The translations under genes were made by a program, and so were the position numbers. A stretch of DNA of 60,954 nt, counting the filler, from Sphacelaria rigidula (Eukaryota): assembly GCA_964200075.2 (NCBI GenBank). It is 7 parts of 7 records of this genome, joined end to end, with 100 filler letters (N's around TTAATTAATTAA, not from the genome) between each part and the next. Parts side by side here need not be neighbours in the genome. Positions count along the whole stretch, not along the records: positions 34,891 to 43,512 come from CAXNAA020010578.1; 6 more parts are not named here. One strand, given 5' to 3'. How positions within the stretch are numbered: the first letter of the stretch is position 1; each line of letters opens with the position of its first letter. Below the pieces are notes generated by a model that was not told the origin of the DNA, searched no databases, and worked only from the letters and a program-made list of their open reading frames with translations. Of this stretch, positions 1 to 60,954 are shown in pieces.

Positions 1-278
1 GGCCCAACTCTAAATGTATAAAAGAGCATGGGCCTGCAAACTTCAAATCCGCCTCTAGGCTGGCCCAGCTCGTAATCACGTAATTTCCTTCTCTCTTCTT
101 TCCCCCGTCCTCTCGAGTTTCCCCGAGCCAGTGCTTCCTCCCGTGGCGTGTTACCTCGGGCGAGTCCGTCTTCTGTCACCACGCCTGAGCCCCACGGGAA
201 TTGGTGAGTGCGCGTTTACTAAACAACAAATCTATGGATCATTCAATGATCAAAATACATACATTAATGTGAACGCAC

Positions 279-389
279 CTGGCATCTATCTCGCCCACCC
301 CCTCAATGACGATATCGCAGTCCAGCAGGTTGGAACGCCAGATGGGCTGATGGGTATATGACCGCGGGTGTGGCCCAGGGGGTGGTCGT
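279..389 (-). CDS. AIFM1: AIF-like FAD-dependent oxidoreductase, internal exon (most 3' visible)
   Basis: gtgcag| acceptor and |gtgcgt donor, phase 2 matching the upstream exon. Encodes RPPPGPHPRSYTHQPIWRSNLLDCDIVIEGVGEIDA, which aligns with AIF [25 protein letters not shown]. Confidence 0.85.
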
Positions 390-681
390 CTGCACATTTT
401 TTTCAACAAGCATCCACAAAAGACAGCAAACATATACCGAGGAAAACCTGAGGGTGGGGTTCACGTTGCCCTACTGTAGCCTGAGTGTTGTTGTCAACTA
501 TAGACAACCTCGACAGGATGTGGTCAAAAGCTGCAAGAGATCAAAATTGTACTGCGTGAAGTATAGGCCTATGTGCAGCTATTGGCCACATACACGTTCA
601 AAACTTGCGATAGGAAAGTTGTACTGCGAAAAGTATAGGCCTATTGCAACTATTGTAGGTCCTACAATAGTTGCTATCATA

Positions 682-811
682 CCCTGGACAATAGAATACG
701 CGGTCAAAAAATGTACTGCGTACAGTATGGAATCTAATGTCTATTGCAATAGATATTAGATTCCATACTGTACGCAGTACATTTTTTTACCGTGTATTCT
801 ATTGTCCAGGG
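682..811. mobile_element. Palindromic MITE with CCCTGGACAA termini, TA-flanked
   Basis: Near-perfect foldback centred on CTATTGCAATAG, with TA on both sides. Imperfect arms extend to ~606-862. Related copies at 1338-1467, 12244-12373 and (partial) ~57760-57812. Confidence 0.8.
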
Positions 812-1337
812 TATGGTTGCAATAGGCCTATACTATACGCAGTACAAATTTTCCATTGCAAACATTGACCATACATGTCGTTGTCCACGGTGTGAAACAA
901 TAGTACTGTGTCATGTGAACTGTAGTAGTGTAGCGTCGATCCCAAACCTCACGGGAGTCCAGCGTTTGTTTTCACCACGAAAAACAAAATCTTACCATTT
1001 CTAGTTTTGACTCCGACCATTCACTCTACTCGGAAGACTGGTTTTTCATTTTTCTCCTTCTTCTTGCTCTTCTCCTTCCCTTTCTTGTTCATTTTTTTCC
1101 GCTTTGCATGGTTATCTTTTTGGACCCTCCCCCCGCCCCCCACTTCTAATTGTCCTCAGCAACGCCTTCCGCTTCGTTCACGTAGGGTACGCCCACCTTA
1201 TGGATGTTGAACACGGCGAAGAATCCCTCAGAAATCAATTAAGGTGCGACAATCAATCAAAAATATCAAAATCAACCAACACACCAGCTAACCACAGAAG
1301 TCATACTCTACTGTGACTTCCACTCCTCCTTTCCACA

Positions 1338-1467
1338 ACCTGGACAATGATTACATTGTCAAGAATCGTACTGCGTATAGTATGGAATGTATTGTCGATC
1401 GCAATAAACGCAAATAGCACATACTGTATGCAGTACACTTTTTGGCGCTGTAATATTGTGTCCAGGG
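1338..1467. mobile_element. Degenerate copy of the CCCTGGACAA palindromic MITE
   Basis: cctggacaa...gtccaggg ends and the internal gtactgcgtatagtatggaat motif shared with 682-811. Confidence 0.65.
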
Positions 1468-1534
1468 TGTGCTTCCCTTCCCCCCACGAGACTTTATCAT
1501 TTTTAGTCCTGTTTTCTCACTACTTTCATACAGT

Positions 1535-1690
1535 GATGGTCCCACTACAGTGCGGTCCCTCCAAAGTGCGGTCCTTCTACATCGCGGGGTCCTACTCGTA
1601 CTTCACTGCGGTCCCTCTGAAGTACGGTTCTTCTACAGTGTGGGGTTCCACTACGAGGCGGTCGCTCTAAAGTGCGGGGTCCCATCACAA
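1535..1690. repeat. Degenerate ~16-18 bp minisatellite (AGTGCGGTCCC core)
   Basis: About nine imperfect tandem copies of a gtgcggtccc-like unit. Confidence 0.7.
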
Positions 1691-2522
1691 GGTGGCGGAC
1701 ACCACTTCTCACAATTCCTACCCGCTACACTAATATCAACGAATTGCACTATGCCAGTCAAGTGTGGGCTCCCACTTAAGTGCGGTCATGCAGGGTTGAC
1801 AGGCCACAGCACTATTTTCGAACCTTCACTGTGCCCACACAATACCCGCTCCCCTAATTGGCATGCAATCAGTGACGAAACTGCAAAGCGGGTGTGTCTA
1901 TCTGACCTGGCCTCACCTGAACTGGTGTATCGGCAAACTCCAAGAGAATTTAACGGCATCCCAAAGTGGTGTGGGTGAGAAACTACCCTATTCACATACG
2001 CAGCGAGCAACATGGAGGTTATTCTCGACAAGAAATGCAAACTAATGGCAGTAAAAATATCAAATTTGAAAAACTGGACGAAGCAATGCCTTCTTCATTT
2101 CATGTTCACACTCCTGAACTAGAGAACAACCATCTTTGATTTGTTGATGACGACCCGCTACACTACGAGTACTTCTTGATTTATGGATAATGACGGTCGC
2201 ATGAAAATCACGAATAGTTTCATACATGGATGACTTACTGCACTACCGAAAGCACAAAAAAATTGACTACAGATGATGACCGGATATCGCGAGCTAACAC
2301 CCCCGAACGCCTCGCTGCGCCCCCTCCCTCCCGGCAGAATAGGGGGTAGGTACAGTACAAGTGCAGAGTAGTGACACGAACCAGGGTTGTGCACGTGACA
2401 GTCTCGTGTCGGATGAAGAAGGGATTGGTGAAGTCACGGTAGAGTATGACTTACTCCGGCGAGAGGGCATACACACCCCATGTGTCGATGTGTAGAAAAT
2501 GTCAGATCGCTGTACACTAAAC

Positions 2523-3070
2523 CCAGGTTGTGCTCTATAGGGTACGGGTATGTTTTGTAGTGTACGGGATTTCTTACAGAACTTACAGAAATATCAGGTA
2601 CCGGTATGAAAGTCTTACAGAAATTACACAACTGTCGGGTATTGGATGAAAGTCCTACAGAAATTACAAAACTTGTCGGGTACGGTACAGGAGGCTTGCA
2701 GAAACTCGTACTGGCAATGGGGTATTTCTTCAAGGGCATACCCGCGCTCCGGGTACGGACATACATCATGAACAGAACCCAAAGAACTGTCGGGCAAGGG
2801 TATGTGAGGCGTACGAAACTCACATAAACTGTCGGGCAGGGTATGAAGGCTCCACAGAAAACGGTACCCGCAACCGGGTATCTTATCAACAGCATACCCG
2901 TGCCCCCGGTAACGGTACTTACAGCACTCACAGAACTATCGGGGGAGGGTATGAAAGTCTTACAGACTTTACAGAACTGTCGGGTACCGGTATGAAAGTG
3001 TCAGGTACGGTAAATACCCGGAAAAATACCCGGGTACACAGAAAACCGTATGCTACAGAACACAACCTTG
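2523..3070. mobile_element. Non-autonomous hAT-like element (CAAGGTTGTG TIR family)
   Basis: TIRs ccaggttgtgctctatagggtacgg / ccgtatgctacagaacacaaccttg. 8-bp TSD CACTAAAC / CACTGAAC. Internal gtcgggta sub-repeats. Confidence 0.85.
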
Positions 3071-4030
3071 CACTGAACTACTTCTTCACGTTTTCGTGTC
3101 ACATCGAATATGTTCTACAAAAGTTGCTCTACAACATGCCCCTACCCACCCCAACGCGGAGCGATACAATCCCACACGGAAGAGTCCAGAGGTATAGCAG
3201 CTGCTTTTGTGGGAAAAACCACCACCACACAAATGGGTATATGCTTAAACAGCCGTATTGTAGACCATGCTAGACACTATAATTTGATCAGACCAGATCG
3301 GGGAAAACGATTAGCTGCCGTGAAAGTTCATGCAGCACACGGAAAGAAAAAAAAATGTGGTGTCTCGGACAGTACTACTACAGTAAACCAATTTCTAGAA
3401 AACAACGGGAAACGGAGTGCATTCGAGAGGAGGCGGCGTTAACCCTACTTCGGCGAAAATGATCCACTCCATTGATTGGTTGATTGTCGCACTTGAACTT
3501 ATCCCTCACAGACCCAGCGGTAGTCATCATTCACAAGATAGACCTAACCGAGATACAAGAAAAATAACATGGGAACACATGCCGAAGAAACGTGAAGAGA
3601 TAAAAAAGAAAGGTACAACAGACAAAAAGGGCCGGCTAAAAATAAAAAAAGGAGGAAAAGATAGAGGAATCAGAACAATAATATATATATGTAGAGAGAG
3701 AAAGAAATCGGAACAAAACACCAACACCAACCATGGTTGACACGTCTTTCGTTCTTGGCAAACCTCAACACTAACCCTTGCACTGACCCCAACCCAAGGC
3801 AGACAAAGAACCCTCGGGCAAGGGGGGATACGTGTAGAGAGTTATTTCATGATAGGGAGGGGGAGGAAAGGGGGAAATTCGATTCCACGAAGAAAGGCTC
3901 GTGAGTGTGCCAGACGTCCTAACACAGTCGCGGTGCGCTTGTGTTCGGGTGACAAAAATATGTAACACCCGCCATCGAACAACTGTTGCTGTATCCTTGG
4001 AAGAAATGGCCCCATATACCCCCACACACA

Positions 4031-4410
4031 CCCTATCGTAGGATGACTCTAGAGCCTCCAACAAACTATGCCTTGGAAAACCTCAAATCGGCGCCTGTGC
4101 CGCTGTAACGCGTGGGGCCCCAAGAAGATCAAAATATGATGTGTCACACTACAACCAGTACACTTCCCACCAATGCTGAGCCATGCCACGGTAGGGTTGG
4201 TTGCACACAAGACTTCCCCAAGTTTTTGACGCGTGGAGAGTTCTTCGTATCATCCAAATGACGACTTGTGAAGAAAAAAAATGTGAGAACACGTCGCGAT
4301 TCGGCATTCCTGTGCACTGTTGACTACGGAGGTATGACAAGAGGGTTCTGAAAACGGGAATACCCTGACCCATATCCCTGCGTTGATTTTCGGGTCATCC
4401 TACGATGGGG
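4031..4410. mobile_element. MITE with 17-bp TIR
   Basis: ccctatcgtaggatgac ... gtcatcctacgatgggg (16/17 match). Another left end at ~4835. Confidence 0.65.
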
Positions 4411-4638
4411 GAGCGGAGTGTTAGGTTTCACGAAAGACAGGGGCTGACAGGGGTGTGTCACACGACCCAGCTACGCGCGATGCATTTGTATTTGGGTAAA
4501 AACAGTGTGAAGTGGTATGAATGAGTGTGTCTCACTGGTACCAAGCGCGTTCAAACAAACCTTGCTGCTGTCAACGACGATTTGAGGTGGAATTTCGTGG
4601 AAGAAATGTCACGAAAAAAGCCCCCCCCCTCCCCCCCT

Positions 4639-4838
4639 AGGACGGACGGGGATAAGATATGTAATGGGCTTTTGTGCAATGTATGGAAGAAACGTAACGA
4701 ACGCCGAAACGTTGGAGGTGTCTCCGTGAGGAGTAGAGACGGTGCTCCGTCTCGAAAGGGATGCGTGGTCAATGATCAAACGACTAAGGCAAGCAACAAA
4801 GGAGTACTCCCCCCCCTCCCCCCCTATCGCCCCCCCCT
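4639..4838 (+). mobile_element. LINE 3' end fragment
   Basis: Encodes ...RSRDGAPSRKGCVVNDQTTKASNK followed by a C-rich tail. Same sequence as the end of the LINE at 9640-11590. Confidence 0.8.
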
Positions 4839-4978
4839 ATCGTAGGATGGCTTCTTCCAACTTGAGGAGTCCCCCAATGAGAAACGTCCGAGACCAAATG
4901 CAGTGGCAAAACTCCACCTACGTTCACCAAATTGGGGGGAATAAACTCTAGAGGTTGAGAGACAGCTACTATAGCTAC

Positions 4979-5159
4979 CTGCGAACCACAGGACGAGGTT
5001 CTTCGCCGCCCTCCGATTCGGACAAGTGAGTGCTACTGGTCCTTGTCGTCATACTCTTGCCGCTGCTGCCACTTGTGCGAGGCGTTTTTTTGCTGCGTCC
5101 CGAGTCTTCCAGCACGTGGTCGTTCTGAGCAGCCTTGAGCGTAGCGGCCATGTTGTACC
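4979..5159 (-). CDS. AIFM1: AIF-like oxidoreductase, internal exon with low-complexity insertion
   Basis: ttcag| acceptor and |gtagct donor. The phase-1 join gives SGLCAG-YNMAA (cf. AIF SGRLAGENMTG), followed by a Ser/Thr/Lys/Glu-rich stretch. Ends in phase 2. Confidence 0.8.
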
Positions 5160-5738
5160 CTGAAGTGTTTGGAAAAAAAAAAGTCATGATCAAATACATT
5201 GCAGTATCCAAGGGAACGCGGTGATCGTAGAGGACTCATGTAAGTCTCACTTGAAACGCCAACTTTGCAACAAAAAAAAATGTCTCGATTCAAAAACAAA
5301 ATCCGGTACCGCAAGATACATACGAAGCGATTATAGGGGGACAGCATACAGTACGTCACAAAATAAAATAGATATACAAGATTTCCCTTCGGGAGGTTGG
5401 TACGGGCCTCCCGGGGGTGACGCAAGTCGAAAATATATGGTTAAGAGAGGCTGTTGTATCTCAATGCCCAGTACAGTAGCAGGGATTGCGGCTCTACAGA
5501 ACATGCGTGTGTTTTCGGATGTCGTTCGGAAATATGGGAATTCGGACGGAGGCCGACGGGGGAAGCGCCGGCTGTACGAGTACAACACAAGCAAAGTGCA
5601 TTGAATAAAGAACAAAACGATATACAGAAACAAAAGGCAAACAGCAGGAAATAAAAGAGAAGGGTAAGGAGCGGTAAAGGACAAAACGAGGGGAAACGAA
5701 AAAAATAGAAAGCCTCTCTATACAGACGAAGCACTTGC

Positions 5739-5886
5739 CTGCGCACAGTCCTGAATTGACAGAGTGATCGTAGCTGGCGATGCGTCGCCTCCCCAATGCC
5801 GGGTCGAAGTAAGATGCCAAGTTGCCAGCGGCGTACACCCCGTTCACCGCTTCGAATAGCCCATTCACCACTATCCCTCCGTTGCT
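5739..5886 (-). CDS. AIFM1: AIF-like oxidoreductase, internal exon (second FAD-binding region)
   Basis: Poly-T...catgtag| acceptor. SNGGIVVNGLFEAVNGVYAAGNLASYFDPALGRRRIASYDHSVNSGLCA aligns with AIF [47 protein letters not shown]. The donor is GCAAGT. Confidence 0.88.
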
Positions 5887-7234
5887 CTACATGAAAAAAA
5901 AAAAAAAACGGCAAAAAAAAAGTGACAGAGTCCTGTGAATACCATGTTAAATACGGTTTTATCGAGCCCGTTACTCGAGCTGAGATTTCGATCACCAAAG
6001 CAAACGTGTCGTAACTTCTTCACTACACTACCGAAACGCTGTTCCAGAATCCCATAAAGAGCGTTCACTTTTATGGGTCCTATTTTATTCCGCATGTCGA
6101 TTTCTTGATGAGATATCTTGGCTGGTTAGCCTGCGACCACGGAAGGCGTCCCATCAGATGGACTAATATGGAAGTTGGAGTACGGCGCAGAAATCGGCAC
6201 GTTTTTTTTACCCTTTCGGTCTTGGCGATGGCAAAGTGTGGATTTCGATGCGCTGTTTTTGGCACCAAATAAATAGGCACTGGTCGTTGTATAAAATTCA
6301 AAGTCAAATCAGCAATTTTTTCGTTGTTTTCCATGATTCTTGAACGGATGTCAGCAGGGATTCTTGGGTTGGTGGACACACACACGTACCTACTCAAGCC
6401 CCATGTACCGCAGAGAGGTGAATAAGATTGAGTTGTCGCGTTTTTTTGTCCAGGCCCCACCTGGGCTTCATTTCCCTCCGCCAGCTGGCTACTACAGCCC
6501 CAGGACAGTACATATCGACGATATCTTCCCAAGAACCATGTCATCATGAAGCAAGCTTGCGGTGTACCTTCGAAAGCGGGCGGTGCTCTAGCACACAGGG
6601 TCGCACACGCAGGAGAGATACATATTTACGCTAGCTGCCCGATGTCTGGTGCGTAGAGTACTTAATCGTCTTCGCCATTGCATCTCAAAATAATTTCTGT
6701 CGCGGTACTAACTGTGTCTTTACCGCAAGATGCGCCAACCCTGGCCAGGCGGTGGGCATCGCGTGAGTTTCTGTACGGCACCGATCACCACGAGCCATCT
6801 AGAACTAAAGCACGACGGCCAACAATAGAGAGCCAGAAGCATCTATTGATGCCGGTATAGTCCTTATCTCGGAGTTGTGCCGTCCGGGCAGCATGAAACA
6901 TCGCACAACGACGATGATAGCACTGTCTGATCTAATGCCCCGTATCCAAAGCCGTGCAGGATACAGGAGGAGCAAGCTAAGCACAAATGGAGGCTGCAAC
7001 GCCAACCCCGGCCATCAAAACCATAGCATAGGCACGACGACGCTCATAGCGAACGTTGGGTACACCAACCAACCCGTCAACAGAAGGACAAAAGCACCCC
7101 TTGTAAGGCCGTTGTTGTCCTGGATACCATCTCTCCGCCGCACGGTCCTGTACTGCGGCTGCGGGCTGCAGAAGGCCGGTGAAGACGAGTGTGACGGGGT
7201 TCAACTAAAATCCGAGTTTGCGTTTTTCAATGCG

Positions 7235-7755
7235 TTACGTCATGTAGAGGGATTTGTAACACTTTAAATGAAATAACTTGAAATTAGGGCATGCGTTACA
7301 TAATTCGACCCGTGACCGTGAATCCATGGCCCTGTTTGATGAACGACATATGGTTGAGAATTTACAGCTTTCACGTAAAACTATTAGCCCGAGGCGTGTT
7401 TTTCGGACCCGTATTAAAATGCGCCGCAGGGGAACACGGGACTCAGTATATAAAAATTGGATATGTGGTGCCGGTTTTTGTTTGTATAGACTACAGGGAT
7501 CTGTGTGCTGATTTTGGCTGTGTGCACAAACTTGAACAAACTTGACCCGTTGCGTCCCCTCACAGGATAAAACTAATCCGACCGCACCGGGGTGACATAT
7601 TTGGTGCGCGCATGACGTATGGTGGTGGATTCTTCTGTGGCCTTTGACCGTAAAAATGGTTGCCGTCGATCTTATCTGTTCCAATCTTTCCTTCGTCAGG
7701 GCTTGAAATAATGAGGCGTCTGGCCCGGGGGCGGAAGGGGAAGGTTCCGAAAGGG
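7235..7755 (-). mobile_element. Possible piggyBac-like remnant (TTAA-CCCTTT terminus plus Cys/His-rich ORF end)
   Basis: TTAA at 7756-7759 abuts ccctttcggaacc on the minus strand. The adjacent ORF ends ...RSRVELCNACPNFKLFHLKCYKSL, reminiscent of a piggyBac C-terminal Cys-rich domain. The second end was not found. Confidence 0.35.
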
Positions 7756-7766
7756 TTAATGTGAAG

Positions 7767-7767
<1 letters not shown>

Positions 7768-7829
<62 letters not shown>
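7768..7829. repeat. (CAA)n microsatellite
   Basis: Perfect trinucleotide run. Confidence 0.95.
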
Positions 7830-7832
<3 letters not shown>

Positions 7833-8342
7833 GTATGTATACCGCGAATTCAGAAACCATCAAATTTTTCAAAAAAAAAAAATCCGTTTCAAAATATGCA
7901 TCCTTGTCAAAATGTCACCATGGTATTCTCGTTCCAGACACGGTAGATTTTCTTCTCATTTTTTTTGTTCTTACATTTTTCCGGATAAATATTTTGTGAG
8001 ACTATGGTGATACCGGTTGGCTTCGTTTAGTTGATGGCGTCCACTCTGTTTTTGCATCCCTTTTCACCTCTCCATGCCACGTTGCCCCATTCCCCCTTCT
8101 TGGACATCAGAGAGTTTCGGAAAGCGCTTTTTTTGCCATTTTAGAGAACAATTATCTCATGCTCCCGGTGCAACGTAAAAAAAACACCTCAATGAAGGAA
8201 AGTCAAGGAGGATACCACATTTGACGGAGGGGGAAACAATTTTTCGTTACGCTCTGATCCCGAGACATTCGCACTCTGAAAGGAAAAAAAAAGCGTTTTA
8301 CGAAACTCTCTATTTTTCACCTATTAGTAGGGGTCTTATTAA

Positions 8343-8511
8343 CCCTTTTGGGGCCAGGGTGGACTAACCAAGGGGTGAGGACCCTTTGTGAATCGGCGTC
8401 ATCTTCACTTGAAAAAAACTGAAAATGATGTCGTTTCATAAATGGACCCTGCGCGAAGACCAGGCCCTCACTCACCTAACCCCTGGATAATGAGTCCGGT
8501 CCCAAAAAGGG
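8343..8511. mobile_element. piggyBac-type MITE
   Basis: TTAA on both sides (8339-8342, 8512-8515). TIRs cccttttggggccag / ccggtcccaaaaaggg. Confidence 0.8.
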
Positions 8512-8554
8512 TTAACGGGGCACTTTTTTCGGATTTTTTCCCGATGACTTGGAT

Positions 8555-8589
<35 letters not shown>

Positions 8590-8623
8590 TTCCCGGCAAC
8601 ACCCCAAACAACCAAACACCAGC

Positions 8624-8723
8624 NNNNNNNNNNNNNNNNNNNNNNNNNNNNNNNNNNNNNNNNNNNNTTAATTAATTAANNNNNNNNNNNNNNNNNNNNN
8701 NNNNNNNNNNNNNNNNNNNNNNN
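8624..8723. other. Artificial contig-joining spacer N44-TTAATTAATTAA-N44
   Basis: Identical 100-nt spacer occurs six times at ~8.72-kb spacing. The linker has stops in all six frames. Confidence 0.98.
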
Positions 8724-8759
<36 letters not shown>

Positions 8760-8912
8760 AGTAGTAGTGGTAGTAGTAGTAACCATCATAATCATCATAA
8801 TCATCATAATCATCATCATCATAATCATCATATTAATCATACCGATAATAATAATATTCAAAAGCATAATAATCATCGTAATCATAATAGTAATCATCAT
8901 CATCATCATAAT
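8724..8912. repeat. (AGT)n then (ATC/ATA)n microsatellite
   Basis: Direct inspection. Confidence 0.9.
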
Positions 8913-9269
8913 ATACCTGTAGCACAGGAACAAGAAAGAAATGCGCCTCAAGCTTCTTGTCGAGGTATGCCCTCCCTTTTGCGAAGGACTAGAGCTACCT
9001 TGTCTGCACATGGGCGGCTGAATAGCAGTGCCTTGCACTGAAAGAGCGACATCGTATATTTCGGTATAGCTCTAATCGTAAGTGCTCCTTTCGTCCTCGC
9101 CCGATGTACGGATATTTTCACGTGCGTCCATGCTCGCACATGTCACCGCTCTGCTTACAGTGCGGGGGTGCAATGCTGTTTGCCTGATAATTCTCGCAGA
9201 GCCGAGCTCTGGAAAATTCGGGGTTCTTGCTAACGAGTGGTTCGACTGCGCCTACTTTCAGGCCGCGCG

Positions 9270-9360
9270 ATGCCCAATGCCCCATGCCCCATGCCCCATG
9301 CCCCATGCCCCATGCCCCATGCCCCATGCCCAATGCCCAATGCCCAATGCCCAATGCCCA
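9270..9360. repeat. (ATGCCCC/ATGCCCA)n heptanucleotide repeat
   Basis: About 13 tandem 7-mers. Confidence 0.9.
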
Positions 9361-9639
9361 CTTTACCGTTCGGAGATTAGTGCGTGCATAAATGGACATG
9401 TTTGAGACAAAACGGTACCTTATCAGCTCGAACCATTGAGACAGAATGGCCAAGAATAATGCATATTATAGTGTTTTCCCTGACAGTGTCGGATTCCGGA
9501 GTTATGAGCAGCATGACTGACCTAGTACCTGACTGTGAATGGTCATCCTTATCCAAATCTCGCTCGTTTCCCCGTATATGCAGCCATTATCGCTCGAGCG
9601 TACTGAAACTTCTAACGAGGGAGCTTGTCCGCTCAAACG

Positions 9640-11590
9640 ACGGCGATACGGACAAACAGCTAACAGACGACAGCTGTGAAAATAGAAGAGAAAGAAAAAC
9701 TAGAAATACATGAAAAATATCAAGAGTTCCAAGAAGATATGACCAAAATTGCAGTGGAATTTCCGAGCTGTTGGAAAGTGCAGGTACAGATAATCCGAAA
9801 TAGAAAGGGATTGGGCAAGGGCGAAAACTATAGAAGGGTGGGAGCAACAGATGAGGACCACAGCAGGTTACGTCATTGAGAAGAAACTGATCGTATGCAA
9901 CAGAGCAGTAAAATGCTCGGATGGGAAAAGTAAGGGAATCTGGAAGAGTAAGCAGAGAGGCCAACGCAAGATATACAGCGAGCAAAACTACAGTAGGGTG
10001 GGAGGAGTATGCTAAAGCTAGACAAGAAGAAAAATAAATGGTCAATGAGGTAGAGAAGAGAATATGGAAAAATGTATTTAGTACGACAAATGGATATTTC
10101 GATGGCGGGATGAAGCAAACGTGGGTAGGGATAACAGGGATGCTGGGAAAACACGCAAGAGAGGTAGACAAGGGAATGGCCACGCTAAGAGCACACGGCG
10201 GTAAAATGGTTAGTTCTTTCAAGGGGAAGAAAGAAGTACAGTACGAGTAAAGCACCATCGAAAACTAGGAATGCCGACAACTGAGAAGAGATTCGACGTG
10301 GAATTCGAGAAAGAAACCGATGCGGTGGTAGAGCAAAAGTAGCCGTATCAAAGCAGGAAGATAGTGGTACAAAACAAATGCAGAGAGGAATTGCCGATAG
10401 TAGACCAGTAAACATACCTTGGCGGAGAGATCTAAAAATACTGCTGTTGGGATGCACGCGTAGATATACCAATAGGAAAGGGTGAGGCGCAGATAGACGA
10501 GATGAACACGATCCTAATAGACGCGCACCTCGATACTAGGGTATTTGGATTAAAATATGTTTTTCGATGAAAGTGATTGCTCCGAAGCTAGGGTATGCAG
10601 GAGAGGTATGGGAAGGGAACGCAAAGTTGGTGAAGCAGCTGAAAACAATACAGATGGCAGCAGCCAAAAAATACTCGGATGCTCACAAACGACCAACAAA
10701 ACAGTATTGAGAGCAAAATTAGTAAAATTTACCTACTTGAAACACATACTGACAAGGAAATGAAATAACAATATCACTCAAGGAACATGCCAAGATAGAG
10801 ATTGCCAGGGGTAGTTAATAGGGTTGTATGGGGAATATATATATATATATATATATACCCAGAGTGCAGGCTGGAATAAGGTGTACCCAAGAAGGTTTGG
10901 AGGGATACAAGAAACCAAGACGAGATGGTGCCCGTAGATATGTGAGGGATACAAGACGACAGCGAGAGTAATGATCGAAATAAGGGGGAAACAGGTGCTA
11001 AGACGGAGAGTAGACGAGGAAGAGCACCTACCTGAAGATATACGGGGGGTTGGGGGGGGGGGGAGGGATGACAGCATATCTGCGCGGCCCAATGAACTAC
11101 GAGGAAAAAAGTTGAAAAATAAATTTCGGTCGCGGGACCTCGACATGCCAGAAACGAGAAAGAGGTATTCTAGTAGTCAGGTGGAGCGGGAAATAGATGC
11201 ACAGAATTGCCCCTGTGGCGAAGCAACAGAGAGCAGAAGTCATACAGTGGTAGAATGTGAACTATACAAGGTGGAACAGGACGCGTTGGAGGGGGAAATG
11301 TGGGAAGTAACCGAAGCTGGCATGAAAAGGTTTGGTACATAACAGAGTGGCGAGAAAACGATCGCTATACCAGGAGATAGGTGGTGGCCACAGACGGCGA
11401 AGCAAGAAGAGGGATAACATATGTGAAACAAAGTGTGCAATGCATGGGAGAGACATAATAAGCGCCCAAATGTTGACGGTGTTTCTGTGAGGAGAGGAAA
11501 CGGTGCTCTGTCTCGAAAGGAATGCATGGTGAATGGTCAATCGGCGAAGGTAACCAACAGATAAGTACACCCTGCCCCCCTTCCCCCACC
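9640..11590 (+). mobile_element. Decayed non-LTR retrotransposon (LINE) ORF2 remnant, RT core deleted
   Basis: Frameshifted pieces GGMKQTWVGITGMLGK..., EELPIVDQ-TYLG..., KLGYAGEVWEGNAKLVKQLKTIQMAAAKKILGCS, a C-terminal knuckle NCPCGEATESRSHTVVEC, and the family 3' end with C-rich tail. Confidence 0.85.
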
Positions 11591-12076
11591 GTCCAAGTGC
11601 ACGGGTGTGTCGCAACAATCACAATTTATCCCTACGTGAGAAAACTGCACGGCGTTGGATCACTACAACGTGTGGCATTTCTAGTGGGGGACGTGACAAG
11701 AGGCTGAATTTTCTTGTTTGAAAATAGAGCATAAACCAGCACATCGTGACACACGTTACAGGGGGTGCATGAATGACGATTTCTCACAAGACGCGCCAAG
11801 TAAGGTGTCGGCAAATATCCGAAGTAAGCACTCTACACGAAGAACTAAAGAACAAGCGAGATAGGGCTGCTAGCTCTAAACATGATGGGCTGGCGATTCC
11901 AGACGCGCTCGCTCAGCTGCCGAAACTAATTATTATGCTTTTGACGCCCCATCCACGACGTTATGAAAGCTGCGCGATTCACAATAAATCACCCCATCTT
12001 TACATACAGTGCTGCTCGCTCGTGTGTCGCTGGAACCAAAACGATAACTATTTTTCCCCGCGGGAGCGAACAACAG

Positions 12077-12218
12077 TGCCCAGCATTTCGTGTCGAACGG
12101 CAACGAGGGCGGCAGGGTTGCTGTCTACGGTGGGGGCGGGCTGTTGACCTCCGACGATAAGTTTTCCTGGGACCCTGCTACAGCGACGCTCACGGTACCG
12201 AGGCTCGGGGTCTCCGAG
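12077..12218 (+). CDS. Unknown beta-repeat (fibre-like) protein, exon A
   Basis: aacag| acceptor (alternative at 12083) and GAG|gtgtgt donor. Encodes GGRVAVYGGGGLLTSDDKFSWDPATATLTVPRLGVSE. Phase 0 end. Confidence 0.75.
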
Positions 12219-12243
12219 GTGTGTATCGAGAGAAATGTCCACG

Positions 12244-12373
12244 CCCTGGACAAAAGATTTTGGTGCCAAGAAATGTACTGCGTACAGTATGGAATCTATT
12301 GTCTGCTGCAATAGGCACAATAGTCGATACCTTACGCAATACACTTTTTGACTGTGCATTCTATTGTCCAGGG
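12244..12373. mobile_element. Copy of CCCTGGACAA palindromic MITE (intronic)
   Basis: ccctggacaa...ttgtccaggg ends with the shared internal motif. Confidence 0.75.
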
Positions 12374-12663
12374 TATGGAAATACCATGCGTTTTTCAAAC
12401 GATATTCTATATAGCCAAGTTTGGGGTTTTCCGAGGTTGGGCAATTTCTGGCGCGCACAGTTTGTTTGATATACAGAAGAGCAAGATCCGGGCTGCAGCA
12501 GAAACGTAAGAGCCATGAACAGTTGTTGATACATTTCATTTTTGTAGCAGTGTGCCGAGACACCACTCATTGTAGCAGTGTCAAGACAAATTCAACAGAA
12601 GAAGATGGCTGGGCAGCAGAGGGGCACATTTGGACTTTTTTATCCGACCCAGGACAGGTAGTA

Positions 12664-12785
12664 AGAATACACGGGTCGCCACTGGGGTGCCGACAACCTC
12701 AAATTGGGACGTGACAGACCTTCCCCAACGTCTGTAACGTCCCAATTTGAGGTTGCAGGCACCCCAGTGGCCACCCGTGTATTCT
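12664..12785. repeat. Intronic inverted repeat (~56-bp arms, 10-nt loop)
   Basis: agaatacacgggtcgccactggggtgccgacaacctcaaattgggacgtgacagac pairs with gtctgtaacgtcccaatttgaggttgcaggcaccccagtggccacccgtgtattct, with a few mismatches. Confidence 0.9.
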
Positions 12786-14535
12786 ACTGCTGTATCAAAG
12801 ATGGTCATGTGAGGATTTTTCCTCTACCGCCCGGTTCATGTAAGGCATGTTCCCGATTCAGCTATAGTCCCACAAAGTTTTCACTTTTGCCGTCCGGTTC
12901 AAGAATAATCATACGAGACTAGCGCGCGGTCAAAAGATGGCCGTGTTCAGCAGCAACAACGACAACAACAACCACCACCAGAACAATTTCGTTTTTTTTC
13001 ATCTGGCTCCGAAATGTTTTAGCAAAATCCCCGGTCGAGATATTTCCATGTGACATCTATTTTTCACCGCCGATCACACGTGCTTCGTGTGGTCATGGGT
13101 GTTTGCGTACCGACCGGGTCGGCTGTTTGAAAACATCGAAATATCAGCGTCCCTCGGAACATCCCCTCACGCGGCACGATACCAATCCTTGTTCTCATCT
13201 TCATGGATGTTCTCGAGCCACAGTGGACTTGAAAATTGCCTACTTGAGCTTAATTAACTACCCGAGGACGTGGATTACTAAGAATATCCTCTCGGATTAG
13301 AATCCTCAGGCCACACGCGTCCACCCGCTCTGGCCAAGGACCAAATTTATCTTTCTCCGTGCATTTTCGGTAACGCTACTCCGTTCACATGGCGCGAGCG
13401 CACCGCATACCACACGTGTTTTGCTTTTTACCCAAAGGTGATTGTCGAAACAACAAGCGTGCAAGTCGCACCGTGCGTTTGGGGTTGACTTGAGAGTGTG
13501 CCTACTCTCACCCGCGTTACCTCCCCGCTCCAGACGCAAAAATATTATCATCCCCTCAACAGCTGAAGCGTACCTGACATAGAGGAGCCATCTGGAAAAA
13601 AAAAAAATCGCCAAGGGGTCAAGAATAGCAAAGTCGTAGATGTAGCAAAGTATACTATGTAGGCGAGTGGGGCTGAATACAAGTACTTGTATGCATATTC
13701 AAAAACGAAAGCATAGTGTGCAATATTGGCACATGAAACACGCAAATGGTCAACGTGATCTTACTTGTGCACAGGAATTTTCCTCTAAATCGCCACATCT
13801 TTCACATGACGACCGGGTCATATTTGGGCACTCTTTCAAGACTCGTGTGTTACTATATGAATGTGTTATCACCACGTGCATTATAAAAAAAACAAAACGT
13901 AAAATTGCGAATGTGATCGGCAGTTCGTTGTTCGCGAGTCCGGAGTTTCACACACGCCTTTTTCCTCGTGCCTTCTTGTTCTTCAGCCGTTTCAAAGAAT
14001 AGTCACGTGAAGCTTTCACTTTTTCAGTTCGGTTTCAAGAATTGCCATGTGAGACTTTTGCCTCGTTCGGGGATGGTCATGTGAGATACCCCCACCTTTA
14101 CCGTCCGTTCCAGAAGAGGTCGTGTTATGAGAGCTTGTCGGACATGTGAAATATGTCCATGAAAATAGACAAGTTTCACGAGCTGTTGGCCATGCTGTTC
14201 GTACAGAACACGGGTGCTCAAACACCAACCAATATCACGTCTGAAACACGTTTTTTTTCGTAGTCTTCATTAATTATCACGCCAGGTCATCACCCGAAAG
14301 ATATTCCCTTGGCCTCACACACGAGTAGACTGCTGCCATACCCGGAAAACCAAGGGACAGCTGTCCTTCTGTGTGCTGTGTGGGTTTCACTGGTGGCGAC
14401 AGGCACGATCAAGGATGCATACCCTGCGAGGTCAACCGGTACGGTACCGATGTGTCAGAGTTTCACGACAGATTTTCACGGAAGGATATATATTTTTTCA
14501 AACGGACGCCTTTTCATTGCCCACCAACACAGCAG

Positions 14536-14622
14536 GTGGCTGAGGGGATGGACTTCAAGGGAAGACCTGCCCGCAACGTGGCCCTCGTGAACGCTACGCT
14601 GGACCGGGTCCCATTTATCAAG
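14536..14622 (+). CDS. Unknown beta-repeat protein, exon B
   Basis: agcag| acceptor and AAG|gtttgt donor. VAEGMDFKGRPARNVALVNATLDRVPFIK matches the internal repeat. Phase 0/0. Confidence 0.75.
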
Positions 14623-15197
14623 GTTTGTCTATGCCACCCCATCAGTTCTCTGCTTTTCCGAGTAGCTAGGGAGGGTTGTCTCCGCCAACAGCAGGTCTCT
14701 GCTTTTCCGTCAGGTGGGTAGGGAGGGTTGTCTCCGCCAACAGCAAACGAAAGTAGGGTCTGGCCTCGTCACCGCCAACGCCTGTTTGCCTCTATCGGCA
14801 GATGAAAACTGTGCGTTGTACGTGATTGCCGTCTACTTTCGCACGCATTCAGAGCTTGATATAGTGAGACCGTCAGGTGGGACTTCTCCTCGTGTCAAAA
14901 CGTATTTTCTCGCGAAGCACCAGCCCTAGTAGAGTGGAGTGGGTGCCATGAGGATAAATGTCAACCACACCGGTCGGGTATATCCCGTTCCCTAGTACCT
15001 GATAGCAGCGCCGAAGTTCCGCGACCCCGTACCTCCTGCGCGTAGAAAAAGACCGCCAGCTGCCATCCACCCTCCTCCCTCCCCCTCCATACTCGCCGCA
15101 TTACTGTGCAAACTTTTCAACGCGCGCTCTCTCTTCCCGTACTCCCTTCCGCCTTCCACGCCTGCTGTGCTAACCCAAACAAACCCCCAACACGAAG

Positions 15198-15419
15198 ACT
15201 GGTCGATTCATGCTCGAGTCCGCGGCGGGTGGTCGCAAGGACCCACAAGTCGACGTGCCGCCGGGCAGTGGCGAGGGTGCGGCAGTGGGTGGCGGTTTGG
15301 CTGTGTTTGATCACAAGGGGGAGCTGTCGCGAGTGGGGTCGGTACGCGTGCGCCCCGGGGGGCTGCTGGAGGTACATGGCCTCGGGTCGCACGTACAGAC
15401 CGGTGATGTTGATTTTCAG
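15198..15419 (+). CDS. Unknown beta-repeat protein, exon C
   Basis: gctaac branch-like motif, gaag| acceptor and CAG|gtgagt donor. Encodes ...GLAVFDHKGELSRVGSVRVRPGGLLEVHGLGSHVQTGDVDFQ. Confidence 0.8.
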
Positions 15420-16356
15420 GTGAGTATAAAGTGTCACTGTCGTGTCGATTCAAGGAAAGAGGTGGTGTTACGATGGGCTTTGGGGATTGAGATCATTTGC
15501 AGCAGAGGGTTAAGAGCTTGCGCAAAGGTTGATCCTGGAACAGATTTTCGGAACCTTGATCGAAGAAGGAGCATCCGCCTCTTTTTGAACTTTCCCGCCA
15601 AAACGGAGTGGCGTGTTTCTTCAGATATTTATTCCATCTACCAAGTATTGCGCAAACCAAAGTATATAGGTGACATATCATAACCGGCTCGGCGCATAGC
15701 GAAGCAGGGAGTGGACGACAAGCCCAGTTGCAAGCAGTTAAGGCGTAGAGAAACGTGAAAAGTAAGTTCGTGTGAGTGGCTACTGTACCAATCAATCATG
15801 CAAGAGCTGCTGCTCTACAACCGTGTACAACACAACCCCCAACATCCGGCCACTGAAGGACCAAATACAACCACAATGAGTAGACTGTCGTACAACCCCT
15901 AGCGATTGACTTCAATTGCCCAGTCACCAACAGAGTTAGCATTGGATGGAACGTTGGGTTTGAACCTACCACCTGGAGGGTTAAAACGTTCGCACTGCAG
16001 CCCGGCTTAAGCTTTGCGCAATAAGGACTACGGTTTGCAGCAGAATGATCCCTGAGTTTGAGCTAGGATCCGATTTGTCGAACTTGTTTCCCAAGACGAG
16101 ACTAATGATGATAGCGCAGGTCAACGGATACCACAATAGCAGTGACCACAGCCTTGCGTTCCCGTGGCGGTCGTGAATAAAATCGATCCACCAAATACTC
16201 CAACCACGAACCCAACCCGGTATCTTTTTTTTATGTGCCATCGCATAGCAGCGACCTAAACATAACAAAGTCGCTCCCTCCCCGTTTCCCGCCCCATCAA
16301 TATTACGCATAACGCACGCGGTCACGACCGAACGTTCAAAACACGCCGACATCCAG

Positions 16357-16691
16357 GGACACACGGCACGAAATATATCGCTCTCTGGGGTGTCCACTCT
16401 GACCGGTCTGGGCCGATTGGAAGTGGGATCATTATTCCTGCCGCCTATCTCACACTATCGGCACGCATCTGCGAGTAGCCCCGGTTCAAACGTTAGCGAT
16501 GCGGTGATGGTGTTGACGGCCGAGGGGGAGCTGCGGCCGGCGGGAGGGGACGTGGACGGCACTTTTGTTTCGGTGGAACCAGTCTCCGGAACGCTCTTGG
16601 CAAAGAAGATCGGTCCGCACGAGACTACCGGGGATGTCGACTTCTTGGGCAACACTGTCCGGGGTGCTATTCTGGAGAGTCCCGAAATCAA
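16357..16691 (+). CDS. Unknown beta-repeat protein, exon D
   Basis: tccag| acceptor gives DFQ-GHTARNISL (cf. DFKGRPARNVAL). Ends ...GPHETTGDVDFLGNTVRGAILESPEI with a |gtgaga donor. Confidence 0.8.
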
Positions 16692-17346
16692 GTGAGAGAT
16701 TTGCTGCACGACACCAACGATCACCGTTTGACCGCGGGAAGTTGTGTGCGTATGCTAGAAATTCGGCAATACAGTTTTATATTGAAGTAGCATTTGCCAA
16801 CGGAAGCAATCTCGCGAGCTTTGTGTCCGAAAAGAATATATCGCACGTGGTGTTGACGAAGGGGATAAAAAGAGGCACTCTGTGCGTGGATAGCATGAGA
16901 TCACCGTAACCTCTGGTAAGGTGACGTACCCGCAGGCAGGAGTGCACTTGGAGCTGTTTCCGGGGAATTGAAAGATTGCCGTCAGCAGTTGTAGTTCATG
17001 ATGCGCGAAGCACGTGTCCATGAATAGTACAGGTGGCAAGCGTCGGCAGCCGAACCAACTGCTTAGCTCCGCTGATGCGTAGTTTCGCATGGAGCACTGT
17101 TCTAGTTGCCACTGAATATCATCCATGAACGTATCCTCGTTTGTGACTTGTGACCTTGGTGGCCGTATTCGACTAATTCCGGTTCCGATGGCACACGACT
17201 CGTGAAGTGACCACGAATATCGCGATACGGGAAACCGGCGAAGTACTGCCGTATAGCACATACGCCGATACTCCATCGGAGTTCTAGCAATACCCCATCC
17301 ACCCAAACAACCCCCCCCCCCCCACCCCTCGTGTGTCCCCTGTGCC

Positions 17347-17446
17347 NNNNNNNNNNNNNNNNNNNNNNNNNNNNNNNNNNNNNNNNNNNNTTAATTAATT
17401 AANNNNNNNNNNNNNNNNNNNNNNNNNNNNNNNNNNNNNNNNNNNN
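17347..17446. other. Artificial contig-joining spacer
   Basis: N44-TTAATTAATTAA-N44. Confidence 0.98.
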
Positions 17447-17519
17447 CCGCGCATTTGTTGACGTTCGCTGTCACTCTTCATTTCCTAGTGTATTTTAGCG
17501 CCTTGTCTAACTGTGTCGG

Positions 17520-18156
17520 GAGGGAGGGGGGGGGGAGTTGTGTGTCCGCAGAGCTGCCGAAATGCTCACCAAGTCAAGCGTGTGTGTTTGGAAGTTTCCC
17601 GCGGAAGATTCTAAGCCAGGAACGAGGCCCGAAAGGCGCGGAATAACCACTCTGACCAATCACGGCCGTCAAAAGGAGCACGTAGTTCCCCTACAGGTGG
17701 ACCACAGGCGGATTACTTCGCTCTCTACCGGCATGTCTCATCATGTTCATGGGTACAAAATACTTGTTGTGCACTCTGCCTGGGGTCTCTGCCGCCTGTC
17801 TGACGCCTCATGTGTTGCCAGAATAGCTTAACACTGTATGTAGTGTTGTTGTTGAACACTCAGCAGAGAAATCGGCAACATGCAGTAAATTTTGTTCAGT
17901 GGAGAGCGATGGTTCGCCGACTCTTTCTTGCCGTCGTATCCAGCGGAGACATACCGCACAGATACTGACTCTGTACGCTATTGATTGCACGGTCAAAACC
18001 GGTCAGGGGTTCTCCGGGGCGTTTTTCTATATAGATGCCCAGCAATCACATGGTTAAGAAAAAGGACGTTTTGTGTAGCGAGATAAGAGCTGCTCTGAAC
18101 CCTACATGTGGCATAGTCAACCTGAGTCCATTTGCGGGGGGGTCGCTGTCTAAGGC
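17520..18156. mobile_element. piggyBac-type non-autonomous element, partial copy (same family as 58546-59435)
   Basis: Reverse-complement homology to 58546-59350. Ends gtcgctgtctaaggc followed by TTAA. Confidence 0.75.
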
Positions 18157-18189
18157 TTAACAACCAGTGTCCTCAAATAACTCTTTCAA

Positions 18190-19272
18190 GGGCAGATCGA
18201 GTAGGGTATGTACTTTCGAATACTCGGGTAAAATTCCCGGGTATTTACTCTACCCAAGGTGTGGATAAATTGGGTACGGCCGCAAATACTCTACCCAATT
18301 TTTGGGTAGATCGGGTACGACCTCAAATACTGTACCAAAATATTGGGTAAGCATTTTCAGCAATGCTGGAGTATAGAGTATCACTTGGGTACGACCTCAA
18401 TACTCTACCCAAAGTTTGGGTAGATTGGGTACGACCTCAAATAACCTACCCAATTTTTGGGAAGATCGGGTATGACCTCAAATACTCTACGAGCTTGGCC
18501 AGCTTAAAAGCGGCAAAAAGTTGCTCACACCACAGCTTTCCCAGTTTTCCGAATAAACCCGATGTAAGCATATCACTGTGAACTGCAGACCCACCTGATG
18601 ACAAAGGACTGCGTCGCTGTTCGATTGGCGTCGTATTGCCGATGACGTTATTGTACTGCATAGAGTACGGGGTGCGCCTCATGTCGTTGAGCGATAGCGT
18701 GTCGGAGTGCTTTTTTTTTCATGTGGTGGGTTCACGCCAGCAATCACCCCGCACTGGGTAGTAGTGGAGTGCAGCAGCGTCACGCAAAACGTTCCACGCA
18801 CGGCCCAATTCGACGACTCTTAGGCTGAAATTTCACGAAGACCATCTGCACCCAAGGAAATGATACGTCCCGTGAGAAGCTGTAGATTCTCATTTTTTCG
18901 CTGGACACATGACACTATCTTGTTTTTGCTGAAATTCCAAATCCCCATAACTTCCTGTTTTTTCTCCCTTTGCTGCTCACGTGATGTTCTGCATGTCGAT
19001 CATAAAAAGCTGCGGTCAAAATTTCAGCGTCCAACTCCCAATATCGCACCGTGCGTCGCCTGAGCGAAAAAACCACCCATTGTTGGCTGGTCCAGCTCGT
19101 GCCCAAATATTGGGTAAGCACTCTCGGCAACACCTGGGTATATAGAGTATCACTTGGGTATGACCTCAATACTCTACCAAAAAAATGGGTATTCTTGAGT
19201 ACGATCTAAAATACTCGACCCAATTTTTTTATAGATTCGCTACGATTTCAATACTCTTCCCAAATATTGGGT
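18190..19272. mobile_element. GGGCAGGTCGGGTA-family element with ~40-bp tandem sub-repeats, interrupted by a nested TIR element (18488-19101)
   Basis: Repeated ttgggtacgacctcaaatactctacccaa units resume after the insert. The insert ends are acgagcttggccagc / gctggtccagctcgt. Confidence 0.75.
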
Positions 19273-20017
19273 AAGGCCGTGTCCTAGCACATCGCTTTTC
19301 GGTCGTTAAAACAGTGCGGTGAAATCGATTGAAGCGAAATCGTCCGTTTCTCGCGAGTTGGGTCCAAGAGAATTTGCAAGCTATCGATCGCAAAAAGACA
19401 GAGAACTTCGTGAAGCGGCACTTGTTCGCTTGTCTACAACAGTAGAGTGCTGTACTGTCTGCGCTGTATTTAGACAGTGTACCTGAGTGTGTGTGTGTGC
19501 GTGTTTCGTACAGTAGAATGTGAAAGAGAACGGGGCAACGTGCAGCGCAGACAGCACAGGACTATCTGTACCCTCTGCTTACAGTGCGACGTGAATAGGA
19601 CTTGAACAGCTATCAGCTTTGTACTACTGCCTGCACTGTCCGTGAGTGTAGGAAAATCGGTCGTCCACGATACCACGCAGTTCCGTCGCAATCCCTACCA
19701 CGAAAGAAGATGCCCAAGTTTTCACCAACTAATGATAAACACATCATACCCAATTACTGCAGGGTATCTATCCCTGTGCCCAACTCGAGCTCTATACTGC
19801 AGGGTTGCGGTGGTAGCTGAGAATGAGTTGTATGGGGTTTGCATGGTTTTGTGGACGGGTGACATCTGGCGTGGTTGTCCGCAAGATAGGAGTCAAGTGC
19901 CCCTTCGTACCCTTCCTCCGCACGTATTTTATTTGAGACGCCAAGGGCAGGTCGGGTAGGGTATGTACTTTTGAATGCTCACGTAAAATACCCGGGTATT
20001 TACTTTACCCAAGGTTT

Positions 20018-20275
20018 CACACATCGGACAGCTCATGAGCTACCTGGATATTACTTCTCATTAGAGTACTGATCCGGATCATGAGCTAGCTCATTTGGCC
20101 ACTAGTTCCGTGTTAGCTCCCGACAGCGATGGACGCCGAGCAGCCGATGTAGCGGGAAGGTAACGCTGTGGCTTCTCGGACACTGCTCTCACGTGTTCTG
20201 TGATTTCGTACAAAGGATCTGAGAGTTTCTCTTCGATTAGTTATCTCAGGTACCTCATGAGCTGTACGACGTGTG
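20018..20275. mobile_element. hAT-like MITE (CACACATCGGACAG TIR)
   Basis: Perfect 8-bp TSD CAAGGTTT (20010-20017, 20276-20283). A second copy lies at 41083-41345. Confidence 0.88.
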
Positions 20276-20368
20276 CAAGGTTTGAGTGGATTGTGTACGG
20301 CCTCAAATAATCTTACCCAAATATTCGGTAAGTACCCTCAGCAATACTGGAGTGTAAAGTATCACTTC

Positions 20369-20369
<1 letters not shown>

Positions 20370-20410
<41 letters not shown>

Positions 20411-20503
20411 GTCGTCCCATTTATTCTGGGCGCCAGTCTACCCCTTTCGGGATATGTGGGCGCATCAGCCGGGGTCACACAGGAGGAAGGTCAACACAGG
20501 ACT
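20370..20503 (-). mobile_element. SINE 3' fragment with (CA)n tail
   Basis: Matches the 3' part of the SINE family and is adjacent to a (TG)n run. Confidence 0.75.
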
Positions 20504-20896
20504 TGGGTACGACCTCAACACTCTACCCAAATTCTGTGTAGATCGAGTACGACCTCAAACGCTCTACCCAAGGTTTGGATAGATTGGGTACGACTTCACG
20601 TACCCTACCCAAATATTGGGTAGATCGGGTACGACCTCAAATACTCTACCCACATATTGGGTAAGCACTCTCAGCAACACCTGGGTGTAGGGTATCCGTT
20701 GGGTACGACCTCGATACCCTATCCAAATTTGGGGTATATTGGGTATGATCACAAATACGCTACCCAAATGGTGGGTAGATTGGGTACGATTCAACTACTC
20801 TATCCAAATTTTTGGTACTAATATAAAAGTATGACTTTCAAAAATACCGAGTACTGGGTATACCCCACGAGTACCCGACCTGCCCTTAAACTAGTT

Positions 20897-21343
20897 ACGA
20901 GCTTGGCCGGCCTAGACGCGAATTTGTGGTTTGCAGACCCCGTCTCGACTCGGATGTGGTGGATAAATTTCGCCTCGCCGCGATTGGGCAGGTCGCTCTT
21001 AGACTTCTTCATTACTATTCTCCTGATACATGGTGAACCCCTTGTTACTGAGCTTCAGTCCCAAAAGGGTTGAGCGGTTCTGCTGGAATCGGAGAGGAGA
21101 GAAGCCGTCAAGCCTCGCTGCAAATAAGAGTTGGGAACCAGTGCTGTTTTTTGTTCTTGTGAATCGATATCATTTTCAGTCATTTCCGAGTCAAAATGAT
21201 GCCGATTCACAAGAACAAAATTCAGCACCGGGTTCCCAAAGGATTAACATTCGTCGCGCTCTGCATGCGGATCACGGCCCAACTCGTCTGTGTCGATCAG
21301 ATTTTACTTTGAGAGAATCCGCGTCTAGGCCGGCCCAGCTCGT
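20897..21343. mobile_element. TIR element (ACGAGCTTGGCCGGCCTAGACGCG)
   Basis: 28-bp TIR with 2 mismatches. Related to the insert at 18488-19101. TSD ambiguous. Confidence 0.7.
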
Positions 21344-21405
21344 GGCCGTTCCGAGCTTTTGGTTACCTGAAGGATGAAGGTGAACATGAAACTGTAAACT
21401 CGTAC

Positions 21406-21528
21406 CGTACACAGCTAAAAATCCTCCAGCCGACATCATTGGCTCGTGCAGTATTCCGAACCGACCCGTGATAATCAGGGTTTGGAATAGGCCGTACGCG
21501 CTGCGACGAGAGGGTGTCATGCCGGCTC
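21406..21528 (-). CDS. Plastid-targeted protein of unknown function, probable exon 2
   Basis: aacag| acceptor in phase 1 matching exon 1. Encodes GAGMTPSRRSAYGLFQTLIITGRFGILHEPMMSAGGFLAVY. Donor gtacga (alternative gtaacc ~40 nt further). Confidence 0.55.
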
Positions 21529-21899
21529 CTGTTATATATGGTACAGCAAGTACGCATGATGACTATTGATTGTGCTGTGTTGCTTCGTACTGTGCGTTGG
21601 ATGGGTGAAGACAGCGCTCTGCGTCCAGTGAGAATGAGTGCGCCTGCAATGCATATGTCACTGCGGCCATGCAAGTCCAGCACAGACAGTGGAGTGGAAT
21701 TGAGTAAGTGCAGTATACAGAGTACAGATGAAGGTACGAGCCATGATGCTACCTACGGCTGGACCCCTGGGGGGTCAGTTAAAGTGCGACAATCAAGCAA
21801 TCAAGCAATCAAGAGGAAGACTGTGTTGCAAAACAATCTCTACACAGATCATGTTACGCCGCGGCTGTCTTGCGTGTCGTGGAATAGCATATGGCTTAC

Positions 21900-22230
21900 C
21901 CACGGGATTATTACAAGAGACAACGTGAGAAGTAGCAGCAGCAGCAGCAGCAGCAGCAGAAGTCATACGTAAATCTCCACCCCTTCCATCACCACCATCC
22001 TCTGCTCGACGAACACCTGCACCTCTCCCCCAAACCTGTTGTGGCTTCTTACCACCGTAATAGACAATATCACGGTCAGGCAACGTAGCTGCCCGTGCCA
22101 GCGGCAGCTTCAAGGGGATTTTTCCAGCACTGAACGCATGCACTTCGGCATTCAACGACGATGCGACGAACACCACAGCAGCTGCTGCAACTGCTAATCC
22201 CCGTACGGCAGTTCTTCCGGGTCGGCGCAT
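21900..22230 (-). CDS. Plastid-targeted protein of unknown function, exon 1
   Basis: MRRPGRTAVRGLAVAAAAVVFVASSLNAEVHA-FSAG: signal peptide plus an ASAFAP-like cleavage with Phe at +1, then a basic transit-like region. G|gtaagc donor. Confidence 0.75.
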
Positions 22231-22694
22231 CGTTGTTGAAGACGTAAGGGCAGGGAGGAGAGGGGAATGGGTCGATCTTGGTCGAATTCGGCAATTTATT
22301 ACGTTCAAGGTGCGGCGGGGCGATTCGGCGCAATTGCGGCAGTTTGAGATTGTTCTCTGTTCGATGGTGCACTTTGTCTTCATGTACATTGTACATTGTA
22401 CACTATATTGTTTGATTGTGCTAGTGTAAAAGCAGGCATCAGGACAGGTGGAGACACAATTCCACCTGAGTCTCCCATCTGCAGTTGCGTGACTCGGTGT
22501 TACGGCGGTAAAGGGTATGGCGATAAAGTACTCAATTGTCATAACCTTAATGTAACGGGTTCGGTTGGCATCTTCATCGCGGACCAGAACACCTTGAGTC
22601 GAAAGTGATGAAGAGGTGTCGACATGATGTTACTCCGCCGTGTTCAGGATAGTGACAGGATCACACCAGGGCCGAAACAACGAGAGCAAAGGGA

Positions 22695-22814
22695 ATGGAG
22701 GGAAAGGGCCAAGGTCTAGTTTCTCGTGATGAAATTAATGGTATCCAATTCAAGCCAGGAGATGGGAAGCGTGTCGTGAGGTTCCGACCCTGCATCGACC
22801 TACATGAGGGAAAG
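22695..22814 (+). CDS. HIS6: ProFAR (BBMII) isomerase, eukaryotic HIS6/HISN3 type, N-terminal exon
   Basis: VRFRPCIDLHEGK matches the family N-terminal motif (V)xFRPCIDxHxGKVKQIVG. AAG|gtgggc donor. The next exon was not found in this contig. Confidence 0.8.
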
Positions 22815-23563
22815 GTGGGCATCCTGCGCAGTGTCCAGCGCCACGATTGTCTGTGCAAACTCACTGCTGTAGCTTTGGAATCCAAGTGCTGATTCGCCTA
22901 ATGGGAATAAAGGCTGAGACAGTTTACCCCTCCCGTTAATTCCTCGCGGTTGGCGTGGTGTTCACGACTTTGAGTTCATCAAATATGAAGCAGCACTGCC
23001 CAAGAGACACAACACAAGAGTTTTCTATAATTAGAGTGACGGAGTATAACACTCCTGTGGTATCCAAGTTTTCATACACCGCGTCGACCTTGTCGAGAGG
23101 CAAAGGCCCCTGCCCTGTATTTCGAAGATATCACGATTCTTGGATATCTGCATGATAACGGGAGTCAACGGGAGTCGAACACCAGCAACATTGCAGCATT
23201 TTGTCGCCGCCCCCGTGCTCGGGAAAACTCGGCTTCTTTGTTTCACTCCACTGTAAGGTTGAAATCAATGCGAAGGGCTTGGGGATCATTTCTACACGGG
23301 GACTCGTATATACAGGAATAGAGGCACACGGTTGCAACGTGTAGTCACAACAGTGACTCCTGTGCGGTTAAAAGGTGAGGAGCCATCCCTTTGCGCGCGA
23401 GGTCGCCTTTCGGAACAATATATCGTGCTTACCTTGAACGCTGGTATCCCCGATGCCATGGCTGATCAGCTCGTTTCCGTCTGCAACCAGCAGCACCCTG
23501 AGAGCAACACACCGTTTTTTTATTCCCAGTCCCTGCCTTGCATGTTATTGAGGCCGTGTCTTA

Positions 23564-23747
23564 GGCCCTGTCTTATCACATGGGTTTTCGATCGAAAAAG
23601 TGCGTTTACAAAAATCCTGATCTGATAATTCATGATTTCAACCATCTTCAAATAAACGGCGATGTTTGAAATAATGAATTATCAGATCAGGATTTTTGTT
23701 TTCCACCGCACTTTTTCGATCGAAAACCCATGTGCTAAGACAGGGCC
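23564..23747. mobile_element. PIF/Harbinger (Tourist-like) MITE
   Basis: Long TIR ggccctgtcttatcacatgggttttcgatcgaaaaagtgcg and its complement, with TTA TSD on both sides. Confidence 0.88.
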
Positions 23748-25554
23748 TTATCATTTTTTTCCGACTCGAAAACACGCGGTCGAATCGGATTGGTCGCTAC
23801 GAGGCCGCATCAGATACGTACACGGCATTTATGCACTCAGATGGCTTCAAGTCCATTTTATAATTAGTTGCGCGCGACGGGCAGAGTCAAAAACAGAAAA
23901 GCTTAGCTTTGCGGAGCGAAATGAGCGGCGTAATGAACGAAGGGGCACGTATCCTTTATGTTGCAGACAACCGTGCCAGATACCACCGTTTCACAAAACT
24001 ACGCAAAACCTAAATGCTTCATTCGCAGCTACTTCTACTCAACCCTGCGGCATAGATCGCGAACTGAGCACAGGGATAGATACACTGCAGTGATAAGAAA
24101 CCGACACCACCACTCTTTTGGCATGACGTGTTTCTTCGTTGTTGGCGAAAGCTTGGGGCATATAACTTGGTGGCAGGGTGCACCGACGGAGTTGCGTGTT
24201 GGGGTGGGCGATCAAATTGCCAACGCGCTTATGGACAATAGAGGCGGTGCTAAACTGCGCGTCCTTCAAATCTACTATGAATCCTTCCTGTATTCAAAGA
24301 GTCAGGAAGCTGTGCTGTCGGTATGTCGCGTTGCCCGCTTCTTTTCCACATCGCGCCTGCATGCTGTGCGAAACACACACGCCATCTAGACAGCACAGGC
24401 AGCCACGGTTGTACAGTATTTACTGTCTGTACTGTACTGTCTGTTGAATTTAAGTAAAGAAGTACCGCTTCATGAATTTCGCTTAGCCTTTTCGATTCAA
24501 AGCGTGCAAATTCGCTCGGACCCAAATACAGCATAGCAAACTGAATCAGTTCCGCTGCACGAACTTGTTCGAGTGGGAAAAGTTTCGACAAGACTGATCA
24601 TCCAAAATACTGGAAGTATGAGAGTAGTTGGTGGGCTGGTCGCCCCGGTGGCTCAGTTGGTACCCTTGCACAGGACCCATACATGAGGACGATTTTGTAC
24701 TGAATTAAATTATTTGCGCGAAGCGCGATTATGGCCGCGAGTTCAAGATTGCCACGCGGCAAACACTGAGGACCCGTTCAAAATCAGCCGAAGAAGTAAA
24801 ACATGGGGCATGTCCTGTTTCACTGTACTGCAGCACAAACACACTCACGTCCGGTTTCATGTACTGTACGGTAGCTGTCAGTGTTCTGTGGTGTGTTTGG
24901 ACCATGCGAAGATGGTTTGGTCTCCGCTGAGATTGCTCGAGGTGCTATGGTTGTGTCCGCCTCTCTGTAAAATATAGTATCAATCGGGACGCAGTGCGGT
25001 CTACACTGTTGATTGTCTGTTGAAAACTTCACGTTACTCGGACCCATCACTTGCGCGATACCAAACATGGCTAGGTAAAGACACACAACGAGCGCCGGTA
25101 TACACCGCTCGGCCGGAGCCAGACGCCGTGCTCCCATGAAAGGAGCAACGTACAGCACAGTGCGGATACACTGCACCGCCAGGGTGCTGCATGCACCCGT
25201 CAGCATGGCGACTGCTGCCGCTGGCATCGGCGCCAGCGCTCGCGGCCACCGAAAGACACAAATAGCCAGATTAAGATGGGGATATACCGATACACGAGCA
25301 TCGCAATGACCCACTGCGGCGGCAATGTATCACTCGCTGTCTGCTTGTTTGCTTGCAGCTTCGTTTCTCTGCCGCTGTTCTATCCGTCCCGGCGTATATT
25401 ACAGGTGTGACTCGAGTCTGCGAGCTAATCACGAGCATTTTTTACTACATCATTCATTACAAAGGTCACAATTAATTCCGCACTGAAGGGCCTCTGATTA
25501 GTTGAATTTCACATTTCACTACAAAAATCTATCCTCATGTATGGGCGTTGTGCC

Positions 25555-25883
25555 GGTAACCTCGATACCTTCTGACGGTTGTGCTGTGGGTTCGAATCTC
25601 GGAGCGATCCGGGATTTTTTCTCACACATTGCTCAATTATGGAGAGCGACTATGTCATGGATACACAACATTCGACATAACGGTCGACGAGGGAAAAGGA
25701 CTCCTGAACCCCTCTCGCGACAAAAAATTGAAGGCAAGCACCCCAGAAGGATGGTGGTGCCGCAAAACAAACGAAACGAAAAAAGTCCTGTGTTGGCCTT
25801 CCTCCTGTGTGACCCCGGCTGGTGCGCCCACATATACCGAAAGATGCAGACCGGCGTCCAGAATAAATGGGATGACAACACAC
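25555..25883 (+). mobile_element. tRNA-derived SINE, 5' truncated
   Basis: B-box GGTTCGAATC, family body, ...gggatgacaacacac tail. Confidence 0.8.
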
Positions 25884-26068
25884 CATACCACGTGTTTCCA
25901 GCGGCCAATCCATCTTCGGGTTCCATCTGTGACATCACGCGCTGAAGCGGTTCCGCCTCTTCGGCGCGAGGTCGGGCAAAGCAAAGGCGACAAGACCACA
26001 CTGTATGGTGTCGAGGGTTTCTATATACTTCCTCTGTCCCATAAGTCTGTATCTTTCGGTATATGTGG

Positions 26069-26168
26069 NNNNNNNNNNNNNNNNNNNNNNNNNNNNNNNN
26101 NNNNNNNNNNNNTTAATTAATTAANNNNNNNNNNNNNNNNNNNNNNNNNNNNNNNNNNNNNNNNNNNN
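26069..26168. other. Artificial contig-joining spacer
   Basis: N44-TTAATTAATTAA-N44. Confidence 0.98.
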
Positions 26169-26177
26169 CCCTCCCTT

Positions 26178-26258
26178 CCCCGTCTCGAAAGGGATGCGTG
26201 GTCAATGGTCAAATGACTAAGGCAAGCAACAAATGAGTACGCCCCCCTCCCTTCCCCA
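26178..26258 (+). mobile_element. LINE extreme 3' end
   Basis: ccgtctcgaaagggatgcgtggtcaatggtcaaatgactaaggcaagcaacaaatgagtacgcccc. Confidence 0.8.
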
Positions 26259-28783
26259 CGGCTGATTTGTTCTTCAGTGGTGTCCTACATATGTACATCG
26301 GCGTGCTTCTTATTAGTTGCCGTTGGTACTCTCGTGAACTATTTTTGCCGCACGTTGTTGTGGAGTTTTGTTTCCGTCCAGCAATCTTTGTGCACGTATG
26401 ATAGCGTAACAATTGTACACGAACGCACCTACCCGTTGTTGCGTAGTAGACCCTCACCGGTTTTGGTACCATCTGCTTGCTTGCGGTAGATTCGCCTTGT
26501 TGGAGACTGAAATTTTCTAGTTCCCGCAGTCACATTTATTGTCGCTGTCGCATTTTTGTCCGTGTACCCTTAGCATTCAATGTTTCGTTGTGTCTTCGAA
26601 GTTTTGCGCGATGAGAGAACTGTAGGTTTAGCCCAGTGTCTCACATCATGTTTGTATTCGTTGTTGTCACCAATCACCCTCCCGTTGCCAGCCAAGAGAG
26701 CTCGCCGCACGAGAGTACTCCCTTGTATCGTCTTGTTGCACGGGTCCTTCGGTACCTGTGTACTGCTAATTATACCGCCCTTGCTATGGGCCGTATATGT
26801 GCTCGACGACTGTTTTAGGTCGAGTTGAGTCACTGCGTTTCGAAGATTATCTCGGATGTGTTCGTTTGTTTGCTCTACCCCTATCCCGTGGTGCAGCCTT
26901 GAGAGCTTGCTAGAGCCGGGTATTTTCTCTTGTATCGTTCCGTTGCTCGTGGTCCAGTGTTACCTCGGGAATTACCAAGTATACCACCCTTGTTGTAGGC
27001 CATATTTCCACCGGACGATTGCTTTGAGTTGGGCATTGCGTTATGACAAAGCCCCCTTTTAGTTTACACATATTTTCGCTCATGACACGCGATAGATGAT
27101 CCCCTGCGCTGAACGAAAACTTCTCACCAACGGTCATCGACTTCTTGCCCCGACTGTCGTCTTGGGTGCCCACTCCCGCAAAGGTTTTGAATTTCGCACT
27201 TCGGGCACACTATACCGTAACTTGGGCTGCACCCCCGCTTTTCATTTTCCTGTTGCTGCGTCGTCCCCCTCCCCCCTCTCCCCCCCCCCCCATCGCATCG
27301 TACTTCACGTCGCACGCTTTTTCTTCAAGGCAGGTTTGATACTTCAAACGACCTGCTGCGGAAACGAGCGGTGTGCCACTCTCGCTTTATGCGACGGATG
27401 TTTTGGGACGGAGTCGGACAATGACGTGGAGGTCACTTGGACCTGCGTCTGACCAAAGCAGGTGCCGCGATGCTACGTCGCAACTGCGTTTTCTTTCATT
27501 TGTTCCTGGATTGTTTGGCATTCCCTCGTTGTTCCGTTGGTATTTAGAGTCTACGCGTGCGTACCATGTAGTGCTTTACTTCGTAGATGGACCTTGTGTT
27601 GTCTTGTTCAACACAGGTAGTGAGTGTCGCGTAGATACAGCGTTTTCTTCTTGTGGATTGAACGTTTGATGTGACGGGTCGCAGCGATGCTCGCCCATGG
27701 ATGTGTGGGAGATCTTTTTCTTCGCCTGACGTTTTTGCACATGTGTAGAAGAGCCCTTTCTCGATGAATTTTGAAGTTGCTCGGCGCAATTGTATTGCGC
27801 CGAGATTATATTAATTCAAATGCGACAAGACCCGTCTAGGGTGGGATAGTGTCATGAGGCTCAGAAGCATCGCGAGATATCCTCAGAATATGCGGGTCTG
27901 CTCATCGACCCTGGGTTCCATGACACGTTGTACCGCGCTCTTTATCGTCATCATCGCGAGATCATACAGAATGTAGCCGAGCCACACACCCAACTTGGCC
28001 ACTTGTTGGCTTGACTTGCTAGCTTGCCTGGTTGCCCCTGCTACTCTGGCACAATCGCCACACTCTGCTCCTATGGCAGCGCCCCGGATATACTCAGCGA
28101 GAGAGCTACTTTTAGGTATAATATAAGCTATCAACATGGGAGGTTCTCGTACTTCCAGCAGTTATACATAATAACTTACTGCGTATTTGTAATAGAGAGA
28201 AGCTAGGTCTGTACAGTGTGCCCCCATGGGAGCTTGGTTTAAGTGGAACCATGGTATCTCGTGACAGTTCTACTGAGGGACCCCAGCCAATACATTAGCT
28301 AACTCTATCTTCATCACATAAGCGCCGGGCGAAATTCCCGTGCACGGCTACAGTCTCTCCTGAAACGTGAGTGTTGGTATTGATCGACATTTTTTATCTA
28401 CTGTGATTGAGTATTATGGTGGTGATTGAGAAAATAGTATCACACCGTAAGACGGACCACTCGACGAGGGCGCCAGTGTCTCCCACGACATACGCAACAA
28501 GTGGCCTGTTAGCTTTTTTCCTCAACGCTGCCTGGCGTGGTTACCGGTAACAAGCGACTTCATCGCCCACAATGTACACGTAAGAATGCGGTTGGACTGT
28601 CGTAACGCTCGGGTCTCCTCTGCTCTACATTTTCACTCTCTCTCTTGCAAGACCCATCTATCAATTCCACACGGAAAGCAAGTCGAAAACACGTGAAAAT
28701 ATGAGCCCAGTATTCGCGACAAACACAAGAAAACAGATGCAACCGAAACAAGAAGCAAACAAACGAATCCATCACTGTCTCAC

Positions 28784-28916
28784 CGCCAAATCCCCGAAGT
28801 CCTCTTCCAAGAGCAAACCCGAACAAGCCTCCCATTCCGAACGGCCGGCCGAAACCACCACCGCCTAGTCGAATCCGCCTTGCACTTCTCGTCACGGGCA
28901 CAACAGTCGAGGCCGC
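28784..28916 (-). CDS. SARAF: SARAF-like/WW protein, Gly-rich C-terminal exon
   Basis: ctcag| acceptor phase 0 and G|gtgaga donor. GGGGFGRPFGMGGLFGFALGRGL resembles the SARAF GFWTGLGTGGILGYLFG motif. Confidence 0.75.
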
Positions 28917-29342
28917 CTGAGTAAAAACACACACAAAAACCGGAGTCACGCGGGGTTGCAGTAGCTTGTTCTGAAAATATGTGTACGTGATTGAGCACAC
29001 ATAACTTGAGCCCATCCGCTCCTTCTTCTCCCCGTAAGAATGCCTCCCTTGAGGTGATGCTCGCTACTGAACTTACGTACGTCCTTTCGTCCCTCTTCAT
29101 ATGCCCATTGGTCCATATCGTATCCATCTCACCACCGACACCCATCTCTCGATCACCTCACTAAATTCAGACCCAGTTCGCCTGCCTCATCCCATCATTC
29201 AGCCCCACTTTCACGCACCCACCCAGTCCGTAGCCCGAAAAATCACCCTTCATCAGCGAGTGCAGTAGAAACCGGTGAATCCAATTGATGTTATTGTGAA
29301 AACATACGGAACAAGACTCTTAAGGTACGGCGTCTTCCTCAC

Positions 29343-29398
29343 CCGAGCGTTGTTTACGTCTTCGCCCTCATATCGGTTCCACTCAACGGCTCTTGGAT
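29343..29398 (-). CDS. SARAF: SARAF-like/WW protein, exon completing the WW domain
   Basis: ttccag| acceptor in phase 1 gives TTTWA-DPR. CGG|gtgagg donor. Confidence 0.8.
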
Positions 29399-29852
29399 CT
29401 GGAAAAAAATGGGACCGCAACGAGAGGCCAAAGGGCGGATCTCGAGTTACAGTATACTGCAAAAGGGTGACAGGGACGACACGCAGACACTGAGGCAGAC
29501 GGCTAGAGAAGCGGAAGACGAAACACTTGAGTTCAACCATAGGCGGAGTCAATCAATCAGTCTTGCGCACTTCACCCACTCAGGATAAACAAAAGAAGGG
29601 AAACATACAAACACACGAAACGGTGTTATAAGCGTACCTCCTCAACATCAATAGTACCCAAATGCAGCGCAAACAGCTCACACTGTATTACAGCGACAAA
29701 ACTCCTTTCAATAGGAGCAGTAACTCCAAGCCGAAGCAAAGGTGTCGTCTGTCTATCTCCGCGTTGCAATCGCTCGATAAAAACCACCACATGAGCAAGC
29801 GAACTACGTCGATCGCTCTCGCCCGCAGCACAAGACTGTACGGCACTAGTAC

Positions 29853-29931
29853 CTGCCCACGTAGTCGTCCTCGTGCGATGATTCACGAAGTATCGTTGGC
29901 GCGTGGTAGGGTCCATCCTCACTTCCCAGCC
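29853..29931 (-). CDS. SARAF: SARAF-like/WW protein, WW domain exon
   Basis: GWEVRMDPTTRQRYFVNHRTRTTTWA is a canonical WW domain. ggcag| acceptor and |gtacta donor. Confidence 0.88.
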
Positions 29932-31233
29932 CTGCCGGGCACACGGCAAACGACAACACCACAACATCACAATTAAGCAATACGCAGGACCACATCAACA
30001 TCGTTTCGTTTCACCTCTTGGTGCGTTGTACACGACGTCTACAGGTATATAGTCCTGGACCCCTCCCGGTACATAGTCCTGGACGCCTACAGAAACAGTT
30101 GCACATATCCCAAATACGTAGGCAAGAGGACAGCGTGATGCCATTACCACCACGAACGTCAACGCGGGCTGACGCCAACAACATGAAAACATTTTTGTCT
30201 AACGGCAAAGTGGGGCGTATGCCTCAGTTCCAGTTCCTTGTTCGATTCAATGGAGATTTGCTCCTGCCAGTCGCGTAGGGATCTCTGTTCTAGCGCCCCC
30301 TGCGCCCCTCCAAGTTTTCGGGCCAAAGCCGAAGTCCTTCACATTGAGCTGAAAGTAACTTCATGGTACTCTGCAAAAGACCTCGAGGTGTAGGCGCGAT
30401 GGAGTGCACATAGACAGTCAGCACCGTCAGCAAGTGCGCTCGTCTTCTTGTAGCCAATTTAATTAATAATAATGGGGTGCGTAGGACGGCCTACGTGAAA
30501 CACCACAGCTCACCCGGTGAATCCTATCGTTGTATTCTTAGATACGGCGTGACTTCGGTTTCTAACAATTCCAAGCAACCATATCATTGTTTTGAAACAG
30601 CCCAATGTATATTGTATCACCTTGCTCAGGATGCAGTTCAAACACTCTCAACACGTGAGTCCAATTCAGAGTGAGGTGCTACTACGTCTGGCAGCGTAAG
30701 GACTCGAATTTATAGCACTCCCTCTTTTGAGAGCTACAACGAGAAGTAGACGACACACTACATTCTTTGAGATACATACATGTGCCCCCTTCATGCTTCC
30801 TTTGCTCGCGGCTGCTACTGAATGGAATTTTTGTGGCAAATTCAAGTCCCAAAGCACACTTCTTCTGCAAAATAGTAAAGAAGGGCTCCAAGCGGTGGGA
30901 GCCAGGCAAAGCCTGTTGTAACTCAAACGTCGAACGTCAAACGTCGAGTCGACATTTACGTTACGGGTGGCACGGACATCGACAGAGAGTCACGGTACAA
31001 CCTTCCTCTCCACCCGGCTCCCACTCTCCGCGTCGCCCCTCGCATTGTACAACGGTACAGTGGCCATGAACAACACCCGACATGACAGCTCCCGCGTGCT
31101 CAATTGTAAAACGGTATGAATCCTTATCGTACGCCGCAACTCGCTGAGAAGTGCCGAACAAGATACATCACACACTGGCCTACCGCATGGATAAAAAAAA
31201 AGAGAGAAAAGCGGCCAACAGCAATCAACCCAC

Positions 31234-31587
31234 CTCAGGCATGGCAACATCCTCTATGCTCTGTTGTGGATACCGCAGCTCCCCGTCACCCACCCTCTCC
31301 CCAGAAGCCAGCTGCGGTTGCATGGGCATCATTTCTACAGCAAACGCCGACGGCAAGTCACCCACTGGTGGTCCTACCACGACCCCCTGCGTCGCCTCAT
31401 TCTCGCGCGCGGGGGGGGGCATTCCTTTCTGTCCCCTGCTCGCAGAAGCTTCGGCATTTTCGACATCATGAAGAGGGACCGCCGTGGGCATTATCGGTTC
31501 CCCGGTCACCACAGTGGGGGGATGGAGGAAGCCTTCTTCTGAAGACGACGGTTCTTCTTGATACGGAGGTGGTTGTGCGCGCGATGG
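31234..31587 (-). CDS. SARAF: SARAF-like/WW protein, Pro-rich cytosolic exon
   Basis: gagcag| acceptor after a long AG-free stretch. PSRAQPPPYQEEP...DVAMPE|gtgggt joins in phase 0 to GWEV (MPEGWE). Confidence 0.78.
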
Positions 31588-32110
31588 CTGCTCCATCATA
31601 TCGTCCGGTGCAGAATGTTCGAATATCGTATTTTTATATTGAAGCATGAATGGTACGTATGCATGCAGTACGCGGTGAAAGAGCATTGTTGAGACACCCG
31701 AGTTTCATGATTCGGGAGAGGTGGCGTCTATCCAATAGACTCGTTTCGGAGACGCTACGCTTGCCTCACACCCGCCCGCATGTCAAAGCACGGGGTCACG
31801 CATGAATCTTCTGTTGACCGTATCGTGTGTGTACATGTCACGTATGTCACGAATGCAGTGGGTGAGGGTGATGATCAACGGCATTTGAGCGACAAAAACA
31901 TGCACGGGATAATCAAACCCGCTAGGGGACGAAAACATCTTTCGTATATATATATATTCGTGTATGATATGCACAAGCTAACTCATCTTACACTATGCTA
32001 GCGACGCACCAGCGTTCGGTTTCACTCAAGTGGGAACGGAGTACGGGGAAAACGCGGAAAACGATCGGTGGACCGGACAACGACACTTAGGCCTTGTGGC
32101 GAACTCCCAC

Positions 32111-32216
32111 CTGGCACCAGGACCGTAGAAAGCGGACTACAAGGGACGAGAATATGCACAGGAAGATGAGGTGTCCCAAGTTGAATCCGCTCGATTCAAA
32201 CCGCGCGCTGTCATAC
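32111..32216 (-). CDS. SARAF: SARAF-like/WW protein, transmembrane exon
   Basis: catag| acceptor in phase 2 matching the luminal exon. Encodes YDSARFESSGFNLGHLIFLCIFSSLVVRFLRSWCQ. CAG|gtggga donor. Confidence 0.78.
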
Positions 32217-32890
32217 CTATGGCGTGAGCACGAACGACACGTGCACAGACACACACGCACGCGCACAAAAAAAAAAGTAAACCTTCCAGATCAACTCCAT
32301 GCTGAGCACCTCATGGTGAAGTCCTTGCTCGAATATAATACGTCATCGATCAGTATTTTCGAGAAACTCTACACTAAAGATCCATCGACATGAGGGTGTC
32401 GAAAGGGTCCTGAGGATCACCGGGAGAACTCATCAAGACGAGCCACCACGAATGCCCGCTATTTCCTGCCTGCTCCATGGACATGTACAATACGACAGCA
32501 AGATGTTTAGGATTAACCCTTGGACCGGTATAGTAACAGTTCAAATATTTCTGCTGCAGCAAGAACGGTCGCGTACAAAAACCAGGCTGCGACTTGATAA
32601 ATGCATTCATGAGTCCACCCGGACGGAGCGCTTTAGTGGAGTGCTGCGAGGTCAAACGATGAATGGGGCCAATGCTTTAACCAAGGGACTGGTTCGCTAT
32701 CAACTCGGCCGTGGACATTGGATAGATCTACCCGAGGTGAAATGGACACAAACACTCGCTAAAGGAGCCTCGACAAACGACGAGTATGAAAAAGAGAGAA
32801 CAGGATGGAATTCCAAAGCAGTATGGTACAGCACGGGCAGGTTCGCAGCGACACCCTGATGACCGTAACTCTCCACCACCGCGGACTCAC

Positions 32891-33057
32891 CCTATACCCG
32901 TTGAGTCCAGCGAATAGGTGAGCGAGCAGCTTCCAATGAGCACGAAGGGATCATCCCTAGATTCGTAGCCCTCACAAGATACCAATACCTCGCCGAAGGT
33001 AACGCCGTACGGCAGCTCAGCTTTACACTCCCATCGAGGCTGTCCATCGTCACCCAC
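32891..33057 (-). CDS. SARAF: SARAF (TMEM66) luminal-domain exon
   Basis: VGDDGQPRWECKAELPYGVTFGEVLVSCEGYESRDDPFVLIGSCSLTYSL aligns with SARAF WECKTDL...FGKTVVSCEGY...YVLRGSCGLEYNL. GG|gtgagt donor. Confidence 0.9.
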
Positions 33058-34790
33058 CTGCTTGTTTTTCATTACTGTTCGTGTTGCGGTCACCGTGCTT
33101 GTCATTGCCATGTTTACCGTTACTATCTGTTCACTGATTGCTGCTACTATCACTCCTATTGTCATCACTCCTATAGTTATCACCACTATTTTTCCTGACG
33201 CGACTCTCCATCTGTTTCACACCGCACACGCCGTACAAGACCGAAACCGACGAAAGCCCGTACAGCACAAAGTCACGAAACACTCGATTTTGCAACAAAG
33301 AAAAATGAACAAAGGTGCACTTTTTGAGCAATTCCGACTCAAGTACAACACGAGAATGTCCCTCCAGTGCCAGGAAATCGGGAGTACAGGAAGTCGCGGG
33401 ACCGAATCGATTGCGCACGAACTGCAGAAGTGGCGCTAGGCCCGCTAATCGAGAAGCTTACGCGATTCTGCGGAGAACTGTTGGATCCAATTTTGTTCCT
33501 CTTTGGGTCTAATTTTGGTTCCTTGCCGCGGGAACACGCTGGCGCAGTGTATTCCCGACGGTGATGCCATCATATGATATGCCGTTCGTTCAGCCCATGA
33601 CGTGTGAGTTGCGACGGTAAATATGGCGCATGTCCTTCGAAATTAAGGGTACAAGCATTATCTGGTGCACTGAACAAACTGAGGAGTTTCTTGCCGTTCA
33701 AGTATTCAAGTCATAAGTGAGGCCTTTGTGTCAGATTGAAACTTCACCACTGTGTGCCGTATCCTGGAGCTCCGGCGAATAAAAAAATATGTGAAGGCAA
33801 ACCACAAGAAATGGACACCTGACCTGTTCTGCTGCCATGCTGTACGGGACTCACTGGACGCTCTTTGCTCGCCCACATGTGCGGGCACATGCTTAAAGGT
33901 GCAGATTAATAATCCACAAGGGAGTCTCACAATAATCCCTGAGCAAATCTCACCCCTCTGTTGTTGCATACAGCGACTCGAAATAGGCCAGGAGTTCCCT
34001 CTCTCTCTCCCGGACATTCGACAGTCCCGCTGTTGTCGCAGATCAACTGCGGAATCGCCTCCACGCGACGACTGTATCACCATAGACACAAGCGTAAATA
34101 AGCACGCCCAATTGGTTGATTTCAATCTTTAAATACGCACGTGAAAGCGGACAAGAAAAACAGTGTTGCCTCTTTGACCTCCTGCCCCCTTCACATCACT
34201 CAATATAAACCGTGGTCAAGTTGGGCTCCGGATCTGTTGCACCCGCGCGCAAGGGGTTGAGTGTAACAACCACGCCATCTCCCGCTGGTCCAGGGTTATT
34301 TATCGATAATTCTATATCCTCTACACAGGTAACGTATCCCAAAGTCAGTTCTGGTGCGCTGCACTGATGTACTAGATGGATAATGTGCACGGTGGTTTCA
34401 CCTTTATTTCGGAACAAAATACTCCCGAGGGTACGAGTATGAAATCATGATATAACAACACCCTGTGTTTACCAGAAATACTTGCGGGTACTCGAAACGC
34501 GAAATAGCAAGACAACGCGACGAAGCAAGCAATGAACGAAACCGCGGCACTGTTCCTCAGTTCTCACTCAGCATAACGGTGTACACCTCGGCAAGGTTCT
34601 ACGAATGTGCGCTGCCATGGGAGCGTTCATCCTTGATGAAGTCTGCATCTCGTCTCATGGATGTACAGTAGGGGGGCCTATATAGTGCGGGTATGTGACA
34701 CGGCTTTTGACCCGCACTATATCGACCTCGCGCACTATATGTTTTTTGTCCTTTATAGTGCGATAACCCGCACAATTCGGGTCCCGAATA

Positions 34791-34890
34791 NNNNNNNNNN
34801 NNNNNNNNNNNNNNNNNNNNNNNNNNNNNNNNNNTTAATTAATTAANNNNNNNNNNNNNNNNNNNNNNNNNNNNNNNNNNNNNNNNNNNN
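34791..34890. other. Artificial contig-joining spacer
   Basis: N44-TTAATTAATTAA-N44. Confidence 0.98.
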
Positions 34891-35768
34891 ATAACCGGCC
34901 GCTGAATCGAATGAAAAGCCTACTCTCAATCGTATCGTAGGCTCTCAATCTCACGAAACTACTGTGGAGAACGAACCCAGGCGTGGGAATTCCCAGCTGC
35001 TCGTGGTGCTCCGCTTTTTCCGTTCCGATACACGTGAAGATTTTGCCTCCCAAAACCATGCACTTTTTGGGGGGGGGGGCTATTATCGTAGAAAGTGTCA
35101 ACAGTTTTCCGGCTCTTCTGCAACAAACCGGTGATTATTCAGATAAACGAATACGTATACAACTCTTAACAATAACGATCGAGATAGTGTTTCCCTCCTA
35201 CACTGCACAGACTTCAGTCGAGCATTTTCTGCTGATGGCCTCTTTTCGGGGGCTTTTTACATAAGTTTTTCCATGAGCACTCGAAAGTGCTAGCGTCGAC
35301 AGTTTTGGCGAAATAAGAAGACCGTGCTCAAATCACAATGCCCAAGTTGGTACTGTGGGGGCGATACGGACTAGATGTGTAAGTCGTGAGACTCCCGGTG
35401 ACGGTGGAAACCGTCGAAGGTGGCCGATGATTTCCCTCGGGTTATGTAGTCAAGGATTGACCATAAGTCGTGGGGTTGAGGCAAAGTGGATCACTCGGGA
35501 AAGCTCGACGAGCGCGAGCGAGTTGGCCCAATGACGAAGTCCAAGGGTCTTGGTCAACAGTGATCCCCAGGGATTGTCAGCAGTTCGCTGGGAAGATCCC
35601 TGTTACCTTGGGGCCCCAGATCCGGCTGTACAGATATATATGGAAATTTCGGGGCTCCTGCGTACTTACCCCTGTAATAGCCGTTCACTACGTTACACGT
35701 CATACGGGGAAATCTCTCCGCACATGCCCAATTGGCGATTTCCACATAGATACTCGTTTGCGTAAGTC

Positions 35769-36351
35769 AGGCCGGATGTTATGGCAAACAGATTTTTGGC
35801 TCCAAAGTTTCGAGATTGGCCGCTGAAGAATAATCCGTGTGCAACAAAATCTATGGCGATCTCCACAGATTATTGGGCAAACTGNNNNNNNNNNTTTTTG
35901 TTCAGCGGCCAATCTCGAAACCTTGGAGCCAAGCGAATCTGAAAAGTGGGCTAGGCTCCTCTATGTGAAGTGATGCAAAGTGTCCAAGACGTGTCTTGGC
36001 GATTTTCTCTGTTTGGGGGTCAAAAGGGGGATCAAAGGTCCCAAAGGTGAACAATCCGTGGGCCAAAAATCTGTTTGCCATAACATCCGGCCTGACCCCC
36101 CCCGCCAGTTTGCCCAATAATAATCTGTGGATTGAATTTTGTTGCAAATGGAATTTTGTTCAGGAGCCAATCTCGAAACCTCGGAGCCAAGCGAATCTGA
36201 AAAGTGGGCTAGGCTCCTCTCTGTGAGGTGATGCGAAGTGTCCAAGACGTGTGTTGGCGACTTTCCCTGTTTGGGGGTCAAAAGGGGGGTCAAATGTCCC
36301 CAAAGTGAACAATCCGTGTGCCAAATTTATGTTTGCCATAACATCCGGCCT
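35769..36351. mobile_element. TIR element with a tandemly duplicated right arm (contains a 10-N scaffold gap)
   Basis: aggccggatgttatggcaaaca / tgtttgccataacatccggcct. A ~185-bp block is repeated at ~35907-36092 and ~36166-36351. Confidence 0.7.
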
Positions 36352-38289
36352 ACTGCGATGAGCGGTGGCAAGTGAAGCAAATTTGAAAAAAAAATGGGGA
36401 GCACGAGTTCTGCATACTTTTGATGCTGATTACTACTGTAAATGCACTGAATCTGGACTGGTTGTGCAGCTATCCCTGGAAATAAAATGAACCCAACCCT
36501 TACATGAGACGTCACAAACGTCGTTTTGAAAATATTTTCTACACCATCGTACGCGTCATGAAAACGGTTCTTGGCTTTGGATGAGGCTTCGAATATAGGA
36601 TATACTGCAACAGCCGAGACAAGAGAGGGTCGGCAACAGCCAGCAAGTGACTCCAAGGTCAGATAAGTTGTTCAGGACCCGTCGGTGTCAGTTCTGAAAC
36701 TTCCTTCGACGTTTGCCAGCCCAGATCCGACCCGATCAGGCCACGCGTCACGTCTACTCCACCCAATTCGATGGCATAAATTCGTATCAAGGGTTGTTTT
36801 TTTCAATAACGTCCCATCAATGCCTCCACGTGCCAATGCTGGGTGTAACATGTGGGTAATTTTCTAGTGAGGAGAGGGTTGACACCGCAAGAAGATGGAC
36901 CTTGGATTCAGCGTTTCCACCAAGTTCCCAGTCTGATGCATCTCAATCCAAGTTAGAAGTAAGAAAGCAACACTCTGACCTCGATGGTCACCGAACTGCC
37001 CCTCAATAAACGTATATTTCCGCGGTCTTCAAACCAGTACGCATCATCCTTCACGCCTCCGTTTACCCCCTCTCTCGTCCGTGTTCACACCGTGCCATGT
37101 ACGCATCCATTCTGTATAGGACGAAGGGCGTTCTCGATGTTGAGTTCCACTTCGATTATTCCTTGAAGGGAAACTCATCAAGATGAATGGATGACAAACC
37201 GATGCCAGGGTCGGACGAATAATGATTTGTCCGAACATTACTTGCTTTTAGGGTGGAAGTTGATTCGTATCGTACGAATTCAATCCTTGGGCTTTGACTT
37301 TTGAGTATCGCCCCAGGTGCGTGAAATAGCACAAAAATTACGAAGATAATGTTTTGACCTGGCGGTCAACTTCTTACCCCGGTCAAAGAAATCGTAGGCC
37401 TATTGATTCCAAGCAGCTGTAATTTGTCCGACAGTTAAACTGATGTCATTGTTGATGTGATATGCGCGACATACAACATTTTACGATGGCAGCGATGCAC
37501 CAAGGCAACTTGCGCGGGAAACGCTGCCGCTACCACCGTCGCTCGTCTATTACACTGTACCTGTCATCATATATAGACTAGTACAACGCCGTACTTCATT
37601 TTGCTCAAGTCATCGGGACTCCGAATACATATTTTGCAGCACACCACGCCGTGTAAGATGCAACGAAGCACGTAACTCTAACCACACGAACAAAACGCAG
37701 TTTTAGTTCATGTTTTTACCGAGTCTGATCTATCGGCGTGCCTATGATTCAATCTCCTCAAACATGCGGGTATGCGTTGACTGTGCCCCCCCCAAACCCA
37801 ATACCAACCCCGATGGCAGGGGCGGGGGAGCGGGGGGAGGGGCGGGGGCGTCCAGCTCCCAGTAGGAATGAAAAAATAGAGCGGTAAGGAAGGCAAACAT
37901 AATCTTTCGCGACCCGTTGGAAAAAAGGCACAATTGGACCAATTACATCCAACATCTGGATACATTTTCCGCCTCATCAATGCACGGGAAAGCTGGATGA
38001 AACAAGGAGTTTCCCTGGCACCGTGCCTGCACTACTGCTCCCCGCCAAGGAGACAACTTGCCGTACGATACTGACACGAATACTTCGATCAGCAAAAATT
38101 CAATCCCGACATATTCGATATTTTGCGGCCGCGTTTCAAATCGTGATATATCCAGGGTCGTGAGAACAGCGTGGAGCTCTCGGGCATACGTCCCTGGCCC
38201 TTGCTACGGCCATGAAGTGTCATCATCGCAAAACAAATCACAATTTCCGGAAGTTATCGCGTCATATTTAGCACTTGCTCCAGATACAT

Positions 38290-38398
38290 TTAAAACGACT
38301 GCTCCCTATGTTTGCGTTCGCGAGCGCGCATGATACGATCCTTCTTCCTATTCTCCTCGTTCTTCCGCTTCTTCCTCTCTGCTACGGTCTCGAAGCGC
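38290..38398 (-). CDS. rpsU: bS21-like ribosomal protein, distal terminal exon
   Basis: tttacag| acceptor, phase 2. Encodes RFETVAERKKRKNEENRKKDRIMRARERKHREQSF*, matching the bS21 R(H/Y)FETxxEKRKRK motif. Confidence 0.7.
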
Positions 38399-38889
38399 CT
38401 GTAAAGGTGGAAAATGACATGTAACGAGAACAACGAGAACAAGGGACAAGGAAATACCACTCAGGACACCTGTTGATATTTGTTCGTGCACGAGTAAAAA
38501 GGAAAGCGCACGCTTGCAAGTGGAAACCGACGTGTCTTCTCGAACATATTTTCGACAAATATGTAGCGCACTCCGCACGAAGATTGCCTCGTCAAGAAGT
38601 GTACTGCGCTCAGTGTCGCAGACAGATTTACACCATTTCGTCGATCGTTGGGCTGTCTGTCCACCGCTTCCTCTTTCGCAGTGTTCGAAGAGCAATAGCT
38701 GGGACACTTTGGAATGAAACGGTTATCACACCGCCGAGAGATTCCAAAACCCAGCTCGTAGAACTGTCTTTCGATGACTTTCTTGTTTTCTCAAGCTCAG
38801 CTGACTTGGAAAAAAGTGTGCCAGACATTCGAGAGACATGGGTTACCATACCGACCTAGTTCGTGGAATTTTCTCTCCATGTTCTAATT

Positions 38890-39001
38890 TTAGTACTGGT
38901 CGTATTGAGCTGCCCTCCGTTCACGGTTCCGTTCTAAGCGCTCCCTGCGGCGATTTTCTTCGGTCTTCCTTTTTCTCTTCTCCTGAGTGGTCTCGAACCG
39001 C
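38890..39001 (-). CDS. rpsU: bS21-like ribosomal protein, proximal terminal exon
   Basis: atcag| acceptor, phase 2. Encodes RFETTQEKRKRKTEENRRRERLERNRERRAAQYDQY*. Confidence 0.75.
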
Positions 39002-40753
39002 CTGATCTCGTGAACGCCGAAAAAAAAACACAAATACAACAACGGCAAGAGGTGCCGGCCAAAAAATCACAACAACAAACGAATTCGGCGCGAGTTTCCG
39101 GTCAGTCCACTCCGAAAGCGTGCTACAGTACCGGTACTGTTAGATGCCAGAACCTCCCAAGCCTTAAACCTTCAGACGGCAAGAGTCATTCATCTGTCTA
39201 ATCAGCGTTAATTTCACTTGAAAATAGCATACAGACTGACTATCCTCGCTGTCTGAGGCTGAAACAAAAAAAGGGGACACAGCTCGAAGGGCCGGAGAAT
39301 CAAGAACAAGAAAAATAATAACGATCACAAGAGGTAAAAGCCATCACACACAACCCAGTTTTCTCTATAAAACTTTGCGGCATCCAATTGACCGCTCCCC
39401 AAGACACATTCTTCCTTCTACAGTCACTGCATTCTCCCTTCAGAGTACACTATCTTCCCCAACGTATCAAGCCTCAACTTCGTCTACATTGAATGTACGC
39501 CAGCGCGCAACACTACGCCAGGGTGTGCTACACTCTCTTTTTACAACTTCGACTTTTACTCCCCACCCTTTCGCCGATTCCTCCTCTGGACGAGTCTGAG
39601 GTCTCACCGAATTGATTCATCTCTCCCCCGGTACCTTCCTCGCCCTCGATCATCAGCCATGGAATCAGCCCTCTCGAAACAATCACCTCACATCGAATTC
39701 AAACGTCATCTGTCACCTCGTTGCCTCACATTTTCGAAAGACGGGCATCTGAAAAGAATATTCTGCAGTGCCGAGATTCCAACCTTCGAGATCCACCCCC
39801 AACTAGAGTCGTACCAGTTTGACTATCAACGGGTCGAGAGTCGAATCTCCCCGACTATACGTCCATGCCGAGTAGTCCCACTTTATTTGGTTCGGTAGCA
39901 ATTTCGTGAGTTTTTCTGCAAAACATGGTGCGTGCTGGTGTAGATGGACGCTTAGAGGACACGGGCCGCTGTCATCAGTGTTGACCGAAGTCGTGTGTCA
40001 CCGTTTTTCACGAAGGATTCCTCCTGTGCTGTGCAACGGCCTGAGAAACGGCAACTTGATTGCTCAGTGCTCAGTGATTTTCCAGTGATCCTGTTGTACA
40101 ACTGACCACGGCTTGTTGCTCACTCGCGGGGGGCGATATCGGCCACAGGCGACGTTGGCAACCTCAAGCGGGGTAACAGAGCCACGGCCGCGCGGTCGGA
40201 ATCCTTTACGGGTGCTTCAGGAAAGCATGGAAGTCGCGTGTTACAGTCAACATCAATACATTTTGAAGACGTTTCAAGTCAACCCTGCGTGGGAATCAGG
40301 TACCCTCTCAAAGCGGTGCCAAGTACCTATATCACGCCGTGGTATAATCATGATCAAGGGCAAATGAGTTACCCACCGTATGCAAGCCACTAGCCGATGT
40401 GGCTGTACTCGCATGGGAACCTATATAATAAGTACACGCATTTTACTGCACTCGAGTATAAATCCTCACATGAGTACACATTACTACATGTATAGATATT
40501 CATGGAAAATGCCGATGCATCTATAACATGCGTGCGGTCGTCATCCTTTCAATTCCTTTCCTTCCTTGGGACGGGTGCGTGATCCCAAGCGATCAACCCA
40601 TACCTCCCGCGGCGCACGCCTTGCATTTCGGTTATCGAGGATTGGATCAGCACTACTTCCGCATCGCGTCGACTCTCATCCATCAAACTTCCTCAGCTCC
40701 TCACGTCCCCACGCTTTCAACGGCAGATAGATACTTGTCAAAACTACCAAGTC

Positions 40754-41055
40754 GTGTGTTGTCGTCCCATCTGTTCTGGACGCCAATCTACACCTTTCGG
40801 TAGATGTGGGCGCATCAGCCAGGGTCGGACGAGGGGAAGACCAACACAGGAGTTCCTTCATCTTCTATCTTGTTCTAGTACTCAACCTTCCTTCTGGGGT
40901 GCTTGCTTCATATTTTTTTTCGCGAGAGGAGTTCAGCGGTCCCTTCCCCTCGTCGACCCTTCAGTCGAGTTTCGTGTACCAGTCGCTCTCCACTGTTGGG
41001 TATGCTATCAAAAAAAATCCACGATCGCGTGAATTCACCGAGATTTAAACCCACC
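40754..41055 (-). mobile_element. tRNA-derived SINE copy
   Basis: Reverse-complement match to the SINE family body and tail. Confidence 0.75.
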
Positions 41056-41082
41056 AACTACGTTATGGTATTTACAGTTTTG

Positions 41083-41345
41083 CACATGTCGGACAGATCA
41101 TGAGCTATTAATACCTGGAATAACTCATCAAAGGGAACTCTCAGATCAATTGTACAAGAACATGAGACACGTGACAGCAGTGTCCGAGAAGCCAAAGCGT
41201 TACCTTACCGCTACACGGCGTGCTCGTCGTCCATCGCTGTCGGGAACTAATACGGAACTAGTGGCCAAATCAGCTAGCTCATTATCCGGATCACTTCTCT
41301 AATAACAAGTCATATCCAGGTAGCTCATGAGTTGTCCGACGTGGG
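41083..41345. mobile_element. hAT-like MITE (same family as 20018-20275)
   Basis: TIRs cacatgtcggacagatcatgagcta / tagctcatgagttgtccgacgtggg. TSD CAGTTTTG / CAGTTGTG. Confidence 0.85.
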
Positions 41346-41949
41346 CAGTTGTGTACGCCGAAGGAATCTCATGTTCATTTCGAGGGACAATGTGGTAAAG
41401 CGGGGACGTCGCCACAGGTCAGAGCGGCACGGCCGTCAACCCCAGCTCTCGATACAATCGTTTGTCTTAGCTCACACGGTGGCATATGACACCTCATAAA
41501 AATATCGCCAAGGCAGCGACACATCCGATCACACAATAGGATTCATTGTTCACTTCAATTTTTCAGTTTGGGGACGAAGACAGGCATGCCGGCTCCAACC
41601 CACAATATCGCCGATAAGGGCTGTGGGCACATTCCACTTCACCTGCAAAAAGTCAACTCCCATTTTCTTGAATAAGCCGAGCTCCAAGACCCCGCAACTA
41701 TCCACTCACTGGGAACCCGCAAATCAAAATTACAAAATGCGGTGCCCGTGGCGCCCTTTTCTCCATCAGCGAAAAACAAAAATGTTTATTGCACAAAGGT
41801 ATCACATAATTTTTACTTCCGATAAGGAACAATACGTGGGGGTAAACACACACTCTCCTATGCAGTAGTGCTGGTTCAGTCCGCGACGCCCCCAAATGCT
41901 GTGCCGTACAGCGCGAGAGATGAGTCAGGTCAGTCCCCCCCACCACCAC

Positions 41950-42017
41950 GGATGCTCCGTCTCGAAAGGGATGCGTGGTCAATAACGACCAAGGCAAGCG
42001 ACAAATGAGTACGCCCG
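41950..42017 (+). mobile_element. LINE extreme 3' end
   Basis: gctccgtctcgaaagggatgcgtggtcaa...caaatgagtacgccc. Confidence 0.75.
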
Positions 42018-43512
42018 CAACCACGGACTCATTCCAAGGTAGGGAGGGGCAATCAACAGTGTCTTGGGCAGAAGAAAAAAGGGAAGAGGGTGAAGAAGAG
42101 GAGTAGAGGACCGGGGACCTAATGCGACGAACAACAAATTTTCGAGGTTACACAGTTCGAGGCCCAATACCTTGATATGTACAAGAGCACGAGAAAATCG
42201 AACGATTAATCCATCGCCCGATAACTTCAAGGTGCGCAACTTCTAAGATTCACGATTAAGATGCTCTTTCGCCGTACGGTATTGTAATGACCACGAGCAC
42301 AAATAAAAAACACATCATCCTACGGTGATCAACAGTAGCCGATCAATGTTTCGGTGTCCAACTCACTGGTCTGTTTGGTATCCGTCGATAGAATCTCCTC
42401 CCGTGACCACAAATACCGATCGACTTTCAGGTGTCCCAACATATTAATTTGCTCAACGTGTATGGATAGCATCTTCCAAAGGTTGCGTTCCAACACGGTA
42501 CACAGCTCAAAATTCAAGTCATTTTGTCAGTAACTACCTTTCCGGCACATACCACATTGTTCGGCAGAGACCGCCGAACCGTACCGGAATATTCCGTTCA
42601 CATTTTGGTATGGTTTAGAACTATTTTATTTGTTTGTTTCACTTTGGATCCTTTCCCTTTCCCTCCCTCGGGATGAGTTCGTGCTTTCAAGAGATCAGTT
42701 CATCTCTCTCATGGTACACGCCTTGCCCTTTACTCTCGCGGATTGGGTCAGCACTCCCGCACCGCCGCCGCGTCAACTCACGTCAAACGAACTCAGTCGA
42801 CCACTTCGTTTTCTCACGTTCTCATGCTTTCGACGGTGGAAATCAGACATAACGGAGAAAAAAAACCAACGCGTTGGGAACCGAACCCTCGTTCTCTCTA
42901 CCCTAATGGCGAGAGTCGGATCATGCACCACCGGCGCGCATGGTACGCCGAGCAAAAATTCCTCACCTCAGTACACAACTCGGGATCTTCATTATCCCTA
43001 CCATGACCAACAGTACATTCCACATCTGGAAGCCCAAGACCTTGACCTGTTCAATACTTCAAGGGTGTGTTCTGTACGGTATACCGGCTGAAAATTCGGA
43101 TGTTTACCAAAGTGTAAAGAGGTACTTTCGCGGTAAATACCCTTCGGAAAAAAACTGGAATTGATTGAATGATCATGTATCTCGCATTAGCTGATTGCAA
43201 CAATCCAGCCCGTGGTCAGGAGCAGCGAAAAAAAAGCAGAATGAGAAAGAAGGAAAGGAACAGAAAAAGACAGAAGCAATAGCCACAGAAAGAATAGAAG
43301 AGAGGAAGCAGCGACAACAACAACAGCAATCCCAACAACACAGACACAGACACAGACACACACAAGACAACACCAACAAAGTCATCATCTCGCATTACGT
43401 AGCTGATTTCAACAATCCAGCTCGTGATCGGGAACACAAGTAAAAATGGGAAAACATCAAAGAATAAAACGTGGAGAAAGGAAGACAGAGCCAGGCTCGT
43501 TTCGGGGGGGGG

Positions 43513-43612
43513 NNNNNNNNNNNNNNNNNNNNNNNNNNNNNNNNNNNNNNNNNNNNTTAATTAATTAANNNNNNNNNNNNNNNNNNNNNNNNNNNNNNNN
43601 NNNNNNNNNNNN
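43513..43612. other. Artificial contig-joining spacer
   Basis: N44-TTAATTAATTAA-N44. Confidence 0.98.
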
Positions 43613-46560
43613 TACGTCACAGAGCGTACTGTTCCGCTGCAGCTGACTTTGATGACTTCCTGGGGGCCGGCGCAGTTGCCTCCGATCTCGTTTGCGATCA
43701 TGCCGGGATCGGATGGCTTTGTGTTTCTGGGGCTGCCGACGCTACAGGATCTAGGAGTCGACCCGTATGAGCGGCTGAAGGACTCCATGAAGACGCGGAT
43801 GTCTCCGCCTGGTCCGCACGGGAGACGCCCGCCTTTTTGGGTAGTCATCGCGTGAGCTTGTCTGTGAATGCTTCTCGAGATGATGGAGAACAGGTAACCG
43901 AGGAGCGGGATGCGGCGATGGAACGCTTGGTAGAGCGCGGCCCGGAGATATTTACTGATCCGGCGGAAGAGGAGTCCGCTTGGAAGGTCGCGCTCGAGAA
44001 GAGCGTGACAAATGCTGGGGCGAAAGGTCTCAGCGTCTCAAAAGCGGAGCGCCTGCGCGGCATATTGCATTGCCGCGTCAACGCATTTCGCCGTGCGCTG
44101 CGGGGTGATCCCCCTGCGCGCGTGGAGCCCATGCGTGTTCAGCTAAAACCTAGGGCCTCCGCGGCGAATACAAAGCCGCGGCGGTACGATCCAATGAAGT
44201 CGAGTGGGTTGGCGTTGTGCATGGCGGCTCTTTTGGCGCTCGAGTTGGTGCTACGGAATTTGCAGGCGGGGTGGTCCAGTCCAGAGATGGCGTTTCCGAA
44301 GAAGGCCGCATCGTGCATAGAGAGCAGGCTGCAGGCGTGGGCGGCAGCTCAGGATCTGGTGGCTCTTGCCGTGACGCCTTTTCATCCTCGTCCTGATTGT
44401 CAGGTATTAACAGGGAGTTCTATAAAATGAGGTCGATCAATAAAATGAGGTTTGATAAGCTAGCCAGTATGCGACAAAAACCCGAGGGAAGTACTGTCCG
44501 CAAGTGCCTTCGATCGATACTGGGGGGGAGGGGCGTACTCATTTGTTGTTTGCCTTAGTCGTTTGACTATTGATCTTTCGAGGCGGGGCTTGGTCAACGG
44601 TCAAACGACTAAGGTAAGCAACAAATGAGTACGCCCCCCCCCCCCGGTATCGATCGAAGGCACTTGCGGACGGTACTTCCCTCGCGTTTTTGTCGCATAC
44701 CGGCTAGCTCCTCAAACCTCATTTCATTGATCAACCTCATTTTATAGAATCCCCTGTTTGTTCATGTTTCCGTATGCATCTTAGTGCCATTGAGGTAGTT
44801 TGGTCATGCAGGTGCCTACAGTTGAAATTCAGATGCCTGTGCGCGCTGTGGCTGTGTATGGTCCATGTAAACCTGATGACTCGATGCCGTCCGAATCTGT
44901 TGTCCGTCAAGCGCAACGACAAAATCTTGAGACCGAAGATGCGCATGTGCAACCTTTCGAGTCGGACGTCGGTACTGCTATCTCGGGCAACGAAGGTCTG
45001 TTTCGTGTGCATGTGCGTGGCCTAAACGTTCTGTGGATTCCAAGTTCTGACAAGTAGTTTCAGGTACGTCTGATGGTTTGTGCGCACATGCGCGACGCCG
45101 GGCATCGTGGTGTGGCTGCGACGCTCGTGCGCTTGCAAGAGTTTTGTGTCTAGCAGGGGATGGAAATTCATGTGCGCGAATTTGCCCGCCAGTGTCTTCA
45201 CTGTGCTGACACGGGGGCGGGAGATATTGTTCTCCGCCCGCTTGGACGATCCATGGGACCACGCGGAATGAAGCCATTCATTTTGACTTCCAGTAAGTGG
45301 GCGGGAGTGGTCCGCTAACTTCCCAAGGTTTGTCGGAGGATACTGAGTTTCGATACATTTTGGTAATCATGGATGATTTGAGCAACTTCGTGGCTCTGGG
45401 AACGGTAGCAGTGTGTACTGCTGAATCGACCGTTGCATCTTTGCTGAATTGGTGCAAAACTTTGGGGGTGCCGCGTGCGTGGGTGAGTAGTACCGCCACA
45501 CGTTTCAAGAATGCAATCTTGGCACGTTGATCACCAGTTTGCGGTAGCGTATTCTTCGTGGTCTAACGGTACTTGCGAACGCATGGTTAAGGAAGTCGTT
45601 CGTGCTCTTCGCTTCATTCTTCTCGAGCAGCGTAGAGCGGTTTCCGAGTGGGTGGATGTGTTGCCGGCGGTGCAGCGGGCGCTTAATACAACGTATCGTC
45701 GGCGTTACGGTAGTACGCTGTACCACGGGATGTTTGGTCGTGCTCCTCGGACGTCTTTCTCGGTGCTGGCATTTTTGTCGGCGGGGGAATGGGGGTGTGA
45801 TGTTTCGTTACGATGTTCAAATTGAGAGTGCATTGCAAGGAGTCTTAGACTTGCAAGAATGCTTCCACGTTCAAGTGAAGGCACGTGTTGTCGCTGAACG
45901 TGCGCGTAGATGTGAGGGATCCTCGTCGGGGCTGAAATTGCCGAAATTCGAGGTAGGCGATTATTTTTTGTATGCACGCGTGCGTCGCCCGGGAGTTACG
46001 CCCAAGTTGATGGCGACGTGGACTGGTCCGTGGAGAGTGGTTGGTGCTAATAACCCACATGTGTTTGAGATCCAAAATATTGTTTCGGGTCGTGTTCAGA
46101 CCGCCCATGTAGCTCGTCTGCGTTTTTATGCAGACTCACATCTTGTGTAACGGCCGTATGTAACGGCCGACGTGAAGGGTGTGTTTCATCACGCTTCCAG
46201 CCAGGAGCGATTTCAGATGGCTGAGGTTGTCCGCGTGGCAGAGGCAGAGGATCGTTCGTTGATCGTATTGGTCGACTGGGTAGGTTTTAAGGTCGAGGAG
46301 CGTACGTGGAAGCCTTTTAAAAATATTTTTGAGGCCTCTCCCGAATTTCTCAAAGAGGAGTTGCGTAAGGTGCGAGTGACTCGTTCCATCGTTGCCCGCA
46401 ATACGCGTGAGTTTGGGATTCAGTTATGACTTGCTCAATCGTTTTGGCGTTATTTTTCTGAGTGTCAAGCTTGCTGCTCGATTCTCGTCCAACGCGTTTT
46501 GGGGGTGCTGTGATGAAATCACGCCGTCACGTTGAGTATATAGTGATGATTGGATGATGA
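43613..46560 (+). mobile_element. Decayed Ty3/Gypsy (chromovirus-type) LTR retrotransposon, most of RT and RNase H missing
   Basis: Protease C-terminus (FVFLGLPTLQDLG), RT N-terminus (PPARVEPMRVQLK...WSSP), integrase HHCC (AHMRDAGHRG...CLHC), core (YILVIMDDLS...SNGTCERM), GPW motif (WTGPWRV) and chromodomain (LVDWVGF..EERTW.P). A PPT-like ttttggggg precedes TG at 46509. Contains stops and frameshifts. Confidence 0.92.
44409..44758. repeat. 350-bp inverted repeat built from a LINE 3' end plus flank
   Basis: ~165-bp arms (44409-44573 / 44594-44758) with a 20-nt loop. Confidence 0.92.
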
Positions 46561-46816
46561 CTTGGGATCTGTAGTGATGATATGGATTATGACATGGACA
46601 CAGGGGTGCTACCATGATGTGGTTTATTGAGCCACCTGGATGGCACTCCTGACTCATGGAATGTTGTAAAGGCTGACAACTGAAACTGAGGCCAGTAAGA
46701 CTGGGGAGTCCCTCAACAGCAGTGATCCAACAGTGCTTCCACTGACTGCGTCACAAGTTGGAGCTGGTATGAATGGAGAAGATGTGCAAAAAACAGTTTT
46801 GACGAAAGGATATATA

Positions 46817-47200
46817 TCACTGCATCCAAGTATTTTCTGAGCTGTTGCAATCTGTACTGTTTCCATCTTCACTATTTTTATTGCATCCAAGTATTCTCTG
46901 AGCTGCGGCCAGCTGCACTGTTCCCAGTTTCTTCATCAACTTCACCCCTTGCTTTGCCATGTGTAATGCTTGTACCAGGTCATCAAAGAATACCTCAAAT
47001 AGAGAAGGTGATAACGTACATCCTGGTGCGACTCCTTGCAAAATATAAAAATATTTCGATATTTCCCTGTCTACCATCATCGCACTTTTGGCGGATTGCT
47101 GTCGTTTTCATCGTCCACACCTTTCCTTTGATCGCAGTTCCTCATATGGTTTCCCACAACCCATTGCTCCATACTGCGTCGTAAGCCTTTTGCACCTATA
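46817..47200 (-). mobile_element. LINE reverse-transcriptase remnant
   Basis: VQKAYDAVWSNGLW... and ILQGVAPGCTLSPSLF motifs, then a jump to TVQLAAAQRILGC, which is locally duplicated. Confidence 0.85.
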
Positions 47201-49045
47201 TCACCCCACAGTTTTTTCGACCCCGCCATCGCACTCGAAGCACCCCGCTTCCCCACATAGTGATGTCTTGAAGCTTTTGCCCATAGATGGTACCCCCTGA
47301 AAAGGCTACAGCAGTGCCGAGCTGGAGCACCACGTGTATGGTTATGGAAATTTCTTTCGGCGAGTGCGATACGAAGATGGAGATTGGAAAGAGATATCTC
47401 GCCCGGAACTCGAGCGCCCCAAGCTGGAACGGAGGAACCAAAGATAGACTGGAGCCATCGACGTTTACGAATAGCTGTTGTGTGATGTGATATATGATAT
47501 CATTGCGAGAGGAATGCGATGATGAAATAAGGAAATATGTAACTATATATCGCTGCTACCGCACGCTTTAGTCATGAATTCCGAGTGTTCTTGTCTTTTT
47601 CTTCTGTCGCTTTGTTATTGATTGCTCCCCATTTGGTAACATGCGGGCACATGTGTGGGCCACGGCGCGTGGGCTCTAGTTCCAGTAGAATAGGCGCCAG
47701 TAGTTACAGAAGAGCCCCCGTCAAAAGCTGCACTCCTGTAACTATTGATCAGTTCGTGGAAAGGTTGTTTTTAGCGAGGTTCAAGCCCCGCACTACCCCA
47801 GAATCCAGTGTAACTGATCCGGGGTATCGACTCGCGATCACGCTAACTAGCCGATCGTTCTCCAGTCTAACTGAGATCCCGGGAAAACGACAGCGACTGT
47901 ACCAGTCTGCTGTTTCTGTCGTTGGAAAGGGCGTTATAGATTTTTTCCTTTCCTATTGGATGGAGTTTCCCCCTGCTCATCAGGGTTCACCTATTCATGA
48001 GAACTGCAACGAGGTTTCCCCTGTACTGTAATTCAGCAGGTTTTTCTCGTTGTACTTTCAGGCGTATGATGCGCAGGCTTTGTTTTTGTTCTGGCCCTTC
48101 CAGCCCTCCAATAGATTTTTGTTTAGCCATTTAAATATGGCTAGGGGGATGTTACAGGTTTATTGGTCATTTTTCAGTCGTCTAGGTGTCATGTGTCATA
48201 CTTTGTCATGCTTGGTACCTGATGGGTCATACTACATTGTGTGATTGGATTGAGCAGCCTGCCTCCCCGTGTTACAGCGTTTTTGGACTATGCATCTCCA
48301 CTAGCAAAGCACAAGTTAGCCTGTACGCCAATAATACAAGAGCATCTGCGCCAGCACGGACTGCGATCTCAGAGGATTTTCTAGTCTTCACTTAAGGTAA
48401 GCCTAACCTTCATGCAACACATGTTGTCTTGCAGCCTGCGCGGCTCACGATATACCACCTGATCACTGGTGCCTTGGCTGACTCTACACTTGGGAACGTC
48501 GAGCTCAAATGGATTCGATACTAATGATTGTGTTTGAGGCCCGCTAGCCTGGCGCGCACTGAACTGACACCATTCCCACCTAGGCGGTAAGTATCGAACT
48601 ATGACATCAACTCTTGAAGCCTTGCAAGCCCAGGCCACGACATCTGTGAGAACGTGAGCGTAACTCGATATTTCAGTGCCCATCCCCTCCTGTGCGTTCA
48701 GTTTCGTACGGGATATATTTCCGCATTTCCCATGCCCCTCTTCTATTTATCTGCAGATATGGATCGGCGAGGGATGAAGCACACCGCAGCAAAGGACGTC
48801 CTTACTCACGAAGCATGCCAACACGCTTATTGGCAAACAATTTCTACTTATCGGCGTCGACAACGTCACACCTGCCGTGCGCCAGGCGGCCCGTTCGATA
48901 GCAAAGTAAATTGAGGTCTCAGGCTGGCAAGCTATTGGCAAGGCAGCAGCCACGGGCACGACTGGAATCATTGCCGTGTGCCAGCTGTCTTGTTTTTGAG
49001 CCCCCTTAACTTTGAATACTAGGACACCGCTGTCAAAGCGAACGA

Positions 49046-49890
49046 GTGTATACTTCGAGTACAAGGAATGCTTCTGACGACGGCCTCGCCAAACACCTGT
49101 CTAAGAATCGCGTTCCTTGCCCCCGGTTTCCCCTAGCCCCTAACTGCAGCTGCGAAGTATGTATCAAGAGGCAGCCGGAGAACTGTCCTCTCATCCGTCA
49201 AGGCATCATACCGGGTCCATCTGGGTACTGTCGGAAGGAGATCAACGAAGCCTTCAAGGAGCACATCAGCGCCAGAAACCACGACCTGCAAGACCTATCC
49301 CCACGTCTTCCAGACGGCTTACCATACGGGTCCACGGCTCTAATCAATGTGGACCCTGCTGGACACCGCGGTCATGATATAGCGCCAGTGTTGATAACCC
49401 GAAAAGCACAGAGTTCGTGGTCGCCGTCTGAAACGCACACGACGGTATGTTCGCCGATGGTGGTACAATTTTGTGGGTAGTCGATCTTGAGCGAGTCGTG
49501 GAGACGGAGCGGATGGAGTACGTCGTACCGAACGTGGTATCCGCCACTGCTAAGTCGCAGGCGGTTCCCCTCGATTTTGCAGAACGACTGGGGCAGAGCC
49601 TTAGTGGGTACATGAGACTAGTAGCAATAGGGGAGGATTGTAAGCATTTCGCACTACAAAACGGCGTGCTCGAAACTGCGCGTTCGAATGTTGTCCTTCT
49701 GTCGACCAACCCTCCATCCGTGCTCAAGGACTTTGAACCGGTACCTTTGTCGTGGGAAGATATTGACCGGTGCCCAGTACGGCCGAAGCTGTTCGGCACA
49801 GGAACTGTAGTCGCCAAGAAATTCACGCGACCGCGCTCGCAATCGGGCAAAAGACTTTCGAGGACATAACAAAGGCTTGAAGCCAAAGTG
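49046..49890 (+). pseudogene. Frameshifted, intronless ORF remnant of unknown (probably TE-borne) family
   Basis: Two overlapping long ORFs (49046-49480, 49447-49869) with protein-like composition, similar by eye to the fragment at 55482-55835. Confidence 0.45.
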
Positions 49891-50347
49891 ACGCAAGTTA
49901 TAACAGATAGGCAGTCGCGACGTCATCAGTGGAGTGGATGGGAGACACACGCACAGTTTGGGACACGGAGGTCGAGTGGATAGTAGACGAGAGATACAAA
50001 GAAAGGTACCCGGTGCAAAGTCCATAAAAGGTGAGCATTCGGTGTGCTGAGGGTTGTGCGCAGGTACGGATTTCTTATTAGCATGTCGTCGTACAGGGGA
50101 GCAACTACGGTTGGAGATGAGACTCTATTATAAGAATTCCCTCATCATGTGTGGTCTGGATTGAGGGTTGCACAGATAGGTATACAACCCCGGGGGAATC
50201 ATAATCCAAGTTGCGATGAACGTGCGAACAACACTGCACGATTTATGAGACATGTCACCGGTCGAGTAACACAGGGCGGGAAGATCTCAGACAAGATTTA
50301 GCGAAACGTTGCACCCCTACCGGGGACCCCTACATATTCTGGAACGG

Positions 50348-50795
50348 CCCCTTCAGGCCAAAATTTCCTATCGCGATGGTATCGCGATGGTATCGCGATA
50401 GGAAAATTTGGCTCGGATAGCATCGCGATACCATCGCGATAGAGAGAAATTGCATTTTTTTATCGCGATACTATCTGCCACAGGATCACACAGTTTCATG
50501 CAACGACCACTGGCGACATTAAACATTTTCACGAGGAAGTGTGTGGGACCAGACAATTCACCTTAATTCGATTTTCTCTGGTCGTAAACGATGCTATCAC
50601 GATAGCATCGCGATGAAGAGGAATGCCTTTTTTTCTATCGCGATGGTATGGCGATAGAAAAAAAAGCGATCCCTCTCTAACGCGATGCTATCGCGAGGCC
50701 AATCCTAGCCATTTCTGCCCATCGCGATAGCATCACGATAGAGAAATTTGTCTTTCTTTCTATCGCGGTGCTATCGCTATACCACTTTTAGGGTC
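50348..50795. repeat. Element rich in palindromic TATCGCGATA(G) sub-repeats (probable MITE)
   Basis: More than 12 copies of atcgcgat-like motifs in both orientations. Confidence 0.7.
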
Positions 50796-52162
50796 AAATA
50801 GGCCTAAATGGGCAGTTCCAGAGTATGTGGTATACTGCCCTACCGTAGCATTGCTCACAAGTGGAGTACAGAATACATGCTGGATAAAGATGAGAGTGTG
50901 GATTTTTTCTTTTGATATATATCCGAAATGTCATTTCGAAGGGCGGGTTGGGATTTATTAAATAAAAGTTCCGAATATACATACTCGAGGTTAGCGGTAA
51001 AAATATTTATGGTTCATCGTCAGCACGAAGATCGTAGCAGTAATCGAAAGGGTGGGAAATTGATCGTGGAATAGTGAGTAGCTCATGTACTGTATAGCTC
51101 ATACACAGAAAGTCAGCATATTGTCAGAGTATTCAAGAGTTGAGTACGAAGAGTCTAACATATCAACAGGTTGGATAAATAGTTTTATAGTGTCCAAGAG
51201 TTTTGTCGAGAGATTGAAACAGCCCTACGCTATCACTCTTTGAAGCGGCCCACCTCGAGTAAGCCTGCCAGCTTGTCATCAGTTTTCTGTAGAGTAGAGA
51301 CTGCTTTTGTTTGGTTTGAGTTCTACCAAGTTGCGTGCCAAGTTTAAACTATGATTTTGTTTCGCACAAGCAAGTGCTTCATCAACACTGCGTAGCGTCT
51401 GCAAGCTCTCTTGTCACAGCTGGGTTCACGTGTTGAACCTATTGTTCCTGTCATGTTGAAAGTTGAACACTGTGCATTTTGTACCCAAGCCACGACAGCC
51501 ATATATATTCCAACAAAATTAAGTGACGCGGTTCACCTATACTCAATGCAAGCAAATTTCCTCCTCATTCCAAGATCAAGTTATTCATTCAGTATAGGAT
51601 TTGGTGTACCCCCTCCCCTCCCCTGGAGCACCGAAAATGGAAGAAGCCGTGGTCACATGATAGACATATTATCTTGAATAATTCAGTCATTCATTGCGAA
51701 TGTAGTCGCGTTAAGAACACAAGGTACAAATCAGTTTTGAACACGCCCAACTTCGGCATTCTCTTTTTTTTCTCCATCTTCACCATCTTCTACATTTTTT
51801 CTTCGCATGTCTACGTGTGTTCTTTGTGTCGGCCCAATAAGCGCCACTTTCAAAATCAACGCGTGTTTTTGCTTCGAGTGTCCAACAGTACGCTGTGCGC
51901 TTCTGGGGGCTTCTTCGACTCCATGCCACCCACTGCAAGCCCTTTTACCAAAGACCGTACCCGGGACGAAACCAGAACTGAAACACTCGCTGGAAGTGTA
52001 AGTGATTCCCTATAGGATTTGGCGTACCCCCCCTCCCCCCCTCCTCCCCGCCACCGACAACCGAATATGTATGAAAAACTGGAGTGTGCATCGGGCATTC
52101 TTTTTGCATTCCCTGACGGGTCTGGGAGCTTTGTTTTATTTCCCCGCCCCCCCAACTCTACG

Positions 52163-52233
52163 CGGTGCTCCGTCTCGAAAGGGATGCGTGGTCAATGGTC
52201 AGACGACTAAGGCAAGCAACACATGAGAACGCC
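52163..52233 (+). mobile_element. LINE extreme 3' end at contig edge
   Basis: Same family 3' sequence. Confidence 0.8.
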
Positions 52234-52333
52234 NNNNNNNNNNNNNNNNNNNNNNNNNNNNNNNNNNNNNNNNNNNNTTAATTAATTAANNNNNNNNNNN
52301 NNNNNNNNNNNNNNNNNNNNNNNNNNNNNNNNN
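52234..52333. other. Artificial contig-joining spacer
   Basis: N44-TTAATTAATTAA-N44. Confidence 0.98.
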
Positions 52334-52583
52334 TGAGACACACTTTCGTCCATAGCGCCACCGCTACGACCTCAAACAAAAATCCGGCTATGTCACCCTC
52401 TTCGTCTCTTCATTGTGGTCAGTATGATACCATATATGCGACTATTGGGTGCGTATTGCGGAAGGCATTTGCTGATGACACAATTTTGGGTGATCACCGT
52501 GAACTAGCCTATAGTAATTGCTGGCGAAGTTTTCCAGGAGATGGGCGCTCGAAACCACATGTCCATAAATTACACTTTTCTCG

Positions 52584-52948
52584 TTACATGCTGAGCCTCT
52601 CTCGCTTTTTCGTTTTTTTGACCTTGACAGCTGTTGCGGGAGCCCTTGGTCCCTCCCCCTCCCCCTGCTCCCCACCCTCAGCTTGCTCACTCCCCGCGGC
52701 CGATAATCGCTTCTTCTTCTTCTTTTTCTTGGAGGCGCTTGCAGTACCGCCCGCTGCCGCCTGTTCCGCCTCCAGATCCAACCTTCGCGACTTCCTGGAG
52801 GGTGATTCCGCAGGGCTTTCGCTGTTGTCCCGGTCACCCCTCCGTTCCCCTGAACCCGCATCCGCCCGTCTTTTTTTTGCCGGTGCACCAGCGGCATGTT
52901 TTGATCGTGGTGTGCTCGCAGCAGGCTGTCGATTTCGCCTCGTGTATT
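52584..52948 (-). CDS. RPA34: RNA polymerase I subunit RPA34/PAF49-like, exon 4 (Lys-rich tail, stop)
   Basis: gacag| acceptor in phase 1. Basic low-complexity tail with KKKKKKK, ending ...KKRERLSM*. Confidence 0.8.
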
Positions 52949-53214
52949 CTGTCAAGGAGAGAGGAGTCAGGGCGCACATGGGCTCGCTAGTAGAATTGCA
53001 CACCCGTTGATCAAACTACAGACGACGAGAAAAACGATGGAAACCCAGATATCTGGAGTACTTGTTTGAAACGCTTCTCTATCATGGCAGGCTTCACCCA
53101 TCAATTTCTTTCATGTCGCCGGAGTTATCAGTCACCAACTACAGTGCATACCAGTCAACTCCAACACACATATGTGAACATAACTTCGGTATGCATTACA
53201 GTTGTATACCATAC

Positions 53215-53362
53215 CTGTTCCTGCGCCGACAAGCTTCGAGCGAACTCGCATGCCTGTTAGCTGTGGACGGCCTCGGTACGGCTCCACCAGCCCCGCCAGG
53301 GAACCGTCTTCTGGGATGTCTTGTGCCACTGGAAGAGGCGGCGGCACTACAGAAACGTTTAC
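53215..53362 (-). CDS. RPA34: RPA34-like, exon 3
   Basis: ctcag| acceptor and G|gtatgg donor. PYRGRPQLTGMRVRSKLVG resembles the A34 PQxxGLKxRxxPxG motif. Confidence 0.8.
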
Positions 53363-54534
53363 CTGAGCACACAAAATTCAATAAGGCTCGACATGAGAGT
53401 TACGCCAATCTTCAAGCTCGCATGAACAAGGCACATTAGTACTAAAGCGGGAGTGGCCAATGTGAGACTGTCCTGTTAATATCACCACGTGCCGAAATTG
53501 AGAAATCGATCAACACTCACTCTCCCATCATAATTGAGACTGGAGATTTATCGAAAAAGAGTACTCATATGCATGCACATGCCGAAAGTAGGGATTACGT
53601 TATCATAAATTTAGGATCACGCAGCTACAACAGTACTTCGCAACCTCGTCCCATTTTTTCACGCGCTTACAGCCCCGTCGACAAGGATTATTTTGCTCAA
53701 CTCAAGGGTCGACACAGTTTTAACCTTACCGCCCAGTATTTTTTATGCTTCCTCTGTCCCACAAGAGGAGCCCGTTTGGAGATTTTATCGCATTTTTTGT
53801 GCGTATATTTGGCTTTTTCCGAGCGTTTCTTTTTTGTTGTTCTCGTGAATTTTTGTAACAGAACTCAAAACTGAGGCTTTTGCCGAGCCCCCAATAGACA
53901 AGCAGCTACACTCACGGCGATCAGAGTGTGTCGGTCGTGCACAACCGGAGTCTACCGGTTGACAACCTTCCCATCGATTTCTGGAGAAACGTTTTTTTCA
54001 TGGTACCCGAGGCGTTTCGGAGACCCGCCCGAAACCGTCATTTTTCAGTCTGCCGCCACCACAGCACTATTTGAGCACGCAGCAGTCCGCGCTCCCAAGG
54101 GCAGCAGCCGTCAACAAGCGAGGACACCCTACGGACCGCCTTCTTGAGCATTACAGATCATGTCGACGAACCAGACTGCTGTGCCAACACCTCGAAACAC
54201 CCTACCGTGAGTCTGAGCATCGAAGAAAAGGTTCTTTTTACCTCTCGTATCGCACCTTGAGCCGAAGTTCTGCCAAAATTCTGGCTCTCCTTCGGAAAAT
54301 CTCACTACATAAGCCCACTTTGTGATTTTTTCACGCCGGGGATGATAACATGTGATCCCCTGGGGCTCATATATATTTTTTAGATGATGGCAACCATGTG
54401 CGGAAGAGATGTTGGAGGTCCGGATGTCGAAAACAACTGTATTGGGGTACATTATCGCAATATTTCACCACGGGCTTTTCCAATGAGATTTTCCAAACGG
54501 GCTCATCTTGTGGGACAGAGGAAGTATTCATTAC

Positions 54535-54753
54535 CTGGCCAGCAAAAGGACCAGCGACAGCAAGTGACCCTTCCTCGCCGCCGCTCAAAAGCGCTCGAAA
54601 ACTGGAGCTCTCCGCGCCGTCAGCACACGTGAACACCAGTGATCCTGTCGACACTTGATCTGTCCCCCCCTCCGATGGGTTGGATTCTTCACTAGACAAT
54701 CTACCCAGCACCTTTCCTTCCGTTGTCTTGCGCGGCAGTTTTATTCTGGCACC
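54535..54753 (-). CDS. RPA34: RPA34-like, exon 2
   Basis: tctag| acceptor and CAG|gtaatg donor. Encodes GARIKLP...ESSSFRALL...LAVAGPFAGQ. Phase 0/0. Confidence 0.8.
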
Positions 54754-54885
54754 CTAGACAAACCAACGAAGTAAAGATACAGCGAAATACGCGAAAGGAT
54801 AAGGTACAACATTGTGCACAACACAAATGAGAGGCGTAAATAGCAAATGCTGTAGATCAGGATATCCGCGAGGAGGGCAATTTTC

Positions 54886-56400
54886 CAAGGTTGTGTTCTG
54901 TAGGGTACGGTTTTCAGTGTATGCGGGGTATTTTGCCGGGTATTTACCGTACCCGACGGTTCTGTAATCTCTGCAAGACTTCCATACCTTCACCCGATAG
55001 TTATGTAATCTCTGTAAGACTCCCGTACCGTTACCGGGGGGCACGGGTACGCTCTTGATAAGATACCTGATTGCGGGCACGGTTTTCTGTGCAATCTGCA
55101 TACCCTACGCGACAGTTTCTGTAATTTCTTCAAGAGTTTCATGCAGTACCGGTACCCGACAGTTCTGTGAGCTCTGTAAGCCTCCCATACCCCTACCCGG
55201 GGTTCAGGTATACCGTTATAAATATACCCGACTGCAGGTATGAGCACAGATATATACCCTGGGTACGGATATAGGTACAATCCAAACACCTCATGCCCTG
55301 AATATGTACCTCCCATCGATCAACCCACCCAACTCCTCTACTCAAAACTGCACACCAACAATGATTCAATGTTGAAAAGTTCTTTAGTTTGGAATCTGAC
55401 GGGATACGAGGTACCGCTGAGTGGAAACACGAAACATGAACAGCCCTGCAGACCGTCAGGACGGATCCCCCCCAGACTCGAGTGGTGGCTCGAGCGGGGG
55501 CGGCTCATCTCGCCACCAGAGGATCAAGTAGCAAGACGCACGTCATCGACGTTGATTGTGGTTGTGTCGTGGTCATCGAGCCCCAGGCCGTTATCGACAT
55601 GTACAGCACAGAGTATGAGCCGCCACCGAAAGTTGTCACGGCCGTCGGCGATTTTGTCGCGTGCCGAAGGGCTTCCAGAGAACAACGGGCAGCCGTAAAT
55701 GGTCCTTCATGTACTTTCCGGGAGTGTACGTGAAGCCGATCGATGTTGACGATCCCGTGCAAACGTACTACTGCGATTGTTCGTGTAGTCTTTCTCTATC
55801 AACCTCGTGAAGCCGTTCAGAGTTTTCGTGAACTGTCATCTGTATTTCGCCACTGTTGTAGTGACGTAGGTCCCACCACAGGGGCGATGACAATACCAAG
55901 GTCGTGTTTTGTAGGGTACGGTTTTCTGTATACCCGGGGTATTTTGCCGGGTATTTATAGTACCCGACAGTACTGTAAACTCTGTAAGATTTCCATACCG
56001 GTACCCGACAGTTCTGTAATATCTGTGAGTCATTCATACCAGTACCGTTACCGGGGGGCACGGGTATGCTCTTGATAAGATACCGGCTTGCGGGTACGGT
56101 TTTCTGTGCAACCTCCATACCTTACCCGACAGTTTCTGTGAGTTCTGTAAGCCTCCCATACCCTTACCCGACAGTTCTGTGAGTTCTGTACAAAAACTTT
56201 ACCCTAATCCGAGGGGCGGGTATGCCCTAAAAGAGTTACCCGATCGCTGGTACCGGCTTTCTGCGAGCCTCCCATACCCGCACCCGACAAGCTCTGTTAT
56301 TTCTGTGAGGCATTCATACCGGTACCCGACAGTTCTGTAAACTCTGCAGGGAATCTCATACCCTACAGAACGTACCAGTACCTTATGGAACATAACCTTG
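54886..56400. mobile_element. Composite hAT-like element (two left ends, one right end, internal cargo)
   Basis: Left TIR at 54886, second left TIR at 55897, right TIR ending 56400. Perfect 8-bp TSD CAATTTTC at 54878-54885 and 56401-56408. Confidence 0.85.
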
Positions 56401-57917
56401 CAATTTTCAACCCTTGCCAATGTGAACAGTGTACCAGCTACATTGAAAAGTACCATGCACTTGAGATGTTCGCCGAAGATCCAGACAGCTACGGGCCAGT
56501 GCGGCCCCTTTCGTAGTTTGTCACGTCACTGAAGGAACAGGAGTGTCAGGCAATGGCGACTGGAGCACAATCCGACTGTCAGACAAATGACGTTCATGGA
56601 GTGAGCTCGTGATATCCTTACATTTGTCCAATATCCACCTCACCCGTCACATCAATCCGATTACCTCACTTCACGAACCCAAACTCATGAAGCTTTTCTG
56701 ATGTATTCGATCATATCATCTCGTTAACTGTCGCATAGTCAGTCAATTCAATGTCATCGACTGCTGGTGCAGGTAAGCGAGGCCGGTCTCCCATGACGGC
56801 AATTTTTACCATATCTGCACTTCCTGTGTTATGGAGAGCTGGTACACCTGAGCTGAACTTTTCGGTTTAGCTCAGACATCGGGTGTAAGAAATCGGCATC
56901 AACTATTGGCCCTATACTGACTTTATCTGAGAGAGGTGAGCAAAAATAGAACTTGAATGCGCTGCGAAACCCGTTAGACAGCACTGTCCCTTCCAGGGTA
57001 CCTAGCAATTATGTACGAAAGTTTCAGATGGTGAACGGATGTTACTTCAGTTTTCACCCCCAGAGCCTTGTAGCAACCAGTAGTGAAGGTGACCTTTCGT
57101 TGATCTGGCTATTGAGAGGGGTTCAGTATAGCATAGTTGGTTGAAAGATACAACGCCCGCGCAAAAAAAAGGGTTTGGATCCAGCGGGCCGTTACCACCC
57201 ACACAGTCGGTGCCATGGTTGCGATTGTGCAGGACAGGGTACAGTCAGTACAGGACAGGACAGGACAGGACGGGATAATCTCTTTGGGTGGGTGTAGACT
57301 ACAATAAGCGGTGACCGTGCCACCACAAGGCATTCTGCTGACGGAGCCTTCGGCAGATACAGCTGCGAGTGCTTGGGCCCAAACATTAGTACGTGAGCTT
57401 CAGTGCACTAGCTGTGTAGATACTCTGTAGCTATGCCCCACCCCAGTGTACACCAGGACAAAAAAACACCGCAGAACACGCCAGAGTACGACGGTGGAGG
57501 TACGGTGGGCAGTGTAAGTAAGGTAAAAGAAACATTTTGAGCGCCGGCAAGTCTTTGAGTTGTCGTTGTACCACATGTACGGCCGGTACGATGCCTAATT
57601 GGTCATGTGTATTACCCAAGGCTTCCGCATGATGGGGCGGAATCACATGGCCGACGGTCGAACCGGACGGCAAACTTAGCAAAAAGCGAAGATGTCGAGT
57701 TACCATATGTCAGAGCTAAAAATCTCCACACTCTGACCAACTACAGTGGGAAAATGCAACATTCGATACTGTACGCAGTACGCTCCCCGCCAATGTAATC
57801 CATCATCCAGGGCGTAAAAATCTCACATGGCAGAATCTCGCACACGGTTTCAGGGCTGAAGACACGTGAAAACGTGAAAACGTTTCATACGTCGGGCAGG
57901 ACCATGATCTGTCTCAA

Positions 57918-58271
57918 GTGTGTTTGTTGTATGTGGCCATCCCATCTATTCTGGACGCCGATTTACACCTTTCCGTATATGTGGGCGCATCAACCGCGGT
58001 CACACAGGAGGAGGCCCAGCACAGGGGTTTTCCCTTTTTTTATTTGTTGAAGTCCTCCACGTTCCTTCTGCGGTGCTTGCCTTCACGTTTTATCGCGAGA
58101 GGGGTCCAGCAGTCCTTTTCCTTAGGTCGAGTTTTGTGTATCCACGACAAAGTCGCTTTCAATTGTTGGGCATCGTGTGAGAAAAAATCCCAGATCGCTC
58201 CGAGGCTCGAACCCACGACCCAACCGTCAGGAGCTTTCCAGATTACCAACTGAGCCACCGGGGCGACCGGC
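57918..58271 (-). mobile_element. tRNA-derived SINE, near full length
   Basis: Head gccggtcgccccggtggctcagttgg (A box) and ggttcgagcc (B box), family body, CA-rich tail. Confidence 0.85.
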
Positions 58272-58545
58272 ATGAAGTAACTGGCTTAATAAAAAAAGAG
58301 GTCTCGCGGATCCGTTGGTCCAAAAACACAAAATCAAAATATGTGACCGGGGAGTCATAAAAGCCGAAGCGCAACCTTTTCGCTACTCGGTGTCCGGCCC
58401 TGTAGGGAGAAAACGTGGAAAAGGGGGTCCAAGTGTTCCGGATCATGATCTGTGCGAGGTGTACGTTTCACTTGTCCTACCGCCGATCATGTGCCGGGAC
58501 GCTTCCCGTGTTCTACCGTCGATTGTGTTGAAAAACGGCTCTGAA

Positions 58546-59435
58546 CCCTTAGACAGCGACCCCCCCCCGCAGGTGGACTGAGATGGACTATGCCACATTT
58601 GAAATCCAGAACAGCTTCTCTCTCGTTACACAAAACGCCTTTTCCCATGAACATGTGGATGTTGGGGCATCTGTATGGAAAATATTCCAGGGGATTCCCT
58701 GACCAGTTTTGACCCTGCAGTCAACTGTGTGCAGAGTCAGAATGTGTGCTATATGTCTTCGCTGGATATAACGGTACGAACCAGTCAGCGTGCCATCGCT
58801 CTCCGCGGAACACAGTCCACCACATACTGATGTCTCCGCTTAGTGCTCCACAAGATCGCAACACACAGTGGGAAGCTATGCTGGAAACATGTGAGGGGTC
58901 ACACAGGTGGCATAGACCACGAGCAGAGAAAAAGGTGTCCGTGGTTGAATTGTGATGACCAAAACGAGAAACACGGCTAGACAGCGAAGTAGTCCACCTG
59001 TAGTCCATCTGCAGGGAAACAAAGTGACCATTTTGAAAACTGTGATTGGTCAGAACGGTCACTCCGCTCCTCTCGGGCCTCATTTCTGGCTTAGAGCGTG
59101 TCTTAGCACATCTTTTTCGATCGAAATTGTGCGATGGAAAAGGAAAACTCCGATTTAATAGGTCGTGGTTTCCACTATCGTAATTTACTTGGATAGGAAT
59201 TTTTGTTTTCTACCGCACTTTATCGATCGAAAAATGATGTGCTAAGACACACCCTTATAACTTCCCGTGGAAGCTTCCAAACACACACGGTTGACTTGGT
59301 GAGTTTTCCGGCTGTTTTGCGAACAACCCCCCAGCCCTCTGTAAAAAACCACCCCCCTCCCCCCTGGGAATTCTTGGATGTCCCTGGACTGTCAGCCTGA
59401 GAAACTGTTCCGAAGTGACGCTCGGTGTCTAAGGG
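58546..59435. mobile_element. piggyBac-type non-autonomous element
   Basis: TIR cccttagacagcga / tcggtgtctaaggg, flanked by TGAA (degenerate) and TTAA. Confidence 0.8.
59094..59254. mobile_element. Tourist-like MITE nested in the piggyBac-type element
   Basis: TTA TSD on both sides. The homologous copy in contig 3 has a single TTA at the empty site (~17612). Confidence 0.88.
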
Positions 59436-59824
59436 TTAACGTGCCCAGGCAACCTTTCATATGATCATGACGATCTTTGAGCCGCGAACAACCCTCACAT
59501 GACTACATTGGACTCGGGCAAAACTTTCACGTGGCCGTTTTTGAACGGTCAAGAAAATGACAAGTACAAACGTCAAACACCTCACGTCAGGTTGGTCAAG
59601 TGAAAAGTCTTGAGACTTTTGAAACTGTACTGAATTACTGTAACTGTAAGTAGTGGAAGAGAACTACACGCTCTCAAAAACAACGTGAGGCTTTAGCAGC
59701 AAAATATAGCTGGTACACATGGCTACTTAGTATGAACAAATGATGAAACACGCTTGCATGGGAAACCAAGGAGTATCCACAGACATCGCAGCTAACCGTA
59801 CAAATACGCGCAAACGCTACTCAC

Positions 59825-59950
59825 CTGGAGGCTTTGTGTGGTGATATGCCGCGGAACTCTGAATAGCCACAACCTCTTGCCCTGTCCAGTCTGCACGTCC
59901 GATAGCTCGAGGCCTGTGGTGGTCTCGATTGGCACGAAGCCTTCCGCCAT
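59825..59950 (-). CDS. RPA34: RPA34-like, exon 1
   Basis: MAEGFVPI...KRLWLFRVPRHITTQSLQ|gtgagt carries the A34 N-terminal GF...(V/L)WLIxxP motif. The four exons total 858 nt (285 aa). Confidence 0.82.
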
Positions 59951-60411
59951 AGTGTCACAGGTAATAGGAGACTACTGCTTTGGTTTGTCAAATATGTTCT
60001 CCACCCACGCCAGAGATAAATCGCTGTCGACGGTATGTACGATACGGTCCCAGCTCCAGTTCCGCCGCGTTTTGGAAGATGATATGTTTGGCGAATAGGT
60101 TACACGGTATGTTTAACTACTCCGAAACGAGTGTATTTTTCTTTTTCTTTTTCACAGTTGGTCCAAAATTGAACTTGCGCAAATCCTGCTGATCACACAG
60201 GAGGATATATTGCTCGATGAATTTCAAGTGCCTGAAGCACGAAACAAGGATTGGTATAATAAGCCAGAAGCATCATGGGCGTAGATTCACAAGATATTTG
60301 CATGCCTTGACTATGTTGGAGGTAAAACAACGATGCATGAGTGTACTCATCCATCTACCGTACTATACAATTATATTTTTACCGTACAATAATAAATTCA
60401 TGAACCAGATT

Positions 60412-60757
60412 GCCGCTCGCCTCCGCCGTGGCTCAGTTGCTAACCTCGGATCGTTCTGACGGTCAGGTTGTGGGTTCGAAACTTGGTGAAGTCGTAGGCT
60501 CTGGGATTTTTTGTCACACTATGCCCAACAGTGAAGAGCGACTATGTCGTGGGTACGCGAAAATCAACATCACGGTCGACGAGGGAAAGGGATCGCTGAA
60601 CCCCTCTTCTCGCGATAAAAAATGCTAATTGAAATAAAAGAAAAAGAAATAGCGTCTGTCTTGGCCTTCCTCCTTCCTGTGTGACCCCGGCTATATCGCC
60701 CACATAAACCGTAAGACGTAGACCGGCACCAAGAATAGATGGGATGACAACACAATA
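60412..60757 (+). mobile_element. tRNA-derived SINE, near full length
   Basis: A box tggctcagttg, B box ggttcgaaac, family body and tail. Confidence 0.82.
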
Positions 60758-60881
60758 CACGCATGATGAGTGATGATGCTATACATACGGTAGGTAGGGG
60801 TGCACAATTTTTTGTGAGGGGTTGGAACTATTCTTGTGTGTGTACGAGAGTGCCCAAAGAAAAAAATCGAGACCCTATGTA

Positions 60882-60912
<31 letters not shown>

Positions 60913-60954
60913 CCTTTTTTTTTTTGTTCAGTAACACCCCAAAAAAAAAAACTA

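Follow-up and report, generated by a model that had tools for sequence, protein, structure and literature searches.

Tandem duplicated tail exons in a probable ribosomal protein S21 gene of Sphacelaria rigidula, one a stop-containing cassette and the other the sole terminal exon

The DNA of Sphacelaria rigidula analysed here, a stretch of 60,954 nucleotides (filler included) that we call the window, carries two adjacent and homologous exons on its minus strand, A and B, each encoding a short basic C-terminal tail. We consider it likely that both belong to a single nuclear S21 gene, in which they form two tandem duplicated tail exons, and that an upstream exon, U, is spliced either to exon A, and then on to exon B, or to exon B directly, giving two isoforms. 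The anatomy of the exons, three splice junctions and the homology between A and B are established by the present analysis. Exon B, which extends from 38398 to about 37001, is the sole terminal exon, and exon A is an internal cassette exon.

The two segments start at 39001 and 38398, each preceded by a CAG acceptor. The context of the exon A start reads ...gatcAG/G CGG TTC GAG... (the slash marks the splice boundary) and that of the exon B start ...tttacAG/G CGC TTC GAG..., and the acceptor phase is identical in both, the first exon base being the last base of a codon begun upstream, after which the two frames continue with R-F-E-T. The exon A tail peptide, RFETTQEKRKRKTEENRRRERLERNRERRAAQYDQY, comprises 36 residues and ends at a TAA codon (38892-38890), and the exon B tail peptide, RFETVAERKKRKNEENRKKDRIMRARERKHREQSF, comprises 35 residues and ends at another (38292-38290). 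Both are basic, and they differ mostly in their final third, ...RLERNRERRAAQYDQY vs ...RIMRARERKHREQSF. The earlier note had described two minus-strand segments with CAG acceptors in the same phase, each ending in TAA, a description that matches the sequence and its translations exactly. Exon A also possesses a donor, TAG/GTCGGT, which is non-consensus. The features of the locus are the following:

39004..43214, minus strand: presumed long intron upstream of exon A, visible part (low-depth contigs of runs X1-X3)
39002..39003, minus strand: AG acceptor of exon A, with a T-rich tract at ~39005-39030 before it
38856..39001, minus strand: exon A, internal cassette, 146 nt (sequence and RNA-like contigs of X1-X3)
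39000-38893, minus strand: coding part of exon A, 36 codons, followed by TAA at 38892-38890 and by 34 untranslated nt up to the donor
38855-38854, minus strand: GT donor of exon A, 34 nt past the exon A stop codon
38399..38855, minus strand: intron A-B, 457 nt, GT..AG (contig joint in X1-X3)
38290..38398, minus strand: coding part of exon B, 35 codons at 38397-38293 and TAA at 38292-38290 (sequence and translation)
37001..38289, minus strand: 3'UTR of exon B, ~1.29 kb, common to both mRNA forms (single RNA-like contigs)

Splicing was analysed with the sequencing contigs of four runs mapped on positions 36000-43400, the candidate runs numbering eight in two studies. Three of them, X1 to X3, are three samples of one study, whose records do not label the runs as RNA, so their RNA status is taken from the behaviour of the contigs. 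The fourth run, X5, reports one flat contig of 4.5 kb (36285-40782) at a depth of 64.3 and without any junction; X5 is therefore a DNA run, and the region is single-copy. In X1-X3, high depth is confined to 37001-38400 (416-748) and 38855-39003 (about 1300-2250), and contigs elsewhere have depths of 3.6-12. A joint from 38397 to 38855, skipping 457 nt with CT..AC borders on the plus strand, that is GT..AG on the minus strand, is found at depths of 2252 in X1, 2011 in X2, and 1328 in X3, and at 0 in X5. Unspliced contigs across the A-B intron (38399-38855) have depths of 3.6-7.2 in X1-X3, and the high-depth contig over exon A stops at 38855, beyond which only these depths of 3.6-7.2 are observed. 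The joined form is hence 100-600 times deeper than the unspliced form of the same run, which is not the behaviour of genomic DNA, and X1-X3 are therefore read as RNA.

Contigs that fit the window up to 39003, present in X1, X2, and X3, continue with 25 letters of an exon absent from the window. Those that fit up to 38400, present in X1 and X2, continue with the identical 25 upstream-exon letters, so both acceptors are joined to one and the same upstream exon. The U-B contig is not a misread U-A contig, since several of the 28 exon bases covered distinguish A from B. The U-B junction is seen in two of the three RNA-like runs, as a single contig each, and all three junctions derive from assembled contigs of one study, from which strand and isoform ratios are unreadable. 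If the AG that it shares with the intron is counted, the upstream exon ends in codons for HLQDLRWK plus the first two bases of an arginine codon, and this frame continues into RFET... in both exons. As for the other two frames of these letters, one holds a TGA and the other yields unrelated short peptides, of unequal lengths in A and B.

The earlier note had proposed that one gene makes both tails, to be checked by looking for junctions from one upstream donor to 39001 and to 38398. Both joins are found in the contigs (39001 in X1-X3; 38398 in X1 and X2), and the single gene stands, with a common upstream exon joined to both acceptors and exon A spliced to exon B. It had further proposed that A and B are alternative last exons, and here the result goes the other way: exon A has a GT donor 34 nt past its stop codon and is spliced from it to the exon B acceptor, and in place of the separate 3' ends expected of alternative last exons there is a single terminal exon with one 3'UTR. 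What survives of splice-chosen tails is the choice of tail by splicing, and what falls is the choice between two last exons. Strict mutual exclusion of A and B in mature mRNA does not hold either, the A-B junction being present in X1-X3.

Exon B is covered by contigs at 37001-38400 (X1), 37231-38400 (X2), and 37002-38400 (X3), with depths of 416-748, and the bins downstream of the contig end near 37001 (36494-36987) have a depth of 0 in X1-X3. A rough bin-sum calculation reproduces the known junctions (2011 for A-B in X2; 2223 for U-A in X1, vs 2252 for the exon A contig) and leaves an excess at the 5' end of exon B that fits a U-B contig of ~1700, 1500, and 950 in X1, X2, and X3, respectively. 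This excess hints that exon A is skipped at ~40%, and hence that skipping is not rare, contig depth being a poor measure of it. Within the 3'UTR, two bases differ from the window in all four runs, X5 among them: T replaces C at 37791, and T replaces A at 37796. The cause is a difference between strains or else an assembly error in the window. No Pfam family was returned for 20 ORFs of 69-219 residues from the surroundings of the exons, the 3'UTR, and the upstream region, on both strands, including six that lie in or overlap the 3'UTR (37001-38289).

The relationship between the two tails is clear from their comparison. Their local BLOSUM62 score of 96 is not reached by any of 20,000 shuffles of preserved composition, whose mean is 40.0 (sd 5.7). 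A tblastn search of the whole window with either tail peptide yields the other exon as the sole good match (E about 2e-9), and the next-best matches in the window have E values of 0.09 for the exon A query and 1.2 for the exon B query. A and B are identical at 17 of 33 residues and at 53 of 99 nucleotides, and the DNA of their neighbourhoods has in common only a stretch of 16 nt at the exon starts. Being adjacent, homologous, of 36 and 35 codons, and of equal phase, they have the attributes of duplicated exons. A comparison of substitutions, as proposed in the earlier note and run here on exon A vs exon B, gives a pS of 0.94 (saturated) and a pN of 0.33 over the first 32 aligned codons, which indicates that A and B arose by an old duplication and that both reading frames have been maintained by selection since. 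The statement that the exons have diverged as DNA and yet kept frame, length, and charge holds as well (53 of 99 nucleotides; 36 vs 35 codons; charge pattern retained).

The same gene may be read more plainly, with only tail A being of consequence: exon A would be effectively constitutive, exon B a relic retained as 3'UTR, and the U-B contigs skipping noise. We find this rather improbable, though it has several observations on its side. The A-B junction is strongly covered in all three RNA-like runs, exon A but not exon B has a Pfam S21 match, and the other records show A-type tails only. The tails come from two further Logan records, P0001 with 89% identity and P0002 with 70%, the latter tail also having the end ...QY; both are ORFs that read through the intron into an A-type tail. 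Searches with the exon A ORF returned only P0001 at longer lengths, nothing at near lengths, and two matches in a representative library. No B-type tail was found in other organisms by the protein search at near lengths, and it is to these near lengths that the B-type search applies. Since the only database relatives of exon A are read-through ORF calls, automatic gene calls misrepresent this gene. P0001 resembles the window to about the same degree in its intron-derived part as in its exon part, which makes it too close a relative to show selection. Against the idea that exon B is a relic, it keeps an open frame, a like length, the RFET..E.KKRK..EEN core, and the charge pattern in spite of the saturated pS, a retention that would be unexpected for an untranslated sequence. 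The otherwise unexplained depth at the 5' end of exon B, as far as so poor a measure as contig depth permits the inference, fits a U-B contig and would mean skipping of ~40%.

Two tail exons of one gene, both in use, therefore remain our preferred reading, and the identity of the protein is the next question. The window encodes only the last 22 of the 55 positions of the Pfam profile PF01165, the C-terminal third of the S21 domain. PF01165 matches exon A with an E value of 0.045 and 13.9 bits, the cut-off being 27. The match covers positions 34-55 of the 55 in the profile, and this is the right place for it, the C-terminal end of the domain. The same search reports no match for exon B or for the tails of both relatives, so that one of the four tail sequences matches. 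The Ribosomal_S21 HMM search that had been advised thus scores exon A below the cut-off and leaves exon B without a match. In the named ESM Atlas clusters nearest to the two exons, 32-46% of the members bear PF01165; the scores, 0.89-0.91, are rated as leads.

A scan of prokaryote genomes with an S21 core motif returned at least 120 loci. Among the 80 matches listed, 78 bear names that we take to be cyanobacterial and two are named 'uncultured bacterium', and the two rpsU loci checked among those numbered L003-L122 score 70.7 and 77.7 bits with PF01165. The 120 loci yielded 121 ORFs, of which 106 were kept (conserved start, 50-80 residues), and a cyanobacterial S21 profile was built from 79 distinct sequences. 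The four targets score as follows against this profile:

exon A: 14.8 bits, best of 2000 shuffles 10.7
exon B: 9.8 bits, best of 2000 shuffles 9.6
upstream tail + exon A: 23.1 bits, best of 2000 shuffles 8.2
upstream tail + exon B: 16.8 bits, best of 2000 shuffles 9.2

Hence, for each of the four targets, 0 of 2000 composition-preserving shuffles reach the profile score. Among 9356 sequences, the profile E values are 2.2e-5 for the upstream tail with exon A and 0.0022 for the upstream tail with exon B, and the alignment spans positions 29-59 of 61. At the domain end, both tails carry the basic C-terminal helix and its ...(F/Y)E.P.E+RKR+ core, exon B scoring barely above its best shuffle. The motif used to gather the profile resembles the query, which makes these scores partly circular; the upstream-exon residues lie outside that motif, and the 7-8 bits they contribute are independent of it. 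A stop-to-stop ORF at 38893-39066 (minus strand), which runs from the intron into exon A, reaches 21.5 bits on the S21 profile vs 14.8 for exon A alone, its intron-coded residues fitting by chance.

Compared with cyanobacterial rpsU, the tails have the core ...FET..EKRKRK... after a basic stretch and at the same position relative to the domain end. The cyanobacterial proteins, however, have a P after FET and a short R/K-rich tail, whereas the tails described here are longer, with E interspersed among R/K, and the gene has introns. On these sequence comparisons, the gene product is very probably ribosomal protein S21; that it is of the cyanobacterial or plastid type is probable at a lower confidence than the S21 identity itself, the motif scan pointing to the cyanobacterial type. 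The earlier claim that the peptides are S21-like accordingly receives weak to moderate support from the Pfam position, the Atlas, and the profile, and lacks a score above the Pfam cut-off and any Pfam match for exon B.

If the protein were not S21, it would be an unrelated protein, spliced as described above, whose lysine/arginine/glutamate-rich tail resembles the S21 C-terminal helix by composition. In keeping with this, the family scores are all below curated thresholds. Among solved structures, a sequence search with A and B returned no match and a profile search no S21, its sole match being eL37 (E 0.41). BLASTP against E. coli S21 was not significant (E 0.27 and 3.0), and none of the pattern matches from the tail-alignment scans (355 from metagenomes, 222 from prokaryote genomes) was confirmed as a relative. 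NCBIfam returned nothing relevant, and tblastn against phage records gave no match. Composition, however, does not account for a Pfam match at the correct end of the profile, for shuffles of the same composition that never reach the profile score of any of the four targets, for upstream residues that were recovered independently and extend the S21 alignment by 7-8 bits, or for the fall of both exons on S21-bearing Atlas clusters, and we judge an unrelated protein to be unlikely.

It is scarcely credible that A and B belong to two tandem genes with separate sets of upstream exons. By eye, the stretch 38631-38760 (minus strand) resembles an N-terminal S21 half followed by a GT in the right phase, but it has no S21 match and is part of an intron that is spliced out in the RNA contigs. 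Exon A, moreover, is joined to exon B by splicing, and the identical 25 upstream letters, found nowhere in the window, stand at both acceptors. This intronic stretch, which reads GVITVSFQSVPAIALRTLRKRKRWTDSPTIDEM, was rejected as an N-terminal S21 half also for not being among the six best window ORFs against the profile; its S21-like look could be due to chance or could be a decayed relic of a larger duplication. The ~490 bp between the exons had been said to hold no N-terminal S21 half, and this is what we find. Another candidate chosen by eye, at 39470-39560, was discarded since it has no Pfam S21 match and is not among the best profile matches.

In the one-gene reading, the shared upstream exon has to be sought elsewhere. 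Its 25-letter end, together with every 12- to 16-mer of that end at up to one mismatch, is absent from the whole window, in agreement with the earlier statement that the exon is missing from this contig, and the 25 letters are absent from metagenome contigs too. Low-depth contigs of X1-X3 (about 6-12) tile 38974-43214, which suggests that 39004-43214 is a long repeat-rich intron upstream of exon A. The upstream exon could lie beyond this intron, outside the window, in a masked N stretch, or on another contig.

Dispersed repeats are located at ~40693-40939, 41928-42174, and 42669-42915, inside the presumed long intron. The summed contig depth at these three sites is thousands of times the single-copy depth of 64 in X5 and is high in X1-X3 too, and the sites exhibit many false joints and a poly-C tract near 42016. 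Paired runs of 44 N recur every ~8.72 kb (8624-8723, 17347-17446, 26069-26168, 34791-34890, 43513-43612, and 52234-52333), with further N's at 35885-35894. The paired runs look like masks rather than assembly gaps, and two of them fall within the region searched for the upstream exon. Far from the locus, at ~7750-7849 (minus strand), an open frame starts with over 20 valine codons in a row, indicative of a trinucleotide microsatellite.

Assuming one S21 gene with two tail exons, exon U would be spliced in one phase to either acceptor, that of exon A (39001) or, directly, that of exon B (38398). Inclusion of exon A would give a U-A-B mRNA in which exon A provides the 36-residue tail and a TAA and exon B serves as 3'UTR only; skipping would give a U-B mRNA in which exon B provides the homologous 35-residue tail with its own TAA. 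Both mRNAs would use one 3'UTR and one 3' end near 37001, and the resulting S21 isoforms would differ only in the basic C-terminal tail, their last 35-36 residues. The exclusivity of the tails would thereby be exerted at translation, via the stop codon in the cassette exon A. This scheme presumes that both mRNAs are translated, that the tails alter the seating of the protein on the small-subunit platform, and that the A-included mRNA escapes nonsense-mediated decay. As to the last of these, the stop codon of exon A lies 34 nt before the last junction, less than 50 nt, and the U-A-B mRNA should therefore escape decay, the 50-55 nt rule coming from mammalian work.

S21 of the bacterial type, bS21, is located next to the 3' end of the rRNA of the small subunit. 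It is conceivable, although we would put it forward only tentatively, that two bS21 tails at the 16S 3' end and mRNA-exit platform shift the choice of the organellar mRNAs that are initiated, and that splicing thereby controls organellar ribosome heterogeneity. Exon A choice would then be regulated by life stage or light. A bolder form of the same idea has one dual-targeted gene with a plastid-fitted tail and a mitochondrion-fitted tail. An 11-nt perfect complement between exon A (38981-38991) and the intron (38456-38466, that is 58-68 nt before the exon B acceptor) would be the candidate element for such regulation; by our own estimate, chance alone would give about 0.17 such pairs in 1.2 kb. 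This pairing could loop out exon A or could mean nothing, and it is a lead only.

Alternative splicing of tandemly duplicated exons, including substitutions and mutually exclusive exons, is the subject of PMC9013439, PMC9741552, and PMC8373072. As in such cases, A and B are adjacent and homologous, of like length and phase, and derived from an old duplication, and the isoforms would be identical save for one segment. Unlike mutually exclusive exons, A and B co-occur in the U-A-B mRNA, and their exclusivity would be set at translation by the exon A stop codon. The present case differs also in that the swapped segment is the C-terminus and that the protein would be a ribosomal protein of the bacterial type in a non-animal eukaryote. 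The arrangement is, on this footing, of a well-known kind, the alternative use of tandem duplicated exons, from which it differs by the stop codon that enforces exclusivity.

The isoforms of the ribosomal protein RPS24 differ at their C-terminus. They arise by the inclusion of small exons before the last exon (PMC11162997). Similarly, the C-terminal end of a ribosomal protein would be set here by including or skipping an internal exon before a common last exon. The RPS24 micro-exons, however, change few residues and are not duplicates of one another, whereas here a whole paralogous tail of 35-36 residues would be swapped; furthermore, RPS24 is cytosolic, and S21 is a bacterial or organellar protein.

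In bacteria, PMC9578407 and PMC13374519 connect the bS21 paralogues of Francisella tularensis with ribosome heterogeneity and the translation of virulence genes, and PMC9976891 reports that the C-terminal portion of bS21 in Flavobacterium johnsoniae contacts the 3' tail of the 16S rRNA and that its removal changes which mRNAs are initiated. As with these variants, where alternative versions yield ribosome subpopulations, two S21 tails could have such an effect, and the C-terminal part at play in F. johnsoniae is the part varied here. The bacterial systems rely on separate genes or on presence and absence of the protein, whereas here the variation would come from splicing one gene. RPS24 is the nearest ribosomal-protein parallel and the bacterial bS21 systems are the nearest functional parallels. 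In the literature found on bS21 splicing and ribosome heterogeneity, tandem exon duplication, and organellar S21 isoforms, supplements excluded, duplicated alternative tail exons in an S21 gene do not appear.

For annotation, the locus calls for caution, as gene callers that read through the intron, as in P0001 and P0002, or that stop at exon A miss the second isoform. Should only one of the tails be functional, the locus would be an ordinary duplicated-exon relic. If, on the other hand, the preferred reading is true, a eukaryote that swaps the tail of S21 by splicing one nuclear gene would offer a simple and genetically tractable form of specialised organellar ribosomes.
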